In this document: piece by piece, positions 1 to 64,000 of the stretch
Layout of the letters: each line of letters begins with the position of its first letter
How positions within the stretch are numbered: the first letter of the stretch is position 1
Source: Patescibacteria group bacterium
Lineage (GTDB): Bacteria; Patescibacteriota; Kazan-3B-28
NCBI GenBank assembly: GCA_028717565.1
Contig: JAQUNP010000002.1
Coordinates: forward strand, 26,054 to 90,053
Direction: 5' to 3'
DNA: 64,000 nt
The notes under the pieces: generated by a model
Databases searched by the model: none
Told to the model about the DNA's origin: nothing
Seen by the model: only the letters and a program-made list of their open reading frames with translations
Position numbers and translations under genes: made by a program

Positions 1-312
1 GCCGCCTCGATGGGCTCGGTGTTACTGGCTGGTGGCACAAAAGGTAAAAGATATGCCTTGCCGAACTCTCGCGTGATGATTCATCAGGTGTTAGGTGGCG
101 CGCAAGGACAGGCCTCCGATATTGAAATCCATGCCAAAGAGATTCTTAGTTGGAAAAAGCAGCTCAATGAGATTTTGGCTAAGCACACTGGGCAAAAGAT
201 AGAAAAAATCGAGAAGGACGCTGACCGTGACTTCTTCTTGAAGGCAGAAGAAGCCAAGGCCTATGGTCTGATTGATGAAGTGATGGATGCCAAAAAATTG
301 GCAGTCAAGTAA
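1..312 (+). CDS. clpP: ATP-dependent Clp protease proteolytic subunit, C-terminal part (5' end lies outside the window)
   Basis: Translation ...[33 protein letters not shown]... is the typical ClpP C-terminal half. The frame is open to the window edge. Confidence 0.9.
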
Positions 313-329
313 GTTCCGATAAAGAAAGA

Positions 330-360
330 CCCTCCCGTATCCGCCATGGGCGGGGGAGGG
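330..360. terminator. Bidirectional hairpin between convergent clpP and the Zn-ribbon ORF
   Basis: CCCTCCC...CCGCC atg GGCGG GGGAGGG nested stem. There is no clear U-run. Confidence 0.45.
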
Positions 361-379
361 CTGAAGTGGTGCAATCAGT

Positions 380-610
380 TCAGTTACCCGAGGTTGGGAC
401 GGGTTCGGGCACGTTGGAGCCAGTGACCTGTTTGCCGCATTTGGGGCAAAAGGTGTTGAGCGGTCCCAACATGGCGCCGCAGGTACACCGGGGACGCCGG
501 TAGAGAACTAGCCCCGACTGATTACACCCTCTTCGTGTGCACACAGATTGATCTGTGGGATACTTTTGTCCACATTCGGGACACTGCGCGAAATCAGCTC
601 TTTCACCCAT
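380..610 (-). CDS. Small double zinc-ribbon protein, function unknown
   Basis: 76 aa with four Cys pairs (CPEC, CTRRGC, CTC, CPKC). GAGGTG lies upstream of the ATG. A putative TTGCCA-17-TAGGTT promoter is on the minus strand. A 60-nt sample is visibly GC-rich (36/60). Confidence 0.6.
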   Translation of the reverse strand: MGERADFAQCPECGQKYPTDQSVCTRRGCNQSGLVLYRRPRCTCGAMLGPLNTFCPKCGKQVTGSNVPEPVPTSGN

Positions 611-698
611 AATTCACCTCGCTGATGCGCCATGATTGGAATACGGCTACAACCTACCATGATTTAGTAAACTTGGCAATGGAAGCGGATAATTCGTA

Positions 699-1565
699 TT
701 GAGCTATAATGTACTAGTGAAGGTAGATTTCAAGGGGTTAGTTGGACAAACGAGAGTGAAAGATACTCTCAGCCAGGTCGTGGAAGGGGATAACCTGCCA
801 CAAACTTTGGTATTTGCGGGGGCGGATGGAGTGGGCAAAGTTACCTGCGCCAAGCTTTTGGCTAAACATTTACACCAAGGTGACGGTTTGGCCGATACTT
901 TTGTTTTCAGCGAGATATTAGCAGAAGTACGTGAGCAGGGAGAGAAAAGTCCTCTGATTACCGCAACTCGGCGGATGATAAGTTTTTTGACTCGTTCGCC
1001 AATTGCCTCGAAGTATAAGGTAGCGATTATTGATGACGCACAGCGTTTAAGTGATGAGGCGCAAAACGCTTTGTTAAAAACTTTGGAAGAGCCCAGAGAA
1101 GACACCCTGCTGATGATTACGGTAAACGACGAAACAAAACTTTTACCAACGATTTTATCTAGAGCGCGGGTAATAAAGTTTGGTCCTTTGAGTGACGAAG
1201 AAATTCGGTTGGTGGTAGATGCTAGTGATGATTTGTTGCGAATGGCACAGGGCAGTCTGGGCTGGGTGAAACAAATGCAGGGCGACGATGAGGCCTGGAC
1301 GGATTTTAGAGACATGGTGGATTTTTGGCAGAACATAAAAGCCAAAGATGTGGTGGAGAGATTTGAATGGGCCAGTAAGAAACAGGTGCGAGAAGATGCC
1401 GTGCAGTTTGTGCGAACTGGCATTTTGGTAATGCGTGAAAGTTTGATGCAAGATATGAAGGCGCAAGCTGCGCTAGATATTTTGCGACTGCAAGAATGTT
1501 TGAAACAAATTGAAGATAATGTGAATGTGCGCCTAGCTCTGGAGGCGATGCTGCTTGTTTTTTAG
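699..1565 (+). CDS. holB: DNA polymerase III delta' subunit
   Basis: Motifs GADGVGKVTCA (P-loop-like), EAQNALLKTLEEP and TILSRARVIKF. The start is ambiguous: TTG at 699, or GTG at 717, which lies 6 nt after TATAAT at 705-710. Confidence 0.8.
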   Translation: MSYNVLVKVDFKGLVGQTRVKDTLSQVVEGDNLPQTLVFAGADGVGKVTCAKLLAKHLHQGDGLADTFVFSEILAEVREQGEKSPLITATRRMISFLTRSPIASKYKVAIIDDAQRLSDEAQNALLKTLEEPREDTLLMITVNDETKLLPTILSRARVIKFGPLSDEEIRLVVDASDDLLRMAQGSLGWVKQMQGDDEAWTDFRDMVDFWQNIKAKDVVERFEWASKKQVREDAVQFVRTGILVMRESLMQDMKAQAALDILRLQECLKQIEDNVNVRLALEAMLLVF

Positions 1566-1609
1566 AGGCAGATTTGGTAGAGTTAGTGCGTATTTTAAGG
1601 TGTTTTTAG

Positions 1610-2188
1610 ATGGAAGTAGTCATTTTTATTGCTACCGTAATTGCGCTAGTCATAGTGCTCAAGAAGCTACCGGTGGATGTTGATACATCTGTTAAGAATG
1701 GTAATGGCAAAAATGGTAGTAAGGCGGAAGCGGAAAAATCTCTGCGTGAACAGGCGGATGATTTCTTTGAAGCAGGGGAACTAAAAAAAGCCGAAAAAGC
1801 ATATTTGAAGATATTGTCTGGGGAGCCGGATGATGCGGGTGTTTTAAATAAGTTGGGTTTGGTATATTTGCAGGATAAAAATTACAAGGATGCAAAATCT
1901 GCGCTAAAACAGGCCTTGAAACTGGAACCAGAGAATGATACTTTTCACAACAACTTAGGTCTGCTTTATTACGAGATGGAAAAATACGAGGACGCAATTG
2001 AGGCATATCTGAAATCTATCGAGATAAATGATAAAATTGCTTCAAGGTTGGTAAATCTGGGTTTGGCGTATTTTATGACAAAAAAATACAAGAAGGCGAT
2101 TGACGTTTACGAGAAGGCGATTATTTTGGATCCTCGGAACGAAAATTATGTAGAATTGCTGAAGAAGGCGGAAGCGAAGACAAAGTAG
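1610..2188 (+). CDS. Membrane-anchored TPR-repeat protein
   Basis: N-terminal hydrophobic helix followed by repeated TPR-like 34-aa units (AEKAYLKIL, AKSALKQALKLEP, AIEAYLKSIEI, AIDVYEKAIILDP). Confidence 0.75.
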   Translation: MEVVIFIATVIALVIVLKKLPVDVDTSVKNGNGKNGSKAEAEKSLREQADDFFEAGELKKAEKAYLKILSGEPDDAGVLNKLGLVYLQDKNYKDAKSALKQALKLEPENDTFHNNLGLLYYEMEKYEDAIEAYLKSIEINDKIASRLVNLGLAYFMTKKYKKAIDVYEKAIILDPRNENYVELLKKAEAKTK

Positions 2189-2263
2189 GCCGAGGTAGCT
2201 CAGGGGTAGAGCAACCCCATGGTAAGGGGTAGGTCGTGGGTTCAATTCCCATCCTCGGCTCCA
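2189..2263 (+). tRNA. tRNA-Thr (anticodon GGU)
   Basis: Hand-folded cloverleaf: acceptor GCCGAGG/CCTCGGC, anticodon loop AUGGUAA, T-loop TTCAATT, encoded CCA. Confidence 0.9.
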
Positions 2264-2401
2264 GAATTTGCTCCATTTTATAAAATCAAGCAAATTCTGC
2301 CCTTCGAAGTGAAATCTATATCGAGCAGAGAATTAGATATTCTATTGCGAGATGAGATTGAACGAAGAACGGGCACGCTGTGAAGTTTTACTTAACAACA
2401 T

Positions 2402-2487
2402 GCCAGGGTACCGAAGCGGTCAAACGGAGCGGTCTGTAAAACCGTTGGCTTACGCCTTCCTAGGTTCGAATCCTAGCCCTGGCACCA
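2402..2487 (+). tRNA. tRNA-Tyr (anticodon GUA), long variable arm
   Basis: Acceptor GCCAGGG/CCCTGGC, anticodon loop CUGUAAA, variable arm GGCttaCGCC, T-arm CTAGG TTCGAAT CCTAG, encoded CCA. Confidence 0.9.
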
Positions 2488-2491
2488 GCAG

Positions 2492-2566
2492 GCCGGAGTA
2501 GCTCAACGGTAGAGCAACTGTTTTGTAAACAGTAGGTTGGGGGTTCGATTCCTCTCTCCGGCTCCA
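2492..2566 (+). tRNA. tRNA-Thr (anticodon UGU)
   Basis: Acceptor GCCGGAG/CTCCGGC, anticodon stem ACTGT/ACAGT with loop UUUGUAA, T-loop TTCGATT, encoded CCA. Confidence 0.9.
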
Positions 2567-2650
2567 AAATATATTTTGGGCTTCAAATTTACTTTGAGGG
2601 CGGTTTTTGCTATACCTAGAGCATCAACTTGTTCGTTCGGGAGGTCTGAA

Positions 2651-2971
2651 ATGTCTGAAAAGCCGTCGGGAGTAGCAAATAATTTCTGGATGCTAGCCAT
2701 GATGATTCTGATCACTCTGTACGCGGTGTGTCTATGGCAGTGCTACTGGGATGTAATGGATCTCTACGAAAGGAATGCACGGCTTGAGGCCAATCTCGAC
2801 CAAGCACTTACTGTACAGGCGGCTATGCTGGAAAGGATCAAAACGCTGGAGGCCGCTGCCCCAAAGGCGTTGACTGCGTCTGAGCTGGGACAGGTTAGCT
2901 TTCGGATGGCTACGGATGAACCGACTCTGAAGGAAGAGATCGAGCGAGTGACTGGTTGGGTTTTGCCCTAA
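2651..2971 (+). CDS. Small membrane protein with coiled-coil tail, function unknown
   Basis: GGGAGG is 6 nt before the ATG at 2651. It has one hydrophobic helix (FWMLAMMILITLYAVCLW) and then a heptad-like region. The longer ORF-track start at 2537 would overlap tRNA-Thr and was not used. Confidence 0.55.
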   Translation: MSEKPSGVANNFWMLAMMILITLYAVCLWQCYWDVMDLYERNARLEANLDQALTVQAAMLERIKTLEAAAPKALTASELGQVSFRMATDEPTLKEEIERVTGWVLP

Positions 2972-2989
2972 GGCAGTGCAAGCATGTAC

Positions 2990-3018
2990 GCTCCTCCGCT
3001 CATGCCGAGCGGAGGAGC
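2990..3018 (+). terminator. Hairpin after the 2651 ORF
   Basis: GCTCCTCCGCT catgccg AGCGGAGGAGC, an 11-bp perfect stem with no U-run. Confidence 0.4.
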
Positions 3019-3023
3019 CCTCC

Positions 3024-3052
3024 TTGACACAAAAACAGGCCTCGTACATAAT
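3024..3052 (+). promoter_or_regulatory. Sigma70-like promoter upstream of the rplK leader
   Basis: TTGACA (3024-3029), 17-nt spacer, CATAAT (3047-3052). The first ATG of the leader lies 10 nt downstream. Confidence 0.6.
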
Positions 3053-3061
3053 ATCCCTTGT

Positions 3062-3208
3062 TATGCCCTGTAGAGAATTTTAGAATGATTATCTAGATTT
3101 TACTTTTTCAGGGACATAGCCATGTTAGTGAAAGGTTGTTATCAGTTTGGAATTGTCGTGAATTTACGATAATCAGGTAAAATTTTCTAAAATCTTCTAC
3201 AGGGTATG
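3062..3208 (+). promoter_or_regulatory. Structured leader element copy 1 (mini-ORF MPCREF plus long hairpin) ending in the rplK start codon
   Basis: The 5' arm TATGCCCTGTAGAGAATTTTAGAA pairs with the 3' arm TTCTAAAATCTTCTACAGGGTATG (about 24 bp, one A.C mismatch). The inner stem is TGATTATC/GATAATCA. The same termini occur at 21115-21254 and 24328-24468. Confidence 0.7.
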
Positions 3209-3634
3209 GCAAAGAAAGTTAGGACAGTTGTGAAGCTTCAGTGCGAAGCTGGTAAAGCTAACCCGGCTCCGCCGGTAGGTACGGCTTTGGGTCCCCATGG
3301 TATTCAAATCATGGATTTTTGTAACCAGTTTAATGATCGGACCAAAGAGCTAATGGGTAGTGTGATCCCAGCCGTCATTACTATTTACGAAGACAGATCT
3401 TTTGATTTTATTTTGAAGCAACCTCCAGCTGCTGAACTGATTAAGAAGGCAGCAGGGCTTTCCAAAGGTTCAGGTGTGCCGAATAAGGAGAAAGTGGGTA
3501 AGTTGACCAGGGCACAGATAAAAGAAATTGCTGAAAAAAAGATGCCCGATTTAAATGCTAATGATATTGAAGCCGCGATGAAAATTATTGAGGGTACGGC
3601 TAAGAATATGGGCGTGGAAATAAACGGGAAATAA
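3206..3634 (+). CDS. rplK: 50S ribosomal protein L11
   Basis: [29 protein letters not shown] is the canonical L11 N-terminus; 142 aa. Confidence 0.95.
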
Positions 3635-3685
3635 TTATATTCTTTGACGCCACAGTACCAGGGTGAAACCTTCGGTACACGGCAG

Positions 3686-3720
3686 GCGGGAGTTCCGGTA
3701 GACCGGAACGTTGGAACCGC
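3686..3720 (+). promoter_or_regulatory. Possible L1-binding mRNA mimic in the rplK-rplA spacer
   Basis: GCGG gag TTCCGG taga CCGGAA cgttggaa CCGC is a helix with an asymmetric loop containing GGGAG. It lies just upstream of the rplA SD. L1 autoregulatory sites are known upstream of rplK or rplA in other lineages. Confidence 0.3.
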
Positions 3721-3734
3721 TAAGGAGAAATGAT

Positions 3735-4475
3735 ATGGCAGGCAAGAAAAAAGCCGAAGGCGAGGCCAAAAAGCCAAAAGTGCAGAAGTTTGGTCACGGT
3801 AAGAAATATTTAGATGCATTAGGGAAAGTCGATCGCGACAAGTTTTATGCTGTTGATGAGGCCTTGAAGTTGGTTCAGGAGACCTCGCCAGTAAAGTTTG
3901 ACGCTACAGTTGAATTGCATATGCAAATGGGTGTCGACCCCAAAAAGGCCGATCAGAATATTCGCGGTACGGTAAATATGCCGGCTGGTATTGGTCGTGA
4001 ACAAAAAGTTTTAGTACTGGCTGAAGATGGCGACGCCAAGAAAGCATTAGCTGCTGGGGCGGATTTCGCTGGACTCGATGACATGATAGAAAAAATTTCT
4101 AAGGGCTGGATGGATTTTGATGTAGTAATTGCCACCCCGGCGGTGATGCCAAAGGTAGGTAAGCTGGGTCAAACTTTAGGTACTAAAGGCATGATGCCGA
4201 ATCCTAAGTCCGGTACAGTGACAGCTGATGTCGAGAAAACTGTTAAGGAATTTAAAAAAGGCAAAGTGGAGTTTCGGTTAGACAAAGATGCGATTGTCCA
4301 TATTGGTTTTGGCAAAGTATCATTTAAACCAGAGGATTTGAAAGCTAACTTTGTGGCTTTGCTGGAGGCCATTAAAGCGGCTAAGCCATCTAGTGCCAAA
4401 GGTACTTATATAAAAAGGCTGACACTGGCCAGCACCATGGGTCCAGGAGTGAAGGTGGATATCTCAAGTATCTAG
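3735..4475 (+). CDS. rplA: 50S ribosomal protein L1
   Basis: AAGGAG lies 6 nt before the ATG at 3735. Motifs: MAGKKK..GKKY..A...VD..K.Y...EA and GTVNMPAGIG. Confidence 0.93.
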   Translation: MAGKKKAEGEAKKPKVQKFGHGKKYLDALGKVDRDKFYAVDEALKLVQETSPVKFDATVELHMQMGVDPKKADQNIRGTVNMPAGIGREQKVLVLAEDGDAKKALAAGADFAGLDDMIEKISKGWMDFDVVIATPAVMPKVGKLGQTLGTKGMMPNPKSGTVTADVEKTVKEFKKGKVEFRLDKDAIVHIGFGKVSFKPEDLKANFVALLEAIKAAKPSSAKGTYIKRLTLASTMGPGVKVDISSI

Positions 4476-4506
4476 GAGCATGGTACAATGTCCCTTGGAG
4501 GTGAGT

Positions 4507-5055
4507 ATGATACGACCAACTTGGGACGACTATTTTTTTGGCATCATGCAGTCCGTAGCCAGTCGGGCGACTTGTGATAGGGGCAGAAGCGGAGCAGTGA
4601 TTGTAAAAAATAAGCAGATTTTAGTGACTGGCTATGTAGGTTCGCCGAAGGGTCTGCCGCACTGTGATGATGTTGGTCATGAGTTTAAAGATACTATTCA
4701 TGAAGACGGACATGTGTCTAAGCACTGTGTCCGTACGATTCATGCGGAGCAAAACGCTATCTGCCAAGCAGCCAAGTGCGGAATAGCAGTTGAGGGGGCG
4801 ACGTTGTATTGTCGAATGACACCATGTTATACCTGTGCCAAAATTATTATTAACGCGGGTATTGCTAGAGTCGCAGTATTGAAAGATTATCATGCCGGTG
4901 CCGACAGCCGACGAATTTTTAAAGAAGCGGGGATTCAATTCGATATCATGGACGATAGTTTTGAGCCCTATGATGATCAGGCCGGAACCTTTGGAAGGAT
5001 AGAAGAGCCGACTGCTGCCACCAAAGACACGGCGGAGGTTTTGCGTGAAAGTTAG
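4507..5055 (+). CDS. Deoxycytidylate (dCMP) deaminase
   Basis: GGAGGTG SD. Zinc motifs HAEQNAI and PCYTCAKIIINAGI (CMP/dCMP deaminase signature). Confidence 0.85.
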   Translation: MIRPTWDDYFFGIMQSVASRATCDRGRSGAVIVKNKQILVTGYVGSPKGLPHCDDVGHEFKDTIHEDGHVSKHCVRTIHAEQNAICQAAKCGIAVEGATLYCRMTPCYTCAKIIINAGIARVAVLKDYHAGADSRRIFKEAGIQFDIMDDSFEPYDDQAGTFGRIEEPTAATKDTAEVLRES

Positions 5056-5476
5056 GGTAAAACGTATAGACAAAGATTTGCCGCTGCCACTATATGAAAC
5101 GGCTGGTGCGGTGTGTTTTGATTTGAGTGCACGGGAAAGTGTAACTATATCTCCTGGTGATTTAGCTCGGATCAAGCTTAACGTAGTGGTGGCTACACCA
5201 CCTGGCTATATGTTGATGTTGATACCGAGGAGCTCATTGCCAACCAAAAAGCCGGGGTTGATTTACCCGCACGGCGTGGGAGTGATTGATCAAGATTATT
5301 GTGGGCCAGAAGATGAGTTGATGTTGCAGGTGAAAAATGTTGGTAGCCAACCAGTGGAGATTGAGCGAGGCGAACGGATTGCTCAAGCCGGTTTTGTGAA
5401 GATCGAACGTGGCGAATTGGAAGAGGTCGAAGAGATGGAGGCAGCGAGCCGCGGTGGGTTTGGCAGCACGGGGTAA
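5045..5476 (+). CDS. dut: dUTP diphosphatase
   Basis: GTG start overlaps the upstream gene. Motifs AGAVCFDL, GVGVIDQDYCGP and C-terminal SRGGFGSTG. Confidence 0.85.
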   Translation: MKVRVKRIDKDLPLPLYETAGAVCFDLSARESVTISPGDLARIKLNVVVATPPGYMLMLIPRSSLPTKKPGLIYPHGVGVIDQDYCGPEDELMLQVKNVGSQPVEIERGERIAQAGFVKIERGELEEVEEMEAASRGGFGSTG

Positions 5477-5519
5477 ATATGTATAGAATGAGACATCTAA
5501 AGACAAAAGGGGGCGTCCA

Positions 5520-6188
5520 ATGACGACGGTCTCTGATCTTTTTAAGCGAGTAGTAGTGCTGGAGGGCATCGACGGTGCCGGTAAGGGCGCAGTGCTGGAG
5601 CGGTTTTGCCAAGCGTTGGAGGCACGAGGTATCCCCGTTTTGCGTACAGCAGAACCCACCAGTGGTGAGTGGGGCGTACGCATTCGACGGGCTTTAAACA
5701 AAGAGGATCGCGAGGTGCAGCGACCGCGGGACCCTTTGGAGTTTCAGGCCTGGTATGACCGAGACCGGCAGGAGCACATGCGCGACGTGGAAGAGTGGCT
5801 GCGAAAAAACCCGATAGGTGTCGTGGTTTCGGATCGCGGTGTCCCGAGTACCATAGCGTATGCTCTGGCTGAGGGAGCCGATGAAGAAGCGCTTCGCACA
5901 ATGGTTAAGTGGACGCCTCGTCCAGGGACCATTGTCTTTCTGCGGGTGCTGCCAGAGGTGGCAAGGCGCCGTCGGCAGGAGCGTGATCGGCCGCTAGAGG
6001 GTTTCGAAGAAGACACTTTTCAGGGGAAACTGGAAGCGGCCTACGGGCGGGTACCCGAGTTCGGTTTTCCTATGGAGTGGGTGGATAACAATGGCGATGG
6101 TAATCAGGCCATTGAATCTACGGTGAGACATATCCTGCACCTAGTTATGCCTCGACTGCGCGATGCTGGGGTTAGGGGCATCGCTTAA
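5520..6188 (+). CDS. tmk: Thymidylate kinase-like P-loop kinase (GC-rich)
   Basis: VVLEGIDGAGKG P-loop, SDRG (DR motif) and an Arg-rich lid RRRRQERDRP. Hand-counted 60-nt samples give 36/60 and 43/60 GC, against 29/60 in dut. Confidence 0.75.
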   Translation: MTTVSDLFKRVVVLEGIDGAGKGAVLERFCQALEARGIPVLRTAEPTSGEWGVRIRRALNKEDREVQRPRDPLEFQAWYDRDRQEHMRDVEEWLRKNPIGVVVSDRGVPSTIAYALAEGADEEALRTMVKWTPRPGTIVFLRVLPEVARRRRQERDRPLEGFEEDTFQGKLEAAYGRVPEFGFPMEWVDNNGDGNQAIESTVRHILHLVMPRLRDAGVRGIA

Positions 6189-6252
6189 GCTACTATTTCT
6201 TTTAAGAGCAATATCCCCGCATCGCCAGGCGGGGGTATTTCATTTAAAAGTG

Positions 6253-6281
6253 TTGACTAACTGGATATTAGTTTCTAGAAT
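6253..6281 (+). promoter_or_regulatory. Promoter of rplJ-rplL, followed by a ~110-nt leader
   Basis: TTGACT-17-TAGAAT. The leader contains hairpins (GTAGG..CCTAC, CTGGaagCCAG, CCGAG..CTCGG) and may be an L10-type autoregulatory leader. Confidence 0.55.
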
Positions 6282-6393
6282 ACTGACATATCCTTTTTTA
6301 AGACAGTAGGTACACAAATTAAATCCTACCGAGAAGGGACTGGAAGCCAGTTGGCTGCCTTACGGTCTGTCTCGGTGGAAACCGAGGTTTTTT

Positions 6394-6918
6394 ATGCCTA
6401 AAACAAGACAACAAAAAGAGCAGGAATTGAGCCGTTTAACCGGTCTGTTGAAAGACGCTGATTTTGGCGTTTTAACAGATTTTACCGGCTTGTCGATGGT
6501 GGATTTAGATAATTTTCGAGCGAAGGCTAGGGAAAAGGGTGTGCAATATACAGTAGTGAAGACATCACTCTTGGATTTGGCAGCTAAAAAGGTGGGTTTT
6601 AGTGGAGTGAATACTGTTAAGCAGGGCAAAAGCTACGCTTTGGCACACGGTGGCAAGGATGAGGTGTCTATTTCCAAACTAGTTAATGATTTTGCAAAAC
6701 AAAGTGAAGGCAGAGTAAACATCTACGCTGGATTGATTAATGGGGAGGTTGTGCCAGCTGGTATGGTGGTGCAGTTAGCTTCGCTGCCGTCCTATGAGGA
6801 ATTGATGGCGAAGGTGGTCGGCTCTATGAATGCACCTATCTCGAATTTTGTTTACTCGATTAACTACACTATGCAATCGTTTTATAACGTTGTGAAAGCT
6901 ATACAAGAATCTAAATAA
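6394..6918 (+). CDS. rplJ: 50S ribosomal protein L10
   Basis: 174 aa. Its position upstream of rplL and the overall L10-like sequence (TGLSMVDLDNFRAKARE) support the call. Confidence 0.9.
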   Translation: MPKTRQQKEQELSRLTGLLKDADFGVLTDFTGLSMVDLDNFRAKAREKGVQYTVVKTSLLDLAAKKVGFSGVNTVKQGKSYALAHGGKDEVSISKLVNDFAKQSEGRVNIYAGLINGEVVPAGMVVQLASLPSYEELMAKVVGSMNAPISNFVYSINYTMQSFYNVVKAIQESK

Positions 6919-6932
6919 TATAAGAGGTTATT

Positions 6933-7502
6933 ATGGCAGACGAACAAACTAACCAATCCCAAGGGGAGAACGAAGAGCAGCAAGCCCCTGAAGCTCAAGA
7001 AGAGCAACAGGTTGAAGTGGCTGCAGAAGCTCCGGCTGAGGAAACCAAGGCCGAAGAGGCGCCAGCGCCTGTAGCAGAGAAGCCGGTAGAAGAGAAAAAA
7101 GAAGTAGACACCTCTAAGTTATCCGAGACCGCTAATAAGGTTTTGGACATGGTGTCTGAAATGACTGTTTTGGAACTGGCCGAGCTTGTCAAAGTAATGG
7201 AAGACAAGTTTGGTGTGAGCGCCGCTCCGGCCGCTGTGGCTGTAGCTGGCGGAGCTGCAGCGGGTGGTGGGGACGCGCAAGCTGAAGAAAAGGATAGCTA
7301 CAATATCAATTTGGCTGACGCTGGCGGCAACAAGATTGCTGTCATCAAGGCCGTTCGCGAGATTACAGATTTGGGTCTGAAGGAGGCCAAGGATTTGGTA
7401 GAAGCAGCTCCGAAGATTGTGAGGGAAGGTGTAAAGAAAGAAGAAGCCGAAGAAATGAAGAAGAAGCTCGAAGAGGCCGGTGCTAAAGTAGAATTGGTCT
7501 AA
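6933..7502 (+). CDS. rplL: 50S ribosomal protein L7/L12 with a ~65-aa acidic N-terminal extension
   Basis: The C-terminal 125 aa are canonical ([19 protein letters not shown] ... [23 protein letters not shown]). AGAGG SD precedes the ATG at 6933. The extension is E/Q/A/P-rich. Confidence 0.9.
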
Positions 7503-7547
7503 CCCCATTTTGTTCGCCCAAAACGGGGTACAAAAGGGCGCCCCTAT

Positions 7548-7664
7548 CACAAAATGTTAACCAAAAACCAAAATCGTCCTTTCTGGATTTAACCGCAAAC
7601 TCGCCCAAGGGCTCAGACATGCTCATCCAGATCGGACGATTTTGCTATTGGTGGACACATTTTG
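7548..7664. repeat. R1a: short, divergent member of the R1 long-hairpin family
   Basis: Nested stems CAAAATGT/ACATTTTG, CAAAATCGTCC/GGACGATTTTG and TCTGGAT/ATCCAGA. The core is GCAAACTC-[GCCCaaGGGC]-TCAGACATGC, as in R1b and R1c. Confidence 0.6.
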
Positions 7665-7718
7665 CTCAAAGGGGGAGGGGGGTGAATAGAGAAGGGATTA
7701 TTGGTATAACAAAGGTGC

Positions 7719-8816
7719 ATGAGTATTGGGTTTGAGATAAAAAATCGAGACGGGAAGGCGCGTAGCGGAGTAATCACAACGGGACATGGAAGTATGCGAA
7801 CTCCCTTGATAACGGTGAACTTTACGCCAGCGTTGTTACGCTCTGGGCTTAAACCCAGTGACGTGAAAGAGTTGGGCAGTGAATTAATATTGGTAAATAC
7901 TTTGCATGCATATTTGAGTGGGATGCGAGATGTGCATGAGGACTTGGGGTGGGAGGGGCCAGTGTTAGCTGATTCGGGCGGTTTTCAAATGATTTCGTTG
8001 GCAGATAAAATGGGCGCCACTGCCGAAGGTGTGGAGTTTGAAATTAACGGCGAGGCGCATTTTTTTGATCCTAAAAAAGTTTTGGAGATTCAAAGAAGTA
8101 TAGGGGTTGATATGATGATGCCGTTGGACTATGTGGTAAGTGTGCGTACGCATTCGCTTGCACTTTTTTTGACATCGGTAACCCAAACACGACTTTGGTT
8201 TGGGCAGGCAGCACTAACGGGTACGGAAAATTTGTACTACATTGTGCAAGGAGGCACTAGTAGCGTGGCTCGGTGGCTATCGGTTAAGGATGCGAACAGA
8301 TGGCTGCGTGCGGGAGTGGAAGCGGTGGCTTTGGGAGGTATTTCCTTGGGCGAGACCAAGCAAGAGATCTACGATACGGTTAAGTTTTGCTGTGATCGCT
8401 TAGTAGAAGACAGACCTCGGCATTTGCTAGGAGTGGGAGATCCGGAAGATTTGCTAGAGTGTGTAGAGCGAGGGATTGATACTTTTGATTGTGTATCGAC
8501 AACTCGTCTGGCTCGGCATGGGCGAGTGTGGACTTTTGGCGGAGTATTACGTTTGCGGCAGGAGCAATTTGGGCGTGATCAGAGTGTGCTGGAGCCGGGC
8601 TGTGATTGCCCGACGTGTCGAGCAGGCGAAAGCCGCGCTGCTTTGCGTGAAGGGTTGCGAGATGTAAATGAGGCAGTGGTTCGAGAAACCAAGTTGAAAT
8701 TAATGAAACACAATATTCGGTTTGTGAATCGGTTAATGGAAGGCATAAGGCAGGCGATAGAAGTGGGTGAGTTGGCCAAGTTTAAGGCCGAGTTTTTGGC
8801 GATATATAAAAGGTAG
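7719..8816 (+). CDS. tgt: tRNA-guanine transglycosylase (queuine/preQ1 tRNA-ribosyltransferase family)
   Basis: Motifs LADSGGFQ, VQGG, LGGISLGE, LLGVGDPEDL, FDCVSTTRLARHG and the zinc site CDCPTC. Confidence 0.88.
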   Translation: MSIGFEIKNRDGKARSGVITTGHGSMRTPLITVNFTPALLRSGLKPSDVKELGSELILVNTLHAYLSGMRDVHEDLGWEGPVLADSGGFQMISLADKMGATAEGVEFEINGEAHFFDPKKVLEIQRSIGVDMMMPLDYVVSVRTHSLALFLTSVTQTRLWFGQAALTGTENLYYIVQGGTSSVARWLSVKDANRWLRAGVEAVALGGISLGETKQEIYDTVKFCCDRLVEDRPRHLLGVGDPEDLLECVERGIDTFDCVSTTRLARHGRVWTFGGVLRLRQEQFGRDQSVLEPGCDCPTCRAGESRAALREGLRDVNEAVVRETKLKLMKHNIRFVNRLMEGIRQAIEVGELAKFKAEFLAIYKR

Positions 8817-8950
8817 GGGTCAGTTTAATTGACTTCAGAACCAAAAGCTGCTTTTCTAAGGGCAGTTTTTTAGTTCTTTGGCTTTTGGGAAGCAGGGCCA
8901 GGTTCGTTGTCGTATGAAGTGTAGTAAATACGAGTGGAGGAGGAACTACC

Positions 8951-9496
8951 ATGAGTTCGCGAGCAGGAATTGCGATGATTGCGGTTGCGGTTGTCGCCAT
9001 TGCGCTTTTGGTAAAATGCCCGATAGGTGTTGACGTCGAGAACGAGAAGGTGATTGATGTGTCGACACCGGCAGCGCAGCCCGTAGTGGCTCGGCCCGAC
9101 TATAGTCGGGAGGGCTACTACATCAACGGGCAGCTCGCCCAGGTTCTGGATTTGCCAGAACCTTTGGGGACGAAGACGGCTGCAGATATTGTGCCCTATC
9201 GCAATAACCGGCAACAGATTATTGAGGTAGGTCAGGAGTTCGAACTGGTCATCAACCCGCCGACTATACTGGGGCAAGATCTTCTTACTGGCGGTCGTTT
9301 GGTCAGTTTGAGCTGGGGAGATCCTAGGGACAACGAGCACGGTGGAGTGCTCAAGTTCCAGGATATGGGCGATGAGGTACGGGGGGGAGTAAAGGTGGCT
9401 GTCTTTCGGGTTATTGTGCCCGAGCCAGGTATCTATTTCATCTGGGATCAGACGGATCGTAACGACAATGCGTTTATAGCCGTTGAGATGCGCTGA
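8951..9496 (+). CDS. Secreted or membrane-anchored hypothetical protein (GC-rich)
   Basis: GGAGGAGG SD and an N-terminal hydrophobic segment IAMIAVAVVAIALLV. One 60-nt sample is 40/60 GC. The overlapping minus-strand ORF was rejected. Confidence 0.55.
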   Translation: MSSRAGIAMIAVAVVAIALLVKCPIGVDVENEKVIDVSTPAAQPVVARPDYSREGYYINGQLAQVLDLPEPLGTKTAADIVPYRNNRQQIIEVGQEFELVINPPTILGQDLLTGGRLVSLSWGDPRDNEHGGVLKFQDMGDEVRGGVKVAVFRVIVPEPGIYFIWDQTDRNDNAFIAVEMR

Positions 9497-9559
9497 TGGT
9501 CGGGTGTTCACCAAAGAAAGCAGGGGTATGGACCTAAGTGGTTCGTACCCCGCTTTGAC

Positions 9560-9587
9560 TTGACAAAAATAAGCTTTGTGTTATGAT
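9560..9587 (+). promoter_or_regulatory. Promoter of the HD-GYP giant gene
   Basis: TTGACA-16-TATGAT with an extended -10 (TGtTATGAT). It is preceded by the hairpin GCAGGGGTA..TACCCCGCT. Confidence 0.55.
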
Positions 9588-9665
9588 AAATGCGCTCTGG
9601 GGGCTGATTTCTTCTCTGTAGCAAAAACTACTAATCGGGGGGAGAAAGTATAGGATAATAGGAGT

Positions 9666-12600
9666 ATGGATCCTGACCGGATCACCGATCAAGAGACGCC
9701 TACGTCTCAAGTAACACCTGAAGAGGTGGGTGTTGGCGAACCCCGTGAAAACGGTGGCGCTGAGGTAGAAGTCAGGGGGGGTAATGGTGGCGGACCGGAA
9801 GTAAAAACCAATGGTGAGCCCGAAGCTCGAACTATTGTAGTGGAGAATGTCGGGCCGGAGATTGCTAAAATCAAACAGGAGCTAGGGGAAGAAGGAGAAC
9901 CTCCGTCTGTAATGGAGCGGAGAAATATGCTCAAACTGATTATCGGTGTGGAGCAGGTAGATGAGACAAAAATCGAGCAAGCTGGACTGACTGAAAAGTG
10001 GCAACTGATACAAGAAGTGCTGGATTTAGTGACCGACAAGTATGAAACAAGAGAAAAGTTGAGGTTGCATACAAAGGTTTTTGACGTGGCGGTATCGAGA
10101 TTGCGGGACATTGTTGACCAATTCAGTCCTTGGACTCTGGCACACTCCACGCGCTTAACGGGCGAGGCGTACAAACTGGCTAAAGACATCTGGGAGTTTT
10201 CGGCTATATTTATGAAAAATCTTCGAGATGCCGGTTTGATTCATGATGTTGGTAAGGCGGCTACTCCGTTTCAGATTCTAGAAAAGCCGAGCCGGATGAA
10301 TGATGCCGAGTTCGAGCGAATGAAAAAACATCCAGATGATGGGCGTAAAATGGCGGCGCCGGTTTGTCGGCGCAATAGTAAAATTTGTGCTGGTTTTGGT
10401 CACCATGAAAAAGTTGACGGGAGTGGCTATCCCGATGGGCTGAAGGGCACGGAGATACCATTTATTGCTAGGTTGTTAGCATATACAGATGTTTTGGATG
10501 CAGTCAGTAGTGAAAGGCCGTACAAGCTACCTTTCTTACCAGAGTTTTCTCAGCAAGCGGTAATGGAGCCAGGCGTTGGAGTACACTTCGATCCGTATAT
10601 TGCAGCTGGTTCGAGGGATAGATATGAACGGAGAGGTTTTACATTTAAGCAGTACTTTAGACCAGAACGAACTGAACGACAGATTGAGAATGAGCTGGTT
10701 AACGTCAGCCCATTTACTCAATTTAAAAATGAGCGGGCTCGACAAAAAGATGTCAGAAGTATCGCCAAGATATTTAGGCCCCATGTTTCTAATAATGGTT
10801 CTAAGCGTAGTGCGGAAGAGATTATTGCCCGGCTGGATATGGCAGAACTGGTGGCGCTGAAAGCAAAGCTTGATCAGGAACAAACTGTACTGGGAGACGA
10901 GGAAGGGCGATTACAGGATATCTCTGTGGATGCTCTGATGATTTTGGTGAAGGCGATTGATGCACGTTACAGTATGCAAACCTTTAAGGATGAGAACCAA
11001 ACTGGCGAGGCAAAGGAACAGGACGGACAGGACGGCGAGTCAGATGAGGAGAGGATAGTTGGTCAGGCACGTACGGAGAATGTGATCCGCTATGCTTGGA
11101 TGTTGTTGCAGCACATGAAAAATCGTGGATACGAAGGCGCTGAAGATATAGATGAAAGACAGGTGATCATGGCGGCGATGTTCTGTGATGTTGGTGTGTT
11201 GGGTGTTGACCCTAAGAAAATTAGTTACCCCGGTTTTTTGGGTGTAACTGATATGAAAGCGATTCAAGCGATGCCTGCAATCGGTAATGCGCTGCTTGAG
11301 CCATTTATTAAGGACCCCGAGATTGCGCCTTGGTTTAATGGCGCGGAAGCTGGTGCGACGCAGGCCAACCTCTGGGCCGATGGTCGGCACGGTTACGGTA
11401 TCACGACTAATGGTGCTAAGGAGCCATCTTTACTTGGGAAGATAGTGGCTGTTGCTTACAAATATACTGCACTTAGATCAGACAATCCACGACGCGATCC
11501 ATTTGATCACAAGGCGGCGCTAGAAACGATGCTGCGCGGCACAGCCAAGGGCGAATTTGATGCAGATGTGATGCAGTATTTTGTAGAGGTAGATGCTTTG
11601 GATATGCTGCGAGTGTATCAGCCCCGGCCAGAAGTGGTGGGAGATATCAAGGAGGAGTTTAAGGGAAATGAAGTAAAAGTCGTGCCTGGCTCACAGCTGG
11701 CTTTGGAGTTAGCTAGCAAGGCAGGGGAGATTTACCGGGCCACGTCATCTGATGAAAAATTAAAATTGTGTATGGAGGGGGCGAAATTGTGTCAAGAACA
11801 TAGTTTGTACACTCACATGGAGAGATTTTTGGAGATGGAAGAACGGGAATTCATCCAACGCCATGACTTGAACGGCATTGAATCCTGCTATCAATATGAT
11901 TTAGTTCAGTCAGAAGCTCAGCGGTGGAGCTTTGTGACAAACATGCTGGAATTAATAAGAGACCCCCGCATACCAGCTGAGACCGCCTACCGGAATATGC
12001 GCAAGGCAGTCGGCTCGGCAGAGGGATTGATGAAGGACTTTGCGGAAATGGGACAGGTATTAAGCGATGAAGTGGCCAATAAGTTTAGGGATGCTCTGAT
12101 AGAGGGTAACCAAATTGTTTATAATCTGCTGATGCAAAAGTATCGGGAAAGTATGCTGGCCAAGGACGCTGAACTGGCGCTCAATACGTTTGAGATGCTC
12201 ACGATTGTAGGTGCCGAACTGGGTCTAAGTGGTGAGGGGGATCAAAGACAGATAGAGATGCTGCAGGCAGAGGTTAACGATAAGATGGTGATTGATGATA
12301 TTGAAAATGATATTAAAGAAGCTCAACTGGCGATAGCTGAACAAAACCCTTGGGACGCGGAGCACTACATTGCAGTGGCGAATAAAAAACTAGAAGACAA
12401 AGTCACTTGTCCTCAATCGCAAGAGGTGCGGGATGCCTTAGTTGAAAACATTCAGGCAGTCAAGAAGGGGATGTGTGCATGTGGTTGTGAGACGGGCTTG
12501 GCTAGAATGAGGGAGAACAGAGACCAGGGCTTAGTGTTTAGTAACCTAGAGCTGCAGAAGAAGGTTTTAGAATGGGGTGGCTCGGCTGAAGAGACACAAG

Positions 12601-14096
12601 AGGTTATGGAGGAAACCTATGCACGTGGGATTGAGGAAATGGAGGCATTGTTGCAGTCTCCGGAGTTGGGAGTGGAGGATATTCCTAAAGTTTTGCGTTG
12701 GGTCAGAAATATAGATGATTGGAAAACCACCTTGGGTTTGAGCGGATTGTCTCATGACGAGAAGGCTCTGTGGTCGCGCAATGCTCTGCAAACCGTACGG
12801 GAAAATTTTGATAGAGAGATAAACAAGGCCGTGGCTACGGCAGACCAGGCAGAGTTAAAACGGATGGTTTTGATGGTGGGGGGATATATTGTTGAGGGCT
12901 GTGAATTTTGGGACAGAAATCCTAAGACCGAACGGCTAGAGATTGTTAACCCGGCATGGGATATGGATGCTGCGCAGTATTTGCGACCTGTGTTAGGGGA
13001 ATGGCTGCAAGATAATTTTGTGCAGGGGCTTATCGGTCGGTTAAAAAGTCGACTTTTTGAAGCAACCCGGGAAGAGCTATACGTTCATCTGGAGACAGGC
13101 AACTATGAGATAGTGCGTGACAAGCTAGAGGCCTTTTTGCGTTTCTCTATAGTTGACGGCCAGGAACCCACTGAACCTAAAAGAGCGACTGAGGTTTTGA
13201 TGCGGCTTAGTCAAAAACAAGCGAGGGAGTTAGAGAGCATAGGGCTAGAGAGTATGAAAAGAGCTCTGATTCAAAGCTCCGATAACATTCGGTTACTAGT
13301 GAGAGAGAGCTCTATTGTGACAGCTGGTCAGGAGATTGAGAATCGTCTCGAAAGCGAGTTGGCAAGTTGGGATAAAGCGTACAATGATTTAGTGGCCGAA
13401 AATAAGGGTGGTCTAACAGACGAGGAACAACGGATACAGAGGTGGCTGCGCGACGACTATGTTTATGGAGTGGTGGGCAGCCGAATGGCTTATGCGCTCG
13501 ACACTGGTGAGTACAGCATTTTGCTTAGTTCATTGGACAAGCTCAACGATTGGTTAGAGCGGGGTGTGATTACCAAGGAGAAAGAGCGGTTGTTGGATAT
13601 CCGAGAAATTTTGGAACCTTATGCCAATAATGTTTTTGAAGAAGTGGCTAGGCAAGGGGATCTAGAGACCTTCGAGAGGTTGTTGATAACAGTGGAGAGA
13701 GTGCTGGGCAGGAAGATAGTGCCCTCTAAAGACGAAATAGCGGCTTTGCGTGAAAGCTGTCTGGATGAATATGTTAATCGTTCTCTAACCCTGATCGATT
13801 TGTATGGCTTAAAATCTTTTTTGGTAGAGATGAGAGCACAGCAAGACCGTCTAGAGAATTATTATCAATTGACGGATGAGCAGGCGCAAAGGATTCAAGG
13901 CATGGCGGATAAAATTATTTTGACTAGCGTTACTGTTATGCATTCGATAGACAAGTTGGGGGCAGCGACTATAAGAGCGTACGAGGACAGTATGAATGTT
14001 TTGCGGGAGATGGTATCGGATTTGCAGAAAACGCGTAACGGTCTGGAGGACGCTACGCGTTTGTCGGGATTGCTAAAAAAGTATGAGGCGATTTAA
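9666..14096 (+). CDS. 1476-aa protein: disordered N-terminus, intact HD-GYP domain, degenerate second HD-GYP-like domain, ~850-aa helical C-terminal region
   Basis: AGGAG SD. Domain 1 (aa ~155-300) has H160, HD193-194, HHE246-248 and GYP254-256 (GHHEKVDGSGYPDGL). Domain 2 (aa ~465-645) has CD in place of HD and WADGRHGYG in place of HHExxDGxGYP. Confidence 0.8.
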   Translation: MDPDRITDQETPTSQVTPEEVGVGEPRENGGAEVEVRGGNGGGPEVKTNGEPEARTIVVENVGPEIAKIKQELGEEGEPPSVMERRNMLKLIIGVEQVDETKIEQAGLTEKWQLIQEVLDLVTDKYETREKLRLHTKVFDVAVSRLRDIVDQFSPWTLAHSTRLTGEAYKLAKDIWEFSAIFMKNLRDAGLIHDVGKAATPFQILEKPSRMNDAEFERMKKHPDDGRKMAAPVCRRNSKICAGFGHHEKVDGSGYPDGLKGTEIPFIARLLAYTDVLDAVSSERPYKLPFLPEFSQQAVMEPGVGVHFDPYIAAGSRDRYERRGFTFKQYFRPERTERQIENELVNVSPFTQFKNERARQKDVRSIAKIFRPHVSNNGSKRSAEEIIARLDMAELVALKAKLDQEQTVLGDEEGRLQDISVDALMILVKAIDARYSMQTFKDENQTGEAKEQDGQDGESDEERIVGQARTENVIRYAWMLLQHMKNRGYEGAEDIDERQVIMAAMFCDVGVLGVDPKKISYPGFLGVTDMKAIQAMPAIGNALLEPFIKDPEIAPWFNGAEAGATQANLWADGRHGYGITTNGAKEPSLLGKIVAVAYKYTALRSDNPRRDPFDHKAALETMLRGTAKGEFDADVMQYFVEVDALDMLRVYQPRPEVVGDIKEEFKGNEVKVVPGSQLALELASKAGEIYRATSSDEKLKLCMEGAKLCQEHSLYTHMERFLEMEEREFIQRHDLNGIESCYQYDLVQSEAQRWSFVTNMLELIRDPRIPAETAYRNMRKAVGSAEGLMKDFAEMGQVLSDEVANKFRDALIEGNQIVYNLLMQKYRESMLAKDAELALNTFEMLTIVGAELGLSGEGDQRQIEMLQAEVNDKMVIDDIENDIKEAQLAIAEQNPWDAEHYIAVANKKLEDKVTCPQSQEVRDALVENIQAVKKGMCACGCETGLARMRENRDQGLVFSNLELQKKVLEWGGSAEETQEVMEETYARGIEEMEALLQSPELGVEDIPKVLRWVRNIDDWKTTLGLSGLSHDEKALWSRNALQTVRENFDREINKAVATADQAELKRMVLMVGGYIVEGCEFWDRNPKTERLEIVNPAWDMDAAQYLRPVLGEWLQDNFVQGLIGRLKSRLFEATREELYVHLETGNYEIVRDKLEAFLRFSIVDGQEPTEPKRATEVLMRLSQKQARELESIGLESMKRALIQSSDNIRLLVRESSIVTAGQEIENRLESELASWDKAYNDLVAENKGGLTDEEQRIQRWLRDDYVYGVVGSRMAYALDTGEYSILLSSLDKLNDWLERGVITKEKERLLDIREILEPYANNVFEEVARQGDLETFERLLITVERVLGRKIVPSKDEIAALRESCLDEYVNRSLTLIDLYGLKSFLVEMRAQQDRLENYYQLTDEQAQRIQGMADKIILTSVTVMHSIDKLGAATIRAYEDSMNVLREMVSDLQKTRNGLEDATRLSGLLKKYEAI

Positions 14097-14293
14097 AGCA
14101 AGGTCTCTTCGTTACCACCTACTTCTATCCGAAGAGTTTGGCTGGGCTGCTCAAGATTGATCAAGGATGACTTACTGGCTGCTAGTGAGTAACCGATAAG
14201 TACGCCCAGCAAAAGAACGGCGGCTAGAATGATGACTAGTTCGATTTCGATAGTTTTGTAGAGACCTCGGTTGGATGACTTTGCTTTTTGCAT
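14093..14293 (-). CDS. Small pilin-like (Flp/class III signal-like) membrane protein
   Basis: 66 aa. A basic N-terminus KSSNRG is followed by LYKTIEIELVIILAAVLLLGVLIGY (Gly, then a hydrophobic helix with Glu). It starts 12 nt downstream of the 449-aa gene. The motif is not canonical. Confidence 0.4.
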   Translation of the reverse strand: MQKAKSSNRGLYKTIEIELVIILAAVLLLGVLIGYSLAASKSSLINLEQPSQTLRIEVGGNEETLL

Positions 14294-14305
14294 ATCTACT
14301 TGAGG

Positions 14306-15655
14306 TTATTCTAATCCAGTTTCCTCTGAGCCACCCAAACCGCTTCGTAGCGGGCTGGCACCAGCGCCAGCTTCATCTTTGGGTTTACCAGTCACGAAGA
14401 GGTCAACAATCAGCTGCCCAATTTTTTTGAAGGCGCTGTCCTTTTTGATTACGGTGCCATCTTCCAAAGTAGTGGTAGAGCCGACAAAGATCTCTTTCAC
14501 GTCTTTTACTACCTGGCTCATGCCGAGAGTAACTTTCGTCACGGCGCGTTGGAAGGTGCTAGCGGTAGTGGTATTAAGAATGGTTTGAACCTGCTCTTCG
14601 GAAACGTAAGAACTTTGGTTTTGGGTCTGGGCGGTATTTTTGATTTGAGTTTGAGCAAAGGCATCAAGGGCTTCGCTAACAGATTCTTGAGTGGAGGTTT
14701 TGTCTGCCTCGGCTGGAGGAATGTACTGATACCAGTCTGGTTCGGTCTCATCCTCTGGTGCACCAGGGTAGTCCTCGTCTTGTTTTTGAGGAGTGGTAGC
14801 AGTCGGGGCGGCAATTGTCTTAGGCGCTTCCTCGACGCTAATAGTAGCCACAGCGCTAGCGCCGTTGGCTTTGACCTGTACCTGAACGACACCCTTTTTG
14901 ACACCAGTAATTTCACCTGTGGTTTTGTTGATGGTGGCGTTATCACTACCCGAGACAATGCTCCAGGTTTTAGAAACATTCTGGATTTCCTTGCCAGTGC
15001 TGTCCAAGGCGATAACGGAGAAGGAGCGGGTTTGGCCGATGGCTACCTTGGCAGTAGTTGGAACCAAATAAAGAGTAGCGACTGATGGGGGGGTGTAGCT
15101 GGAGTCGCTGCCAGCATAATTGACAAGCTTACTAACAGTGTCGCCGCCATGAATGGCGATATTGATAGTAGAGGCATTACTCAAGGCAATAGGACCTAAG
15201 GGGGAGTTGACGGCGATACCGTTAACGGTAGCACCCGTAAAAGAACCGTGCAGGTAGAAAGTGCCTGACACGGGTTGGTCTAGAACAATACTCAGGGTGT
15301 AGGTTTGGCCAAGAGTTTGGCCTTTGGTCCCAGCGGAGGTTTGAGAGAGGTTGCTGGGGGACCAGCCAGAACGGACGGAATACAGTCCGCTAGCTTGGCC
15401 GGCAGCGAAGTTTAAGCCGCCGTATTCAACACCCTTGATGAAAAAGCCCTCTTCACCCCAGGCAGCACTCCAAGAGTTGGCAACTTGGACGTCGCCAGGT
15501 TCCAGGGCAGTGCTGGCATAAGAGAAGCCGACTACAAATCCTAACATTAAAAGCAACGCGAGCGACATTTCTAGCTCACGCTTTATGAAATCTACAACTT
15601 TGTGCCACAAGGACACCTTCCCCCGCTTTTTGGAAACTTTCTTTCTATTTTTCAT
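14306..15655 (-). CDS. Membrane-anchored surface protein with a Big_2-like Ig domain
   Basis: N-terminal KKRGK plus a TM helix. The Big_2-like segment is AKVAIGQTRSFSVIALDSTGKEIQNVSKTWSIVSGSDNATINKTTGEITGVKKGVVQVQV. The C-terminal half is low-complexity. Confidence 0.65.
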   Translation of the reverse strand: MKNRKKVSKKRGKVSLWHKVVDFIKRELEMSLALLLMLGFVVGFSYASTALEPGDVQVANSWSAAWGEEGFFIKGVEYGGLNFAAGQASGLYSVRSGWSPSNLSQTSAGTKGQTLGQTYTLSIVLDQPVSGTFYLHGSFTGATVNGIAVNSPLGPIALSNASTINIAIHGGDTVSKLVNYAGSDSSYTPPSVATLYLVPTTAKVAIGQTRSFSVIALDSTGKEIQNVSKTWSIVSGSDNATINKTTGEITGVKKGVVQVQVKANGASAVATISVEEAPKTIAAPTATTPQKQDEDYPGAPEDETEPDWYQYIPPAEADKTSTQESVSEALDAFAQTQIKNTAQTQNQSSYVSEEQVQTILNTTTASTFQRAVTKVTLGMSQVVKDVKEIFVGSTTTLEDGTVIKKDSAFKKIGQLIVDLFVTGKPKDEAGAGASPLRSGLGGSEETGLE

Positions 15656-15789
15656 GGCAGACCCTTTTGTTTTTATTTTCCCGCTCTATTTTGAGCTTGT
15701 TTATATTCTACCAAAAAAAATGACATAAGTCAAGCGGGAATGTGCTCAAGAGATTGATTTATAGATGGGAGTTGTGGATAATACAAATT

Positions 15790-16863
15790 ATGTTGTACGC
15801 AGTTATCGTTGCCGGTGGGCAGGGTACACGTTTGTGGCCTGCGAGTCGCAAGGTTTCTCCCAAACAAGTACGACCCTTTGATGGGGAGAAGACCATGCTG
15901 CAAAAGACCTACGACAGGGTTTGCCAAGTAGTTAGCCCTGAGCGGGTGCTTTTGGTGACTAACCATAAATATATAGAAGAGGTAAGAAAGCAAATCCCTC
16001 AGTTGATGGATGGGCAAATTATTATTGAGCCCAGTCCCAGAAACACGGCGCCAGCGGTAGGTTTGGCGGCGGCAGTTTTAGCCAAGCGCGATCCGGAGGC
16101 GGTGATGCTTAATGTCTGGGCGGATCACTATATAAAACATGAGGATGTCTACAAAGAAAAAGTTTTGCTAGCGGAGCAGCTCTTGGAGGCCAACCCACAA
16201 TATCTGATAGATATTGTAGCGAAGCCGGAGTATCCGGCGACAGGATATGGATATCTAGAGGCAGGTGCGCAGATTGCTGACGAGTTATGGTTGGCCAAGC
16301 GATTTGTCGAGAAGCCAGATACCGAAACAGCGCAGCAGTATCTGGAGGCAGGTAATTATTACTGGAACACAGCCATTTTTGTATGGAAGGTCAGAACCCT
16401 GCTTGATATGTACGCTCAGTTCAAGCCCGAGATGCACACAAAATTGATGCTTTTGCAGCAGGCCTGGGATACCGAGAACCAAGAGGAGGCGATGCTAAAG
16501 ATTTTTCCATACATGGAGTCCATTTCGGTTGACTACGCTATTTTTGAAAAAGCGACTAATATCGCTTTGATTCCTGCCAGTTTGGGCTGGAGAGATGTAG
16601 GTAGTTGGGACGCGATGTATGACGTCTTAAAAAATGGGGATGTCGATGAGGTGGTGACTCAAGGTAAAGTGATCAAGATTGATACAAAAAACGCTTTGAT
16701 TTTTAATGAAAATAAGGATAAGCTGGTGGCTGTAGTAGGCATGGAAGATGTGACTGTGGTGGACACTCCAGATGCCCTACTGGTGATTAGGAAGAGCAAG
16801 GATCAGGATGTAAAGGAGGTCATTAAAGTTTTGGAAGCAACGGGGGATGTGAAGCATTTATAG
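15790..16863 (+). CDS. manC: Mannose-1-phosphate guanylyltransferase (NTP-transferase family)
   Basis: MLYAVIVAGGQGTRLWPASR is the nucleotidyltransferase N-terminus. The ATG at 15790 lies 6-7 nt after a GATAAT/ATAATA -10, so the mRNA may be leaderless. Confidence 0.8.
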   Translation: MLYAVIVAGGQGTRLWPASRKVSPKQVRPFDGEKTMLQKTYDRVCQVVSPERVLLVTNHKYIEEVRKQIPQLMDGQIIIEPSPRNTAPAVGLAAAVLAKRDPEAVMLNVWADHYIKHEDVYKEKVLLAEQLLEANPQYLIDIVAKPEYPATGYGYLEAGAQIADELWLAKRFVEKPDTETAQQYLEAGNYYWNTAIFVWKVRTLLDMYAQFKPEMHTKLMLLQQAWDTENQEEAMLKIFPYMESISVDYAIFEKATNIALIPASLGWRDVGSWDAMYDVLKNGDVDEVVTQGKVIKIDTKNALIFNENKDKLVAVVGMEDVTVVDTPDALLVIRKSKDQDVKEVIKVLEATGDVKHL

Positions 16864-16866
16864 AAT

Positions 16867-18216
16867 ATGGGTAAGAGAGCTTGGTTAATTGGTGTGATTG
16901 TGGTGGTGCTTGTCGGAGCACTGATTGTGGATTTACCGGGTTTTGCCAAACTGTTGGGGATTTCGGCAGATTTTAGAGTACGCCAAGGATTGGATTTACA
17001 GGGTGGTACTCATTTAGTGTATGAAACTGACCTTTCGAAAGTAGAAGCTGGCGGTGAGGCCGATGCAGCAACCGGGGTAGTTGAGGTAATCCGCAGACGG
17101 ATTGACGCCCTGGGGGTGACCGAACCGACCATTCAAAAGACCCAGGACAACTCACGCGTGATAGTGGAGTTACCCGGTGTACAGAATGTCGATGAAGCCA
17201 TTGCTCTGATCGGTGAGACGGCACAGTTAGAGTTTCGCGAGGGGGTGGCGGGTAAGAGCTTGGATGACAATGGTGACATGACTTCCGCAAACTACGATGA
17301 TTGGGGGGATGTGGGTTTGACTGGTGCCAATTTTGTTAAGGCAGAAGTGCAGTTCGCCCAAGGGTCTACGGCTTTGGTCCAAGAGCCCCAGATTCAGATT
17401 ACCTTTGATGACGAAGGTCGCAAGATATTTGCCGAGGTAACAGGCCGGAATGTGGGTAAGCCCTTAGCCATTTTTTTGGATAAAGAATTGCTCTCAGCAC
17501 CAAATGTAAATGAAAAGATTGATAGTGATTCGGCAGTAATCAGCGGCAATTTTGATTTGCAGTCGGCCAAAAGTTTAGCGATTCAGCTAAACGCTGGTGC
17601 TTTGCCGGTGCCGATAAAATTGATTTCCCAGAGCAATATTGGAGCTACTTTGGGAACAGAATCAGTACAAAAAAGTATCACAGCTGGACTTCTGGGACTT
17701 TTGCTAGTGGTGTTGTTTATGATTATTTACTACCGTCTGCCAGGTGTCATCGCTTCGGTGGCATTGGTGATTTACGCACTGATTGCTATGGCGATATTTA
17801 TTGCTGTACCGGTTACGTTAACATTGGCTGGTATCGCCGGTTTTATTCTGTCTATTGGTATGGCGATTGATGCGAATATTTTGATTTTTGAGCGTATGAA
17901 AGAGGAATTGCGAGACGGGGCACCACTGCAGTCCGCGATTGATGCTGGTTTCAAACGGGCATGGAGCTCCATTCGAGATTCCAATATCTCGTCTTTGATT
18001 ACAGCTATTATTCTGTATTATTTTGGTTCAAGTCTGATTCGTGGGTTCGCCATCACGCTGGGCGTTGGTATTTTGGTGAGCTTGTTCTCGGCGCTGACGG
18101 TAACTCAAACCATTTTGAAACTTATTGCTTCGACTGGACTAAAGAATAATCTAGTGCTTTGGGGCCTAGGATCCAAGGGATTAAAAGGCCGGGAAAGGGT
18201 TGGTGGGGCGATATGA
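16867..18216 (+). CDS. secD: Protein translocase subunit SecD
   Basis: GLDLQGGTHLVYE, a periplasmic domain, and a C-terminal 6-TM block with IGMAIDANILIFERMKEE. Confidence 0.9.
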   Translation: MGKRAWLIGVIVVVLVGALIVDLPGFAKLLGISADFRVRQGLDLQGGTHLVYETDLSKVEAGGEADAATGVVEVIRRRIDALGVTEPTIQKTQDNSRVIVELPGVQNVDEAIALIGETAQLEFREGVAGKSLDDNGDMTSANYDDWGDVGLTGANFVKAEVQFAQGSTALVQEPQIQITFDDEGRKIFAEVTGRNVGKPLAIFLDKELLSAPNVNEKIDSDSAVISGNFDLQSAKSLAIQLNAGALPVPIKLISQSNIGATLGTESVQKSITAGLLGLLLVVLFMIIYYRLPGVIASVALVIYALIAMAIFIAVPVTLTLAGIAGFILSIGMAIDANILIFERMKEELRDGAPLQSAIDAGFKRAWSSIRDSNISSLITAIILYYFGSSLIRGFAITLGVGILVSLFSALTVTQTILKLIASTGLKNNLVLWGLGSKGLKGRERVGGAI

Positions 18217-19115
18217 ATATTCTAAAATGGCGTAAATTTTGGTTTGGAGTTTCGGGTGTGCTGTTGGCGGCTAGCGTGGCTTCAATGATTTGGTTTGGTT
18301 TTACATCAGGCATCGATTTCGTGGGAGGCACGGTTTTGGAAGTGCAAATGGATCTCGGCCAAGAGGTGATACTGCCTGACAATATGACTGCTACTAGCTA
18401 TTTAGAGTCAACTTATCAAGAAGCCACTGGTGAAGCCACGGCGGTGCAGAGCTCTGGTGAAAACAGATTTTTACTAAAAAGTAAGAGTATAACAAATGAG
18501 GCAAAATCGGCTTGGTTGGGGAAGGTCAAAACGATCTGGCCAGATGTAGTCGAGTTGCGGTTTGAGAGCGTAAGCCCAACGATCGGTCGTGAGGTAGTCA
18601 ACAAGGCCATATTTGCGGTGGTTTTGGCAGTGATTGCCATTTTGCTGTATGTAGCGTATTCATTCCGTCGGGTGCCTAGGCCAACTAGCTCATGGCAGTT
18701 TGGCGCGGCCGCAATCATGGCTTTGGGTCACGACATTTTGATTTTGCTAGGTGCCTATTCGTTGCTCGGCCATTTTTATGGCGCCGAGGTAGATAGTATG
18801 TTTGTGGTGGCGCTTTTGACTTTATTGGGATTTTCGGTGCATGACACGATTGTTACTTTTGACCGTCTGCGTGAGAACTTAATCAAAAAGGGCGGGGTGG
18901 AGTTTGAGCGGACTATGAACAATTCGGTGGTGGAGACCATTACTCGGTCTATCAACACTTCTTTTACGTTGGTGCTGGTGCTGCTGGCAATGGCGCTGAT
19001 GGGTGGACACACAATTTTCTTCTTTGTGCTAGCTTTGTTGGTGGGTGTAGTGGTGGGAACCTACTCTTCCATTTTTGTAGCATCCCCGTTGCTTTTGTTG
19101 TGGCATAAAAAATAA
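18213..19115 (+). CDS. secF: Protein translocase subunit SecF
   Basis: ATGA overlap with secD. Motifs GIDFVGGT and GFSVHDTIVTFDRLREN. Confidence 0.9.
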   Translation: MNILKWRKFWFGVSGVLLAASVASMIWFGFTSGIDFVGGTVLEVQMDLGQEVILPDNMTATSYLESTYQEATGEATAVQSSGENRFLLKSKSITNEAKSAWLGKVKTIWPDVVELRFESVSPTIGREVVNKAIFAVVLAVIAILLYVAYSFRRVPRPTSSWQFGAAAIMALGHDILILLGAYSLLGHFYGAEVDSMFVVALLTLLGFSVHDTIVTFDRLRENLIKKGGVEFERTMNNSVVETITRSINTSFTLVLVLLAMALMGGHTIFFFVLALLVGVVVGTYSSIFVASPLLLLWHKK

Positions 19116-19139
19116 GCGCCGAATTACGCTTAACCAATT

Positions 19140-19320
19140 GATACTTTGGTCTTGGCCAAAGTATCCAAAACCGCCGACCAGTCGTCGAAGCTATTCACCT
19201 AGAGAAATCTTTATTTCTCTCTTTGCTTGTGAACCGCTAACGCTAAGCACGCACGAATAGAATATTTGATTTCTCTGGTTCAGAACGCTTCTCCTCCGAT
19301 GGTCGAACGTAGAATGAGGC
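19140..19320. repeat. R1-like composite hairpin repeat (copy E), related to 58967-59147
   Basis: GATACTTTGG tctt GGCCAAAGTATC hairpin, then segments alignable by eye to copy D (ttcagaacgcttctcctccgatggtcga vs ttcaagacgctattttctccgacgctcga) with different but complementary internal stems. Confidence 0.45.
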
Positions 19321-19338
19321 CATTTTTATAGCTATTTG

Positions 19339-19372
19339 CAACGGCTCAAAATTTGAGCCGTTGATTTTTGGA
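19339..19372 (+). terminator. R2 (short form): intrinsic terminator after secF
   Basis: CAACGGCTC aaaattt GAGCCGTTG followed by ATTTTTGG. The same 9-bp stem occurs at 43963 and 59152. Confidence 0.7.
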
Positions 19373-19386
19373 GGATATACTAAGTT

Positions 19387-21078
19387 TTGATGATAATTGC
19401 CACAAAATCACAAACGCGCTGGATAGTGCCGGAAATTAACGAGCCGCCCCAGGAGCTTGGCGTTGAGGATTTTGTGTTAGCCCAACTTTTGTTGCAGAGG
19501 GGAATATTAACGCGAACGGAGGCCGAGAAGTTTTTGGACCCTAATCTAGCGGATTTGGCTGACCCGTTACTTTTGGATGGGATGGCGGAAGCGACTAAGC
19601 GTATCAAGCGCGCGGTGGCGGTCGGTGAGAAGATTACCATATATGGCGACTACGATGTGGACGGTGTAACCTCGGCTACATTGTTACGCCAGTGTCTAGC
19701 GGAGCTGGGGGCAGAGGCCGAAGTGTATTTGCCAGAGCGTACGACGGAGGGCTATGGCATCAATAAAGAAGCGGTTGAGCGGTTGGCGGCTCAAGGGACT
19801 AGCTTAATGATATCGGTGGATACGGGGACTACGGCAGTGGCAGAGATTGCTTTGGCCAAAGCACTGGGGATGGATGTAATCGTAGTTGATCATCATCATG
19901 TTCCCTCAACTTTGCCAGATGCGTTAGCGGTTATTAATCCGCATCGACCAGGTCAGGCCTATCCTTGTAGCGATTTGGCAGCAGTAGGGGTGACGTACCG
20001 TCTGGCATGTGCGCTGGTGGGTGACAAGGCCAACCAGTGGCTCGACTTGGTGGCACTAGGCACAGTGGCAGACGTGGTGCCGCTAGTGGGCGAGAACAGG
20101 ACACTTACAGTTTTTGGCTTGATGGCTTTAAACCAAACTGCCAACATTGGAATCCGAGCACTGGTGGATGTAGCCGGTTTGGCCGACAAGAAACTCGAGG
20201 TGTACCATATTGGTTTTCAGCTAGGGCCACGCCTTAATGCAGCCGGCAGGATTGATCACGCGTCGGTGGCGTATCAGCTTTTAAATACCGCTGATGTGGC
20301 TAAGGCACATGCATTAGCCAAAGAGCTGAATGCATTGAATGCTAGGCGTCAGGAGATGACGGATAATATTTTGAAAAGTGCATGTACGCTAGAACGGCAG
20401 TGGGCGAATGAAAAAATGATTATTGTCGAAAATGAGGGCTGGTCAGTAGGTGTAGTGGGGATTGTAGCAGGCCGGTTGGTGGAAAAATATTCTAAACCGG
20501 CGATAGTTTTTGAGCAACAAGACGATGTTTTGAAGGGCTCAGCCAGAAGTGTGGATGGCGTGCACATTGTGGAGCTGCTGGATGAGGTGGCAGAGTGGCT
20601 GGTCGGTTATGGTGGACATGCCAAGGCGGCTGGAATTACGGTGGCGAAGACGAATTACGATAAGTTCAAGCGGGCCTTGTTGCAAGTGGCTCATGATAAG
20701 ATTGATGAAAATTGTTTAAGTCCGTCTGTTAATGTGGCGTTGACATTGGATGTTGGTCTAGTGACTGATCGGTTGTTGGCGACGGTGGAGCAGATGGCGC
20801 CCTTTGGTTTTGGTAATCCAACACCGGTGTTTGGTGTAGAGGGTGTTACTCTAGAGAAAATTGACACCTTTGGTTTCGGCTCAACATTGATTAAAATGAT
20901 GTTCAAAGACACGCAAGGCAAGGCGACTGATGTGATAGGTTTTGATAAAGACGGTGAACTCTTGTTGCGATTGACTAGGGGCCAGAAATATAATGTGGCA
21001 TTTACAATGTCAATAAATGAGTTCAAGGGGAAACGGTTTCGTCAGCAGAAGTTGGTGGACTTGCAGACAGCAGTTTAG
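19387..21078 (+). CDS. recJ: Single-stranded-DNA-specific exonuclease RecJ
   Basis: DHH-family motifs IYGDYDVDGVTS, SVDTG, VVDHHH and GGHAKAAG. The start is TTG 19387 or ATG 19390. Confidence 0.88.
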   Translation: MMIIATKSQTRWIVPEINEPPQELGVEDFVLAQLLLQRGILTRTEAEKFLDPNLADLADPLLLDGMAEATKRIKRAVAVGEKITIYGDYDVDGVTSATLLRQCLAELGAEAEVYLPERTTEGYGINKEAVERLAAQGTSLMISVDTGTTAVAEIALAKALGMDVIVVDHHHVPSTLPDALAVINPHRPGQAYPCSDLAAVGVTYRLACALVGDKANQWLDLVALGTVADVVPLVGENRTLTVFGLMALNQTANIGIRALVDVAGLADKKLEVYHIGFQLGPRLNAAGRIDHASVAYQLLNTADVAKAHALAKELNALNARRQEMTDNILKSACTLERQWANEKMIIVENEGWSVGVVGIVAGRLVEKYSKPAIVFEQQDDVLKGSARSVDGVHIVELLDEVAEWLVGYGGHAKAAGITVAKTNYDKFKRALLQVAHDKIDENCLSPSVNVALTLDVGLVTDRLLATVEQMAPFGFGNPTPVFGVEGVTLEKIDTFGFGSTLIKMMFKDTQGKATDVIGFDKDGELLLRLTRGQKYNVAFTMSINEFKGKRFRQQKLVDLQTAV

Positions 21079-21114
21079 ATTTTTCTTGAGCCCTTATATA
21101 TAATGATGAGAGAG

Positions 21115-21254
21115 TATGCCCCGTAGAGAATTTTAGAATGATTGCTGAAGATGTACTCTTAGACGGGCATGGGGGTGTAGAGACGGAGGTTTTTATAGCT
21201 GTGCATGAGAATGACAATCAAATAAAATTTTTCTAAAATCTTCTACAGGGTATG
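21115..21254 (+). promoter_or_regulatory. Structured leader element copy 2 (mini-ORF MPRREF) ending in the hisS start codon
   Basis: Same termini as copy 1 (TATGCCCCGTAGAGAATTTTAGAA ... TTCTAAAATCTTCTACAGGGTATG). Inner stem TGATTG/CAATCA. TATAAT at 21099-21104. Confidence 0.7.
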
Positions 21255-22529
21255 AAGGGTAAATTTCAAAAACCCAGGGGGACACAGGATATTTTGCCAT
21301 TGGAGCAAAAGTACTGGTTTTGGATAGAAGACAATTTCCGGGCTGTAATGACTGCGGCCGGTTTTGGACGCATTATTTTTCCTACGTTTGAGGACACGGC
21401 CTTGTTCTCTAGAAGCGTGGGTGAGGAAACGGATATTGTGGCCAAGGAAATGTACACTTTTGCAGATCGTGGTAAAAATTCTTTGACCCTACGTCCGGAA
21501 GGCACTGCCGGTGTGGCGCGGGCGTATATCGAGAACGGTATGCATAAAGAGCCACAGCCGGTGAAGCTGTATTATTTCGGCCCGATGTTTAGATACGATC
21601 GTCCGCAGGCCGGTCGTTATCGGGAGTTTTATCAAGGTGGGGCAGAGCTGTTTGGTGAAGAGGATCCGATTGTGGATGCGCAGATGATTGCAGTAATGAT
21701 TAAATTTTACAAGAAGCTGGGTTTGAAAAATTTGGTGGTACAGATTAATAGCATTGGTGACGCCAAGGGTAGACCCAAGCTAGAGAAAGCGCTGGTGGAC
21801 TTTTTGTCGGCGCATAGACGTCAACTTTCAGCTGAATCCAAGCGACGTTTGGCAAAAAACCCATTGCGAGTTTTGGACTCGAAGGAAAAAGAAGATCAGG
21901 CCATTGCCGACGAAGCTGGCGGGGTATTGTTGGACAATCTTAGCAAGGAATCTAAAACGTACTTCACTAAGGTCTTGGAGTATCTGGACGATATGGGTGT
22001 GAAGTACGAACTTAACCCCCGTCTGGTGAGAGGTCTGGATTACTATACGCATACAGTTTTTGAAATCATTGATGCTAGTACCGGCTTGGCGCTGGGTGGT
22101 GGCGGACGCTACGATGGTTTGATGAAGATTTTGGGTGGACCTGATACACCGGCGGTGGGCTGGGCGTTGGGAGTAGAACGAACTATAGATTGTCTCAAAA
22201 AACAGAAGGTGGATGTGCCAGAGGGTCCGAGTGTGGATGTATTTGTTATCCAGTTGGGTGATGAGGCCAAAAAGAAAGCCATTCGGGTGATTGATGAATT
22301 GGATGAGGCGGGTTATAGCGTTGGCCATGCACTAGGACGGGACAGTATCAAGGCGCAGCTCAGGGTGGCTGACAGGAACCAAGCTCGATTGGCGGTGATT
22401 TTGGGTGAGCGGGAAGTACATGACAAATCTGCTATTATTCGCGATTTGTCAGATGGTTCGCAAGAATCAGTGGCAGATAAATCGCTGTCGGCGGCAGTAG
22501 GACGTAAGCTGAAGGAGAAGAAAAAATAA
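21252..22529 (+). CDS. hisS: Histidine--tRNA ligase
   Basis: Class II motifs: RGTQDILP, LRPEGTAGVARAY, FRYDRPQAGRYREF and GGGRYDGL. Confidence 0.92.
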   Translation: MKGKFQKPRGTQDILPLEQKYWFWIEDNFRAVMTAAGFGRIIFPTFEDTALFSRSVGEETDIVAKEMYTFADRGKNSLTLRPEGTAGVARAYIENGMHKEPQPVKLYYFGPMFRYDRPQAGRYREFYQGGAELFGEEDPIVDAQMIAVMIKFYKKLGLKNLVVQINSIGDAKGRPKLEKALVDFLSAHRRQLSAESKRRLAKNPLRVLDSKEKEDQAIADEAGGVLLDNLSKESKTYFTKVLEYLDDMGVKYELNPRLVRGLDYYTHTVFEIIDASTGLALGGGGRYDGLMKILGGPDTPAVGWALGVERTIDCLKKQKVDVPEGPSVDVFVIQLGDEAKKKAIRVIDELDEAGYSVGHALGRDSIKAQLRVADRNQARLAVILGEREVHDKSAIIRDLSDGSQESVADKSLSAAVGRKLKEKKK

Positions 22530-22583
22530 GCAAAATCCCTCGGTCTAACTTGGGACAGTGGCTATATTCAATTAATTGGTGAT

Positions 22584-22907
22584 GTGATGAACGATAGCAA
22601 GTGGGCGGACCTAATAACCAATGTCGAGTCCAAGTTTGAGGTGTTGGAGAACTCAAAGTATGACATAGAAGATATTCCCAATGCCTTTGCTGAGGTTGTA
22701 GTGTTCATGGGCCCACTAGGCAAGATGAAGTTAGAGCGAGTGACGAGGCCGCGAGTAGTGGGAGAAAAAACTTTTGGGGGTTCAAAATATGGTGCGGCGA
22801 GTGGCACGGAAAAGATTTACAGTGAAGACGAATTTGTGAATGTAATGAGGGTCTATCGCGAGGTGGGTGGTGAGTGGCAAGAGGTGGATGAAGGGATGTT
22901 TGGATAA
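22584..22907 (+). CDS. Hypothetical protein
   Basis: 107-aa ORF in the co-directional gap. I recognise no motif and the RBS is weak. Confidence 0.4.
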   Translation: MMNDSKWADLITNVESKFEVLENSKYDIEDIPNAFAEVVVFMGPLGKMKLERVTRPRVVGEKTFGGSKYGAASGTEKIYSEDEFVNVMRVYREVGGEWQEVDEGMFG

Positions 22908-22941
22908 AAACCCCGCGCCAGGAGAGCAGGGCGGGGTTTAA
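22906..22941. terminator. Bidirectional terminator hairpin
   Basis: AAACCCCGC ..14 nt.. GCGGGGTTT between convergent ORFs, with A-run and T-run flanks. Confidence 0.65.
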
Positions 22942-22960
22942 AAGAGGATATCTTGGGGGC

Positions 22961-23218
22961 TTAGGTCTGCTCGATGATGCGCATCAAGTCGCCGACAGTT
23001 GCTAGTGTGGTCTCGTTAACTTCGTTGGGGTCAAGCTTTAACCCCAGCTCCCACTCTGCCCGCCAGAGGATGTCAGCCAAGTCCATGATAGTGGCGTTAA
23101 GGTCGTCTACCAGATGGGTCTCTGGAGTAAGAGCTTGTCTCCCCTCGGGTCGCAACATCAAACAGCCACCGATGATATCTCTACACAGCTCTAAGGTGCT
23201 GGGACCGGAATCGTTCAT
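22961..23218 (-). CDS. Acyl-carrier-protein-like small protein lacking the phosphopantetheine Ser
   Basis: 85 aa. DDLNATIMDLADILWRAEWELGLKL aligns by eye to the ACP segment [24 protein letters not shown], with Thr in place of the DSL Ser. Own promoter TTGACG-17-GATAAT and GGGAGG SD on the minus strand. Confidence 0.45.
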   Translation of the reverse strand: MNDSGPSTLELCRDIIGGCLMLRPEGRQALTPETHLVDDLNATIMDLADILWRAEWELGLKLDPNEVNETTLATVGDLMRIIEQT

Positions 23219-23302
23219 AATCGATATTTCCTCCCGATTTGGTTATCAGTCCAAGTGGATTATCTGCCAGAGTTTTTCTAGCGTCAATGTTATGATGAGG
23301 AC

Positions 23303-23965
23303 ATGGATAACGATAAACCAATCAAGCTATCGCCGAGCAGTTTGAATTTGTATCTGGAATGTCCCAGATGTTTTTGGTTACATCACAATCGTGGCATCAA
23401 GCGCCCGAGTGGAATTTTTCCGTCTCTGCCAGGAGGCATGGATGGAGTTTTAAAAGTGTATTTCAATGAATACCGGGGGACGGGGACTCTACCTCCAGTG
23501 ATTGAGGGCAAGGTGAAGGGAGAGTTGATGAATCCGTTGCCCGCCTCACTTTTTTACAAGGATGAAAAAAACTGTGCGGTACTCTGGGGGAAGCTAGATG
23601 ATGCGCTGGATTTTGGTGATGGGAAATTTGCACCACTGGACCATAAGACACGCGGGTATCCTCCAAAGGATGAGATTCTGGCGCCGTATCAGCTGCAGAT
23701 GGATGTCTATGATATGTTGATGGCTGCAAATGATATGCCAACCAAACATGTGGCTTATTTGGTGTATTATTATCCAACTCCGGGGCAACTGCATGACCAT
23801 TTTCCTTTCGAGGTAGTGGTGAAGGAGGTGCCAACTGATCCGCAACGTGCCACAAAGATTTTTGAGAGGGCGGTGGGACTATTGCGAGAAGAGGAAATGC
23901 CGGCTCCGAGCAAAACTTGTGAGTATTGCGGCTGGGCACAAGCGCTAAATAATCTGGAGGATTGA
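23303..23965 (+). CDS. PD-(D/E)XK (RecB/Cas4-like) nuclease family protein with N- and C-terminal Cys pairs
   Basis: SPSSLNLYLECPRCFW, GKLDD, LDHKT (D..K), YQLQMDVY (QxxxY) and C-terminal CEYCGW. TGtTATGAT plus 6 nt precedes the ATG. Confidence 0.65.
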   Translation: MDNDKPIKLSPSSLNLYLECPRCFWLHHNRGIKRPSGIFPSLPGGMDGVLKVYFNEYRGTGTLPPVIEGKVKGELMNPLPASLFYKDEKNCAVLWGKLDDALDFGDGKFAPLDHKTRGYPPKDEILAPYQLQMDVYDMLMAANDMPTKHVAYLVYYYPTPGQLHDHFPFEVVVKEVPTDPQRATKIFERAVGLLREEEMPAPSKTCEYCGWAQALNNLED

Positions 23966-23966
23966 A

Positions 23967-24296
23967 GTGGAGGATAGTATTTTTTTCAAATTTGCGACTG
24001 GGGAATTAAGACCGGATACGGTCAGATATGAGGACGAGGAGCTGCTGGCGTTTGATGATATTCATCCAGACGCTCCTATCCATATCTTGGTCATCCCGAA
24101 AAAGCCGATTCAAAGTGTGGCCGACATGACACAGGAGGACGCTGCAATAGTGGGCAAGATGATATTGCTAACTAAGAAATTAGCGGAGGAGATGGGGGTA
24201 GCCGAATCTGGCTATAAGGTGACTTTTAACGTCAGGGAGGGGGGAGGGCAGATTATTCCCTATCTACACCTGCATTTGCTGGCAAATAAACCTTGA
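23967..24296 (+). CDS. HIT-family nucleotide hydrolase
   Basis: GTG start. The C-terminus carries the HLHLHLL histidine triad; 109 aa. Confidence 0.85.
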   Translation: MEDSIFFKFATGELRPDTVRYEDEELLAFDDIHPDAPIHILVIPKKPIQSVADMTQEDAAIVGKMILLTKKLAEEMGVAESGYKVTFNVREGGGQIIPYLHLHLLANKP

Positions 24297-24321
24297 TTAA
24301 TACATAAGAATCCGCTATAGT
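24293..24321 (+). promoter_or_regulatory. Promoter upstream of the rpsU leader
   Basis: TTGATT-17-TATAGT. The first ATG of the leader is 7 nt downstream (near-leaderless geometry). Confidence 0.6.
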
Positions 24322-24327
24322 TCTACC

Positions 24328-24468
24328 TATGCCCTGTAGAGAATTTTAGAATAATCAGCTGGAATGCCCCGCTTTTATTGCTAAATACTTTACGAACGGG
24401 CTGCAATGGGCCGGTGGGTTTGACGGCTGATCACAAATAACATTTTCTAAAATCTTCTAAAGGGTATG
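24328..24468 (+). promoter_or_regulatory. Structured leader element copy 3 (mini-ORF MPCREF) ending in the rpsU start codon
   Basis: TATGCCCTGTAGAGAATTTTAGAA ... TTCTAAAATCTTCTAAAGGGTATG. Inner stem ATCAGC/GCTGAT. Confidence 0.7.
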
Positions 24469-24669
24469 TCCAGTTTTGTCAAAAGAAAAGAACGGGAAAG
24501 TTTCGACGCTATGTTGCGCCGGTTTACTCGTATGGTGATTATGAGTAAGGTTTTAAGTGACGCCAAAGAAAAGCGGTATTTTGCTAAACCCCAGACCCGT
24601 ACAATGCGGCGTGCCTCTGCTTTGCGCCGAGAAAGAATCCGGGCGCAAAAACAGAAAGAACTATACTAG
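24466..24669 (+). CDS. rpsU: 30S ribosomal protein S21
   Basis: 67 aa, basic. ESFDAMLRRFTR...EKRYFAKPQTRTMRRASALRRER is typical of S21. Confidence 0.88.
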   Translation: MSSFVKRKERESFDAMLRRFTRMVIMSKVLSDAKEKRYFAKPQTRTMRRASALRRERIRAQKQKELY

Positions 24670-24687
24670 GGGCTTTAAGAGGGCGCC

Positions 24688-25125
24688 ATGCTAAAAGAAC
24701 AAGTCCAATTAGACCTGACCGCAGCCCAAAAGGCTCGTGAAGAGCAGAAGGTCTCGACTTTGCGTATGCTAGTAGCAGCTTTTAATAATATGGAGATTGC
24801 AAAACGAGGCAAAGCTGATGTTAGTGAAGATGATTATATGACAGTAGTGAAGCAAGAAGCCAAAAAGCGCAAGGAGGCGATTGAGGCCTACAAGGTGGCA
24901 GGTCGTGCCGAATCGCAGGCCTTGGAGGAAGCAGAACTAGAGATTTTGGCAGCGTACTTACCAGAACAAATGAGTGAGGATGAGCTAAAGAGCATTGTAG
25001 ATGCAGTGGTGGAAGAAAAGGGTATCGACAACATGGGGCTGATCATCGGTGAGGTAATGAAGCGAGCGCAGGGGCGGGCTGACGGAGGAGTTGTTTCAAA
25101 ATTAGTAAGAGAAAAGCTCGGGTAA
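24688..25125 (+). CDS. GatB/YqeY domain protein
   Basis: LTAAQKAREEQKVSTLRML..A....EI and its conserved position after rpsU. Confidence 0.8.
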   Translation: MLKEQVQLDLTAAQKAREEQKVSTLRMLVAAFNNMEIAKRGKADVSEDDYMTVVKQEAKKRKEAIEAYKVAGRAESQALEEAELEILAAYLPEQMSEDELKSIVDAVVEEKGIDNMGLIIGEVMKRAQGRADGGVVSKLVREKLG

Positions 25126-25583
25126 TGGCAACTTGTTGGGTTGGTTTTGATGGGTTTTCTTTATCTGGCGTGGACGAAGAGTTCGTCCGCTTTGTTTTTA
25201 ATGTGACTGTGACTATGGCCAAGATGGATGAAGCTGCGGAGGTTGGCATAGTGTTATGCGACGACGACTATATGCAAAAATTGAATAAACAATATCGGAA
25301 AAAGGATTACGTCCCCAATGTGCTGTCATTTGTTTACGGAGAGATGCAAGATGACGAGTTTTTGGGCGACGATAAAACTTATTTAGGGGACATCTTTGTG
25401 AGCAAAAGCCAAGTGGAGGCTGACGCAAAAAAACTGGGGGTGTCTGTCAAGGACGAATTTGCACGTCTGTTTGTTCACGGACTTTTGCATCTAAGGGGGC
25501 TGGGGCACGAAAATCCAAGAGAGGCAGACAAAATGGAAGCGCTGGAGGACAAAATCTTGGCACAAATTAGGGAGGCGGAGTAA
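25125..25583 (+). CDS. ybeY: Endoribonuclease YbeY
   Basis: Zinc motif HGLLHLRGLGHE; TAATG overlap with the upstream gene. Confidence 0.85.
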   Translation: MATCWVGFDGFSLSGVDEEFVRFVFNVTVTMAKMDEAAEVGIVLCDDDYMQKLNKQYRKKDYVPNVLSFVYGEMQDDEFLGDDKTYLGDIFVSKSQVEADAKKLGVSVKDEFARLFVHGLLHLRGLGHENPREADKMEALEDKILAQIREAE

Positions 25584-25724
25584 GCCTGCTACCATTCCAT
25601 CTCATCTGAAATCTGATGTCTACCTGCTTTTGTTTGGCGGGCTGCGGCCATAAAATGGCCTTGAAATCAATATTTGTAAAGCTAAAAACTTTCAGCTAGA
25701 ATAAGAGCAGTTTTTATTTAATAC

Positions 25725-26945
25725 ATGAAAGAAAAAGTTTCGGTTGGTATTGATATTGGCGACTCCCAGGTAGTGACTGTAATTGGTCACCGAGCTGAAG
25801 GAGAGGCCTATCCCAATATTGTGGGGGTAGGGATTCATAAAGGATCTGGTATGCGCCGGGGGGTTGTTACCGATGTGGAGGAAACTGTGGCGTCAATCTC
25901 GGCTGCAGTCGAGGAAGCCGAACGCATGGCGGGCTTGCCAGCAGAAGCCGTTTATGTCTCGGTCAATGGTGAGCACATAGCTGCTACGAACAACAAGGGC
26001 CTGATTGCTATTCCTCGGAGCAAGGAAGAGATCGGACATGATGATGTCTTAAGGGTAGTGGAAACTGCCCAGTCGGTAACGGTGCCGGCTAACCGAGAGA
26101 TTTTGCATGTTATACCACGGATGTTCATGGTAGATGGTCAGGAGGGGATAAAAGACCCGGTGGGCATGACTGGTTCCCGTTTGGAAGTAGATGCTCACGT
26201 GATTACTGGTTCGACGCCTTTTATCAAGAACTTGCGCCGTACTGTAGAACAGGCGGGGGTGGCTATTGCAGGTTTCGTGTTAGCGCCTTTGGCAGCTAGC
26301 AAATCAGTTTTGACAAAAAAGCAAAAAGAGCTTGGGGTTGTTTTGATAGATATAGGAGCGGGGACGACTGGCTTGGTGGTTTTTGAAGAGGGGGATATCT
26401 ACCACTCGGCGGTTTTACCCATTGGCTCAGACCACATCACCTCGGATATTGCAATTGGGCTGAGAACCTCGTTGGATGTGGCTGAAAGAGTTAAGGTGGA
26501 ATACGGGATGGCTAGTCCGATTACGCTTTCGGATAAAGACACCATAGATTTGTCCAAGCTAGATAGGGATGAAGAGCAAGAGGTCTCGCGGAGGTATCTG
26601 GCAGAGATTATCGAGGCCAGATTGCAGGAGCTATTTTTGATGATTAAGGCGGAATTGCGTAAGGTGGGTAGAGACGGCATGTTACCAGCCGGGGCAATCT
26701 TAGTAGGAGGTGGAGCCAAGCTACCTGGTATAGTGGAATCGGCCAAAGATAACTTGGGCCTACCCGCTCAGCTAGGATTTCCGGTAGAGTTAAAAGGGAT
26801 GATAGATAAGCTGGACGATCCGCGATATGCGACAGCAATTGGTATAATGTTATGGGGGATGGACGATGAGTCAGAGAAAACGGTATTCCCCACTTTTGAT
26901 GTCTCTTCAGTCATCACGCGGATAAAAGAGCTTTTTAGCAAATAA
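25725..26945 (+). CDS. ftsA: Cell division protein FtsA
   Basis: Actin-fold motifs VGIDIGDSQV, VLIDIGAGTT and GGGAKLPG. It lies upstream of ftsZ. Confidence 0.9.
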   Translation: MKEKVSVGIDIGDSQVVTVIGHRAEGEAYPNIVGVGIHKGSGMRRGVVTDVEETVASISAAVEEAERMAGLPAEAVYVSVNGEHIAATNNKGLIAIPRSKEEIGHDDVLRVVETAQSVTVPANREILHVIPRMFMVDGQEGIKDPVGMTGSRLEVDAHVITGSTPFIKNLRRTVEQAGVAIAGFVLAPLAASKSVLTKKQKELGVVLIDIGAGTTGLVVFEEGDIYHSAVLPIGSDHITSDIAIGLRTSLDVAERVKVEYGMASPITLSDKDTIDLSKLDRDEEQEVSRRYLAEIIEARLQELFLMIKAELRKVGRDGMLPAGAILVGGGAKLPGIVESAKDNLGLPAQLGFPVELKGMIDKLDDPRYATAIGIMLWGMDDESEKTVFPTFDVSSVITRIKELFSK

Positions 26946-27071
26946 ATTAGTCGGTTGCCTGAAAGACAAGAGGGCGTCTAAGCACAGAAGTGCGAAGCTT
27001 AGAGGTGCTCGTTTCTTTTTATGCATACAAATTTAGATAATATATTAATTTTTTAGGAGGTCGATTACTCT

Positions 27072-28169
27072 ATGAACAGACGGAAATCCCAAAGTTCGTC
27101 TTCGATCGAGAACTTCAACGAAGAAGATGTCTTTGCCAGGATTAAGGTTGTTGGTGTGGGCGGTTCCGGAACCCACGCGGTAAATCGAATGATCCAATCA
27201 CGGATCAAAGGGGTAGAATTTATCGCGATAAACACTGACGCACAGGATTTGCATTATTGCGATGCGCCTGTTAGGGTACACATTGGCCAGACCGTGACAC
27301 GCGGTCTTGGCGCCGGCTCGGACCCTGAGCTGGGAAAGAAAGCCGCAGAGGAAAACAAAGAAGAGATTTATAACGCACTGAAAGATGCGGACATGGTCTT
27401 TATCACCTGCGGTATGGGTGGTGGCACTGGTACAGGAGCGGCCCCGATTGTGGCGGAGATCGCCAGAGAATTGGGAGCACTGACTGTAGCGGTGGTAACT
27501 AAGCCATTCTCGTTTGAGGGTCTGCGTCGGAAAAAGGTTGGTGATGAGGGGTTGGCAGAACTGCAACCTAAGGTGGATACCTTAATCACCATTCCTAACG
27601 ACCGACTACTTCAAGTCATTGATAAGAAAACTTCGCTCTTTGATGCTTTCTCGGTAGTGGATGACGTGCTGCGTCAGGGCGTACAGGGTATTTCTGATTT
27701 GATTACGATGCATGGTATGATCAACGTCGACTTTGCGGATGTTAAGACCATCATGCAAAGTGCGGGTAGCGCTTTGATGGGTATCGGACGCGGGACTGGT
27801 GAAAACCGGACCGTGGAAGCTGCTCGGATGGCCGTTGACTCTCCGTTATTGGAGATGTCGATTGATGGTGCCAAAGGTATTTTGTTCAACATTACCGGTG
27901 GCCCAGACATGAGCATGTATGAGATCGATGAAGCGGCTCGGATTATTACCGAAGCAGCCGATCAGGATGCCAACATTATCTTCGGTGCAGTGATTGATGA
28001 AGCAATGCAGGGCGAAGTGAAAATTACGGTAATCGCTACCGGCTTTGATGAGGGTTATGCTACTCGTCGGAAGAGCGGGGCGGCAACCAAAAAACAACAA
28101 GAAGAGGAAGACGAGGGCGATACCAACGATGTGGATGTGCCCGCCTTCTTGCGCAGAAAAATTAAATAG
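27072..28169 (+). CDS. ftsZ: Cell division protein FtsZ
   Basis: AGGAGG SD. Motifs [23 protein letters not shown] and the C-terminal peptide DVPAFLRRK. Confidence 0.95.
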
Positions 28170-28194
28170 ATTGCATAAACTCAAACAATAGACG

Positions 28195-28220
28195 AGTGGC
28201 CGCTTGTGTAAGCGGCCACT
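28195..28220. terminator. Bidirectional terminator hairpin after ftsZ
   Basis: AGTGGCCGCTT gtgt AAGCGGCCACT, an 11-bp perfect stem. Confidence 0.6.
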
Positions 28221-28238
28221 TGGCTTTGTGGGTCTTGT

Positions 28239-28439
28239 TTAGATGTCGGCTTGAGCTAGCAGTTCATCGATGGGAATGTGGAGTTGTTCGCGAAGGCGTT
28301 GGGATGTAATGCGGTTGTGCTTTCCCGATGCCTCTACGCTTGCCAGATACGCGTCCGCTTCTTGCTCTGTGAGACCCAGTTCTTCCATCAGGCCCTGCCG
28401 GAGCTTCGCCTGTGAGGTACGACAATGTGACTCTGACAT
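28239..28439 (-). CDS. Small helical hypothetical protein
   Basis: 66 aa with AAGGGG SD and a TTGCTT-16-TACAAT promoter on the minus strand. I recognise no motif. Confidence 0.45.
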   Translation of the reverse strand: MSESHCRTSQAKLRQGLMEELGLTEQEADAYLASVEASGKHNRITSQRLREQLHIPIDELLAQADI

Positions 28440-28534
28440 AATGGTGCCCCTTACTTTTTGTTTTTTATGTGCTCATTGTATCGGAGGTGTGGACAAAAGC
28501 AAGACCTGGCAGGTGTGAGAGCGATTTTTACGAA

Positions 28535-28583
28535 ACACTAGATATAGAGTTAGCATAGTAGTTGCCTACACAACATAATGTGA
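28535..28583 (+). promoter_or_regulatory. Two NrdR-box-like palindromes upstream of nrdR-nrdJ
   Basis: ACACTAGATATAGAGT (28535-28550) and ACACAACATAATGTGA (28568-28583). Both are imperfect 16-bp palindromes, 33 bp centre to centre, flanking a putative -10 TAGCAT. Confidence 0.55.
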
Positions 28584-28588
28584 AGTGA

Positions 28589-29062
28589 ATGAAGTGTCCG
28601 AAATGTAATAAAGGGGATAGCTCGGTAGTGGATTCCAGGGAAGCGGATGAAGGTATCGCAGTTCGGCGTCGGCGTGAGTGCGACAAGTGTGGGTTTCGGT
28701 TCACGACCTATGAACGTCAGGAGCAGCCGCGGCTAATGGTTATAAAGAAAGATGGGACTAGGGATTTGTTTAACCGCGACAAGATTGCTCAGGGGGTTTA
28801 CAAGGCCTTCTACAAACGTCCGACTCCGATGGCTAAAATAGAAAAGATTATTGATGATGTAGAGCGTGAGCTGTATGAGAAAAATCTAGAAGAGGTGACA
28901 TCCAAAACGATTGGCGAGTTAGTCATCAAAAAAATTGAGAAGGTAGACCAAGTGGCCTACATTCGTTTCTCGGCAGTTTATAGAGAGTTTAGGGACTTAC
29001 AAACTTTTGAGGACGAGATAAAACGGTTGATTCAAAGAAGCAGAAAAACTGCTACAAAATAA
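28589..29062 (+). CDS. nrdR: Transcriptional repressor NrdR
   Basis: MKCPKCN...C.KCGFRFTTYE zinc ribbon plus an ATP-cone; 157 aa. Confidence 0.93.
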   Translation: MKCPKCNKGDSSVVDSREADEGIAVRRRRECDKCGFRFTTYERQEQPRLMVIKKDGTRDLFNRDKIAQGVYKAFYKRPTPMAKIEKIIDDVERELYEKNLEEVTSKTIGELVIKKIEKVDQVAYIRFSAVYREFRDLQTFEDEIKRLIQRSRKTATK

Positions 29063-29099
29063 TATTGGGTTAATGGGGGATAAAGGGAGAAAAACTGTT

Positions 29100-31952
29100 A
29101 TGAGCGAAACAGTTGAAAAGGCCGCAACGGCATTGGTGGCTCGTCGGTTCACGCGGGCTGGAGATGATGTATACAAGATGGTGGACTGGACCACGCGTCG
29201 AGTGGGCTTAACTGATGCGGACGGTAAGCAACTGTTAGATAAAGAGATTGAAGCTCCTGACTTTTGGTCGGATACGGCGGTGACAATTGCAGCGTATAAA
29301 TATTTGAGGAAGCGGGGTGTTAACACGCCACTTGGTTTCGAAAATACTGTTCGTCAAATGGTATATCGAGTAGCACACACTATTCGAGTAGCGGGAGAGA
29401 CCCTGGGGCATTTAAGTACCAAGGAAGAAGCTGACACTTTCGAGGACGAACTAGTTTATATTTTGCTGACGCAGCGCGGAGCGTTTAACTCTCCGGTGTG
29501 GTTTAATGTCGGTCTGTGGCATGAATATCAGATCAAGGGGCATTCGGAAAACTTTTTTTGGAATCCAGAGACCGACGAGATTGAAAGAGCTGTGAATGCC
29601 TATGAGCATCCACAGGGTTCGGCCTGTTTTATCCAGGCGGTAGAGGATGACCTGGGTGATATTTTTGATTTGGTGAAAAAAGAATCTCGATTGTTCAAAC
29701 TCGGCAGCGGTACAGGCACTAATTTTTCTACTCTGCGGTCGAAGTATGAGTTGCTATCTGGAGGCGGGACTTCCAGTGGGGTGATGAGTTTTTTGAAAGT
29801 GTTTGACTCCGGTGCAGCAGCGACGAAGTCCGGCGGCACCACGCGTCGAGCCGCCAAGATGGTGATTTTAAATGTGGATCATCCCGAAATCTTGGACTTT
29901 ATTCATTGGAAGGCTCGAGAAGAAGATAAGGCCAAAATTTTGATTGAACATGCCAACCTCCCCGCTGATTTTAATGGCGAGGCCTATCAGACAGTAGGGG
30001 GCCAGAACTCCAATAACTCAGTCCGGGTAACGGACGAGTTTATGCAGGCCTACTTGGATGATAAGGAATGGGAAACGAAGTTTGTAACGACTGGCGAGGT
30101 GCACGAACGTATTTTGGCCAGAAAGATTATGCACGAAATTGCTCAATCGGCTTGGCGCTGTGCGGACCCAGGGATGCAGTATGACACTACGGTTAACAAA
30201 TGGCATACATGCAAGATTAGTGGGCGGATCAATGCTAGTAATCCGTGTAGTGAGTTTATGTTTTTAGATGATTCGGCTTGCAACTTGGCTTCAATCAATT
30301 TGGTGAAGTTTTTGGATGAAGGGGGCCGATTTGATGTCGAGGCCTTCCGACACGCGGTGGATGTGTTTATTTTGGCACAGGAAATTCTGGTGGATTTTTC
30401 ATCTTACCCATCGCGACCCATTGCACAAAATTCACACAATTTTAGGCCGTTGGGTCTGGGCTACGCTAACATCGGCGCATATTTGATGCGCATCGGTTTG
30501 CCATATGACAGTGAGCCGGGCAGAGCCCTGACAGCGGCGGTGACAGCGATTATGACTGGTCGGGCTTATACGCAATCGGCTCGTGTAGCTAAACAGATGG
30601 GCGCTTTTGCCGAGTATGCTGTGAATCGTGACAGTATGTTGGAGGTAATTGATATGCACCGACAAGCAGTGCAGAAGCTGGATGCTCACAACCTAGAGAA
30701 CTACATGTTTGAAGCGGCCAAGCAGGACTGGGAGGAGGCCTACGCTCTAGGCGAGAAATATGGGTTTAGAAATGCGCAAACTACCCTGTTGGCGCCCACT
30801 GGAACGATTGGACCACTGATGGACGCTGACACCACAGGTATTGAGCCAGATTTTGCTTTGGTGAAATACAAGAAGTTGGCTGGGGGTGGCGGGTATTCAA
30901 TTGTCAACCAATCCGTGGCACCGGCTTTGGAGCGTATGGGCTACAGTAGTGAAGAGGTAAAAACGATTACAGATTATATTCTAGAGAAGGGTAAACTAGA
31001 GGGCGCTCCACACATTAAAGACGAGCATCTGCCAGTATTTGATTGTGCTAATCGGTGTGGCGATGGTAAACGGTTTATTAGGCCCATGGCACATCTAGAG
31101 ATGATGGCAGCTGTACAGCCGTTCTTGTCCGGTGCGATCTCCAAGACCGTTAACATGCCAGAGGAAGTGACAGTAGAGGATGTGGAACAAGTGTATATCG
31201 AGGCCTGGCGAAAAGGTCTGAAGGCCTTGGCGCTCTACCGTGATAACTGCAAGGCCTCACAGCCGCTGACGGCTAGAAAAGAGAAGGATGAAGAGAAAAA
31301 AACCGAGGCCAAAGGTACTAATAAAATCATATTGCCTAAAACCCGCCAAGGGATGACGCATCAGTTTATGATTGGTGGACACAAGGTATATTTGGTGGCC
31401 AATACCGATGCAGAGGGGCGCTTGGGTGAGATTTTCATCCGTTCTGCCAAAGAGGGCTCGATGGTTGGAGGTCTACTCAACATTATTGCACGGCTGTTGT
31501 CAAAAACTTTGCAGAATGGTGAGTCGGCCGAGGCTTTGATTGATTCATTGATGAATATGCGATTTGAGCCATGGGGCGCGACCGATGATAACGAGATTCC
31601 GTTTGCTAAGTCGATACCGGATTATATTGGTCGGTGGTTGGGCAGGAGATTTTTGCCACTGCAAAAGCAAGTGATGCTGGGGATTATCGGAGAGGATGTG
31701 GCAAAAAGCTTGAAAGAAACGGAAGACGAGGAGATAGCAGTAGAAGATATGGTGCCGGGGACTCTGATAACTGAAGCCGAAAAGCCAGAGCCAGTTGCGG
31801 ATCATGATCAGTTGAGTATGGGCTTGATGGGTAAGGCGGGGGACATTCATGAGAGTTCGGCGCCACCATGTCCCACCTGTGGTGCGTTAATGGTGCGAAA
31901 TGGTACCTGTTATGCCTGTCGCGAGTGCGGTACCACTACTGGTTGTAGTTAA
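29100..31952 (+). CDS. nrdJ: Class II (adenosylcobalamin-dependent) ribonucleotide reductase
   Basis: AAAGGGAG SD. Motifs NPCSEFMFLDDSACNLASINL, TLLAPTGTI and ISKTVNMP, with a C-terminal Cys cluster CPTCG..C.AC.ECG. Confidence 0.88.
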   Translation: MSETVEKAATALVARRFTRAGDDVYKMVDWTTRRVGLTDADGKQLLDKEIEAPDFWSDTAVTIAAYKYLRKRGVNTPLGFENTVRQMVYRVAHTIRVAGETLGHLSTKEEADTFEDELVYILLTQRGAFNSPVWFNVGLWHEYQIKGHSENFFWNPETDEIERAVNAYEHPQGSACFIQAVEDDLGDIFDLVKKESRLFKLGSGTGTNFSTLRSKYELLSGGGTSSGVMSFLKVFDSGAAATKSGGTTRRAAKMVILNVDHPEILDFIHWKAREEDKAKILIEHANLPADFNGEAYQTVGGQNSNNSVRVTDEFMQAYLDDKEWETKFVTTGEVHERILARKIMHEIAQSAWRCADPGMQYDTTVNKWHTCKISGRINASNPCSEFMFLDDSACNLASINLVKFLDEGGRFDVEAFRHAVDVFILAQEILVDFSSYPSRPIAQNSHNFRPLGLGYANIGAYLMRIGLPYDSEPGRALTAAVTAIMTGRAYTQSARVAKQMGAFAEYAVNRDSMLEVIDMHRQAVQKLDAHNLENYMFEAAKQDWEEAYALGEKYGFRNAQTTLLAPTGTIGPLMDADTTGIEPDFALVKYKKLAGGGGYSIVNQSVAPALERMGYSSEEVKTITDYILEKGKLEGAPHIKDEHLPVFDCANRCGDGKRFIRPMAHLEMMAAVQPFLSGAISKTVNMPEEVTVEDVEQVYIEAWRKGLKALALYRDNCKASQPLTARKEKDEEKKTEAKGTNKIILPKTRQGMTHQFMIGGHKVYLVANTDAEGRLGEIFIRSAKEGSMVGGLLNIIARLLSKTLQNGESAEALIDSLMNMRFEPWGATDDNEIPFAKSIPDYIGRWLGRRFLPLQKQVMLGIIGEDVAKSLKETEDEEIAVEDMVPGTLITEAEKPEPVADHDQLSMGLMGKAGDIHESSAPPCPTCGALMVRNGTCYACRECGTTTGCS

Positions 31953-31955
31953 ATT

Positions 31956-32684
31956 ATGGAAACGATAGAGTTTACCACTCCCGAAAAGTACGAAGCTCTG
32001 CCCGAACTCGTGGCAGAGCTTCGTACTGAAATGCAGGCCAAGATTGTTTACGCTCTATCTTTGGGTGTATTCACCGGTGAAGAGGCCGAACTGTGGCAAG
32101 ACAGTTTCGAGCAATGTACCGAGATTGAACACATGGAGAACCTGGTGGAGATTATAGATCGGTTTATTGACTCGGGCTGGGAGGTCGTGTCAGAAATCGA
32201 GGAGCTTTTGGCTACGGGCGAAATCAATGATCAGGACAGGCGTCAGTTTCTGGCCAAGATGGACATGCTAAGCTATCAGGAAAAGCTAGATTTGTTGCGG
32301 GAACTGGAGTGGGTTTTAAATGAAGTCAGTCGCAAAAAAGCAAGGCTGACGCTGATTTTATCTCAGAACAAAGTTGCCAGACCCAAGGCGGTTGTGCTGG
32401 AGCAGGAATTTGATAAAGCGGCTTTGGCCGAGAAGGACACGGTGCTGGAACGAGCTGCAGTGGTTGCCAAAAAGGGGCGCCCGGCGCCTGAAGGTAAAAC
32501 GAACGATCTGGTGCGACTGTTAGATTCTTATATTCAATCGGGGACTGTAGCGCTAGCGCGTCAAATGTTGGAGAAAAACTTTCCCGATAACCTAACTTAT
32601 CTTGACTATGTGCGGTTTGATGCTCGAATCAACCAACTGGAGGTGCAGCAAAAACAATGCGATGTTCGGGCAACATATCAGTAG
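31956..32684 (+). CDS. Hypothetical acidic helical protein
   Basis: 242-aa ORF starting 4 nt after nrdJ. I recognise no motif. Confidence 0.5.
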   Translation: METIEFTTPEKYEALPELVAELRTEMQAKIVYALSLGVFTGEEAELWQDSFEQCTEIEHMENLVEIIDRFIDSGWEVVSEIEELLATGEINDQDRRQFLAKMDMLSYQEKLDLLRELEWVLNEVSRKKARLTLILSQNKVARPKAVVLEQEFDKAALAEKDTVLERAAVVAKKGRPAPEGKTNDLVRLLDSYIQSGTVALARQMLEKNFPDNLTYLDYVRFDARINQLEVQQKQCDVRATYQ

Positions 32685-32699
32685 GTGGTTTGGAGGTAT

Positions 32700-32918
32700 A
32701 TGCGAGTTAATGTAGTGGCAGTCCCCAAAAGCTCACGTAATGCTATAGAAAAACTGGCTGAGGGAAGCTATAAAATTTGGGTTACGGCTTTGCCTATTCG
32801 GGGCAGAGCCAACGAGGCAGTCGGCGAGATTTTGGCCAAAGAGTTTGAGGTGCCAAAGTCAATGGTAAAACTGGTGTCGGGACATCGGACAAAAAAGAAG
32901 GTGTTTGAGATTAGTTAA
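32700..32918 (+). CDS. DUF167 (YggU-like) protein
   Basis: GGAGG SD. V.V.PKSSRNAI......K.WVTA.P..G.AN.A....LAKEF.V.KS.V.LVSG..S..K. Confidence 0.75.
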   Translation: MRVNVVAVPKSSRNAIEKLAEGSYKIWVTALPIRGRANEAVGEILAKEFEVPKSMVKLVSGHRTKKKVFEIS

Positions 32919-33005
32919 GGGGATTGACCCTTTTCTTTTTTAGGCCAAAAAAGCTATAATAGGTGAGTATTTTTATATATTTACCTAATTTTTGGATATA
33001 AAATT

Positions 33006-33602
33006 ATGAGTCAGTATCAAGAACAAAGAGTGGGAGTGTTAGTGGACGTGTCGAATATGTACTATTCGGCTAAGGTGATGTATCAAAAAAAGGTCAACTT
33101 CAAAGCCATTTTAGAAACGGTGGTGGGAGACAGAAGTTTGATCAGGGCGATCGCTTATGTGATTAGAGCCGATATTCCTGAGGAGGGCAGTTTTTTTGAG
33201 GCCTTGGAGCATATTGGCTTTGAGGTGAAGATGAAAGACCTGCAGATTTTTTATGGTGGCAATAAAAAGGGTGACTGGGACGTAGGGATTGCCATGGATG
33301 CTATAAAATTAGCGCCTAAGCTGGATGTGGTGGTGTTGGTTTCTGGTGATGGTGACTACGTGCCGCTAGTGCAATACCTGCAAAGCATTGGTCAGAAGGT
33401 AGAGTCCGTAGCTTTTGGCAGAAGTGCTTCTAGTAAGCTGATTGAGGCGACGGACAAGTTTATTGATCTGGATAAAGATACCAAGAAGTTTTTGATTTCT
33501 GATGGTCGTCGTACTACTACCACACGTCGTGCGTCAGCTAAGCCCAAGCCGAAAACTACAAGTCGGCCGATTCCGAGACAAGGTAAGGAGGATGCAAAGT
33601 AA
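33006..33602 (+). CDS. NYN/LabA-like domain protein with a basic tail
   Basis: VGVLVDVSNMYY...VVLVSGDGDYVPLV is typical of NYN (DUF88). The C-terminus is RRTTTTRRASAKPKPK. Confidence 0.7.
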   Translation: MSQYQEQRVGVLVDVSNMYYSAKVMYQKKVNFKAILETVVGDRSLIRAIAYVIRADIPEEGSFFEALEHIGFEVKMKDLQIFYGGNKKGDWDVGIAMDAIKLAPKLDVVVLVSGDGDYVPLVQYLQSIGQKVESVAFGRSASSKLIEATDKFIDLDKDTKKFLISDGRRTTTTRRASAKPKPKTTSRPIPRQGKEDAK

Positions 33603-36560
33603 ATGGCGTTTGAACCGGTTAATCCGCGAGTAAACTTCAGTAGCCAAGAGAAAGAGATTCTTGTCTTTTGGGAAAAAGAAAAGATTTTTGAGAAAAGCCT
33701 TGAGTTACGAAAGAAGGCGGAGCGGTTCGTGTTTTTTGAAGGCCCGCCGACAGCCAATGGTATGCCCGGCATCCACCATGTTTTGGCGCGGGCCTTTAAA
33801 GACGTTTGGCCTAGGTTTAAAACCATGCAGGGATACTTAGTAGAACGGAAAGCTGGTTGGGACACGCATGGATTGCCAGTTGAGATTGAAGTGGAGAAAA
33901 AGTTGGGTCTAAAAGACAAGGGTGACATCGAAAAATATGGGGTAGCCAAATTCAACGAACAAGCTAAGGAAAGCGTGTGGAAGTATTTGCATGAGTGGGA
34001 AGAGATGACCAAGCGGATGGCCTTTTGGGTAGATTTGGAAAATCCGTATATCACTTACGAACCCAAATACGTTGAGAGTTTATGGTGGATTATTAAACAG
34101 ATTTGGGACAAGGGTCTTTTGTATCAAGGGCACAAGGTGGTGCCGTATTGTCCGAGATGTGGCACATCACTGTCTTCGCATGAGGTAGCGCAGGGCTATC
34201 AGGAAGTAGAAGAGCGTTCGGTTTACATCAAGTTGAAAGTTAAAGGCGAGGACAATACTTATATTTTGGCTTGGACCACTACTCCTTGGACTCTGCCTGG
34301 GAATGTGGCGTTGGCGGTAGGTAAAGATATCAGGTACGGCAAATACCAGATCACTGATGGTCCGCATGCTGGCGAAACGTATATCTTGGCCGATGCTCTC
34401 GCGAGTAATATTTTTCAAGGAACTGATATTGTCCCACTGGGATATAAGTTGGAGGGTGGCGTCATTCCAAAATCGGCATATACTCATAGCCCTATTCTGG
34501 ATAGTGATTTAGTGGGTTTGGAATATGAGCCACTGTTTGAGGGCGCCATTCCAAAAGATACAGCCAATTACGAGAATGCTTTCAAAGTTTACCCAGCCGA
34601 TTTTGTAACTACGGATGACGGTACTGGTGTGGTGCATACAGCGGTGATGTATGGAGAGGATGATTATCAGTTGGGTGCACAAGTCAATTTGCCGCGGTAT
34701 CACACGGTTGATAAGCAGGGACGGTTTGTAGATAGCGTAAAGCCATTTGCCGGCAAGTATGTCAAAGACCCAGAGGTAGAAAAGGCAATTGTGTCGGATT
34801 TGGAAAAGCGAGGGTTGCTTTTGAAGGAAATGGATTATAGTCACGATTATCCATTTTGTTGGCGATGTGATAGCCCACTTTTGTATTACGCTATGGATTC
34901 GTGGTTTATCAATATGCAGCAGGTGAAAACACAGTTGATCGCGAACAATCAAGATATTAATTGGGTGCCGGCGCATTTAAAGGACGGCCGGTTTGGTGAG
35001 TGGCTAAACGAGATAAAGGACTGGGCATTCTCTCGTGAACGGTACTGGGGTACGCCATTACCAGTATGGAAAGAAGTGAATCCGCCGGCTGGCGGAGGAG
35101 ACATGATCTGCGTCGGCTCTTTTGAAGAATTAAGGGAACTGGCGAAAGACAAGACGAAAGTAACGGATAGTTTCGATCCTCACAAACCCTTTGTCGATGA
35201 AATCGTATTGGAAAAGGATGGCAAAGAATACAGGCGGGTACCAGAAGTGTGTGACGTCTGGTTCGATAGTGGTTGTATGCCGTTTGCCCAATGGCATTAT
35301 CCGTTTGAGAACCAAGAGAAAATCGATAAGGGCTTAAGTTTCCCGGCTGAATTCATATCTGAAGCGGTAGATCAAACTCGAGGTTGGTTCTACACTCTAT
35401 TGGCTGTCTCAACCCTTCTGGACAAGGGGGCGCCGTATAAAAATGTGGTTTCGCTGGGTCATGTTTTGGATAAGTATGGCAAAAAAATGAGCAAGTCCAA
35501 AGGCAACGTGGTAGACCCGAATAAAATTTTTGAAAGTCAGGGCAGTGATGCGTTGCGGTGGTATCTTTACACTATCAATCAGCCAGGTTTGCCAAAAAAC
35601 TTTGATGAGGGTGGTGTAACCCAAGTTGTACGTCGATTTATGCTCACGCTTTGGAATACTTATTCATTCTTTGTGACCTATGCCAATATTGATAAGTTTG
35701 ATCCAAATAAGGCAGGTGAGTTGGCGCCGAAGAGTATGTTGGACAAATGGATTTGGGCGCGTCGGCATCAATTGGTGGAGAAGGTGACTGAACATTTGGA
35801 AAAGTACGAGCCGATGCAGGCGGGCTTGGCGATTGAGGACTTTGTGGAAGATTTATCTAATTGGTATGTACGCAGAAGCCGACGGCGATTCTGGAAAGGA
35901 GAAAATGATGCCGACAAAGTTCAGGCCTATTTGACGCTTTATATGACGCTCAAAGATCTAACTAAGCTGATGGCCCCATTCATGCCCTTTTTGAGCGAGG
36001 CAATCTATCGGAATTTAAGGACTGCAGCTGACCCGATGTCTGTGCATGTAACTAACTGGCCGCAAGCGGAGATGGCTGACGAAACGATATTACAGCAAAT
36101 GAGTAGAACCCGGGAAATGGTGGAAGCCATTTTGAATCTTCGGGAACAGGCAGGTATCAAGGTGCGTCAGCCACTGGCTAAGTTCGCCGTGGTGGACAAG
36201 GAGTTACCTAGTGAACTGGTGGACATTATCAGAGAAGAGGCGAATATTAAAGAACTGCTATGGGAGCAGCCGGCAACAGAGCTCGATACCAAAATCACAG
36301 ATGATTTGGCTCTAGAAGGTCTGGCGCGAGAGTTGGTGCGTAGTATTCAGGTGCTGCGCAAGGAGAATGGTTTTGAGATAGAGGACAGAATAAAAATTAC
36401 CTGGAGCTCGGATGCGGATATGGTTAAAAAGGCCTTTGATGTATACTCGGATTACATCAAAGGAGAGACTTTGGCCGATGAGATTAAGGCAGGCGCGGCA
36501 GAGACGGCAGTAAAGGTCAACGAATTCAAAGTCAATATCAGTTTAACCAAATCATCATGA
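33603..36560 (+). CDS. ileS: Isoleucine--tRNA ligase
   Basis: PTANGMPGIHHVLAR (HIGH), KMSKSKGN (KMSKS) and an editing-domain WTTTPWTLP. Confidence 0.93.
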   Translation: MAFEPVNPRVNFSSQEKEILVFWEKEKIFEKSLELRKKAERFVFFEGPPTANGMPGIHHVLARAFKDVWPRFKTMQGYLVERKAGWDTHGLPVEIEVEKKLGLKDKGDIEKYGVAKFNEQAKESVWKYLHEWEEMTKRMAFWVDLENPYITYEPKYVESLWWIIKQIWDKGLLYQGHKVVPYCPRCGTSLSSHEVAQGYQEVEERSVYIKLKVKGEDNTYILAWTTTPWTLPGNVALAVGKDIRYGKYQITDGPHAGETYILADALASNIFQGTDIVPLGYKLEGGVIPKSAYTHSPILDSDLVGLEYEPLFEGAIPKDTANYENAFKVYPADFVTTDDGTGVVHTAVMYGEDDYQLGAQVNLPRYHTVDKQGRFVDSVKPFAGKYVKDPEVEKAIVSDLEKRGLLLKEMDYSHDYPFCWRCDSPLLYYAMDSWFINMQQVKTQLIANNQDINWVPAHLKDGRFGEWLNEIKDWAFSRERYWGTPLPVWKEVNPPAGGGDMICVGSFEELRELAKDKTKVTDSFDPHKPFVDEIVLEKDGKEYRRVPEVCDVWFDSGCMPFAQWHYPFENQEKIDKGLSFPAEFISEAVDQTRGWFYTLLAVSTLLDKGAPYKNVVSLGHVLDKYGKKMSKSKGNVVDPNKIFESQGSDALRWYLYTINQPGLPKNFDEGGVTQVVRRFMLTLWNTYSFFVTYANIDKFDPNKAGELAPKSMLDKWIWARRHQLVEKVTEHLEKYEPMQAGLAIEDFVEDLSNWYVRRSRRRFWKGENDADKVQAYLTLYMTLKDLTKLMAPFMPFLSEAIYRNLRTAADPMSVHVTNWPQAEMADETILQQMSRTREMVEAILNLREQAGIKVRQPLAKFAVVDKELPSELVDIIREEANIKELLWEQPATELDTKITDDLALEGLARELVRSIQVLRKENGFEIEDRIKITWSSDADMVKKAFDVYSDYIKGETLADEIKAGAAETAVKVNEFKVNISLTKSS

Positions 36561-37099
36561 AGAGATTGGCATCGAACATAGTCTTGGGTCTGTTTGTTTT
36601 GGTTCTGGTGACGCTGTATGGTATTTCTAAACAGCCATCGGTGTATTCTTTTTTGCCACTTATCAATGACGAACAGACGACTACCCAGAAGGATGCGGTA
36701 ACTAATTCGTCAACTGATGTAACACAGATGTTTGATAGAGAGGTTGCCCTGCCCAACGGTGATACTATCAATGTGGCAGTTGCTGACAATCCGGTGGAGC
36801 GGATTCAGGGCTTGTCCGGGTTGACGGGGCTGGAAGAAGACGAGGGGATGTTATTTATTTTTGATGAAACTGGCAAACATGGTATCTGGATGAAGAATAT
36901 GAATTTTGCTATCGATATTCTTTGGCTGGACGAAACTGGTCGGGTGGTACATGTAGTCAATCAGGCTCCGGTGAGTCAGGACGATTTGGATCTGTTGGTG
37001 TATCAGAATGATGAGCCAGCCAAGTATGTTTTAGAGGTGCCAGCTGGTGTGGCAGAAGCAAAAGACCTGGAAGTGGGAGCTCAAGTGCAGGTCTTGTAA
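36557..37099 (+). CDS. DUF192 family protein
   Basis: N-terminal TM helix. VADNPVERIQGLSG...GMLFIF....IWMKNM.F.IDILWLD. Confidence 0.7.
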   Translation: MKRLASNIVLGLFVLVLVTLYGISKQPSVYSFLPLINDEQTTTQKDAVTNSSTDVTQMFDREVALPNGDTINVAVADNPVERIQGLSGLTGLEEDEGMLFIFDETGKHGIWMKNMNFAIDILWLDETGRVVHVVNQAPVSQDDLDLLVYQNDEPAKYVLEVPAGVAEAKDLEVGAQVQVL

Positions 37100-37162
37100 G
37101 AGCAAAAAGGTGTTGACCTTTGGCTAGGGTAGGTGATATTTTGCGATAGTTATCTTTTTTAA

Positions 37163-37477
37163 ATGGCTAAATTAGCAGTTATACAAACCGGCGGCAAACA
37201 GTACCTAGTAGAAGAGGGTGTGGTTATTGATATTGAAAAACTGCAAGGCCAGGACGGTAAGATTGAGTTTGACGAGGTTTTGATGATAGATGATGGCAAG
37301 ACGGTAAAGTTGGGGGCTCCGGTGATTGAGAAGGCGAAGGTAACTGGCGAGATAATAGAGCAATTCAAAGACGATAAGGTGAGTGTAATAAAAATGCACC
37401 GCCGTAAACGTTACCGTCGTAATGTTGGTCACAGACAGAACCTAACCAAAGTAAAAATCACAAAAATCAGCGCCTAG
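37163..37477 (+). CDS. rplU: 50S ribosomal protein L21
   Basis: MAKLAVIQTGGKQYLVEEG... ; 104 aa. Confidence 0.92.
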   Translation: MAKLAVIQTGGKQYLVEEGVVIDIEKLQGQDGKIEFDEVLMIDDGKTVKLGAPVIEKAKVTGEIIEQFKDDKVSVIKMHRRKRYRRNVGHRQNLTKVKITKISA

Positions 37478-37490
37478 GGGCGCTGATTTT
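37467..37490 (+). terminator. Intrinsic terminator of rplU
   Basis: TCAGCGCC tagg GGCGCTGA followed by TTTT. The stop codon lies in the loop. Confidence 0.75.
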
Positions 37491-37499
37491 GGTTAGTGT

Positions 37500-38153
37500 T
37501 TAAAGGCTCCTGCCGTAGGACGGTGTGCTGATGGTATGGAAGTCGCTAAACGGATACACCACTACCCATACTTTGCCCACAATCAAATTCCTGGGTACGG
37601 GGCCCCAGCTACGCGAGTCGGAGCTGTTGTTGCGGTTGTCACCCATGACAAAGTATTCATTTTTGCCTAGCTTGCGACGCGTGTCGGTGGGAGTGGCGAC
37701 GCCTTGGAGGTAGGACTCATCTAGTAAAGTGCCACCGGGGTTCTCGTTGTTGTAGATATAGACCTTGCCGTCTTTTATCTCAACGGTTTCGCCGGGCAAG
37801 CCAATGACTCGCTTAATGAATGAGACGGCAATATTTTGTGGCCATTTGAAAACTACTACATTGCCGCGGTCAGGCGCGGAGAAGCGATAGCTGACCTGGT
37901 CCACGATAATGTATTGGTTGTTATGAAAATTGGGTTCCATGGAAGGGCCGGAAACGTAGAATGGCTGGATTAGGAAAAAGCGGATAAGGAAGGCCACGCC
38001 CAAGACGGTTGAGACAGTTTTAAAAACGTCGTAGATAAAAATAACTGTGCCCACAAAAATTGTGAGCCACGTACTACGTCTAGGGACTGATTTTTTAGGA
38101 GTGGCTTTGTGATCTTCGTCGCCATGGAGAAAGCCAAACATATCCTCGGGCAT
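37500..38153 (-). CDS. lepB: Signal peptidase I
   Basis: GPSMEPN (catalytic Ser), IKRVIGLPGE and GDNRNNSSDSR. Confidence 0.9.
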   Translation of the reverse strand: MPEDMFGFLHGDEDHKATPKKSVPRRSTWLTIFVGTVIFIYDVFKTVSTVLGVAFLIRFFLIQPFYVSGPSMEPNFHNNQYIIVDQVSYRFSAPDRGNVVVFKWPQNIAVSFIKRVIGLPGETVEIKDGKVYIYNNENPGGTLLDESYLQGVATPTDTRRKLGKNEYFVMGDNRNNSSDSRSWGPVPRNLIVGKVWVVVYPFSDFHTISTPSYGRSL

Positions 38154-38260
38154 TTAGATTCCCCCTTTTCAATGGTTTATTTCCCATTTATTATACATCG
38201 GAAAATGTTTATGTATAATCTAGGTGCGGACGATTAGCTTGGCTGGTTAAAAAATAGGAA

Positions 38261-38337
38261 GGGCTTGTAGCTCAGTTGGTTAGAGCGTTCCGTTCACATC
38301 GGAGAGGTCCCCAGTTCGAGTCTGGGCAAGCCCACCA
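38261..38337 (+). tRNA. tRNA-Val (anticodon CAC)
   Basis: Acceptor GGGCTTG/CAAGCCC, D-arm GCTC AGTTGGTTA GAGC, anticodon loop UUCACAU, T-arm CCCAG TTCGAGT CTGGG, encoded CCA. Confidence 0.9.
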
Positions 38338-38418
38338 CTACTAGTTCAAACCCAGCGTCATCTGCTCCGGGGCGTATTTGGTTATGTCGGGGCTAGGTCG
38401 AGTGACGGTTAGTGTCTG

Positions 38419-38447
38419 TTGACAGATAGAAGGCGAACAATTAGAAT
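38419..38447 (+). promoter_or_regulatory. Promoter of the rpsB-tsf-frr operon, followed by a ~125-nt leader
   Basis: TTGACA-17-TAGAAT. Confidence 0.6.
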
Positions 38448-38579
38448 ACCGAGGTATATTTATAACACAGGTTCGCAACAAATCACATCCTGTTCTGCTA
38501 TTTTTGATTTGAGGCTCTGATGGATTGTGAGCTTCAAAACTAAAAGGTGGAATAACTGCGAGCCAAGGAGATAAGGATT

Positions 38580-39329
38580 ATGACTAAGAAAGAGATTTCG
38601 ATTGAAGAGATGATGAAAGCAGGGATGCATTTTGGGCATCAAACGTTTCGGCGTGAACCCAAGATGGATCCGTATATTTTTGGTGTGCGCTCTGGCGTAC
38701 ATATTATCGATTTGACTAAAACCGCGCCTATGCTGCAGCGGGCTTTGGATTTTTTGACCGATGTGGTCAAGGGCGGTGGGCAGGTGGTTTTGGTAGGAAC
38801 CAAACGACAGGCCTCGTCGCTGGTGGAGAAATACGCGCAGACGTGCGGTATGCCTTATGTCAGTGAGCGGTGGCTGGGCGGGCTCCTGACCAATTTTGAT
38901 ACTATGTCTCGACGTCTAAAGTATTTGCGGGAACTAGATGACAAATACGCCAAAGATGATTTTAAGGGCATGACCAAAAAAGAGAGGGTGGTGCTGGATC
39001 GTCATTACAAGGTGCTAAACACCACTTTGGGCGGCGTGAAGTATATGGAAAACATCCCTAGCGCCATCTTTGTGATAGATGCAAACAAAGACCGGATTGC
39101 TATCAAGGAAGCGAACAAGCTGGGTGTGCCAGTGGTAGCTTTGGCGGATACGAATACAAACCCTGAGGGTATCGATTACCCAATTCCGGCCAACGACGAT
39201 GCTAAGAGTGCAATTGAATTCGTGTTGAAGCTAGTAGCTGAAAGTTGCGGTACCAAGCCAGCTCCCCAAGCTGATAAAATAAGTGGAGCAGACGAGGTGA
39301 AACAAGAAGAACCAGAAGTAGTAAAATAG
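38580..39329 (+). CDS. rpsB: 30S ribosomal protein S2
   Basis: AAGGAG SD. Motifs MMKAGMHFGHQT.R..PKM..YIFG and VIDLTKT. Confidence 0.95.
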   Translation: MTKKEISIEEMMKAGMHFGHQTFRREPKMDPYIFGVRSGVHIIDLTKTAPMLQRALDFLTDVVKGGGQVVLVGTKRQASSLVEKYAQTCGMPYVSERWLGGLLTNFDTMSRRLKYLRELDDKYAKDDFKGMTKKERVVLDRHYKVLNTTLGGVKYMENIPSAIFVIDANKDRIAIKEANKLGVPVVALADTNTNPEGIDYPIPANDDAKSAIEFVLKLVAESCGTKPAPQADKISGADEVKQEEPEVVK

Positions 39330-39339
39330 GAGAGAATTT

Positions 39340-39879
39340 ATGGAAATTAAAGCAGACCAAGTTAAAGAACTAAGAAACCTCACTAACGCTGGAATGATGG
39401 AGGCAAAATCTGCATTGCAAGAAGCGGGTGGCGATATGGAAAAGGCCAAGGCGATTTTGAAGGAGCGGGGAGCGAGTATTGCCGAGAAGAAAGCCGAGCG
39501 CGAAGCGGCTAATGGTGTGGTGGCTGCCTATATTCATATGGGCAACAAAATCGGTGTTTTAGTTGAAGTAAAAGTGGAAACCGACTTTGTGGCGAAGGAC
39601 GAAAAATTTAAAGAGTTTGCAAACAACATCGCCATGCATATTGCTGGTATGAGTCCGAAATATTTGCGCGAAGAAGATATTCCGGCAGGTGAATTGTCTA
39701 AGCAGGACGATAGGGCCGCTTATGCAAAAGAAGTGGCTTTGCTAAAACAACCATACGTTAAGGATCAGAGTAGAACGGTGGAGGATTATGTGAATGAGCA
39801 AATTGCTCATTTCAAAGAAAATATCCAGATCGGTAGCTTCGCTCGGTTTGATTTGGGGAGCGAAAAAATAGTATGTTAG
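39340..39879 (+). CDS. tsf: Elongation factor Ts (short form)
   Basis: VKELRNLTNAGMMEAKSAL is the UBA-like N-terminus; 179 aa. Confidence 0.88.
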   Translation: MEIKADQVKELRNLTNAGMMEAKSALQEAGGDMEKAKAILKERGASIAEKKAEREAANGVVAAYIHMGNKIGVLVEVKVETDFVAKDEKFKEFANNIAMHIAGMSPKYLREEDIPAGELSKQDDRAAYAKEVALLKQPYVKDQSRTVEDYVNEQIAHFKENIQIGSFARFDLGSEKIVC

Positions 39880-40406
39880 ATGACCTAAAATCAAAACTGG
39901 CTAAGGCCTTGGAGGTATTCCAAACCGAAATCAAGAAAGTCCGGACTGGCCGGGCTCATCCAGATTTGGTGGAGGGGGTGATGGTGGAATCTTACGGAGC
40001 TCAGGTTCCCCTCAAACAGGTGGCAAACGTCGGTGCTCCAGATGCACAAACCATTGCTATTCAACCTTGGGATAGAGCAAATTTAGCTCCCATCGAAAAA
40101 GGCATCATTGCTAGCGGACTGGGTCTAAACCCCTTAAATGACGGGCAGATGATTCGGATTACTATCCCGCCGCTTAGTGCAGAGCGTAGAACAGAGCTAG
40201 TTAAGGTAGCTAGTGCTCGAGCAGAAGAGGCCAAGGTGGCCATTAGAAATCTCCGACGCGACGCGATGGAAGATATAAAAAAACAAATTAACAGCGAAGA
40301 TGAGCAAAAACGTTTAGAGAAACAAGTCCAGGATATGGTGGATGATTTTGTGAGCCGAGTGGAGATCGCTTTAGGTGACAAGGAAAAAGAAATAACTACT
40401 ATCTAA
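39873..40406 (+). CDS. frr: Ribosome recycling factor
   Basis: F...IKKVRTGRAHPDLVEGV.VE.YG and IP.LS.ERR.ELVK. It overlaps the tsf end, with no pyrH between them. Confidence 0.92.
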   Translation: MLDDLKSKLAKALEVFQTEIKKVRTGRAHPDLVEGVMVESYGAQVPLKQVANVGAPDAQTIAIQPWDRANLAPIEKGIIASGLGLNPLNDGQMIRITIPPLSAERRTELVKVASARAEEAKVAIRNLRRDAMEDIKKQINSEDEQKRLEKQVQDMVDDFVSRVEIALGDKEKEITTI

Positions 40407-40416
40407 ACAAAAACAA

Positions 40417-41112
40417 GTGGCAGGGAATGACTTACCACAGCATATTGCTTTTGTGTTAGACGGCAATCGCAGATGGGCGAGAGCCCAAGGTTTGCCAACT
40501 TTGGAAGGCCATATGAGAGGAATGGAAAACATTGAGAATATTGCTCAATGGTGTATTGAAAAAGATATTAAGTATTTGACAATGTATGCCTTCTCGACCG
40601 AAAACTGGGACAGGAGTCCGGAGGAGCTGGACTACCTTTTCAATAAGGTATTTGTTACGGGGTTTAGAACCTATATGGAGCGGTTGGCTAAGGAAAACGT
40701 AAAAATAAATATCTTTGGCGAGATAGAGAGGTTCCCAGAGAAGATGCGGGCAGCTATCAAGCAAATGGTGGCGGACAGTCAGAACAATACTGGGCTGAAC
40801 ATGAATTTCTGTCTTGACTATGGTGGCCGAGCAGAAATTATCCGAGCGGTGAAAAATATTGTGCAGGAGGGGATTGTGCCAGAAAAGATTGATGAGGCGG
40901 TGATAGCGAACCATTTATACTCGGCCGGCATGCCAGATCCCGATTTGATGATTAGAACGGGTGGGGAGCATCGTCTAAGCGGATTTTTGTTGTGGCAAAT
41001 GTCTTACACCGAATTTTATTTTCCGCAGATTTGTTTACCTGGTTTTACAAAACAGGACTTTGAAGAGGCCTTAGAATGGTATGCTAGTAGGGATAGACGT
41101 CACGGGAAATAA
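40417..41112 (+). CDS. uppS: Undecaprenyl-diphosphate synthase (cis-prenyltransferase)
   Basis: HIAFVLDGNRRWA, YAFSTENW.R and IRTGGEHRLSGFLLWQ. Confidence 0.9.
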   Translation: MAGNDLPQHIAFVLDGNRRWARAQGLPTLEGHMRGMENIENIAQWCIEKDIKYLTMYAFSTENWDRSPEELDYLFNKVFVTGFRTYMERLAKENVKINIFGEIERFPEKMRAAIKQMVADSQNNTGLNMNFCLDYGGRAEIIRAVKNIVQEGIVPEKIDEAVIANHLYSAGMPDPDLMIRTGGEHRLSGFLLWQMSYTEFYFPQICLPGFTKQDFEEALEWYASRDRRHGK

Positions 41113-41115
41113 TTC

Positions 41116-42195
41116 ATGAATTTTTTAACGGTAATAGTTTTTATACTGATTTTTAGCATCTTGGTGCTAGGGCATGAGCTCGGGCACTTTTGGGCTGCGC
41201 GAAGAGCGGGTGTAAAAGTGGAAGAGTTCGGAATTGGTTTGCCACCACGAATTTGGGGTAAAAGACAGAAAGACATGATTTGGTCGATTAACTGGATCCC
41301 TTTCGGTGGTTTTGTTCGGGTCAAGGGTGAGGGGGGTGAAAACGCTGCCGATAGTGATTCTTTGGGGAGCAAGAGCTATGGTGCTCGAGCACTCTTTACT
41401 ACTGGTGGTGTATTGATGAATTTCTTGATTGCCTATCTCGGTCTGGTTATCGGTTTCTGGCTCGGAATGCCACCACTGGCGACAGATGTATCGAGCTATA
41501 TAGACGATCAGGCGCAAGTTGCTTCGCAGGTTTTGGTTGTACAGGTTGGTGAGAATTCACCTGCGTTGAGTGCGGGCGTTGCGGCTGGCGACATAATTTT
41601 GAGTGTAAATGGGCAACTGGTAAACACAGCCGAAGAGTTACAAGCGGCTATTAATGCAGCCGGCCAAGCGACATTAGTTATCAATCGTGCCGGAGAGGAG
41701 CTGGGTTTGAGTGTGGCGACAACTATGAGTGAGGGTCGGCACGTAATTGGCATCTTGGCGGACGAGTTAGTAGAAAAAGTTCACTATGTGTGGTGGAAGG
41801 TGCCCTATTTTGCGTTGGTTGAGCTCTGGCGTTTAATATCAGCGATTGCGGTAGCTATCGTCGGCATTTTGGCTAGCTTGGTCAAAAGCGCATCTTTACC
41901 GGATACCATTGCTGGGCCGGTAGGTATTGCCAAACTGACTGCACAGGCGGTGCGACTGGGATTTTTGTCGGTTTTACAGTTTCTTATCTTTTTGTCGGTT
42001 AACTTGGGGCTGATCAATATAGTGCCTTTCCCAGCTTTAGACGGTGGGCGATTAGCTTTCTTGGTGGCCGAGATGATTCGGGGCGGTAAAAAGGTAAAAC
42101 CGGTAGTGGAAAATGCGATACATTCGCTGGGCTTTTTGCTTTTGTTGGCATTTATTTTTGCAGTGACTTATAAGGATATAGTGAAGTTGTTTTAA
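41116..42195 (+). CDS. rseP: Site-2 (M50/RseP-type) zinc metalloprotease with a PDZ domain
   Basis: HELGHF, the PDZ segment SPALSAGVAAGDIILSVNG, and NLGLINIVPFPALDGG. Confidence 0.88.
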   Translation: MNFLTVIVFILIFSILVLGHELGHFWAARRAGVKVEEFGIGLPPRIWGKRQKDMIWSINWIPFGGFVRVKGEGGENAADSDSLGSKSYGARALFTTGGVLMNFLIAYLGLVIGFWLGMPPLATDVSSYIDDQAQVASQVLVVQVGENSPALSAGVAAGDIILSVNGQLVNTAEELQAAINAAGQATLVINRAGEELGLSVATTMSEGRHVIGILADELVEKVHYVWWKVPYFALVELWRLISAIAVAIVGILASLVKSASLPDTIAGPVGIAKLTAQAVRLGFLSVLQFLIFLSVNLGLINIVPFPALDGGRLAFLVAEMIRGGKKVKPVVENAIHSLGFLLLLAFIFAVTYKDIVKLF

Positions 42196-42311
42196 GTAAT
42201 GAGGGAAGAACGAGGTATGTTCTCCCCTCATCGGCGGTTGGCAGAAGCCAATCCTCGCATGTGCTCGGACTAGCCGCCTGCTTCTCTCTCCACCATTTTT
42301 AAAATATTTTT

Positions 42312-43097
42312 ATGAAGTTGTTGGATGGTAAAAAGATAGCGGCTGATTGGCAAAAAGCTCTAAATAAAAAAGTGGCTGGCAAATGTCTGGCGGCTGTGAT
42401 GGTGGGTGACAACCCAGCGTCGGTTTTGTATTTGAAGAAGAAAGCGGACATGGCGAAGAAACTTGGTGTGACATTCACTCTGCATTCACTACCAGCCAAC
42501 ACCACTACGGAGAAGGTGGTGGCGCTAGTTAGGAAGCTGAACACGAGTCAACGAGTCAATGGCATTATTGTGCAGTTGCCTCTACCGAGTAAGATGAATG
42601 AAGCAAAAATATTGGAGGCCATCGCGCCTAGTAAGGATGTGGATGGTTTAACCGATGCGAGTTTGACGGAGGATGGGGTTTTGCCAGCGACAGCCGCAGG
42701 CATCGTACGTTTGCTGGAAAGCTATTGGATTCCTTTAACCTGCCAGAGTGTGGCGCTGATAGGGTTTACCCGGTTGCTGAACGTGGCCTTGGCCGTCTAT
42801 CTGTCTAGTCGGGGCAATGAAGTGGTAGTGGTGCAAAAAGGCACTCAGGATATGGCAGAGCTCAAACGGGCCGACATAATTATTACGGCGGCTGGTCGTC
42901 CCGGTTTGGTGTTGGGCAAGCATGTCGGGCGGGGTGCGGTGGTGGTAGATGCTGGGATTACCCGCCGAGGCAAGACGGTAGTGGGGGACGTAGATTTTGA
43001 GAGTGTAAAAAAACAAGCTGCTTATATCACTCCAGTCCCGGGTGGAGTGGGGCCTATGACAGTGATGGCCCTGTTTGCAAATTTAGCGGAACTTTGA
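42312..43097 (+). CDS. folD: Bifunctional methylenetetrahydrofolate dehydrogenase/cyclohydrolase
   Basis: VGDNPAS..Y...K, GIIVQLPLP and TPVPGGVGPMT. Confidence 0.88.
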   Translation: MKLLDGKKIAADWQKALNKKVAGKCLAAVMVGDNPASVLYLKKKADMAKKLGVTFTLHSLPANTTTEKVVALVRKLNTSQRVNGIIVQLPLPSKMNEAKILEAIAPSKDVDGLTDASLTEDGVLPATAAGIVRLLESYWIPLTCQSVALIGFTRLLNVALAVYLSSRGNEVVVVQKGTQDMAELKRADIIITAAGRPGLVLGKHVGRGAVVVDAGITRRGKTVVGDVDFESVKKQAAYITPVPGGVGPMTVMALFANLAEL

Positions 43098-43231
43098 AAA
43101 ACCTAGCTCCTAAAGCCCACTTTTTAATTGTCTTGACACCAGCTTTTGAGATAAGTACAATCAAGCTTAATTGCCAAACCAGAGGATTTGGCGGTGAGAC
43201 ATATTAAAGATAGGGAGGTAGGTTTTAAGTT

Positions 43232-43702
43232 ATGACAGTTGAGACCGCAACAATGTATATTTCTAAAGAAGGTTTAGAAAAATTACAAAAGGAGCTATCC
43301 GAGCTTCAGGTTCAGCGTGTAGAGATTACTCAAAAGATTAAAGAGGCACGCGAATTTGGCGACCTATCAGAAAATGCTGAATATCAAGAGGCCAGAACCA
43401 AGCAGTCCTTTATTGAGGGCCGGATTGAAGAGATCGAAGCAATTTTGAAAAGCGCACAGGTAGTGGATGGCCGGAGTAAAGCTAAGGGTGTTATTGGCGT
43501 GGGTTCTGAAGTGGTAGTGAAGGCGAACGGTAGTGAGAAAACCTACAAATTGACCGGTTCTGATGAGGCCAGCCCGCTGGAAGGTAAAATTTCGCATGAG
43601 TCCCCGTTGGGTCAGGCATTGATGGGTCAAAAGGTAGGGGATAAGGTGACTTTGGAAACCCCAGATGGGAAGAAGGAGTACACGATTCTTAAAGTCGGTT
43701 AG
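43232..43702 (+). CDS. greA: Transcription elongation factor GreA
   Basis: TTGACA-17-TACAAT promoter at ~43135 and GGGAGG SD. AREFGDLSENAEY.EA. Confidence 0.92.
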   Translation: MTVETATMYISKEGLEKLQKELSELQVQRVEITQKIKEAREFGDLSENAEYQEARTKQSFIEGRIEEIEAILKSAQVVDGRSKAKGVIGVGSEVVVKANGSEKTYKLTGSDEASPLEGKISHESPLGQALMGQKVGDKVTLETPDGKKEYTILKVG

Positions 43703-43733
43703 TTCACAAACGCTAGCTGGCGTTTGATCCAGC

Positions 43734-43937
43734 CCACCTTTTTGCTTGTCCAAAAAGGTGGAGAAAAAGACACCCCGGTCGAGATTGGTCAGAGCCAAAG
43801 GAATTTGGTTCTGTTTGGCAAAGCAGCAAACTCTCCCTCTCCAGTTTGTGCCAAACTGGAGAGGGATCAGACATGCCTTGGCCAAAAACCAAACCAAATT
43901 CAAATTTGGCTTAGCTGACAATCTCTCCAACGGGGGA
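43734..43937. repeat. R1b: 11-bp-stem hairpin plus ~165-nt long imperfect hairpin
   Basis: CCACCTTTTTG cttgtc CAAAAAGGTGG, then a long hairpin with core GCAAACTC-[14-bp apical hairpin CCCTCTCCAGTTTG/CAAACTGGAGAGGG]-TCAGACATGC. Outside the apex it is nearly identical to 49879-50086. Confidence 0.75.
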
Positions 43938-43957
43938 GTATCATCTCTTCTTGTAGG

Positions 43958-44020
43958 ATTTTCAACGGCTCAAAATCCGCCGGCTGGCGGAGAGCCGTTG
44001 AGTTTTGGGCTTCCAGAGCC
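43958..44020 (+). repeat. R2 (long form): nested terminator-like hairpin plus conserved tail
   Basis: CAACGGCTC aaaa TCCGCC ggct GGCGGA GAGCCGTTG agTTTTGGGCTTCCAGAGC. About 60 of 63 nt are identical to 59145-59210 by eye. Confidence 0.7.
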
Positions 44021-44103
44021 ACTAATCTTGACGAAACCGGATAGGTGTGCTAAGTTGATGCTAGTAAATCTTACCGGCGTAGCCGGTGCACCTGGAGGGT
44101 AAG

Positions 44104-44367
44104 ATGCAGGTTCTGATCGATGTCCTCATCCTATATGGAATCCTTGTTCTCGTTGGTGTGGTGGTTACATGGCCGCGGCAGCGTAGGAACAAACACAACA
44201 AGGGGAAGGAGGAGCTGACAGTGGCAGACGTCGTACGCGCCTTTCCAGGCGCTTCGTGTGTCAGCTGCGGCCGCATCTTGGATCCGGACACTGGTTGTCC
44301 GATTCATGGATGGGCTACTACAGCCCCAGAAGCCGGGCTAGAGCCCGGCGACATTCTCGAATTGTAG
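44104..44367 (+). CDS. Small membrane protein with a C-terminal Cys/His cluster (GC-rich orphan)
   Basis: TTGACG-17-TAAGTT promoter (44027-44055) and GGAGGG SD. TM helix VLIDVLILYGILVLVGVVV, then CVSCG...CPIH. It is followed by the 10-bp GC hairpin GGGGGCCGGA/TCCGGCCCCC at 44395-44418. Confidence 0.55.
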   Translation: MQVLIDVLILYGILVLVGVVVTWPRQRRNKHNKGKEELTVADVVRAFPGASCVSCGRILDPDTGCPIHGWATTAPEAGLEPGDILEL

Positions 44368-44441
44368 AGTAAGCCTATCCCATCTGTCCCCGCGGGGGGC
44401 CGGATCCGTCCGGCCCCCTTATTCTTTGCTATAATGCGTTT

Positions 44442-45911
44442 ATGAAAGAATCTTTGAATCAGATTATCGGGTTTCGACTAGATAAGCTAAAAAAGCTGCG
44501 TGAAAAAGGTATCGATCCGTATCCAGCTAAATCATCTAGAAGTGCAGAGATGGCGGAGTTTTTGGATAAATTTGCGTCTTTCAAGAGAAGTAAAAAAACG
44601 GTGAGTTTGACGGGGCGTTTGATGAGCAAGCGTGAATTTGGGGGTTTGGCTTTCGGAGTTTTAAAAGATTTTTCAGGTGAAGTACAAGTAGTATTCAAAA
44701 AAGATTTGTTGAAAAATGCTTATGCCGATCTGGAACTGATTGACGTTGGTGATATTTTGCAGGTGTCGGGGCAAGCATTCGTGACTAAAAAGGGCGAGAA
44801 ATCGTGTTTGGTAAAAAAAATGACCTTGCTGGCCAAGTCCTTGCGCCCCCTACCGGAAAAGTGGCATGGGCTGACAGACCAGGAGACACGTTTCAGACAA
44901 AGGTATTTGGATATCTTGTTTAATGACGAGGTGAAGCGGCGTTTTATTTTGCGTCACCAGTTAGTGCAAGCCATCCGAAAGTTTTTGATTGGCCGAGGAT
45001 TTATCGAGGTGGATACACCAGCTCTCCAGCCCTTGCCGGGTGGAGCTTTGGCGACTCCGTTTAAAACTCACTACGAGGCACTAGATACAGACGTGTATTT
45101 ACGAATTGCACCAGAACTGTATTTGAAACGGCTCATGGTGGGTGGTTTTGAAAAGGTGTTTGAGTTTGCCAGAGTGTTTAGAAATGAGGGGGTTTCCACG
45201 CAACACCTGCAGGATTTCACTATGCTGGAGTTTTACCAAGCATATACTACGCACGAAGATTTGATGAGGATGACAGAGCTGATGCTGGGGCAGGTTATCA
45301 AGCAAGTGCTTGGAACTACTAAGGTAAAATTCGGAACCAAAGATATTAATTTTAAAACTCCCTGGCCGAAAAAGACCTTTAGAGAGTTGATTAAAAAAGA
45401 AACCGGCCTTGATATTGACCAGTATCCAACGGCGCAGGATCTGACGAAAGCGATTGGAGCCAAAAAGATTAAGCTGACCTTTAAGGGCAAAGCGGGACGA
45501 GGCAAACTGATTGACGAGTTATATAAGGAAACTGTGCGGCCAAAATTGGTAGATCCTGTATTTTTGGTTGACCATCCATTGGATCTCTCGCCACTGGCAA
45601 AGAAGAAAACGGACGATCCAACAAAAGTACAACGGTTTCAACTAGTCATAGCTGGAATGGAAGTGGTGAATGCTTTTAGTGAGCTCAACGATCCGATTGA
45701 TCAAAAAGAGCGCTTTATGGAGCAGGCCCGGCAGAAAAAAGCGGGGGATAAGGACGCTCACTCTATGGATGATGACTTTGTCAAAACCTTGGAATACGGT
45801 ATGCCGCCAACGGCTGGTTGGGGGATGGGCATTGAGCGGCTGTTGATGCTTTTGACTAATGCCGATTCGGCCAGAGAAGCTGTGCTGTTCCCATTTGTAA
45901 AAGATAAGTAG
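44442..45911 (+). CDS. lysS: Lysine--tRNA ligase (class II)
   Basis: FIEVDTP, FRNEG.S..H..DFTMLEFYQAY and GMPPTAGWGMGIERL. TGcTATAAT plus 6 nt precedes the ATG. Confidence 0.93.
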   Translation: MKESLNQIIGFRLDKLKKLREKGIDPYPAKSSRSAEMAEFLDKFASFKRSKKTVSLTGRLMSKREFGGLAFGVLKDFSGEVQVVFKKDLLKNAYADLELIDVGDILQVSGQAFVTKKGEKSCLVKKMTLLAKSLRPLPEKWHGLTDQETRFRQRYLDILFNDEVKRRFILRHQLVQAIRKFLIGRGFIEVDTPALQPLPGGALATPFKTHYEALDTDVYLRIAPELYLKRLMVGGFEKVFEFARVFRNEGVSTQHLQDFTMLEFYQAYTTHEDLMRMTELMLGQVIKQVLGTTKVKFGTKDINFKTPWPKKTFRELIKKETGLDIDQYPTAQDLTKAIGAKKIKLTFKGKAGRGKLIDELYKETVRPKLVDPVFLVDHPLDLSPLAKKKTDDPTKVQRFQLVIAGMEVVNAFSELNDPIDQKERFMEQARQKKAGDKDAHSMDDDFVKTLEYGMPPTAGWGMGIERLLMLLTNADSAREAVLFPFVKDK

Positions 45912-45923
45912 TAAGATAGGACA

Positions 45924-47117
45924 ATGATTGATTTAAGTGCGCTGAAAGACAATCTGGATGAATGGCAAAAAGCTCTCGATAAACGTGGGGAAAAATATGA
46001 TCTCAAGAAGGTTCTGGAGCAAGCGACCAAGTTTGGTCAATTGGTAAAGGAGCTGGATGATATCCGTGCTCAACAGAACAAGGCCTCCAAAGAGCACAAT
46101 ATAGTTGAAGGTAAACGTCTCAAGAAGCTAGAGATGGCCAAAGTCAAGGAAATGGAAGCGCCACGTGGCAACCATTTTGTTGGTGATGTGCCCAATATTC
46201 CCCTTTGGGATGTGCCGGAGGGGAGGGATGAGGCGAGTATGCGGATTCTAGAGACGGTCGGCAAAACACCAACTATAAAGGATATCAAGGACCATATTGA
46301 GCTGGGAGTGGGCTTAAACATTTTGGATATTGAACGGGCTACCAAAACCTCTGGCGCAAGGTTTTATTATTTAAAGAACCAGGCCGTTGAACTGGAGTTT
46401 GCTTTAGTTCGATGGGTGATGGACTTGCTTAAGACAAAGGGGTTTGAGTTGATGATACCTCCCCAGATGGTTAACAGGATGACGATGGATGCTGGCGGTT
46501 ATCTACGCAAGAATGAAGACGAAGTGTATCAAACTCAAGATGACCTTTTTTTGATTGGTACGTCGGAGCAAAGCATTTTGGGTTACCACTCAGCGGAAAT
46601 TATTGATGTGCCGAAACGGTATGCGGCTTTTTCAACCTGTTTTAGACGGGAAGCGGGTAGCTATGGCAAGGATGTAAAGGGAATCATCCGAACTCATCAG
46701 TTCGATAAGGTTGAGATGTTTTCGTTTGTGTTGCCCAAAGACTCCGAAGCCGAGCAGGACTTCATGAATAACATCCAAGAGGAGATATTGCAGGGGCTGG
46801 AGATACCTTACCGCAAAGTACTCTTGGCGGCTGGGGATTTGAGTACGCCTTCGGCCAAAACTATCGACATGGAGAGTTGGCTGCCCAGTCAGCAACGGTA
46901 TCGCGAGACACATTCGTGTAGCAATTGTACGGATTGGCAGGCAAGGCGGGCGAACATAAGGTATGAAAAAGGTAAATTTGTTCATACCCTTAACGGAACC
47001 GCAATAGCGATTGGACGTACGCTGGTGGCCTTGCTAGAAAACCATCAACAGGCAGACGGTTCGGTTAAGATACCAAAGGCACTGCATGCATATCTGAGTT
47101 TTAAGGAAATCAGGTAA
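45924..47117 (+). CDS. serS: Serine--tRNA ligase
   Basis: [31 protein letters not shown] and ENHQ..DGS..IP. Confidence 0.92.
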
Positions 47118-49822
47118 TGAAATTTCTGGAGCGGTTGCTGGGGGATCCGAACAAAAAGGCATTAAAGGCACTCGAGCCAATTTTGGCGCGAGTTAATTCG
47201 CACGCCGATGCTTTTAAGGCGCTGGATGATGAACAGCTCAAAAGCAAAACTGAAGAGTTCAAGGTACGTCTAGAAAAGGGTGACGGTTTGGATGATATTT
47301 TGCCAGAGGCATTTGCAGTAGTACGCGAAGCGGCGAGCCGGGTTCTTCATGAACGACCGTATGATGTGCAGGTGATGGGGGGAATTGTGCTGCATCAAGG
47401 CAAGATCGCTGAGATGAAAACTGGTGAAGGAAAAACTTTGGCGGCAACTATGCCGGTGTATCTCAATGCCTTGACTGGTAGGGGGGTGCATGTCATTACG
47501 GTGAACGATTATCTGGCTAGTCGTGACGCAGAGTGGATGGGAAAGATTTATGAGTTTTTGGGTCTCACTGTGGCTGCGGTTACCAATGCCTTGCCGCCAC
47601 ACCAAAGAAAAGACGCCTACGCATGTGACATCGTGTACGGTACCAACAATGAGTTTGGTTTTGATTATCTGCGCGACAATATGGCACCAAGAAAGGAAGA
47701 TCAGGTGCAACGGGAACTGAATTTTGTGATTGTGGACGAGGTGGACTCGATTTTGATTGATGAAGCCAGAACGCCACTAATTATTTCGGCGCCAGCGGAA
47801 GAATCGGCAGAGCACTATAAGCGCTTTGCTAGAGTCGTACCGCAGCTGACTGCGAACGTGGACTATACGGTTGATGAAAAAGATCGGGCGGCTAATTTGA
47901 CAGAAGAAGGTATCGATAAGCTCCAAAAACTTTTGGGGGTAACCGATATTTATGAATCGGGTAATGTAATGTTGGCGCATCATGTGGAACAGGCCTTGCG
48001 CGCCCAGGCGCTCTACAAAAAGGATGTCGATTATGTAATCAAAGATGGCGAGATTGTCATCGTAGATGAATTTACCGGACGCCTGATGGTGGGCAGACGA
48101 TATTCCGAAGGTCTGCATCAAGCGATTGAGGCCAAAGAGGGCGTGGAAATAAAACGGGAAAGCCGGACGTTGGCGACCATTACTTTTCAAAACTACTTTC
48201 GGCTTTACGACAAGCTGTCTGGTATGACTGGTACGGCTAAGACCGAAGAAGAGGAGTTCTTTAAGATTTATGGTCTGGAGGTAGTAGTGATCCCCACTAA
48301 TCAACCAATTGTGCGCGACGATATGAACGACCTCGTATTTGCCAATGAACGAGGCAAGTTCAAGGCGGTGGTTGAGGAGATCAAAAAGCGCAACGCGACT
48401 GGTCAGCCGGTGCTGGTGGGTACGATTGCAATTGAAAAATCTGAAGCTCTGTCAGATTTATTAAAAAAAGAAGGTGTCACTCACAATGTGTTGAATGCCA
48501 AACAACACGAGCGGGAGGCGGAGATAGTCAAAGATGCTGGTCTAAAAGGTGCTGTGACGATTGCCACCAACATGGCTGGTCGTGGTACTGACATTAAGCT
48601 TGGCGAAGGCGTAAGAGAGCTGGGCGGTTTGCATATTTTAGGTACTGAAAGGCATGAATCGCGCCGGATTGATAACCAGCTGCGTGGCCGTGCCGGTCGT
48701 CAGGGTGATGCTGGTAGTAGTCAATTCTTTGTGTCATCCCAAGACGATTTGATGCGGTTGTTTGGTAGCGAGAAGATGCAAAACATGATGCGGGCAATGA
48801 AAATCCCAGAAGATCAGCCGATTGAGCACAAATGGATAACTGGCAGTATTGAATCGGCTCAGAAGCGAGTGGAGGGTCACAATTTCGATATTCGCAAACG
48901 AGTGGTGGAATACGATGACGTGATGAATCGTCACCGCACGGCAATTTATAAACAACGGCAAGGGCTTTTGGAGCAAGCCGAAGTGAAAGAAACCCTGCAG
49001 GGCTACATCAAAAATGAACTTACCGCTCTGGTAGCTACTTATTTGGGCGAGGATAAATCTTTGTGGGACAAAGAGACGCTTACTAAAAGCGTTGAGGGAA
49101 TTTTCCCTTTGCGAGAGGATATCAAGACCTTAATTTCAACTTCTGAAAAGCGGGAAGAGGTGGAGGAAAAATTGTTAGCGGAAGCGCAACGATTGTATGA
49201 GGCCAAGGAAAAGGAGGCAGGCGAAGAGCAGTTCAGACAGGTAGAGCGCGCAGTGCTTTTGCGCGTTATCGATATGCTGTGGATGGAACATCTTGATGCC
49301 ATGGTTCGTTTGCGCGAGGCGATAGGGCTGCATGGCTATGCTCAAAAAGATCCTCTAGTGGAATACAAACAAGAGGCCTACCAGATGTTTCAGCGCCTGC
49401 AGGCGGCGATTGCTAGTGACGCAACGCGGTTGATTTATCGGGTGCAAGTAGTATCACCCCAAGAGCAGGAACGTCGCCGTCAGGAGCAACAGGCCAAACA
49501 AGAGATGGCGCTCAAGGGTGCCGATGAACCGGAGGTGGGCTTCAAAGACGAGGAGAAGGATTTAAAACAAAAGGAAAAGACAAATGTCGTTCCCAAGTCG
49601 GAGGCGGAGCCATCTGCCATTGGGGATCTAGACAAAAAACAGAAGCCTGTTCTAGATTCCGGTTTTCACGGGAATGACGGAGGGAATAGCTCTTCGAGCG
49701 GATCGACAGAAGAATATGAGGAGATGACAGCCGAGAATTTTTCCCACAAAGACAAGGTGGGGAGAAATGATCCCTGCCCATGTGGTAGTGGCAAGAAATA
49801 TAAGAAGTGTTGTGGGAAATAG
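47117..49822 (+). CDS. secA: Protein translocase ATPase SecA
   Basis: [47 protein letters not shown] and the C-terminal zinc motif [14 protein letters not shown]. Confidence 0.95.
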
Positions 49823-49878
49823 TGTCTGCCACCATTTGTGTCAGTAGATGGGAAGCGCCACATCGCGCTTCACCGATG

Positions 49879-50086
49879 CCACCTTTTTGCTTGTCCAAAA
49901 AGGTGGGGAAAAAGACACCCCGGTCGAGATTAGTCAGAGCCAAAGGATTTTGGTTCTGTTTGGCAAAGTAGCAAACTCTTCCGGTAGCTATTTTTAATAT
50001 ACAAGGAGACCGGAATCAGACATGCCTTTGCCAAAAACTAAACCAAATTCAGCTTTGGCTTAGCTGACAATCTCTCCAACGGGGGA
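49879..50086. repeat. R1c: near-identical copy of R1b with a different apical hairpin
   Basis: I count about 8 substitutions over ~170 aligned flank nt vs R1b. The apex is replaced by TTCCGGT ..23 nt.. ACCGGAA. The core GCAAACTC / TCAGACATGC is retained. Confidence 0.75.
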
Positions 50087-50429
50087 TTAATTCAGCTCCA
50101 ACGCTCGTAAAAATAAGGAGGAAACATTATAAATGTTATAAAGCCACGAAAGTGGTGTTTTGGCAAGTTTTACACCTATGTTTTTTTGAGGTTGGCAGAA
50201 GACAGGGGACAAATTTGCCACTTTGTCGCTCTGGGAGCGCAAAAGTACTTGACAAACTTGTGTATATGCGCTAAATTGTTCCCAGTTTATTGTTCTCTAC
50301 AATTTGTGCTAGTTAAAAGGGCACAAGAGAGTCAAAAAGCATTTTACAATTTATTCAAGAAAACAAAAGCATACCGTTTGGGGGGATGTTGGTTTTTCTT
50401 GTAAATTGGTCGATGGTTGAGCATTCGTG

Positions 50430-50548
50430 CGTGGCACTCTGGTGACGCAGAGGTTAATATCTGGATATTTTTGAATTAATTTTTAAGGGTATCAATTTAA
50501 GGATAGACACCTTCTCTTCACCGGAGTGCCACGTGGGAGCGCTCCCAC
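50430..50548 (+). other. ~104-nt hairpin plus a perfect 16-bp palindrome in the long leader of the PKD gene
   Basis: CGTGGCACTCTGGTGA (50430-45) pairs with TCACCGGAGTGCCACG (50518-33) around an AT-rich apex. GTGGGAGCGCTCCCAC lies at 50533-50548. A putative promoter TTGACA-17-TAAATT is at 50249-50277. Confidence 0.5.
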
Positions 50549-50675
50549 TGACCCAGCGGAGACGAAATATTTCAATCGTCAAAGTTGGTGCTGTCACCAG
50601 GTGTGATTGCAAACGCCTGGGTGGCGGAGGGCGAGAGCCCGATGCCACGCCTTGCTATGCACCAGGAGGTGCAAG

Positions 50676-52301
50676 ATGAAAGGTAATACGCTTAGGGCTC
50701 TCGCCCTGACATTTCTGTTGGTGCTGCTGCAGGTTTCCTGCAGCGGTGGCGGAGCCGTTGAGGTGACGCCGGAAGTTGACATCGAAGTCAACCCAACTCC
50801 CAGCATGACGGCTGGGGAACGGCTGAACGAGATGGGTATTTCCGGTGTTGACGCCCTCTACGAGGAGTACGCCGACGGTGTCTACCTGCGCGTCGAGTGG
50901 CTGGATCCCAATCCAGTAATCGCCGACGGCGGCAAGGTTGACTTTGGCGCCATCCAGGTCTTTGCGAAGCCCTGGATGATCAGTGAGGGGGAGTTCGTGG
51001 AGACTCCAATCACCTCCTACGAGGAAGTGGAGTTCTCGGCAACTTACGGAAACCCCACGGCTCTAGATACGCTGCTGTGGCAGTTGTTCTGGCACGAGAT
51101 CGCTGGACCAACTGACGTCACCGGCACCGTGAAGGTGCTGCCAGAAGAGTTTGTCAAGATTTGGGATCAGCTTAATGGTGATCCCTTGGCAACGTTCGTG
51201 GGTGACTACGCCGATGTGTCGGTTAGTATAACTGACGGGCTCGTCTCAATCGACGATGGCGGTATTGAGCTGTGGCTCGGTGCTATCGGAGCGGGTCTGT
51301 TGGTGGCGGCTACTGGGGGAACGGCCACTCCGGTGTGCTGTCCCGGATGGTGTCCACAGCTTTCAAAGCCGTGGACGGTATCACCGACAAACAGCCTGCC
51401 GACGGTGGCCTTGACGGCTGCGCCGATGAATGGGATGGCCCCCCTGATGGTACATTGTACTGCCGTTGCAACGGATGCAGATGGAACGATTATGGGATAC
51501 GAATGGGACGTTGACGACGGCGAAGGGTTTGCTCCTGGTGTCGCCAACTACAACATTACTTTTCCAGAATCGGGTACATACACTGTGACAGTACGTGTTA
51601 CTGATGACGACGGGGCGACTGCAACGGATGCGGTGGAGATCGTCGTCACGCAGAATGAGCCCCCAGTCAACGAAGCGCCGACGGCAGCTCTGACGGTGAG
51701 TCCGACCACTGGAGTCGAAAGTGTCGAGGTGACCCTCGATGCCTCCGGCAGTACGGACAGCGATGGTACGATCGATCAGTACGAGTGGGATTTCGATGGT
51801 GATGGTACATACGACAAGACCACTACCGCGAGTACTACCAGTCATACCTACGGGGTCGGCACTCATACGGCGAAGGTACGGGTAACCGACGACGATGGAG
51901 CTACCGGCACGGCGGCTGCAAGTGAGGCAGTTGTCGTGAGTGAGTCAACAGGTCCGACATGGGGCGACGATCCCTATGATCGCGATCTGCTGCTCATATC
52001 CGTCACTCCTAACGGAGTTGACGCTGGCGAGGTTATTTCGCTCTCGGCCAGTGGAGACGAGGCCCAGTGGGTACTGGTCGATATCTTCTACGATGGGACT
52101 CATCGCGAAAGCGGTATCGACGGCAAGTACTTCACCTTCTCCTTCTCCAGCACAACGCCTGGTCTGGTGACTGCCAGCGGCTACATTGACGCTGCCGGCA
52201 TGGCCGCGGGTACATACAACGTCGGCTTGGCCGTAACAATCCAGACGGCGCCAACCCCGGATGTGATCGGGATCGATATCCCGGTCACCATCGTCAACTA
52301 G
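50676..52301 (+). CDS. Putative lipoprotein with two PKD-like domains (GC-rich)
   Basis: GGAGG SD. Signal MKGNTLRALALTFLLVLLQVSC (Cys after the hydrophobic core). PKD-like repeats ...YEWDVDDGEGF...GTYTVTVRVTDDDGATAT and ...YEWDFDGDGTYD...GTHTAKVRVTDDDGATGT. 60-nt samples are 36/60 and 38/60 GC. Confidence 0.75.
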   Translation: MKGNTLRALALTFLLVLLQVSCSGGGAVEVTPEVDIEVNPTPSMTAGERLNEMGISGVDALYEEYADGVYLRVEWLDPNPVIADGGKVDFGAIQVFAKPWMISEGEFVETPITSYEEVEFSATYGNPTALDTLLWQLFWHEIAGPTDVTGTVKVLPEEFVKIWDQLNGDPLATFVGDYADVSVSITDGLVSIDDGGIELWLGAIGAGLLVAATGGTATPVCCPGWCPQLSKPWTVSPTNSLPTVALTAAPMNGMAPLMVHCTAVATDADGTIMGYEWDVDDGEGFAPGVANYNITFPESGTYTVTVRVTDDDGATATDAVEIVVTQNEPPVNEAPTAALTVSPTTGVESVEVTLDASGSTDSDGTIDQYEWDFDGDGTYDKTTTASTTSHTYGVGTHTAKVRVTDDDGATGTAAASEAVVVSESTGPTWGDDPYDRDLLLISVTPNGVDAGEVISLSASGDEAQWVLVDIFYDGTHRESGIDGKYFTFSFSSTTPGLVTASGYIDAAGMAAGTYNVGLAVTIQTAPTPDVIGIDIPVTIVN

Positions 52302-52309
52302 CAATTTTT

Positions 52310-52412
52310 GACAGGAGCCCCGAAGCTTAAAACACTTCGGGAGCTCCTGTCCCCAACCTTGGTCACCAATTATCGCTCCCCCCAGGTGATAATCTGATGA
52401 CCAAGGTTGGGG
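52310..52412 (+). terminator. Two consecutive long hairpins after the PKD gene
   Basis: GACAGGAGCCCCGAAG ..9.. CTTCGGGAGCTCCTGTC, then CCCCAACCTTGGTCA ..32.. TGACCAAGGTTGGGG (15 bp perfect). There is no U-run. Confidence 0.45.
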
Positions 52413-52445
52413 ACACACACATATATAACTCAAGGGGTAAAGATT

Positions 52446-54653
52446 ATGAAGAATTTGCTGAAGGCCATTGGCCGAAAGACCTACTTTAGTTTAAAAAGAT
52501 TCGCTCGTGCGATTCGGTCTTTGAATATATTAACTTTTAGCGCTGTCTTTTTGGCTAGCGTTTTGGTGCCGTCTGCTGTTGTGGCTGAGGGCGACTTTGT
52601 ACGGGCGACGGTTACACCGTCTAGCTCAACTATTGAGCTGGGCCAGAGCAAGACCTTTTCAGTTATCACCAAGCTCAATGGTGTGACTACTACTGCTGAT
52701 AGCATCAATTGGTTTGTGAACAGTGCCCCGCAAAGTGGCACCACTTCAATGACCTACACGCCGGCTACGACAGGTGATTATCAGATACGGGCGAATGTTA
52801 CCAAGAATGGTATTGCCACTAGCTCCCAAGCCACTTTAAAAGTGACTGCGGCCGCGGATGATGATACTGATGAGCCAGAAGACGATGATGGCGATACCAG
52901 CGACCCGATTTATGTTCGAGCGGTAGTTACCCCGACTAGCTCAACAATTACTCAAGGTGAAAGCAAGACCTTTAGCGTGGTTGTAAAGAAGAACGGTAAT
53001 GTGACTGATGCTGATAGCATCAACTGGTTTGTGGATGGCGGAGCTCAAGCTAGCTACCAAAACCTCGTTCACATGACCTTGTCCCCAAGTGCTGGAACTT
53101 ACAGTATTCGAGTAAACGTGGTGGAAGAGGGCACGCCGGCTGTTAGTTATGCGACTTTAAAGGTTCTGCCAGCTAGCGACGACCCAGATCCCGACCCTGA
53201 CCCGGATCCTGATCCGGTTGTGGATGACTACTTAAGAGCGGTGATTACTCCAACTAGCTCAACTATTACTCAAGGTGAAACCAAGACCTTCAATTTGATT
53301 AGCAAGTTAAATGGCCTCACTACTACTCCAGACACAATTAAGTGGTTTGTAGACAACGATGAGCAAACCAGCTTCAGCGGCAAGAGCTATCTGACTCTGT
53401 CTCCAGCTAATGTGGGCACATACTACATTAGAGCCCTGGTGACCAAGACCGGTGCGAATGTGGCTCAATCCTATGCCACGTTGATTGTGAAAGCTGGTAC
53501 TACTCCTCCTGAGCCGCCAACCGAGGATTTCGTGAGAGCGGTGATTACTCCAACCAGCTCAACGGTGACGGTGGGTACATCCAAAACCTTTAATCTAATT
53601 ACTAAATTAAATGGCTATACCCACACAGCCGATACGATTCGCTGGTATGTGGATGGTGCGTTGCAAGCTAGTGCCAATGACCATACCTACATTACCTTGA
53701 ATCGTCCGGTGGGCACCTACAGCATTAATGCCAAGGCCTGGATCAACAGTGCGATGGGTCAAGACACGGCGACCTTGATCGTAAAAGATGTGGTGATTAC
53801 TGAACCGGATGACATTGAAGTAGTGATTATTCCGGATTTGAGAAGTGTGGGAACTTATGAAGAGACCAGTTACCGCGCTGTAGTTTACGACGAAAGCGGT
53901 GCGGACGTGACTGACGAGACCACGCTTGACTGGAGCATTTTAGATGGCAACGCTCTGATTTTGAGCGAAAACCATGACGATTTGCGGGTTCAGTCACGTG
54001 GCAACACTGGTACATTCGAAGACATCTACGTCTATGCTAGCCGCAATGGCAAGCACGACAGTGATAAGGCCTACTTGCAGGTGACTAGCGGATACACTCC
54101 GCCAACGCCAACTTGCGAGTACTACCTAACCGCGACTATGCATGGTGTGATTGAGGACGGCAGCTCTCCAAGTGCTGGTGATATTATTAAGTACACCGTC
54201 AAGGTGAACAACTACCGTCCATGCACACTGCATAATGTTAATCTAAAGATTGCTGTGCCACCTGCCCACACAACCTTTGTTGATACCAACTCAGCTTATG
54301 GCACACCGTATCTGTCTGGTGGCTACATCTACTGGAATGCGGGTACCTTGGTCAGCGGTCAAGAAAAAACGATGACTTTCCGAGTGAAGATCAACAGTGG
54401 CGTTCCGAAGGAAGGTTGGTATATCACGGCTTATGGTAGTGCTGGTGCGAGCGAGATCTCTACCTTCAACATCCAATCCAATACCATCTATGTACCGGGT
54501 ACAACCACTCCGATTACTCCGGATCTACCAAAGACAGGTGTGGACTGGATCGTGTTGCTTTTGATCACTTTGTCTTCACTGGGCTTAGCTACATTGACCT
54601 ATGCTGGGATGTATTCCCGCAAGCTGCAACGCGAAAGAATAGGTTACTTATAA
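52446..54653 (+). CDS. LPXTG-anchored surface protein with four tandem ~95-aa Ig-like repeats and a DUF11/CARDB-like domain
   Basis: AAGGGG SD and a signal/TM segment. Repeats begin (D/I/Y/F)(F/Y/L)VRA.(V/I)TP(S/T)SSTI. Linkers are acidic or PD-repeat. C-terminus: LPKTG (54525-54539), a hydrophobic helix, then RKLQRER. Confidence 0.8.
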   Translation: MKNLLKAIGRKTYFSLKRFARAIRSLNILTFSAVFLASVLVPSAVVAEGDFVRATVTPSSSTIELGQSKTFSVITKLNGVTTTADSINWFVNSAPQSGTTSMTYTPATTGDYQIRANVTKNGIATSSQATLKVTAAADDDTDEPEDDDGDTSDPIYVRAVVTPTSSTITQGESKTFSVVVKKNGNVTDADSINWFVDGGAQASYQNLVHMTLSPSAGTYSIRVNVVEEGTPAVSYATLKVLPASDDPDPDPDPDPDPVVDDYLRAVITPTSSTITQGETKTFNLISKLNGLTTTPDTIKWFVDNDEQTSFSGKSYLTLSPANVGTYYIRALVTKTGANVAQSYATLIVKAGTTPPEPPTEDFVRAVITPTSSTVTVGTSKTFNLITKLNGYTHTADTIRWYVDGALQASANDHTYITLNRPVGTYSINAKAWINSAMGQDTATLIVKDVVITEPDDIEVVIIPDLRSVGTYEETSYRAVVYDESGADVTDETTLDWSILDGNALILSENHDDLRVQSRGNTGTFEDIYVYASRNGKHDSDKAYLQVTSGYTPPTPTCEYYLTATMHGVIEDGSSPSAGDIIKYTVKVNNYRPCTLHNVNLKIAVPPAHTTFVDTNSAYGTPYLSGGYIYWNAGTLVSGQEKTMTFRVKINSGVPKEGWYITAYGSAGASEISTFNIQSNTIYVPGTTTPITPDLPKTGVDWIVLLLITLSSLGLATLTYAGMYSRKLQRERIGYL

Positions 54654-54703
54654 ACTTTAGGAATAAGCTGTGTCCCGTTTTACGGGACGAGTTAAACGCT
54701 CAC

Positions 54704-54734
54704 AAAAACCCCGGGTCTATGACTCGGGGTTTTT
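54704..54734 (+). terminator. Intrinsic terminator after the LPXTG gene
   Basis: AAAACCCCGGGTC tat GACTCGGGGTTTTT. Confidence 0.75.
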
Positions 54735-54748
54735 GTTATAATCTACGT

Positions 54749-55847
54749 ATGTCTGAAAACGCGAAAGAGCTATACGAAGATATTCGCCTGCAGTTTGCAA
54801 AACTGCAGGACTATCTTTGACCCTGATGTAATCAAAAAGGAGAATGATACGCTGGCCAGTGAAATGGCCAGAGCCGATTTTTGGAAGGGGGATAGACAGG
54901 TGGCGGCTAAGAAAGCCGAGACCTTTGATTTAAATAGCAAAATCTTGGAAGCCGAAAAAGAAGTCGCTAATGCTCTAGCAGCGGTGGCGCCAGAATTTGA
55001 TGGCGAGTATCAGCTGAAGGAAAAGGCGCTGGTGACAGAGCTGGGGGCGATCAAAGACAAGTTGGTATGGCTAGAGAGCCAAACTTTGTTTAGCGGATCA
55101 TACGATGAAAACGATGCCTTTCTCTTTTTCCATGTGGGGGCGGGAGGAGTGGATGCCGCCGATTGGAACGAGATGCTTTTAAACATGTACCTGCAGTATG
55201 CCAAGCGTAAGGGCTGGGAGGCCGAAATTCTAAACTCGGTAGCTAATGAAGAGGCCGGTCTCAAAAATGCGACGGTGAAGATCTCCGGTCGGAGAGCCTA
55301 CGGCTACTTGAAGGCAGAAGCCGGTGTGCATCGATTGGTGCGACAGTCGCCATTTAATGCTCAAGGATTACGCCAGACATCATTTGCTTTGGTGGAAGTG
55401 CTACCCGATTTAGGCGATGTTGAGGTTGATCTAGATGAGAAGGATTTGAAGATAGAGACCTTCCGTTCATCTGGCCATGGTGGTCAGAGTGTCAACACGA
55501 CTGACTCAGCAGTTCGTATTACGCACATTCCGACTGGCATTTCCGTGGCGAACCAGAATGAGCGGTCACAGATGCAAAACAAAGAAATGGCAATGAAACT
55601 TTTGAAACATAAATTGTTTGTGCATGAGCAGCGTAAACGCGAAGAAAAAGAACGGGGCCTAAAAGCTGCTACGGCCTCGGGTGATTTTGGCCATCAGATC
55701 CGGTCTTATGTGTTGCACCCCTATCAGCAGGTTAAAGATCACCGGAGCGATTTCGAGGAACCACGGGTGGACAAGATTCTGAAGGATGGGGATTTAGATG
55801 AAATTATTGTGAGTGTACTTATCGCACTGCGGGAAGAAGGTGAGTAG
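54749..55847 (+). CDS. prfB: Peptide chain release factor 2, with programmed +1 frameshift: join(54749..54817,54819..55847)
   Basis: Frame 0 reads MSENAKELYEDIRLQFAKLQDYL and then hits TAT CTT TGA C (the classic RF2 shift site). The +1 frame continues DPDVIKKEN... with SPF (RQSPFN) and GGQ (SGHGGQSVN). TGtTATAAT plus 6 nt precedes the ATG. Confidence 0.9.
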
Positions 55848-55882
55848 CGTGGTTTTCCGAAGGACTGAGGAAATACCTTATA

Positions 55883-56164
55883 ATGGAACGGATGGTAGGT
55901 TTTAATTTCCAGTGGTTTGTTTACATTGTGGGATGCCAAGACAAAAGCTATTATTGCGGTTTGACCACGAATTTGCCTGATCGCTTGATTCAGCACAATC
56001 TAGGCAGCGGTAGCAAATATACATCAACTCGATTCCCAGTTCGACTTTTGTGGTCACGGGAATTTGGATCCGAGCGAGATGCGAGGGGGTTTGAACACAA
56101 AATAAAACGTTGGCGTCGACAGAAGAAGGAACAATTAATGCGGGGGCTGATTTATAATGAATAA
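55883..56164 (+). CDS. GIY-YIG nuclease domain protein (UPF0213-like)
   Basis: FVYIVGCQDKSYYCGLTTNLPDRLIQHN...RE..IK; 93 aa. Confidence 0.7.
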   Translation: MERMVGFNFQWFVYIVGCQDKSYYCGLTTNLPDRLIQHNLGSGSKYTSTRFPVRLLWSREFGSERDARGFEHKIKRWRRQKKEQLMRGLIYNE

Positions 56165-56203
56165 GGCATCCCCTCGGTGCCTCGGGGAGTCAAGTTCTTA
56201 GAG

Positions 56204-56878
56204 ATGATAGTATTTGATAAAGTTACAAAACATTACGGTACCCACAAGGCATTAGACAATGTCAGTTTTTCTATTGCGCCACAGGAGTTTGTGATTTTAG
56301 TAGGTCCGTCTGGTGCGGGAAAATCTACGTTGATTAAGCTTTTGCTGTGTGAAGAAAAGCCGACTTTTGGCAACATCACGATTGACGGCAAGGACATCCA
56401 TCTGTTGAAAGAAAAATATATTCCATATTATCGTCGACAGATTGGTGTCGTCTTTCAGGATTTTAAATTACTACGTGGCAAAACTGTTTTTGAGAATGTG
56501 GCTTTTGCACTGGAAGTGTCGGGAAAGCCAGATGACCAGATAAAAAAAGAAGTAACTAAAATCTTGGACTTAGTTGGTTTGAAAGAGAAGGCCGATAATT
56601 TCCCCGGAGAGCTGTCTGGTGGTGAAAAACAGAGAGTAGCGATTGCTAGAGCGTTGGTATTTAACCCGAAGTTTTTGATAGCTGATGAGCCGACAGGCAA
56701 TCTTGATCCACAAAATTCCTGGGAGATTGCGAAGCTGTTGTTAAAAATTAATGAGCTAGGCACCACAGTGCTTTTGGCGACACACAACCGCGACATTGTG
56801 GATGCCGTGCATAAGCGGGTGATATCGCTTGATAAGGGTAAATTAATGAGAGACCGCAAACGGTCAAAATACGCATAA
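56204..56878 (+). CDS. ftsE: Cell division ATP-binding protein FtsE
   Basis: GPSGAGKST (Walker A), LSGGEKQRVAIARAL (ABC signature) and LIADEPTGNLD (Walker B). It lies upstream of ftsX. Confidence 0.9.
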   Translation: MIVFDKVTKHYGTHKALDNVSFSIAPQEFVILVGPSGAGKSTLIKLLLCEEKPTFGNITIDGKDIHLLKEKYIPYYRRQIGVVFQDFKLLRGKTVFENVAFALEVSGKPDDQIKKEVTKILDLVGLKEKADNFPGELSGGEKQRVAIARALVFNPKFLIADEPTGNLDPQNSWEIAKLLLKINELGTTVLLATHNRDIVDAVHKRVISLDKGKLMRDRKRSKYA

Positions 56879-56881
56879 ATT

Positions 56882-57793
56882 ATGACTACTTTTTGGAGAA
56901 GAATTTTTCGTTCGGCATTCAGCGGTTTCAAAAGAAACGGTTGGCTGTCTTTGGTGGCGGTTTTTATTATGAGCCAGGCACTTTTAATCATTTCCATTTT
57001 TGCGTCAATAAATTTGGTGATAGGTGCGAGTATTAATGCTATCAATGAGCGCATTGATGTAGCTGTATTTTTCAAAGAGACGGTTAAGGAGGAGCAAGCC
57101 CTAGCTCTGAGAACCAAGGTGATGACGTGGGAGGGGGTGAACGAAGTAGTATATGTATCTCCTCAAGAGGCTCTAGATAAGTTTCTGAACGAGAATCGAA
57201 ACCGGTCAGCGATTCGCGATGTTATCCCAGCGGAGGAAAACTTCTTGCCAGCCAGCTTGGAGGTGAAGGTAGCGGATCCCTATGTGATTGAGCAGGTCAT
57301 AGACAGAATTCTGAAAAGTGAGGATGCGGCGCTGATTTCGGAAACTAGTTTGCAGGATAACCAACAGCTGATTGCGCGGTTGCGAGATGTGGGGAGTTTT
57401 ATTCAGCGCACGAGTTTGATTCTAGCGGGTGTCTTTGTGGTAATCGCTTTACTGATTATTTTTAATACGATTCGTATTACTATATTTACCCGCCGAGATG
57501 AAATTGAAATTATGAAGCTAGTTGGGGCGACAGATTGGTATATTCGTTGGCCGTTTATTGTGGAAGGTATGCTCTATGGCGTAATCGCTACGCTGCTGAC
57601 GCTGCTACTGCTGTATTTAGGATATTTGGCATTTGTGCGGCCGATGGTGGAAAGCTATGTGATCTCTACAGTCAATAGCCCGATTTTCTCGTGGGGATTT
57701 CTGATCTTCTTGGCTATCATGCAGCTGGTGATTGGTCTGGGGGTGGGAGGATTTAGTAGCTATTTGGCAACAAAGAAACACCTCAATGTTTAA
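56882..57793 (+). CDS. ftsX: Cell division permease FtsX
   Basis: Four TM helices with a large first extracytoplasmic loop. EIEIMKLVGAT..YIR.PF..EG. Confidence 0.88.
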   Translation: MTTFWRRIFRSAFSGFKRNGWLSLVAVFIMSQALLIISIFASINLVIGASINAINERIDVAVFFKETVKEEQALALRTKVMTWEGVNEVVYVSPQEALDKFLNENRNRSAIRDVIPAEENFLPASLEVKVADPYVIEQVIDRILKSEDAALISETSLQDNQQLIARLRDVGSFIQRTSLILAGVFVVIALLIIFNTIRITIFTRRDEIEIMKLVGATDWYIRWPFIVEGMLYGVIATLLTLLLLYLGYLAFVRPMVESYVISTVNSPIFSWGFLIFLAIMQLVIGLGVGGFSSYLATKKHLNV

Positions 57794-58940
57794 GCGAGTT
57801 CTAACCTGGTTTTTGGTTATAGCAATGCTAGTGCCTGCTCTGACGGTACGAGCTGATCTTTTGAGTGACAAAACCAGTGAATTAAATAATTTACGCAAAG
57901 AGATTGAAAAGCAACAGTCGGCTTTAGATAGTGCCAAGAAAAGGTCTTTGACTCTACAAAACCAGATCGACATTTTGGACCAACAGATCTCTGTGGCCGA
58001 GTTGCAGCTCCAGGCCCTAACTGCGCAGATTGATCAGACCAACCTGCAGATGGATAGTGTGAATGCGGATTTAGTAGATGCGGAAGTACAAATTTATGAA
58101 AAGAAGCGGGTCTTGCGAGAGGCCATCAAAGTATCGTATATGCGCCGACAAACTGGGTTATTGGAGATGCTGGTGGGCTCTTCTGATCTTTCAGAATTGA
58201 TGAGCCAGTTGGAATATATTACTGCGATTGAGGGCAGAATCTCCAATGGTTTGGCAGTACTAAAAGAACTGAATGAAACTTTGGCAGCGAAAAAAGGTGA
58301 GCTGGAAAAACTTGATCAGGAGCTCAAGGAGTTGGCTAATGCCAAGCAGTTGGAGCAAAACAGCTTAGCGGTGCAGGTCACGGCTAAGGACTCCATGCTA
58401 CAGGACTCAAAGCTCACAGAAGCTGAGTACCAAAAGCGGTTGCAGGAAGCGGTAGCAGAACAGCAGCGACTGCAGCAAGAAATTGCCGCATTGGCTAAAA
58501 ATACTCGGAAGGGAGAACTCAACCAAGGCAATTTTGCTTTGCAGTGGCCAGTGCCATCGCGACAAATTTCCGCTGGTTTTCATGATGCGGATTATGCAGC
58601 TAGGTTCGGTATGCAACACAATGCGATAGATATTCCCACTCCGCAAGGTACGCCAATTCGGGCACCTGCTGACGCATTTGTGTCAAAGATCCGGTTCGAT
58701 GGTTCTAATGCTTATTCGTATATTGTGCTCGATCACGGTAACGGTATGGTGACTGTTTACGGACACGTCAGTTCAGTCGCTGTGTCGGTGGGGCAATTTG
58801 TGCCAGTTGGATCGGTCATTGGCGGTAGTGGCGGCACGCCAGGGAGCACTGGTGCGGGTTGGTTGACGACTGGTCCTCATTTACACTTTGAGGTTTGGTT
58901 GGATGGGCAGGCGAGAAATCCTCTAGCGTATTTGTCGTAA
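57786..58940 (+). CDS. Coiled-coil M23 (LytM-domain) peptidase, EnvC-like partner of FtsEX
   Basis: Signal MFKRVLTWFLVIAMLVPALTVRA, a long coiled coil, and LytM motifs HNAIDI and GPHLHFEV. It overlaps the ftsX end. Confidence 0.85.
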   Translation: MFKRVLTWFLVIAMLVPALTVRADLLSDKTSELNNLRKEIEKQQSALDSAKKRSLTLQNQIDILDQQISVAELQLQALTAQIDQTNLQMDSVNADLVDAEVQIYEKKRVLREAIKVSYMRRQTGLLEMLVGSSDLSELMSQLEYITAIEGRISNGLAVLKELNETLAAKKGELEKLDQELKELANAKQLEQNSLAVQVTAKDSMLQDSKLTEAEYQKRLQEAVAEQQRLQQEIAALAKNTRKGELNQGNFALQWPVPSRQISAGFHDADYAARFGMQHNAIDIPTPQGTPIRAPADAFVSKIRFDGSNAYSYIVLDHGNGMVTVYGHVSSVAVSVGQFVPVGSVIGGSGGTPGSTGAGWLTTGPHLHFEVWLDGQARNPLAYLS

Positions 58941-58966
58941 GCGCTAGACGGCGCTTCAACCCGTCG

Positions 58967-59147
58967 TCACTTTTTTAGAAAAAGTGACATAAAAATCCTC
59001 CGCGGTCGAAAATAGCTGTTCATCTCAAATAACAGCTGCTTTATGCTTATCACCAAACTCGCTACGCTCAAACATGGGCACGCTTAAATGCAGCTGTTAT
59101 TTGGATTCAAGACGCTATTTTCTCCGACGCTCGACTAGGAAGGAGAT
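58967..59147. repeat. R1-like composite hairpin repeat (copy D), related to 19140-19320
   Basis: GTCACTTTTTT aga AAAAAGTGAC hairpin, then CAAATAACAGCTGC (59026-39) paired with GCAGCTGTTATTTG (59090-103). The core-like segment is CCAAACTC gctacgc TCAAACATGG. Confidence 0.5.
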
Positions 59148-59210
59148 TTGGCAACGGCTCAAAATCCGCCAGCTGGCGGAGAGCCGTTGAATTTTGGGCT
59201 TCCAGAGCTG
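59145..59210 (+). repeat. R2 (long form), second copy
   Basis: CAACGGCTC aaaa TCCGCC agct GGCGGA GAGCCGTTG aaTTTTGGGCTTCCAGAGC. Confidence 0.7.
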
Positions 59211-59277
59211 TTTTCGGGTTGACAAGACGGCTCGATTTGATAGAATATGTGTATCAGTATTGTACGTGGAGGGTGAT

Positions 59278-59541
59278 ATGGCTAGCACATTGGTGGTGCC
59301 CGGGGCGAAGTTTTACGTGGGCGAAGAACTGTGGTCTGTCATTGATGGTCCACATCAGACCTGGTGTGAACAGCTGGCGATGGAAGCGCGAATTGTCACG
59401 CTTAGCTGCAACCACAACCACGAAACCATCCGGCTGGCCTTTCTGGGGTCGGCTGGTTCATTCCGGGTCTATGAGGTCTATCTCGACGACCCAGAGATAG
59501 GGCCTGTCGAGAGCGTCAGGTTCTCACACCTGACCCTTTAA
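59278..59541 (+). CDS. Small orphan protein
   Basis: TTGACA-16-TAGAAT promoter (59219-59246) and GGAGGG SD; 87 aa. It is followed by the hairpin GGGCTCAAGT c ACTTGGGCCC plus a T-rich run. I recognise no motif. Confidence 0.5.
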   Translation: MASTLVVPGAKFYVGEELWSVIDGPHQTWCEQLAMEARIVTLSCNHNHETIRLAFLGSAGSFRVYEVYLDDPEIGPVESVRFSHLTL

Positions 59542-59642
59542 CCCATAACTCCGTCTGCCCCAAAAGCAAAAGGGGGCTCAAGTCACTTGGGCCCCTGCTT
59601 TATTTTTCTGCTACAATCAATGCAAGAGGTGGGAGAAAGTTT

Positions 59643-60833
59643 ATGAAACAGACGTTTTTTATTTTGGGTGGGTTGGCTGTCCTGGTGGGCGTGTATTTTT
59701 TGGGTGTGACAAAGGGGTTTTACGACAAAGTCAACTTTGGCACTTATGCCACTACGTTTAAGCAGGAACTGATGAATCAGCAAATTGGCGAAACAGACCT
59801 AGGGCTGCTGTGGACAGTAACAGATTTAATAGATGAAAAATATATTGGTGATATCAATTACCGAGACGTTTTGTACGGTGCGATTAAAGGTTCGGTATGG
59901 GCATTGAATGACCCTTATACTACATTTACCGACCCAACTGAAAATAAGGACTTTTTTGATGTGTTGGATGGTATCTACGAAGGTATCGGAGTGGAAATAG
60001 AAATTATCGATGGGAGATTGGTGGTGATAGCTCCAACCAAAGACGGCCCAGCAGAAGCCGCAGGGATAAAGCCCAAAGACGAAATATATGCAGTAGATGG
60101 CGTCAGTGTCACGGGCATGACGATACCAGAAGTGGTTTCGCGTATAAAAGGGCCGGTAGGCACGACGGTGACTTTAGCAGTCGGTCGGGACGGCCTCGAA
60201 GAGCCGCTGGTGGTGAGTGTAAAGCGAGAAGTGGTCAAACGTAAAAGTGTGTTTTTGGAGATGCGGGATGGTGTTGCTGTGTTGACTATTACTCGATTTG
60301 GTTCTGACACAGAGGGTCTTTTGAAAACCTCTATCAACGAAATTTTGGCGCAAGGAGCCAAAGGGGTGGTGCTGGATATGCGAGGTAACCCTGGAGGATT
60401 TTTGGATGTTGGAGTAAAAGTGGCCAATGAATTTTTGAAATCAGGAGTGATTGTGGAAGAAAGATTCAAGGACGGCCAAAGTGTACCTTTCTCGGCGGAT
60501 GGGGGAGGCCGACTAACCAATTTACCGGTGGTAGTGGTAGTAGACGGTGGCAGTGCTTCGGCGGCCGAGATTGTGGCGGGTGCTTTGCAGGATCACCAAC
60601 GGGCACGAGTGGTAGGCGAACAAACCTATGGCAAAGGTAGTGTACAAGAAGTGGAAACTTTCCCCGATGGTTCGGCTTTGCGGATTACGGTGGCAAAATG
60701 GTACACGCCCGATGGGCGTTCGATTAGTGATGATGGTATCAAGCCAGATAAGATGGTAGTATATGACCCTGACAGCGAGACAGACGATCAGCTGACAACA
60801 GCGCTTGAGGTGCTTTTGTCCATGCTGGGATAG
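59643..60833 (+). CDS. Carboxyl-terminal processing (S41) protease with a PDZ domain
   Basis: [18 protein letters not shown] (PDZ), [15 protein letters not shown] and [11 protein letters not shown]. Confidence 0.88.
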
Positions 60834-60874
60834 ATGATAAGATATTAACGTATAAAAATCGTAAAAAATCCCTT

Positions 60875-61333
60875 ATGAAAGTGATTTTCCTGAAAAGCGT
60901 AGCGGGGGTAGCTAATGTGGATGAGGTCAAAGAAGTAGCCGACGGATATGCTAGAAATTTTCTGATTCCACGTGGCGTGGTAGTGAAAGCTACACCAGAA
61001 TTGATAGCCGAGGTGGAAGCACGAAAAACCCAACGTGAAACCGAACTAGGTGCTAAACGTGAGCAATATTTAAAACAAGCTGAAGAGCTAAATGATCAAA
61101 CGATTGAGCTCACTGCTAAGGCCAACGAGAAAGGGGCTTTGTTTGCCGCGATCGATCCGCAAGAGATTGCCAAAGAGATTACTGCACAGCTGGGAGTGGA
61201 GATTTTATCTGATCAAATTGTACTCGAGAACCCCATCAAGGATTTAGGTGAGCATGAGGTGAAAGTGATTTTCTTGAAAGATATCACGGCGGTGGCCAAA
61301 GTGAGGGTTAGCGAGGAAGTAAAAAAGAAATAG
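60875..61333 (+). CDS. rplI: 50S ribosomal protein L9
   Basis: [10 protein letters not shown]....[19 protein letters not shown]. Confidence 0.9.
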
Positions 61334-62632
61334 ATGGGGGAGAGTGCCGACAAAATGAGGGAAATCGTAGCGCTGTGCAAACGGCGAGGGCTTATATTTC
61401 CGGGGTCTGAAATCTACGGTGGTATGGCCAACACCTGGGACTATGGTCCCTATGGAGTTTTGTTGAAAAACAATGTCAAAAGGGCTTGGTGGGAGGACAT
61501 GGTGATGAAACGAGCCGATGTGGTCGGGCTGGATAGCTCTATCTTGATGAACCCAAAAGTGTGGGAGGCCAGTGGACATTTGAAGGAATTTACAGATCCG
61601 ATGGTGGATTGTAAGGCATGTAAAAAACGTTTTAAGGGCGATGATATAACCGGAGACAAGTGTCCCGCATGTGGGGGAGAATTAACAGAGGCCAAGCAAT
61701 TTAATTTAATGTTCAAAACTAATGTGGGGCCGGTTGACGGAGAGAATATAGCTTATCTTCGCCCCGAAACAGCCCAAGGTATTTTTGTGAATTTCAAGAA
61801 TGTTTTAGATAGTACTCGAGTGAAGATGCCGTTTGGTATAGCGCAGATTGGGAAGGCCTTTAGAAATGAGATTACTCCGGGCAATTTTACTTTTAGGACG
61901 TTGGAGTTTGAACAATTTGAGATGGAGTATTTTGTATATCCAGATAAAGCCGACGAGGCCTTCAGTGAGTGGACACAGGCGCGGTTGGGATGGTACATCG
62001 GTTTGGGGATAAATCCTAGCAAAATTAAGCTGCAACCACATCCAGAAAGCGATTTGGCTCACTATGCCAAGGCGGTAACAGATGTGGAGTATGAATTCCC
62101 GTTTGGTTGGAGTGAGCTGGAAGGCGTGGCCAACCGAACAGATTATGATTTAAAACAGCACGAAAAGTTTAGCGGTGAGACGTTACGTTATACAGATGAT
62201 GAGGGTAATAAGGTAGAGCCGTATGTAATTGAGCCCAGTGGCGGAGTGGATCGAGCAACGTTAGCGTTTCTGGTGGATAGTTATGCGGTGGACAAGGCGG
62301 GTGACGAAGAACGGGTAGTTTTACGTCTACATCCGCGCTTGGCTCCGATTAAAGTAGCGATTTTGCCTTTGGTAAAAAAAGATCCGGTCGCACCTAAAGC
62401 CAAAGAAATCTATGAGAGTTTGAAGGGTAAATGGTTTGTTGAGTATGACGAATCTGGCACCATTGGTAAGCGGTATCGGAGGCAAGATGAGATTGGCACA
62501 CCGTTTTGTGTAACAGTCGATTTCGAGAATTTGGAAACAGACAGTGTAACGGTGCGTCTGCGGGATGATATGAAGCAAGAAGTAGTAGCTATTAGTGAAT
62601 TGGCTAATTGGCTAAGTAGCCGACTCGGCTAG
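61334..62632 (+). CDS. glyQS: Glycine--tRNA ligase (homodimeric class II type)
   Basis: RRGLIFPGSEIYGG....WDYGP.G..LK.N and LRPETAQG.F.NF. Confidence 0.9.
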   Translation: MGESADKMREIVALCKRRGLIFPGSEIYGGMANTWDYGPYGVLLKNNVKRAWWEDMVMKRADVVGLDSSILMNPKVWEASGHLKEFTDPMVDCKACKKRFKGDDITGDKCPACGGELTEAKQFNLMFKTNVGPVDGENIAYLRPETAQGIFVNFKNVLDSTRVKMPFGIAQIGKAFRNEITPGNFTFRTLEFEQFEMEYFVYPDKADEAFSEWTQARLGWYIGLGINPSKIKLQPHPESDLAHYAKAVTDVEYEFPFGWSELEGVANRTDYDLKQHEKFSGETLRYTDDEGNKVEPYVIEPSGGVDRATLAFLVDSYAVDKAGDEERVVLRLHPRLAPIKVAILPLVKKDPVAPKAKEIYESLKGKWFVEYDESGTIGKRYRRQDEIGTPFCVTVDFENLETDSVTVRLRDDMKQEVVAISELANWLSSRLG

Positions 62633-62718
62633 TTGGCAAAAAGGCGTTCTAGTTGCAGAGAAATCCCCATTTTGTTAGGATGGGAGTGCTAAGTGTGTTC
62701 TTCTTGCAGGAGGATTTA

Positions 62719-62892
62719 ATGGCTAGAGGCGATGGTGGCAAAGCTAAGCGTGAGCGCCTGAAGGCGCGCAAACAAGCGAAGCGGCTGACTGAGGAGGAGG
62801 AGCGCAAGACATGCCCCCGGAAGCGAATTCGCTATCAGAGGCGCGTTGCCGCCGCGGAGGCGATCGCAATTATGGCGGCACGTGGCGGTTAG
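62719..62892 (+). CDS. Small highly basic orphan protein (GC-rich)
   Basis: TTGCAG-17-TAGGAT promoter and AGGAGG SD; 57 aa, K/R-rich. A 60-nt sample is 39/60 GC. It is followed by the hairpin GGCGTCTCGG ctggt CCGAGACGCC. Confidence 0.5.
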   Translation: MARGDGGKAKRERLKARKQAKRLTEEEERKTCPRKRIRYQRRVAAAEAIAIMAARGG

Positions 62893-63035
62893 CGCTTATC
62901 CTATTTTCCTGCAATGATAAGGGCGTCTCGGCTGGTCCGAGACGCCTACTTCTTATTAGTTAAGAGGGGGCAGGCAGAAAGTTGGTCTTCCCCAATGTGG
63001 ATAACTTAGGTGGTGCCCAGATAGGAGGTGCGAAA

Positions 63036-63064
63036 AGTTCGCTTTGAAAGCGAACTATTTTTTT
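63036..63064 (+). terminator. Canonical intrinsic terminator with no annotated gene upstream
   Basis: AGTTCGCTT tga AAGCGAACT a TTTTTTT. Confidence 0.75.
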
Positions 63065-63077
63065 GTTATCTGATGAT

Positions 63078-63152
63078 TTGAACAGGTGTGTTTGAGTGGG
63101 GTATGATATAAGCGTTGTGGATAAATGTGGGGATAAGTGGAGAAAAAAGTGG
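63078..63152 (+). promoter_or_regulatory. mraZ promoter with phased GTGG direct repeats (MraZ-box-like)
   Basis: TTGAAC-18-TATGAT. GTGG occurs at 63096, 63117, 63127, 63137 and 63149 (spacings 21, 10, 10, 12), within GTGG(A/G)(T/G)A-type repeats. Confidence 0.55.
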
Positions 63153-63157
63153 ATAAC

Positions 63158-63580
63158 GTGTTTATTGGTGAATATACACATCTATTAGACGACAAGGGGC
63201 GGGTGGCAATACCGGCCAAGTTTCGTGCAATTTTAAAAAAGGGAGCGATAGTCACTAAAGGACTGGATGGGTGTTTGTTTCTTTACACTGCGCCAGAGTG
63301 GATGAAATTGGTGGCTAAGCTAAATGAGATGCCGATCAGTCAGGGTAACGCTCGGGCTTTTGCGCGTTTGATGGTGGCTGGAGCGATGGGTGTGAATGTG
63401 GACAGCCAAGGACGCATCAATTTACCCAACTATTTAATAAAATTCGCTGGCTTAAAAAAGAATGTAATTGTAGCTGGCTTGATGAACCGTTTGGAAATTT
63501 GGGATGAGACGACTTGGGCGAAATACAAAACCAAAACTGAACCCGAGTCAGAAAAGATCGCGGAAGAGCTGTTTATTTAA
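63158..63580 (+). CDS. mraZ: Transcriptional regulator MraZ
   Basis: From GTG 63158 the product starts MFIGEYTHLLDDKGRVAIPAKFR, the canonical MraZ N-terminus. A second DxxGR repeat is DSQGRINLP. The ORF-track start at 63137 is also possible. Confidence 0.88.
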   Translation: MFIGEYTHLLDDKGRVAIPAKFRAILKKGAIVTKGLDGCLFLYTAPEWMKLVAKLNEMPISQGNARAFARLMVAGAMGVNVDSQGRINLPNYLIKFAGLKKNVIVAGLMNRLEIWDETTWAKYKTKTEPESEKIAEELFI

Positions 63581-63781
63581 AAAATTATCTTTGGGCAAAG
63601 AGGGAGAGGAAGAGGCGATTATCTCTCACAATTCGGTGCTAATTTGTGAGTCACAATTCATCAAGTTATTATCCGCAACTTTCACCTCCTAAAAAAGTTG
63701 TTGAACCCACCCCTTGGGTTATAAGCATTCATATACGGTTTGCTTGTTCCTCCTCCTTCTTTTACCCGCTTGAAAAACTAT

Positions 63782-64000
63782 ATGAAATACTCACATACTC
63801 CCGTCTTGCTGACAGAGGCACTGGATTTACTGGATTTGCATGCTGGCGATGTGGTGGTGGACGCCACGCTGGGACTGGGGGGGCACGGACAAGAAATCTT
63901 AAAAAGAATTCAGCCGGCAGGCAAATTAATAGGCATTGACCAAGATGAGGAAGCACTCAAATACGCTCGTAAGATTTTACCCGACGACAACTCGGTGGTT
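63782..64000 (+). CDS. rsmH: 16S rRNA m4C1402 methyltransferase RsmH, N-terminal part (3' end lies outside the window)
   Basis: My own translation is MKYSHTPVLLTEALDLLDLHAGDVVVDATLGLGGHGQEIL... The frame is open to the window end. It is absent from the ORF track because it has no stop. Confidence 0.88.
   Translation, partial: MKYSHTPVLLTEALDLLDLHAGDVVVDATLGLGGHGQEILKRIQPAGKLIGIDQDEEALKYARKILPDDNSVV

Follow-up and report, generated by a model that had tools for sequence, protein, structure and literature searches.

The ~200-nt hairpin element next to greA in the window analysed here (the whole 64,000-nt stretch of DNA) is confirmed, and in our judgement there is about an even chance that it belongs to a so far undescribed family of palindromic DNA repeats, ~170–260 nt long, which are scattered through intergenic regions of more than one phylum and are comparable to REPIN, ERIC and Correia repeats. 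The family unit consists of a short hairpin (hairpin B) whose arms are a pyrimidine run and a purine run, a linker rich in purines, and a long hairpin at whose base a C-run pairs with a G-run and in which an asymmetric internal loop near the tip (RAACTC / TCRRACA) surrounds a small hairpin of freely variable length. In our best reading, the signatures of the element are more in keeping with a folded DNA repeat than with a sense 3′-UTR RNA. The sequence-only reading had preferred a functional RNA (a 3′-UTR element or sRNA), a preference disfavoured by the lack of an Rfam match, the better fold of the antisense strand, the DNA-type tips and the mixed orientation of copies; its conservative alternative, an ERIC- or Correia-like palindromic repeat, proved to be the closer one.

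The neighbouring gene encodes GreA, as indicated by 100% identity to an NCBI GreA and by Pfam GreA domains. The 11-bp hairpin, the long imperfect hairpin and the two cores originally described beside it are all found at the positions and with the sequences given for them; the perfect apical hairpin flanked by the cores is real as well, but comprises 15 bp, not 14 (Table 1). Recurrence was likewise borne out, with four copies in the window instead of three, the addition being a diverged one at 58966–59130, and the copy on the rplL side is genuine, although its span is not 7548–7664 but 7503–7675, including the 5′ hairpin and linker. All four copies lie on the + strand, all are solitary, and each starts 0–56 nt past a stop codon, that of rplL, greA, secA or an M23 peptidase gene, the first base of the rplL copy directly following the stop. 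Every copy combines hairpin B, the linker and a long hairpin in which two unpaired cores embrace a variable tip; exact conservation of the cores partly reflects exact-string searching, the true consensus being RAACUC and UCRRACA. The window contains 3 occurrences of the composite core motif, whereas 100 shuffles put the expectation at 0. A covariance model of the 5′ module (R2) matched the four copies at 25–45 bits, the next best score in the 64 kb being 13 bits, and the diverged copy was recovered by both of our models, as a local match of the core model (R1) and at 25.5 bits (E = 2e-4) with R2. The long hairpin of the greA copy has a predicted folding energy of −96.4 kcal/mol, the minus strand reaching down to −103.3 kcal/mol, and stability relative to shuffled sequence corresponds to z = −8.2 for the greA copy, −6.6 for the secA copy and −5.25 for the rplL copy.

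Table 1. Positions in the window of the four copies, their modules and the adjoining hairpins and repeats
Feature	Position	Strand	Details
rplL copy	7503..7675	+	hairpin B 7503-7528; linker 7529-7540; long hairpin 7541-7675; cores 7595-7622
Variable short hairpin abutting greA copy	43711..43733	+	GCTGGCGTTTGATCCAGC then CCACCTTTTT
greA copy, hairpin B	43734..43761	+	11 bp; CCACCTTTTTG-CTTGTC-CAAAAAGGTGG; model R2 44.6 bits
greA copy, purine-rich linker	43762..43772	+	AGAAAAAGACA
greA copy, long imperfect hairpin	43773..43936	+	base closed by CCCC/GGGGG; basal loop GGTCGA / TCTCCAAC
greA copy, core domain	43826..43876	+	GCAAACTC + apical hairpin + TCAGACATGC; model R1 47.8 bits
greA copy, upstream core	43826-43833	+	GCAAACTC; 5′ of apical hairpin
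greA copy, apical hairpin	43834-43866	+	33 nt; 15 bp, perfect
greA copy, downstream core	43867-43876	+	TCAGACATGC; 3′ of apical hairpin
57-nt terminator-like repeat	43963..44019	+	~25 nt 3′ of greA copy
secA copy	49879..50085	+	hairpin B 49879-49906; long hairpin 49918-50085; cores 49971-50025
Copy 4 (diverged)	58966..59130	+	3′ of M23 peptidase gene; hairpin B 58966-58988; long hairpin ~59002-59130
Copy 4, cores	59053-59077	+	CCAAACTC-GCTACGC-TCAAACATGG
Second 57-nt terminator-like repeat	59152..59208	+	3′ of copy 4; 96% identical to the first

The greA and secA copies are near-identical, with 88% and 92% identity over two segments (130 and 78 nt) flanking the apical hairpin, but the apical hairpin itself is wholly replaced, and the sequences flanking the two copies are unrelated. 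Each of the two apical inserts is unique within the window, and a nested repeat at the tip was rejected on this ground. The short hairpin abutting the greA copy falls outside the recently duplicated unit, and a different hairpin occupies the same position at the secA copy. The 57-nt terminator-like sequence constitutes a repeat unit in its own right and is found beside two of the four window copies. Segmental duplication of the element together with a 93-aa ORF was also considered and rejected: the two ORFs are unrelated, and only the element and the 57-nt repeat are held in common. In an additional ~4 kb of sequence from the same genome, no further copy was present.

Copies with the same architecture and identical 18-nt cores number more than 50 across Betaproteobacteria and one Nitrospirota MAG, the identical core and whole architecture being represented in Comamonadaceae, Rhodocyclaceae, Ralstonia and the Nitrospirota MAG; overall, the family ranges over Patescibacteria, Beta- and Gammaproteobacteria, and Nitrospirota. 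Altogether, 53 core domains passed E = 1e-4, and the whole architecture is common to 32 of the 38 genome matches. The basal loop is GGTCGA paired with TCTCCAAC in the CPR copies and GGT/ACA in the proteobacterial ones. In Proteobacteria, copies form tail-to-tail and head-to-head pairs, inverted pairs being common, and join mosaics with small REP-like repeats with which the element shares a GA-GCGNAGC-GA centre; a ~900-bp composite is present five times in Pseudorhodoferax, and copies stand in tandem in Sulfurirhabdus. At one locus (L026), a DUF2442 gene lies between two direct copies. Judged by crude GC3-based gene calls, 31 proteobacterial copies are on the same strand as the gene and 19 on the opposite one, so that a strict rule of sense orientation 3′ of a gene fails in these bacteria. 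The seven CPR copies, including those in relatives of the window genome, all start 0–70 nt past a stop codon on the strand of the gene.

A metagenome search with the pattern GGTCGA...CAAACTC...TCARACATG, which is too short to be selective, returned 97 loci, nearly all of them chance matches; only two (L064 and L119) are real and one (L138) is ambiguous. A phage or plasmid origin was rejected, as matches of the core pattern in viral contigs look like chance occurrences in coding DNA; blastn yielded no match linking the CPR copy to a phage or plasmid. The element carries no label in annotated public records, and in the literature we found its core strings only as chance primer matches and no paper on CPR repeats.

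The description of conserved unpaired cores within variable, complementary stems is upheld by strong covariation: 88.5% of the cells in the stems are paired and 17 of 18 pairs changed on both sides, whereas none of 500 shuffles matched this and slid controls reached at most 0.13 compared to 0.45. Among the three copies at the rplL site, 20 of 50 pairs are compensated. Given that arm-to-arm correction in palindromic DNA also yields compensation, covariation alone is no proof that the fold is used.

The two strands are also asymmetric. The minus strand, antisense to greA, is the more stable one in 43 of 54 copies (p = 1.6e-5), a statistic inflated by the non-independence of the compared copies. 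Under RNA parameters, the minus strand folds better in 6 of 7 CPR copies, with 25 wobble pairs versus 12 in its favour. The cells of the stems contain 19 A.C against 8 G.U and 43 Y.Y against 8 R.R combinations, placing wobble pairs and purine–purine mismatches on the antisense strand; wobble pairs account for ~3% of these cells, and their asymmetry taken alone gives p = 0.05. Next to the tip hairpin, the minus strand can be read as forming tandem G.A / A.G pairs. The tips themselves point in the same direction: 19 of ~30 distinct ones are C(TNC)G, i.e., C(GNA)G on the minus strand, and the corresponding 7-mers equal the DNA mini-hairpin d(GCGNAGC), a motif that is confined to GNA loops and has been described in single-stranded-DNA signals (PMC13037366). 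We had considered UNCG tetraloops as evidence of RNA, an interpretation dropped because the palindromic register gives TNC triloops, equivalent to GNA on the other strand. Tips range from 7 to 37 nt in length, a variation that only a folded single strand tolerates. Some observations count against the DNA-repeat reading. DNA energy parameters leave hardly any difference in stability between the two strands of the CPR copies; furthermore, if the orientation bias arose as in IS608, the G-rich strand would be expected to be the active one, and the fold signals point to the opposite strand.

If the element is a folded DNA repeat, it would be recognised by shape when the minus strand is single-stranded or extruded as a cruciform, with the conserved loop serving as a sequence-specific contact, and an enzyme encoded elsewhere, perhaps an HUH/Y1 transposase-like protein or a structure-specific recombinase, would copy it to new intergenic sites. 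The uniform orientation of the copies in the window genome might then reflect replication polarity or selection against the orientation that stops transcription. Any transcribed copy must form a very stable hairpin and could thus affect the stability or processing of the 3′ end of the upstream mRNA, as REP and ERIC do. It counts against this reading that no candidate mobilising enzyme was identified by Pfam among the ORFs beside proteobacterial copies. In particular, a neighbouring transposase was considered on account of 184–187-aa ORFs beside the copies in L007, L017 and L018; these and seven other ORFs match nothing in Pfam except for one weak Xre-like hit, and they are probably spurious.

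A tentative proposal, which we consider unlikely to be correct as it stands, is that the element is the site of an uncharacterised structure-specific single-stranded-DNA enzyme, similar to attC and REPIN in action but differently built, and common to Patescibacteria and Betaproteobacteria. The 13-nt asymmetric loop would be the contact and the tip a free variable structure capped by the GNA mini-hairpin, whereas the separable 5′ module would double as the end of other elements. Such a site, if real, would imply either transfer between an epibiont and its likely host or a recognition factor common to both lineages.

The distribution among CPR relatives bears on a further possibility, that copies of whatever origin have been co-opted by the host as boundary elements and are kept for their action at gene ends. 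The element is present or absent site by site: a relative with 88% GreA identity has no copy after greA, and the rplL-tgt site is occupied in L158 and L160/L161 but not in L157, which has two ordinary terminators in its place. A second L160 copy, after secF, combines modules found in different window copies. The rplL-tgt site remains occupied, with compensated stems, in lineages with only 62–74% Tgt identity, for which a host function or a strong site preference is a better fit than a purely selfish resident. Read in the antisense direction, the long hairpin is followed by the linker's complement, which is rich in U, and the two would stop antisense transcription of convergent or spurious origin; read in the sense direction, the hairpin would uncouple the stabilities of upstream and downstream mRNA, as in REP/BIME. 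The location of copies between a stop codon and the next promoter is in line with such a role, as are the convergent gene pair of Variovorax, with one copy behind each gene, and the U4–5 run that lies 4–6 nt past the base of the long hairpin on the minus strand of every CPR copy. This run does not adjoin the stem, however, and in the greA and secA copies the terminator scan flags the long hairpin, which has no + strand U-tract, on neither strand. Co-option also leaves the cross-phylum 13-nt loop and the conserved hairpin B unexplained, and the close relatives manage without the element at the same sites; we regard it as having a limited, although appreciable, chance of being right.

Somewhat less probable, and in our view doubtful, is a sense-strand RNA, according to which the 3′ UTRs of greA, secA, rplL and the M23 gene contain a structured cis-element or the source of an sRNA, the conserved loop binding a protein or RNase and the stems protecting the 3′ end. 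The placement of all seven CPR copies shortly after a stop codon on the strand of the gene speaks for it, as do the covarying stems with conserved loops and the very stable fold that a sense transcript would adopt. Moreover, rplL-tgt has no canonical terminator, so that the element would sit within the rplL-tgt transcript, and the two ordinary terminators of L157 stand in its stead. Nevertheless, almost all window genes are on the + strand and the GC skew is +0.21, such that sense orientation is confounded with the direction of replication, and the proteobacterial copies, with their mixed orientation and frequent inverted pairs, do not conform. The + strand terminator scan flags, at the 5′ edges of the greA and secA copies, small hairpins combined with the T-run in hairpin B, the former signal, terminator-like for greA, being made up of the abutting 43711–43733 hairpin and that T-run, so that the greA and secA mRNAs may end before the long hairpin. 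It is on the antisense strand that the fold is more stable and that the wobble and G.A-type mismatches are located, and the GC-UNC-GC tips are poor in RNA but make ideal DNA hairpins on the other strand. Finally, Rfam offers no match: at the gathering threshold, Rfam 15 reports only 3 tRNAs in the window; a permissive scan of 43700–43960 gives only generic miRNA-hairpin matches of at most 28 bits, against thresholds of 80–117; and eight proteobacterial loci match no family, these scans having covered both strands.

An antisense structured RNA, a minus-strand non-coding or ribozyme-like molecule with the core UGUYYGA-hairpin-GAGUU, would account for the difference between the strands in folding energy and wobble pairs when RNA parameters are used and for the tandem G.A / A.G pairs, and one promoter-like site downstream of the greA copy points into the element. 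We nonetheless deem it very improbable: no comparable inward promoter exists at the secA copy or, by eye, at the others; Rfam is silent on both strands; triloop tips closed by 2 bp are weak in RNA and wobble pairs are few; and the core, compared by eye on both strands, shows no recognisable fit to the hammerhead (CUGANGA/GAAA), k-turn, sarcin-ricin, twister, pistol or hatchet motifs. Least credible of all is a single-stranded-DNA initiation signal, at which a primase or polymerase would land on SSB-coated DNA, as at ssi sites of the G4 or RSF1010 type or at hairpin promoters like those of N4. In its favour, it is in signals of just this kind that GNA mini-hairpins have been described (PMC13037366), and the element comprises several hairpins and a conserved run of unpaired bases that includes CTG on the strand that folds. 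Against it, special priming is of no evident use to a chromosomal repeat with dozens of copies in intergenic mosaics, the strand that folds lies on the leading-strand template of the CPR genomes, and no plasmid or phage link was found for the CPR copy.

The dispersed DNA repeat that we favour has implications beyond this locus. The small, streamlined genomes of Patescibacteria are not where one would expect dispersed repeats, and here at least two repeat families occur in a single lineage. Should the family prove mobile, it would be a marker of genetic exchange between these ultra-small bacteria and the organisms alongside which they live, and would also point to an undescribed hairpin-recognising enzyme. 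On the practical side, the element probably breaks assemblies, as an independent assembly of the same strain ends beside copy 4 (its contig L163 begins, judging from gene offsets, at about window position 59162, inside the second 57-nt repeat), and in high-GC genomes it is a source of spurious ORFs; with our two covariance models, it could be annotated. More generally, conserved loops with covarying stems are insufficient to call an RNA, given that the strand asymmetry of wobble pairs and mismatches and the loop type pointed the opposite way.

How, then, does the element compare with known systems? Near-identical copies in both orientations with target-site duplications had been put forward as the mark of a MITE; many near-identical copies in both orientations do occur within genomes, but the duplications do not, there being none in the flanks of the greA (..CCAGC and GTATC..) or secA (..CGATG and TTAAT..) copies. 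Terminal inverted repeats are also absent, the window copies starting with hairpin B (CCACCTTTTTG...) and ending in ...CAACGGGGGA; inverted 5′ modules at both ends are seen only in composite tail-to-tail pairs and in a Pasteurella element. Nor does the element have the makings of an IS200/IS605-derived PATE: there is no similarity among hairpin B, the long hairpin and the tip, and no fixed insertion tetra- or pentanucleotide is evident, the bases at the 5′ side (CAGC, GATG, TAA, TAG and CGTC) being different.

REPs are defined as short palindromes of 20–40 nt with a GTAG or CGTC tag at the foot (PMC3733652); the unit described here measures 170–260 nt, and neither its tip nor its two hairpins, B and the long one, have such a conserved tag at the foot. 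REP/BIME and REPIN-RAYT systems are hairpin repeats, often in alternating mosaics, that lack terminal inverted repeats and target-site duplications, lie at the 3′ ends of genes, affect mRNA stability and presumably serve, in single-stranded form, as substrates of a hairpin-binding Y1 HUH enzyme (PMC3116915, PMC2817692, PMC3479197). The extragenic clusters of alternating orientation typical of REP/BIME have their counterpart in Proteobacteria but not in the CPR window, and the conserved sequence of REPs is in the stems, whereas that of the element is in an unpaired asymmetric loop and a separate 5′ module. No RAYT gene was seen in the 64 kb and a further ~4 kb of this genome, and the ORFs beside proteobacterial copies were without a Pfam match to one.

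ERIC (IRU) and Correia (NEMIS) repeats are intergenic imperfect palindromes of 100–160 nt that are co-transcribed with their neighbours, their RNAs being long hairpins that alter mRNA processing and stability. ERIC, REP and boxC are present in E. coli genomes, to which the element shows no sequence similarity: blastn (word size 11) of 43705–43940 against 5,426 complete E. coli genomes returned nothing at E ≤ 1e-3. Correia repeats have 26-nt terminal inverted repeats with a TA duplication and are confined to Neisseria; the window copies have neither feature, which, by description, argues against membership. Both ERIC and Correia are lineage-restricted, unlike the present cross-phylum family.

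The multi-hairpin single-stranded DNAs of G4 oric, RSF1010 ssiA and the N4 early promoters have tips of the d(GCGNAGC) type (PMC13037366). These, however, are single phage or plasmid sites, whereas the element is a multi-copy chromosomal repeat. attC sites are read by their fold, with one active strand, conserved unpaired bases, covarying stems and a terminal structure that ranges from a 3-nt loop to a long hairpin. The element differs from them in having no R″/R′ boxes (RYYYAAC / GTTRRRY), its base being CCCC/GGGGG without complementary AAC/GTT; it is, moreover, two to three times longer, its window copies flank housekeeping genes rather than cassettes, and no integrase was seen. It shares with attC a strand-specific fold, conserved unpaired bases and a variable terminal structure, a resemblance in mode of action rather than a sign of membership.

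The sequence-only reading had placed a hairpin element with two unpaired cores at 43734-43937, and the sequence there is as described; its sense RNA, i.e., that of the strand of the upstream gene greA, would fold at -96.4 kcal/mol (z = -8.2 against shuffles). The apical hairpin between the cores GCAAACTC and TCAGACATGC is indeed perfect but comprises 15 rather than 14 bp. The recurrence at two other sites is borne out as well: the composite core motif occurs 3 times in the window against 0 expected, the secA and rplL copies fold similarly (z = -6.6 and -5.25, respectively, against shuffles), and both are recovered by the two covariance models that we built, R1 for the core domain and R2 for hairpin B plus linker. 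The rplL copy is real but longer than the 7548-7664 originally assigned to it. R1 and R2 also detected a fourth, diverged copy, with no match in the 64-kb window beyond these four. All 4 copies lie on the + strand and start 0-56 nt past the stop codon of rplL, greA, secA, or an M23 peptidase gene. Between the greA and secA copies, identity is 88-92% across two repeat segments (130 and 78 nt) flanking the apical hairpin, which is itself completely replaced, each apical insert being unique within the window.

Features of the greA copy, the other copies of the element and further repeats in the window
Feature	Position	Strand	Basis or remark
Hairpin B of greA copy (11 bp)	43734-43761	+	sequence reading
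Purine-rich linker of greA copy	43762-43772	+	sequence reading
Long imperfect hairpin of greA copy, closing pair CCCC/GGGGG	43773-43936	+	sequence reading
Unpaired core GCAAACTC of greA copy	43826-43833	+	near long-hairpin tip
Unpaired core TCAGACATGC of greA copy	43867-43876	+	near long-hairpin tip
secA copy	49879-50085	+	
rplL copy	7503-7675	+	
Copy 4 (M23 peptidase gene)	58966-59130	+	
Second, unrelated repeat family	3062-3208; 21115-21254; 24328-24468		~150-nt units, inverted ends TATGCCCTGTAGAGAATTTTAGAA ... TTCTAAAATCTTCTACAGGGTATG
57-nt terminator-like repeat (CAACGGCTCAAAATCCGCCRGCTGGCGGAGAGCCGTTGARTTTTGGGCTTCCAGAGC)	43963-44019; 59152-59208		96% identity between copies
Synteny-break junctions	43700-44440; 58940-59640		element and terminator-like repeat at both
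Four tandem repeats of ~315 nt	52603-53590		69-89% identical; inside 748-aa ORF 52407-54653
Three-tRNA cluster	2189-2563		Rfam 58-71 bits

At the gathering threshold, Rfam 15 recovered the three tRNAs in the window and nothing else, and a permissive scan of the greA copy yielded only generic long-hairpin matches far under threshold. No relevant paper contains the core strings, and blastn with the element from the window matched nothing among phage records, plasmids, and 5,426 E. coli genomes. The GreA encoded beside the element matches a protein from an NCBI 'Patescibacteria group bacterium' MAG at 100% identity, and the nearest named relatives carry the label candidate division Kazan.

Other repeats accompany the element in the window. 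In the second family, GTAG beside the palindrome is the described REP/REPIN tag and hints at a possible RAYT-type enzyme in this Patescibacteria (CPR) genome. The terminator-like repeat sits ~25 nt downstream of 2 of the 4 elements, the greA copy and copy 4, even though these two have diverged strongly from each other. In a relative (locus L039, 10471-11111), greA, a 97-aa ORF, and an S41 peptidase gene lie side by side, whereas in the window ~15 kb with lysS-like, serS, secA, PKD protein, and M23 peptidase genes separates greA from the S41 gene. Two 93-aa ORFs at the junctions of this break show no homology to each other. An independent Logan assembly of the same strain (L163) has a contig start at window position ~59162, inside the terminator-like repeat beside copy 4, which suggests that these repeats fragment short-read assemblies. 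The ~315-nt tandem repeats are presumably repeated protein domains.

Comparison with CPR relatives revealed a patchy distribution. A relative whose GreA is 88% identical has no copy following greA. The rplL-tgt site is occupied in the window, in L158 (74% Tgt identity), and in L160/L161 (62%), whereas in L157 (73%) it holds two ordinary terminator hairpins instead. A second copy in L160, after secF, matches the window rplL copy in its inner arm and core but has hairpin B and linker of the greA type, indicating that modules are exchanged between copies. The L158 rplL-site copy has a ~50-nt insertion within the 3' arm of hairpin B (7100-7155), and drift has turned its cores into GGAATTC / TTCAGTTCC with the outer stems retained. 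In CPR relatives (L160 9972-10000 and 20620-20650; L158 7308-7345), a small conserved hairpin (TTGGCTTCGCCAA / TTTGCTTCGCAAA / TTGGCAAAAGCCAA) lies between the element and the next gene's ribosome-binding site; it is missing from the window rplL copy. Mobility of the element is inferred from near-identical copies in unrelated flanks, presence or absence between relatives, and module exchange. The compared boundaries of the greA and secA copies show no terminal inverted repeats, target-site duplication, or common flanking motif, and no candidate mobilising enzyme was found beside any copy examined.

The family, unexpectedly, crosses phylum boundaries with an identical core. A search for the two cores together with the closing G-run, covering one genome per species, returned 38 loci, against an estimated ~16 chance matches; five or six of these look like chance, and the rest belong to Betaproteobacteria (Curvibacter, Pseudorhodoferax, Hydrogenophaga, Ramlibacter, Hylemonella, Zoogloea, Aromatoleum/Azoarcus, Sulfurirhabdus, Rhodocyclaceae) and one Nitrospirota MAG. 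At these loci, R1 detected >50 copies, many with variant cores, and the consensus is stem / RAACUC / hairpin / UCRRACA / stem. Most betaproteobacterial copies share the whole architecture, namely, hairpin B with a GCTTCGCC-type loop, a purine linker ending GCGACCCC, the long hairpin, and the cores. The Aromatoleum/Azoarcus and Nitrospirota copies lack the 5' module (hairpin B plus linker) and keep the long hairpin and cores. This 5' module is separable from the rest: in Ralstonia it initially matched alone, and a ~420-bp palindromic element of Pasteurella multocida, devoid of cores, has it at either end, so that this module is common to more than one kind of element. The P. multocida element (L043 3003-3425, NZ_CP020346) is unannotated and lies between dapF and a DUF484 gene, each of its ends being a module of hairpin B, linker, and GGCGACCC that shares 86% identity with its Curvibacter counterpart. 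The 60-80 nt preceding the 5' module in proteobacterial copies (e.g., L044 2920-3000 and L029 6150-6230) are markedly rich in G+T and poor in C, although the genomes are otherwise high in GC, and may be part of the repeat unit.

Proteobacterial copies, which likewise have no Rfam match and are left blank in annotated records, are arranged in pairs, tail-to-tail or head-to-head, and in mosaics that include small REP-like repeats (GGCCGA-GCGCAGC-GATGGCC), and in Pseudorhodoferax a ~900-bp composite is repeated five times. By crude gene calls, 31 copies share the orientation of the upstream gene and 19 oppose it. We are highly confident that this is a repeat family rather than a gene-specific element. 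The REP-like repeats, GGGCCWTCGCTKCGCTCGGCC on the other strand, lie beside the element in Betaproteobacteria (L042 3200-3480, L005, L001, L029), and their GA-GCGNAGC-GA centre is the same as in the element core; in Variovorax, a boxC-like palindrome (CCCTCTCCC..GGGAGAGGG) stands between them. Two direct copies in Sulfurirhabdus (L026 2336-3966) enclose a DUF2442 gene (E = 5e-23), two direct copies in Zoogloea (L033 353-2010) enclose a weakly Xre-like ORF, and higBA lies directly upstream of one Variovorax copy (L042 2478-2950). Anecdotally, such small accessory genes would resemble cassettes between recombination sites.

The fold of the element is maintained. Across 48 distinct core domains, 88.5% of the aligned cells form a pair and 17 of the 18 pairs change on both sides (147 cells), values reached by none of 500 shuffles, and the covariation score of 0.45 drops to at most 0.13 when the partners are slid. 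The three rplL-site copies have 50 predicted pairs, 20 of them compensated, and in copy 4 the closing G-C pair of the core is swapped to C-G. Arm-to-arm correction in palindromic DNA could, however, produce the same covariation pattern without selection on the folded molecule.

Unexpectedly, the element bears the marks of a structure that is read as single-stranded DNA, with energy, mismatches, and tips all agreeing on the antisense strand, although the copies are interrelated and no p-value on these signals is to be taken at face value. The antisense strand is the more stable in 43 of 54 copies, by a mean 4.9 kcal/mol (nominal Wilcoxon p = 1.6e-5), and in 6 of 7 CPR copies with RNA parameters, the strands being nearly equal with DNA parameters. 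Wobble pairs account for only ~3% of aligned stem cells; 19 sense A.C / C.A cells become wobble pairs on the antisense strand and 8 G.U cells become A.C-type mismatches, while 43 pyrimidine-pyrimidine cells become purine-purine (G.A-type) and 8 purine-purine cells the reverse. Nineteen of ~30 distinct tips have a sense C(TNC)G triloop, i.e., antisense C(GNA)G, and the 7-nt tips GCTTCGC, GCTGCGC, and GCTACGC are complements of d(GCGAAGC), d(GCGCAGC), and d(GCGTAGC). According to the discoverers' review, only GNA loops form d(GCGNAGC)-type mini-hairpins, which melt at 70-76 C, and the natural examples cited are single-stranded-DNA signals, namely, the G4 origin, RSF1010 ssiA, and N4 promoters (PMC13037366). 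The tip may be of any length between 7 and 37 nt, a freedom compatible only with a folded strand.

At their 5' edge, the greA and secA copies have a terminator-like signal on the sense strand, made up of a small hairpin and the T-run of hairpin B, so that mRNAs may end ahead of the long hairpin. Furthermore, the + strand of the window is G-rich (GC skew +0.21 overall, 0.12-0.24 per 8 kb) and carries almost all genes; hence the sense orientation of the four copies is indistinguishable from replication-strand bias. Of 23 single-orientation loci, which are not independent, 18 have the element + strand on the G-rich strand. Related CPR contigs have a GC skew of +0.15 to +0.25.

As a whole, we consider the best explanation, with middling confidence, to be a dispersed palindromic DNA repeat, of the same kind as REPIN, ERIC, and Correia elements, that would fold either single-stranded or as a cruciform and be recognised by shape, its conserved asymmetric loop providing a sequence-specific contact; a hairpin-binding transposase as the reader of that shape is a more tentative idea. 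Any transcript across a copy must form a very stable hairpin, so that an effect on mRNA 3' ends is an expected side consequence, one that could explain both the continued occupancy of rplL-tgt and the L157 terminators found there instead. A boundary or terminator role co-opted by the host, compatible with the palindromic repeat and possibly coexisting with it, seems unlikely to us. That the element acts as a sense 3'-UTR RNA is somewhat less likely again: the copies follow stop codons in the window, yet antisense folding energy, mismatches, tips, the 5'-edge terminator-like signal, the orientation confounding, and the mixed orientation in Proteobacteria all count against it. The functional-RNA interpretation of the sequence-only reading is accordingly disfavoured, and its conservative alternative, a palindromic repeat, comes closer. 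An antisense RNA is very improbable, and the chance of an ssi-like priming signal is slighter still.

The element behaves most like REP/BIME/REPIN but has neither a GTAG nor a CGTC tag and is not a short REP unit. Its recognition logic is like that of integron attC, whereas the R''/R' boxes are missing. It lacks TIRs and TSDs, resembles no E. coli repeat, and matches no Rfam family, which sets it apart from named repeat and RNA families. We class the element as a variant of the palindromic-repeat kind rather than a member of any named family.

Follow-up and report, generated by a model that had tools for sequence, protein, structure and literature searches.

The window analysed in this work is a stretch of 64,000 nucleotides from a genome of the Patescibacteria (CPR), and it contains four copies of an intergenic, overall palindromic element that we name R1 (R1a, R1b, R1c and R1d). 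R1c, the copy under study, lies 3' of secA, and its near-identical sister R1b lies 3' of greA. The two other copies are diverged: R1a is found right after the stop codon of a gene that we take to be rplL (L7/L12), named from its C-terminus, and R1d is found 3' of a gene for an M23 peptidase. The features on which the analysis relies are the following.

49879..50089, minus strand: R1c, whole element; limits from the identity with R1b, strand from wobble pairs, mirror repeat and triple register
49918..50085, minus strand: long imperfect hairpin of R1c, closed by CCCCG/CGGGG (from folds and an alignment of six Patescibacteria (CPR) copies)
49971..49978, minus strand: first half of the core, GCAAACTC on the plus strand and GAGUUUGC in the RNA sense
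49979..50015, minus strand: variable apical hairpin of R1c, a 7-bp stem and an AU-rich loop of 23 nt (RNA sense UUCCGGU-CUCCUUGUAUAUUAAAAAUAGCU-ACCGGAA)
50016..50025, minus strand: second half of the core, TCAGACATGC on the plus strand and GCAUGUCUGA in the RNA sense
49879..49917, minus strand: 3' domain of R1c, a putative H-type pseudoknot with predicted major-groove triples (from family covariation; loop L1 against AAAAAGG of S2b, parallel, 7 triples)
43734..43940, minus strand: R1b, with its core at 43826-43833 and 43867-43876 and its tip at 43834-43866
7503..7676, minus strand: R1a, with its core at 7595-7602 and 7613-7622 and a tip of 10 nt
58966..59135, minus strand: R1d, with the core variant CAAACTC-GCTACGC-TCAAACATGG at 59054-59077
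49852..49871, plus strand: GC-rich hairpin GAAGCGC-CACAT-GCGCTTC, 3' of secA
50094..50122, plus strand: relic, the base of an older element of the type found in the relative L119 together with the ribosome-binding site of a lost coaD-like gene (25/29 identity to L119 13156-13183)

Read on the plus strand, the four copies (about 171-211 nt long) have a common layout: a small hairpin, T-rich in its 5' arm and A-rich in its 3' arm, then a purine-rich linker, and then a long imperfect hairpin that contains a conserved internal loop at its base (GUC / UCCAA in the plus-strand reading), the core and a tip hairpin. All four lie on one strand, but nearly all genes of the window are on the plus strand and this co-orientation therefore says little. 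The GC-rich hairpin at 49852..49871 is not common to R1b and thus stands outside the element. R1b and R1d each have a GC hairpin of their own at the equivalent site, and a terminator-like hairpin (D7) is present 3' of both.

Replacement of the tip between R1b and R1c

An earlier note on this DNA had described R1c as a near-identical copy of R1b in which only the apical hairpin was swapped, with about 8 differences over some 170 nt, and the exact count is close to this estimate: outside the tip, 9 of 174 positions differ (94.8% identity), 4 of them in the left 100 nt, which run up to and include GCAAACTC, and 5 in the right 74 nt, which begin with TCAGACATGC. The start proposed there for R1c (49879) is correct; the end (50086) falls 3 nt short of the real one, 50089. 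The replaced segment is bounded exactly by GCAAACTC (49971-49978) and TCAGACATGC (50016-50025), which confirms at 49979-50015 that the swap took place precisely between the two cores. The tip of R1c has indeed 37 nt, with TTCCGGT and ACCGGAA as a 7-bp stem around an AT-rich loop of 23 nt, but that of R1b has 33 nt and not 31; it is a stem of 15 bp without mismatch, capped by a TGC loop. The repeat finder listed the two halves of the R1b/R1c match separately, at 88% and 92%, because the middle could not be aligned, and its 88% block includes about 26 nt of non-homologous upstream flank. Motifs of 20-23 nt taken from the flanks occur within the window only at R1b and R1c, against 0.01 expected, and the R1c region folds better than shuffled sequences on both strands (z = -6.9 and -6.3 for plus and minus, respectively).

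The two tips had been called unrelated. One has essentially been replaced by the other, but they are not strictly unrelated, since both start with T.CC, end with GG.A and have GGAGA in common, and since their global alignment score exceeds that of 99% of shuffles (p ~0.01). Neither tip is derivable from the other by one simple insertion or deletion, so that the simple internal indel that might have explained the difference does not account for it. The tip swap is thus real.

A dispersed family built around a capped core

The family was searched in one genome per species with the pattern GCAAACTC-NNCC-N(2-32)-GGNN-TCAGACATGC. The capped core was found in at least 118 loci, while we estimate that about 2 would be expected by chance (own estimate from 596 Gb, two strands, 31 spacings and 22 fixed bases). 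Among the matches listed, the carriers are Zoogloea, Aromatoleum, Azoarcus, Comamonadaceae and other Burkholderiales (orders Burkholderiales and Rhodocyclales), as well as Nitrospirota, Syntrophorhabdus, Lachnospiraceae including Coprococcus, and Peribacteria, and multiple copies per genome are common. In every locus listed, the core tops a long hairpin whose arms are lineage-specific yet paired; the three pairs that flank the core are 85-89% paired among these matches, and CG, GC, UA and AU all occur there. The length of this hairpin goes from about 10 bp in a Peribacteria copy (L066) to more than 100 bp in Coprococcus, where the arms are near-perfect (46 bp plus). A covariance model built from the listed copies detected second, diverged modules, and these gave the true core consensus, AAACUC-[hairpin]-UCARACA(U) between helices. 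A first model, made from exact-core copies only, was too narrow and missed the variants of L119 and R1d, which were found by regular expression and by eye.

In minus-sense RNA, the core would form an asymmetric internal loop, 5'-AUGUYUGA...GAGUUU-3', with a tandem G.A beside the tip stem. A small open reading frame at the core (ATG in ACATGC) was rejected, its peptides being unconserved and the tip lengths not being multiples of 3. By-eye inspection of the core and flanks written out as a canonical k-turn, a hammerhead, a sigma-54 promoter, an attC site or a boxA gave a misfit in each case.

The wider family also places the tip swap in context. Tip length varies from 7 to 37 nt across the family and, among the matches listed, most tips are mini-hairpins of 11 nt, for example GCCCTGCGGGC. 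Within the same matches, 123 copy pairs have two 50-nt flanks that are at least 88% identical, and the tips are at least 90% identical in 107 of these pairs. Tip remodelling with kept flanks was observed in four lineages: in the R1b/R1c pair of the window, in Nitrospirota (L077, where a 20-nt hairpin was inserted into the tip loop), in Syntrophorhabdus (L065/L085) and in Hylemonella (L064 versus L098, a deletion). Given that 107 of 123 pairs keep their tips, tip change is an occasional, tolerated one-step event and not a cassette-like exchange as had been suspected. Neither discrete apex classes nor recombination signals were seen among the copies compared. The modular RNA proposed earlier, constant in its body and variable at its apex, is right for the apex and wrong for the body. 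What stays constant is the asymmetric internal loop beneath the tip; the long stem varies between lineages through paired substitutions. The perfect-palindrome tip of R1b might represent the product expected from a fold-back (template-switch) event, and a mutational hotspot at the hairpin tip is possible. Inheritance of the R1c tip from the L119 orthologue was unsupported (loop-shuffle p = 0.37). The variable tip is a normal property of the family, not a local recombination event.

Searches in existing catalogues returned no counterpart. With the 4227 models of Rfam 15 at the gathering threshold, only tRNAs passed in the window and in 14 loci of other lineages, and with E-values allowed up to 5-10 the R1c and Hylemonella copies gave only chance hairpin matches. 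BLAST of representative copies against PLSDB plasmids and GenBank phages gave no match, the exact core pattern was absent from IMG/VR, and patterns specific to R1b and R1c gave no match in two metagenome scans. In the literature, the core sequence led only to primers, and no description of bacterial multi-copy triple-helix RNAs was found by keyword. Within about 4 kb of the at least 118 loci, no recurrent protein (transposase, reverse transcriptase or nuclease) was detected, only spurious high-GC open reading frames and translations of the element. R1 is an uncatalogued structured element with many copies in several bacterial phyla.

The predicted 3' pseudoknot and the strand on which it would be read

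In the minus sense, the small hairpin and the linker of R1c would correspond to a 3' domain with the order 5'-S1a, L1 (U/C-rich), S2a, S1b, L3 (usually AGC), S2b (A/G-rich)-3'. The segments of R1c, all on the minus strand, are the following.

49914-49917: S1a, UGUC
49907-49913: L1, UUUUUCC
49897-49906: S2a, CCACCUUUUU
49896: L2, G
49892-49895: S1b, GACA
49889-49891: L3, AGC
49879-49888: S2b, AAAAAGGUGG

R1c fits the model fully, with S1 formed by UGUC/GACA and L1 UUUUUCC placed over AAAAAGG; one of its nine differences from R1b falls in L1, which reads UUUUUCU in R1b. In R1a, the pseudoknot would have S1 as CGCC/GGCG, L1 as CUUUUGUA and four predicted U.A-U triples. In this H-type topology, loop 1 is predicted to pass through the major groove of S2 and to run in parallel with the purine strand of this helix. 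Across the copies the S2 helix has 10-14 bp and 5-9 U.A-U or C+.G-C triples are predicted.

The first indication comes from the linker, whose purines are the mirror image of the purine arm: five exact asymmetric classes and about eight partial ones were found, against 0 direct repeats. For example, lengths of the A-runs between G's of (4,3) are answered by (3,4), and (2,1,3) by (3,1,2). Run-length classes and fixed registers were used here, free sliding windows being unable to discriminate mirror from direct repeats. Errors of replication give direct or inverted repeats, not mirror repeats. The second indication is the pairing of the hairpin loop with a segment past the linker over at least 5 nt, found in 35 of 48 haplotypes compared with 15% in mismatched controls; this control of S1 is independent of the alignment described below. 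The paired sequences differ between lineages (TCGCC/GGCGA, GTGCCC/GGGCAC, GTACG/CGTAC, GCACG/CGTGC, and TGTC/GACA in R1b and R1c). The third is the register of loop 1: runs of 5-9 positions are compatible with triples, the parallel register wins over the antiparallel one by 22:2, and the runs start mostly from the helix junction without adjustment.

These features were brought together in an alignment (A8) that was registered by hand from the proposed structure and in which many sequences are related. S1 and S2 are 98.6% paired in A8, a value that is partly obtained by construction since both helices were located by complementarity and the alignment was built from the model. Changes on both sides are seen at 16 of 20 pairs (4/6 in S1 and 12/14 in S2). 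With a register picked among six shifts, none being needed for 19 of 25 sequences, the loop-1 columns agree with the purine strand in parallel at 96-100% over the first six positions, compared with 55-85% in slid registers. Moreover, loop 1 shows coupled switching between U.A and C.G (12:12, 21:4 and 14:10), which was equalled in 0 of 500 shuffles. With compensatory changes in two helices, the domain would be assigned to the class of H-type pseudoknots, and the loop-1 pyrimidines lie over the purine strand of S2 in the parallel sense that a triple helix would require, the triple helix itself being a prediction.

The domain was seen in the window copies, Peribacteria (L066 and partly L034), Zoogloea, Comamonadaceae, other Burkholderiales and Nitrospirota. 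It was not evident in the copies of Syntrophorhabdus, Aromatoleum/Azoarcus and Coprococcus, in which other sequences stand 3' of the hairpin. In the CPR relatives L119 and L121 there is no room for loop 1, and R1d and L034 are without S1; the loop of the small hairpin has only 3 nt in R1d, which leaves it without this clamp. As the pseudoknot domain is limited to some lineages, the universal part of the family is the capped core on its hairpin. R1 belongs to a broad class of dispersed structured elements, in which its pseudoknot/triplex signature, as modelled here, is unusual and well supported.

Several known triple-helix RNAs have similar features. The order S1-L1-S2-S1'-L3-S2', in which a U-rich loop 1 runs parallel to the purines of S2, resembles that of the telomerase RNA pseudoknot and of the SAM-II and preQ1-II riboswitches. 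In contrast to these, R1 has a longer predicted run of triples (5-9), no sign of a ligand pocket or a template, a location that is not a 5' UTR, a long attached hairpin, multiple copies and no Rfam match. A SAM-II, SAM-V or preQ1-II riboswitch was rejected, with no match in Rfam and no minus-strand gene downstream of the proposed RNAs of the window. R1 is also reminiscent of the triple helices of the ENE/MALAT1 type, because two U-rich strands are predicted to clamp an A-rich strand at the 3' side of the RNA. The ENE captures a downstream A-tract or poly(A) with a U-rich internal loop located in a stem, whereas R1 would be a bacterial pseudoknot whose U-rich strands are loop 1 and a pseudoknot arm and not an internal loop; R1 was therefore not assigned to the ENE/MALAT1 class. 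Protective triplexes of the ENE type are described in eukaryotes, their viruses and their transposons, and the bacterial RNA triple helices on record are limited to riboswitches and group II introns (2026 review, PMC13541005).

The earlier note had read the plus strand, and the present data point to the complement. Non-Watson-Crick pairs in S2 are nine G.U, in the minus sense, and one A.C, and the mirror repeat and the triple register argue for the same strand. Moreover, of 114 copies among the matches listed, 97 give a better fold when read on the minus strand. On the plus strand, the purine linker would cross the minor groove and its mirror identity would have no known rationale, so the plus strand is a misfit. 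From the three independent features described above (mirror repeat, pairing of the hairpin loop and fold in the minus sense), the small hairpin and the linker are best read as half of a pseudoknot, and it is the complementary strand on which this pseudoknot makes sense. No minus-strand promoter or terminator common to the copies was found; a -35/-10-like site was seen only at R1b.

These observations bear on the possibility that R1 is a plus-strand 3'-UTR element of rplL, greA, secA and the M23 peptidase gene, acting as a terminator, an insulator or a stabiliser of mRNA like the REP sequences of E. coli. Each of the four window copies lies directly 3' of a plus-strand gene with its GC hairpin, terminator-like matches result from the element's T-run downstream of this hairpin, and the D7 hairpin follows R1b and R1d. 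Nevertheless, co-orientation is expected where nearly all genes are on the plus strand, the copy of L121 occupies the same spacer in the opposite orientation, and elsewhere the orientation relative to neighbouring open reading frames is about 50:50 (from crude gene calls among the matches listed). Considering also that the wobble pairs and the topology of the triple helix favour the other strand, with the linker in the minor groove on the plus strand, we judge a 3'-UTR function of this kind very unlikely.

Turnover of the copies and nature of the element

The CPR genome of this work is metagenome-assembled, and run SRR22315506 contains reads of the organism or of a close strain. The nearest available relatives of this genome have SecA proteins of 67-75% identity. 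The gene order greA, lysS, serS, secA, PKD genes, prfB, ftsEX and M23 is conserved among them, and R1 is not: a diverged same-strand copy directly follows secA in L119, the greA-lysS spacer of L121 contains a copy in the opposite orientation, and in L122, L123 and L124 the element is absent at these syntenic sites, the greA-lysS spacer measuring only 55-66 nt in L122 and L123. The score of the relic at 50094-50122 against L119 was reached by 0 of 2000 shuffles, and its position beside R1c indicates that the site 3' of secA has undergone turnover. Among the matches listed, modules often occur in inverted pairs separated by 200-290 nt, their pseudoknot ends pointing outward. Target-site duplications were looked for at the ends of R1b and R1c and none was found (flanks ..GATCCAGC / TCATCTCT.. 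for R1b and ..CACCGATG / ATTCAGCT.. for R1c). Copies are thus gained, lost, clustered and multiplied, which suggests a mobile or duplicative non-autonomous element.

Such behaviour would also be expected from a purely DNA-level palindromic element of the REP or MITE type, in which a transposase or recombinase acting in trans would read the core in a single-stranded DNA hairpin and RNA structure would be incidental. Many intergenic copies per genome in either orientation to their neighbours, inverted pairs 200-290 nt apart, a patchy presence at syntenic sites with a relic of an older copy, long stems that are almost purely Watson-Crick and the near-perfect Coprococcus arms of 46 bp plus are all consistent with this. 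In the long stem of R1b, G.U accounts for 0 of 69 pairs in the plus-strand reading and for 4 in the minus-strand reading. Near-pure Watson-Crick stems resemble a recently formed DNA palindrome more than an RNA helix of long standing, and this scarcity of G.U pairs keeps the DNA-palindrome explanation alive. On the other hand, conservation is central and not terminal, which is opposite to the MITE layout seen in the D3 family, R1b and R1c have no target-site duplication at their ends, and no transposase lies near any of the at least 118 loci. Furthermore, the mirror repeat, the covariation of the pseudoknot and the 9:1 excess of G.U pairs require a single strand with a definite polarity. In the window, this would be the template of the leading strand if genes are co-oriented with replication, and it would rarely be single-stranded as DNA. 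We therefore regard a purely DNA-level origin as unlikely.

R1 resembles REP, BIME and REPIN sequences in being intergenic, multi-copy, hairpin-forming, often placed just after genes, clustered in alternation and patchy. REP sequences are 20-40 nt long, species-specific and carry at the 5' side a GTAG-type motif that a RAYT transposase recognises, whereas R1 has 105-210 nt, a loop near the tip that is conserved across phyla and a predicted pseudoknot; with 171-211 nt in the window, no GTAG-type motif at either end and a central conserved part, it was not identified as a REP or REPIN. R1 shares with MITEs a short length, the lack of an open reading frame, repetition and an overall palindromic structure. 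MITEs have conserved terminal inverted repeats, a variable interior and usually a target-site duplication, whereas R1 has a conserved centre and arms that vary by paired changes. Since the arms differ across lineages, and within the window between R1a, R1b/R1c and R1d, and no target-site duplication was found, identity with a MITE was rejected. The D3 family, in the same window, has a MITE layout. Integron attC sites were discarded as well: R1 ends with CCCCGGTC.. and ..CAACGGGGG, without R''/R' boxes (RYYYAAC, GTTRRRY), its conservation is near the tip and its copies follow core genes.

R1 might alternatively be an orphan guide-type RNA of a transposon enzyme acting in trans, such as the omegaRNA of TnpB/IscB or the bridge RNA of a recombinase, with a scaffold that ends at the boundary of the element and a flank that serves as guide. 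Scaffolds of the omegaRNA type contain pseudoknots. Like an omegaRNA, R1 would be structured, multi-copy and endowed with a pseudoknot/triplex domain, and the R1b/R1c identity extends exactly to the last base of S2b, the A-rich strand, which is the proposed 3' end of the RNA. However, an omegaRNA overlaps or abuts a nuclease gene at the end of a transposon, and R1 copies have no such gene nearby. TnpB/IscB omegaRNA identity was rejected, with no nuclease gene around the four window copies and none recurring in the at least 118 loci. No nuclease or recombinase gene adjoins any copy in these loci or in the window, no transposon-associated RNA family of Rfam matched, the pattern is absent from IMG/VR, BLAST gave no match to PLSDB plasmids or phages, and no target-adjacent motif is common to the copies. 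A guide RNA of this type is thus improbable.

The repeat, the family, the covariation and the strand asymmetry are properties of the sequences themselves. Taken together with the structural model, they lead us to favour, with a probability of about 0.55, the view that R1c is a copy of a dispersed structured non-coding RNA gene on the minus strand, made of a hairpin and a 3' pseudoknot/triplex. From them we infer transcription, a role for the triple helix, a binding partner and a mode of spread, as follows. The minus strand would be transcribed into an RNA of about 105-210 nt, which in R1c would have its 5' end at about 50085 and its 3' end at 49879. The first domain would be the long imperfect hairpin, and its conserved loop AUGUYUGA/GAGUUU might be the recognition site for a protein or for another RNA. 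The tip stem-loop, of arbitrary sequence and length, would merely cap the helix. A cap needed just to close the helix can be replaced without harm, which would explain the tip swap. In this genome and several lineages, the second domain would be the 3' H-type pseudoknot with the U/C-rich loop 1 in the major groove of S2, a triplex that might lock the 3' part into a compact fold resistant to 3' exonucleases, as ENE/MALAT1 does in eukaryotes. The gene copies would spread as non-autonomous mobile or duplicative units.

It is tempting to go further and to see in R1 the first bacterial small RNA family with a long U.A-U / C+.G-C triplex at its 3' side, a functional analogue of ENE/MALAT1 that would spread selfishly, either in a SINE-like manner through an RNA intermediate and a reverse transcriptase acting in trans or as the orphan partner of an undiscovered protein that binds the conserved loop. 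We consider this extended version rather doubtful, although conceivable.

To conclude, our results support the notion that R1c is one member of a family of structured RNA genes. If this is true, an abundant structured RNA of distant phyla (CPR, gut Firmicutes and wastewater Betaproteobacteria) would have been uncatalogued until now, and a long pseudoknot triple helix would join the small set of bacterial RNA triplexes. Cultured carriers, among them Aromatoleum tolulyticum ATCC 51758, A. evansii KB740, Azoarcus sp. L1K30, Ramlibacter sp. AN1015, Syntrophorhabdus aromaticivorans UI and Coprococcus ammoniilyticus H1_22, make R1 testable. For the annotation of genomes, the R1 family accounts for many long intergenic palindromes.

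Flanks of the R1 copies in the window

Several sequence features lie beside copies of the dispersed hairpin element R1 (R1b, R1c and R1d), at the following window positions:

43963-44019, D7, hairpin followed by a T-run (57 nt), right of R1b
50113-50135, stranded gene start, right of R1c
50200-50606, leader of the PKD-domain gene, right of R1c
59152-59208, D7, second copy, right of R1d

The two D7 copies are 96% identical, and each lies just to the right of its R1 copy and just to the left of a TTGACA-type promoter. D7 may represent a common plus-strand terminator, or else a further small mobile unit.

To the right of R1c, a ribosome-binding site and an ATG (TAAGGAGGAAACATTATAAATG) are left stranded, with a stop after two codons. 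In L119, a CPR relative, the homologous segment forms the beginning of a coaD-like gene (CTP_transf_like) located after secA; the gene has therefore been lost in the window. The PKD-domain gene leader carries a promoter-like TTGACA...TAAATT (50249-50277) and a long hairpin (50424-50539), and its TCTGGTGAYGCAGAGGT and CACCTTCTCTTCACYGGA motifs are conserved with L122, another relative. This makes no more than a candidate of it for a conserved leader with a cis-regulatory function.

D3, another repeat family

Besides R1, the window contains a second family of repeats, of about 147 nt:

3062-3208, D3
21115-21254, D3
24328-24468, D3

Conserved terminal inverted repeats of 25-28 nt (TATGCCCTGTAGAGAATTTTAGAAT ... 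TTTTCTAAAATCTTCTACAGGGTATG) enclose a variable interior, which is the layout of a classic MITE, and the element is predicted to fold into a long hairpin (z = -6.3). Three tRNA genes are clustered on the plus strand at 2189-2563.

R1-type modules outside the window

The Syntrophorhabdus copies (L002, L005, L014, L017, L022 and L065) carry at the hairpin base the motif CGCTCTTTACCCAC, which resembles the boxA antitermination sequence, and another conserved 3' domain, GUGGGUAAAGAGCG...AGCGAAACAGUGUUCCUGCGA in the RNA sense, replaces the triple-helix pseudoknot. In Betaproteobacteria and Nitrospirota, the modules (single R1-type hairpin units) among the matches listed occur mostly as inverted pairs spaced by 200-290 nt, with the pseudoknot ends facing outward (L015, L060, L091, L013 and L038, among others). 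The core of the second module has usually diverged, for example to CGGAACTC...TCAGACAGCCG. Should both modules of such a pair be transcribed, their RNAs would run in opposite directions, outward from abutting 5' ends.
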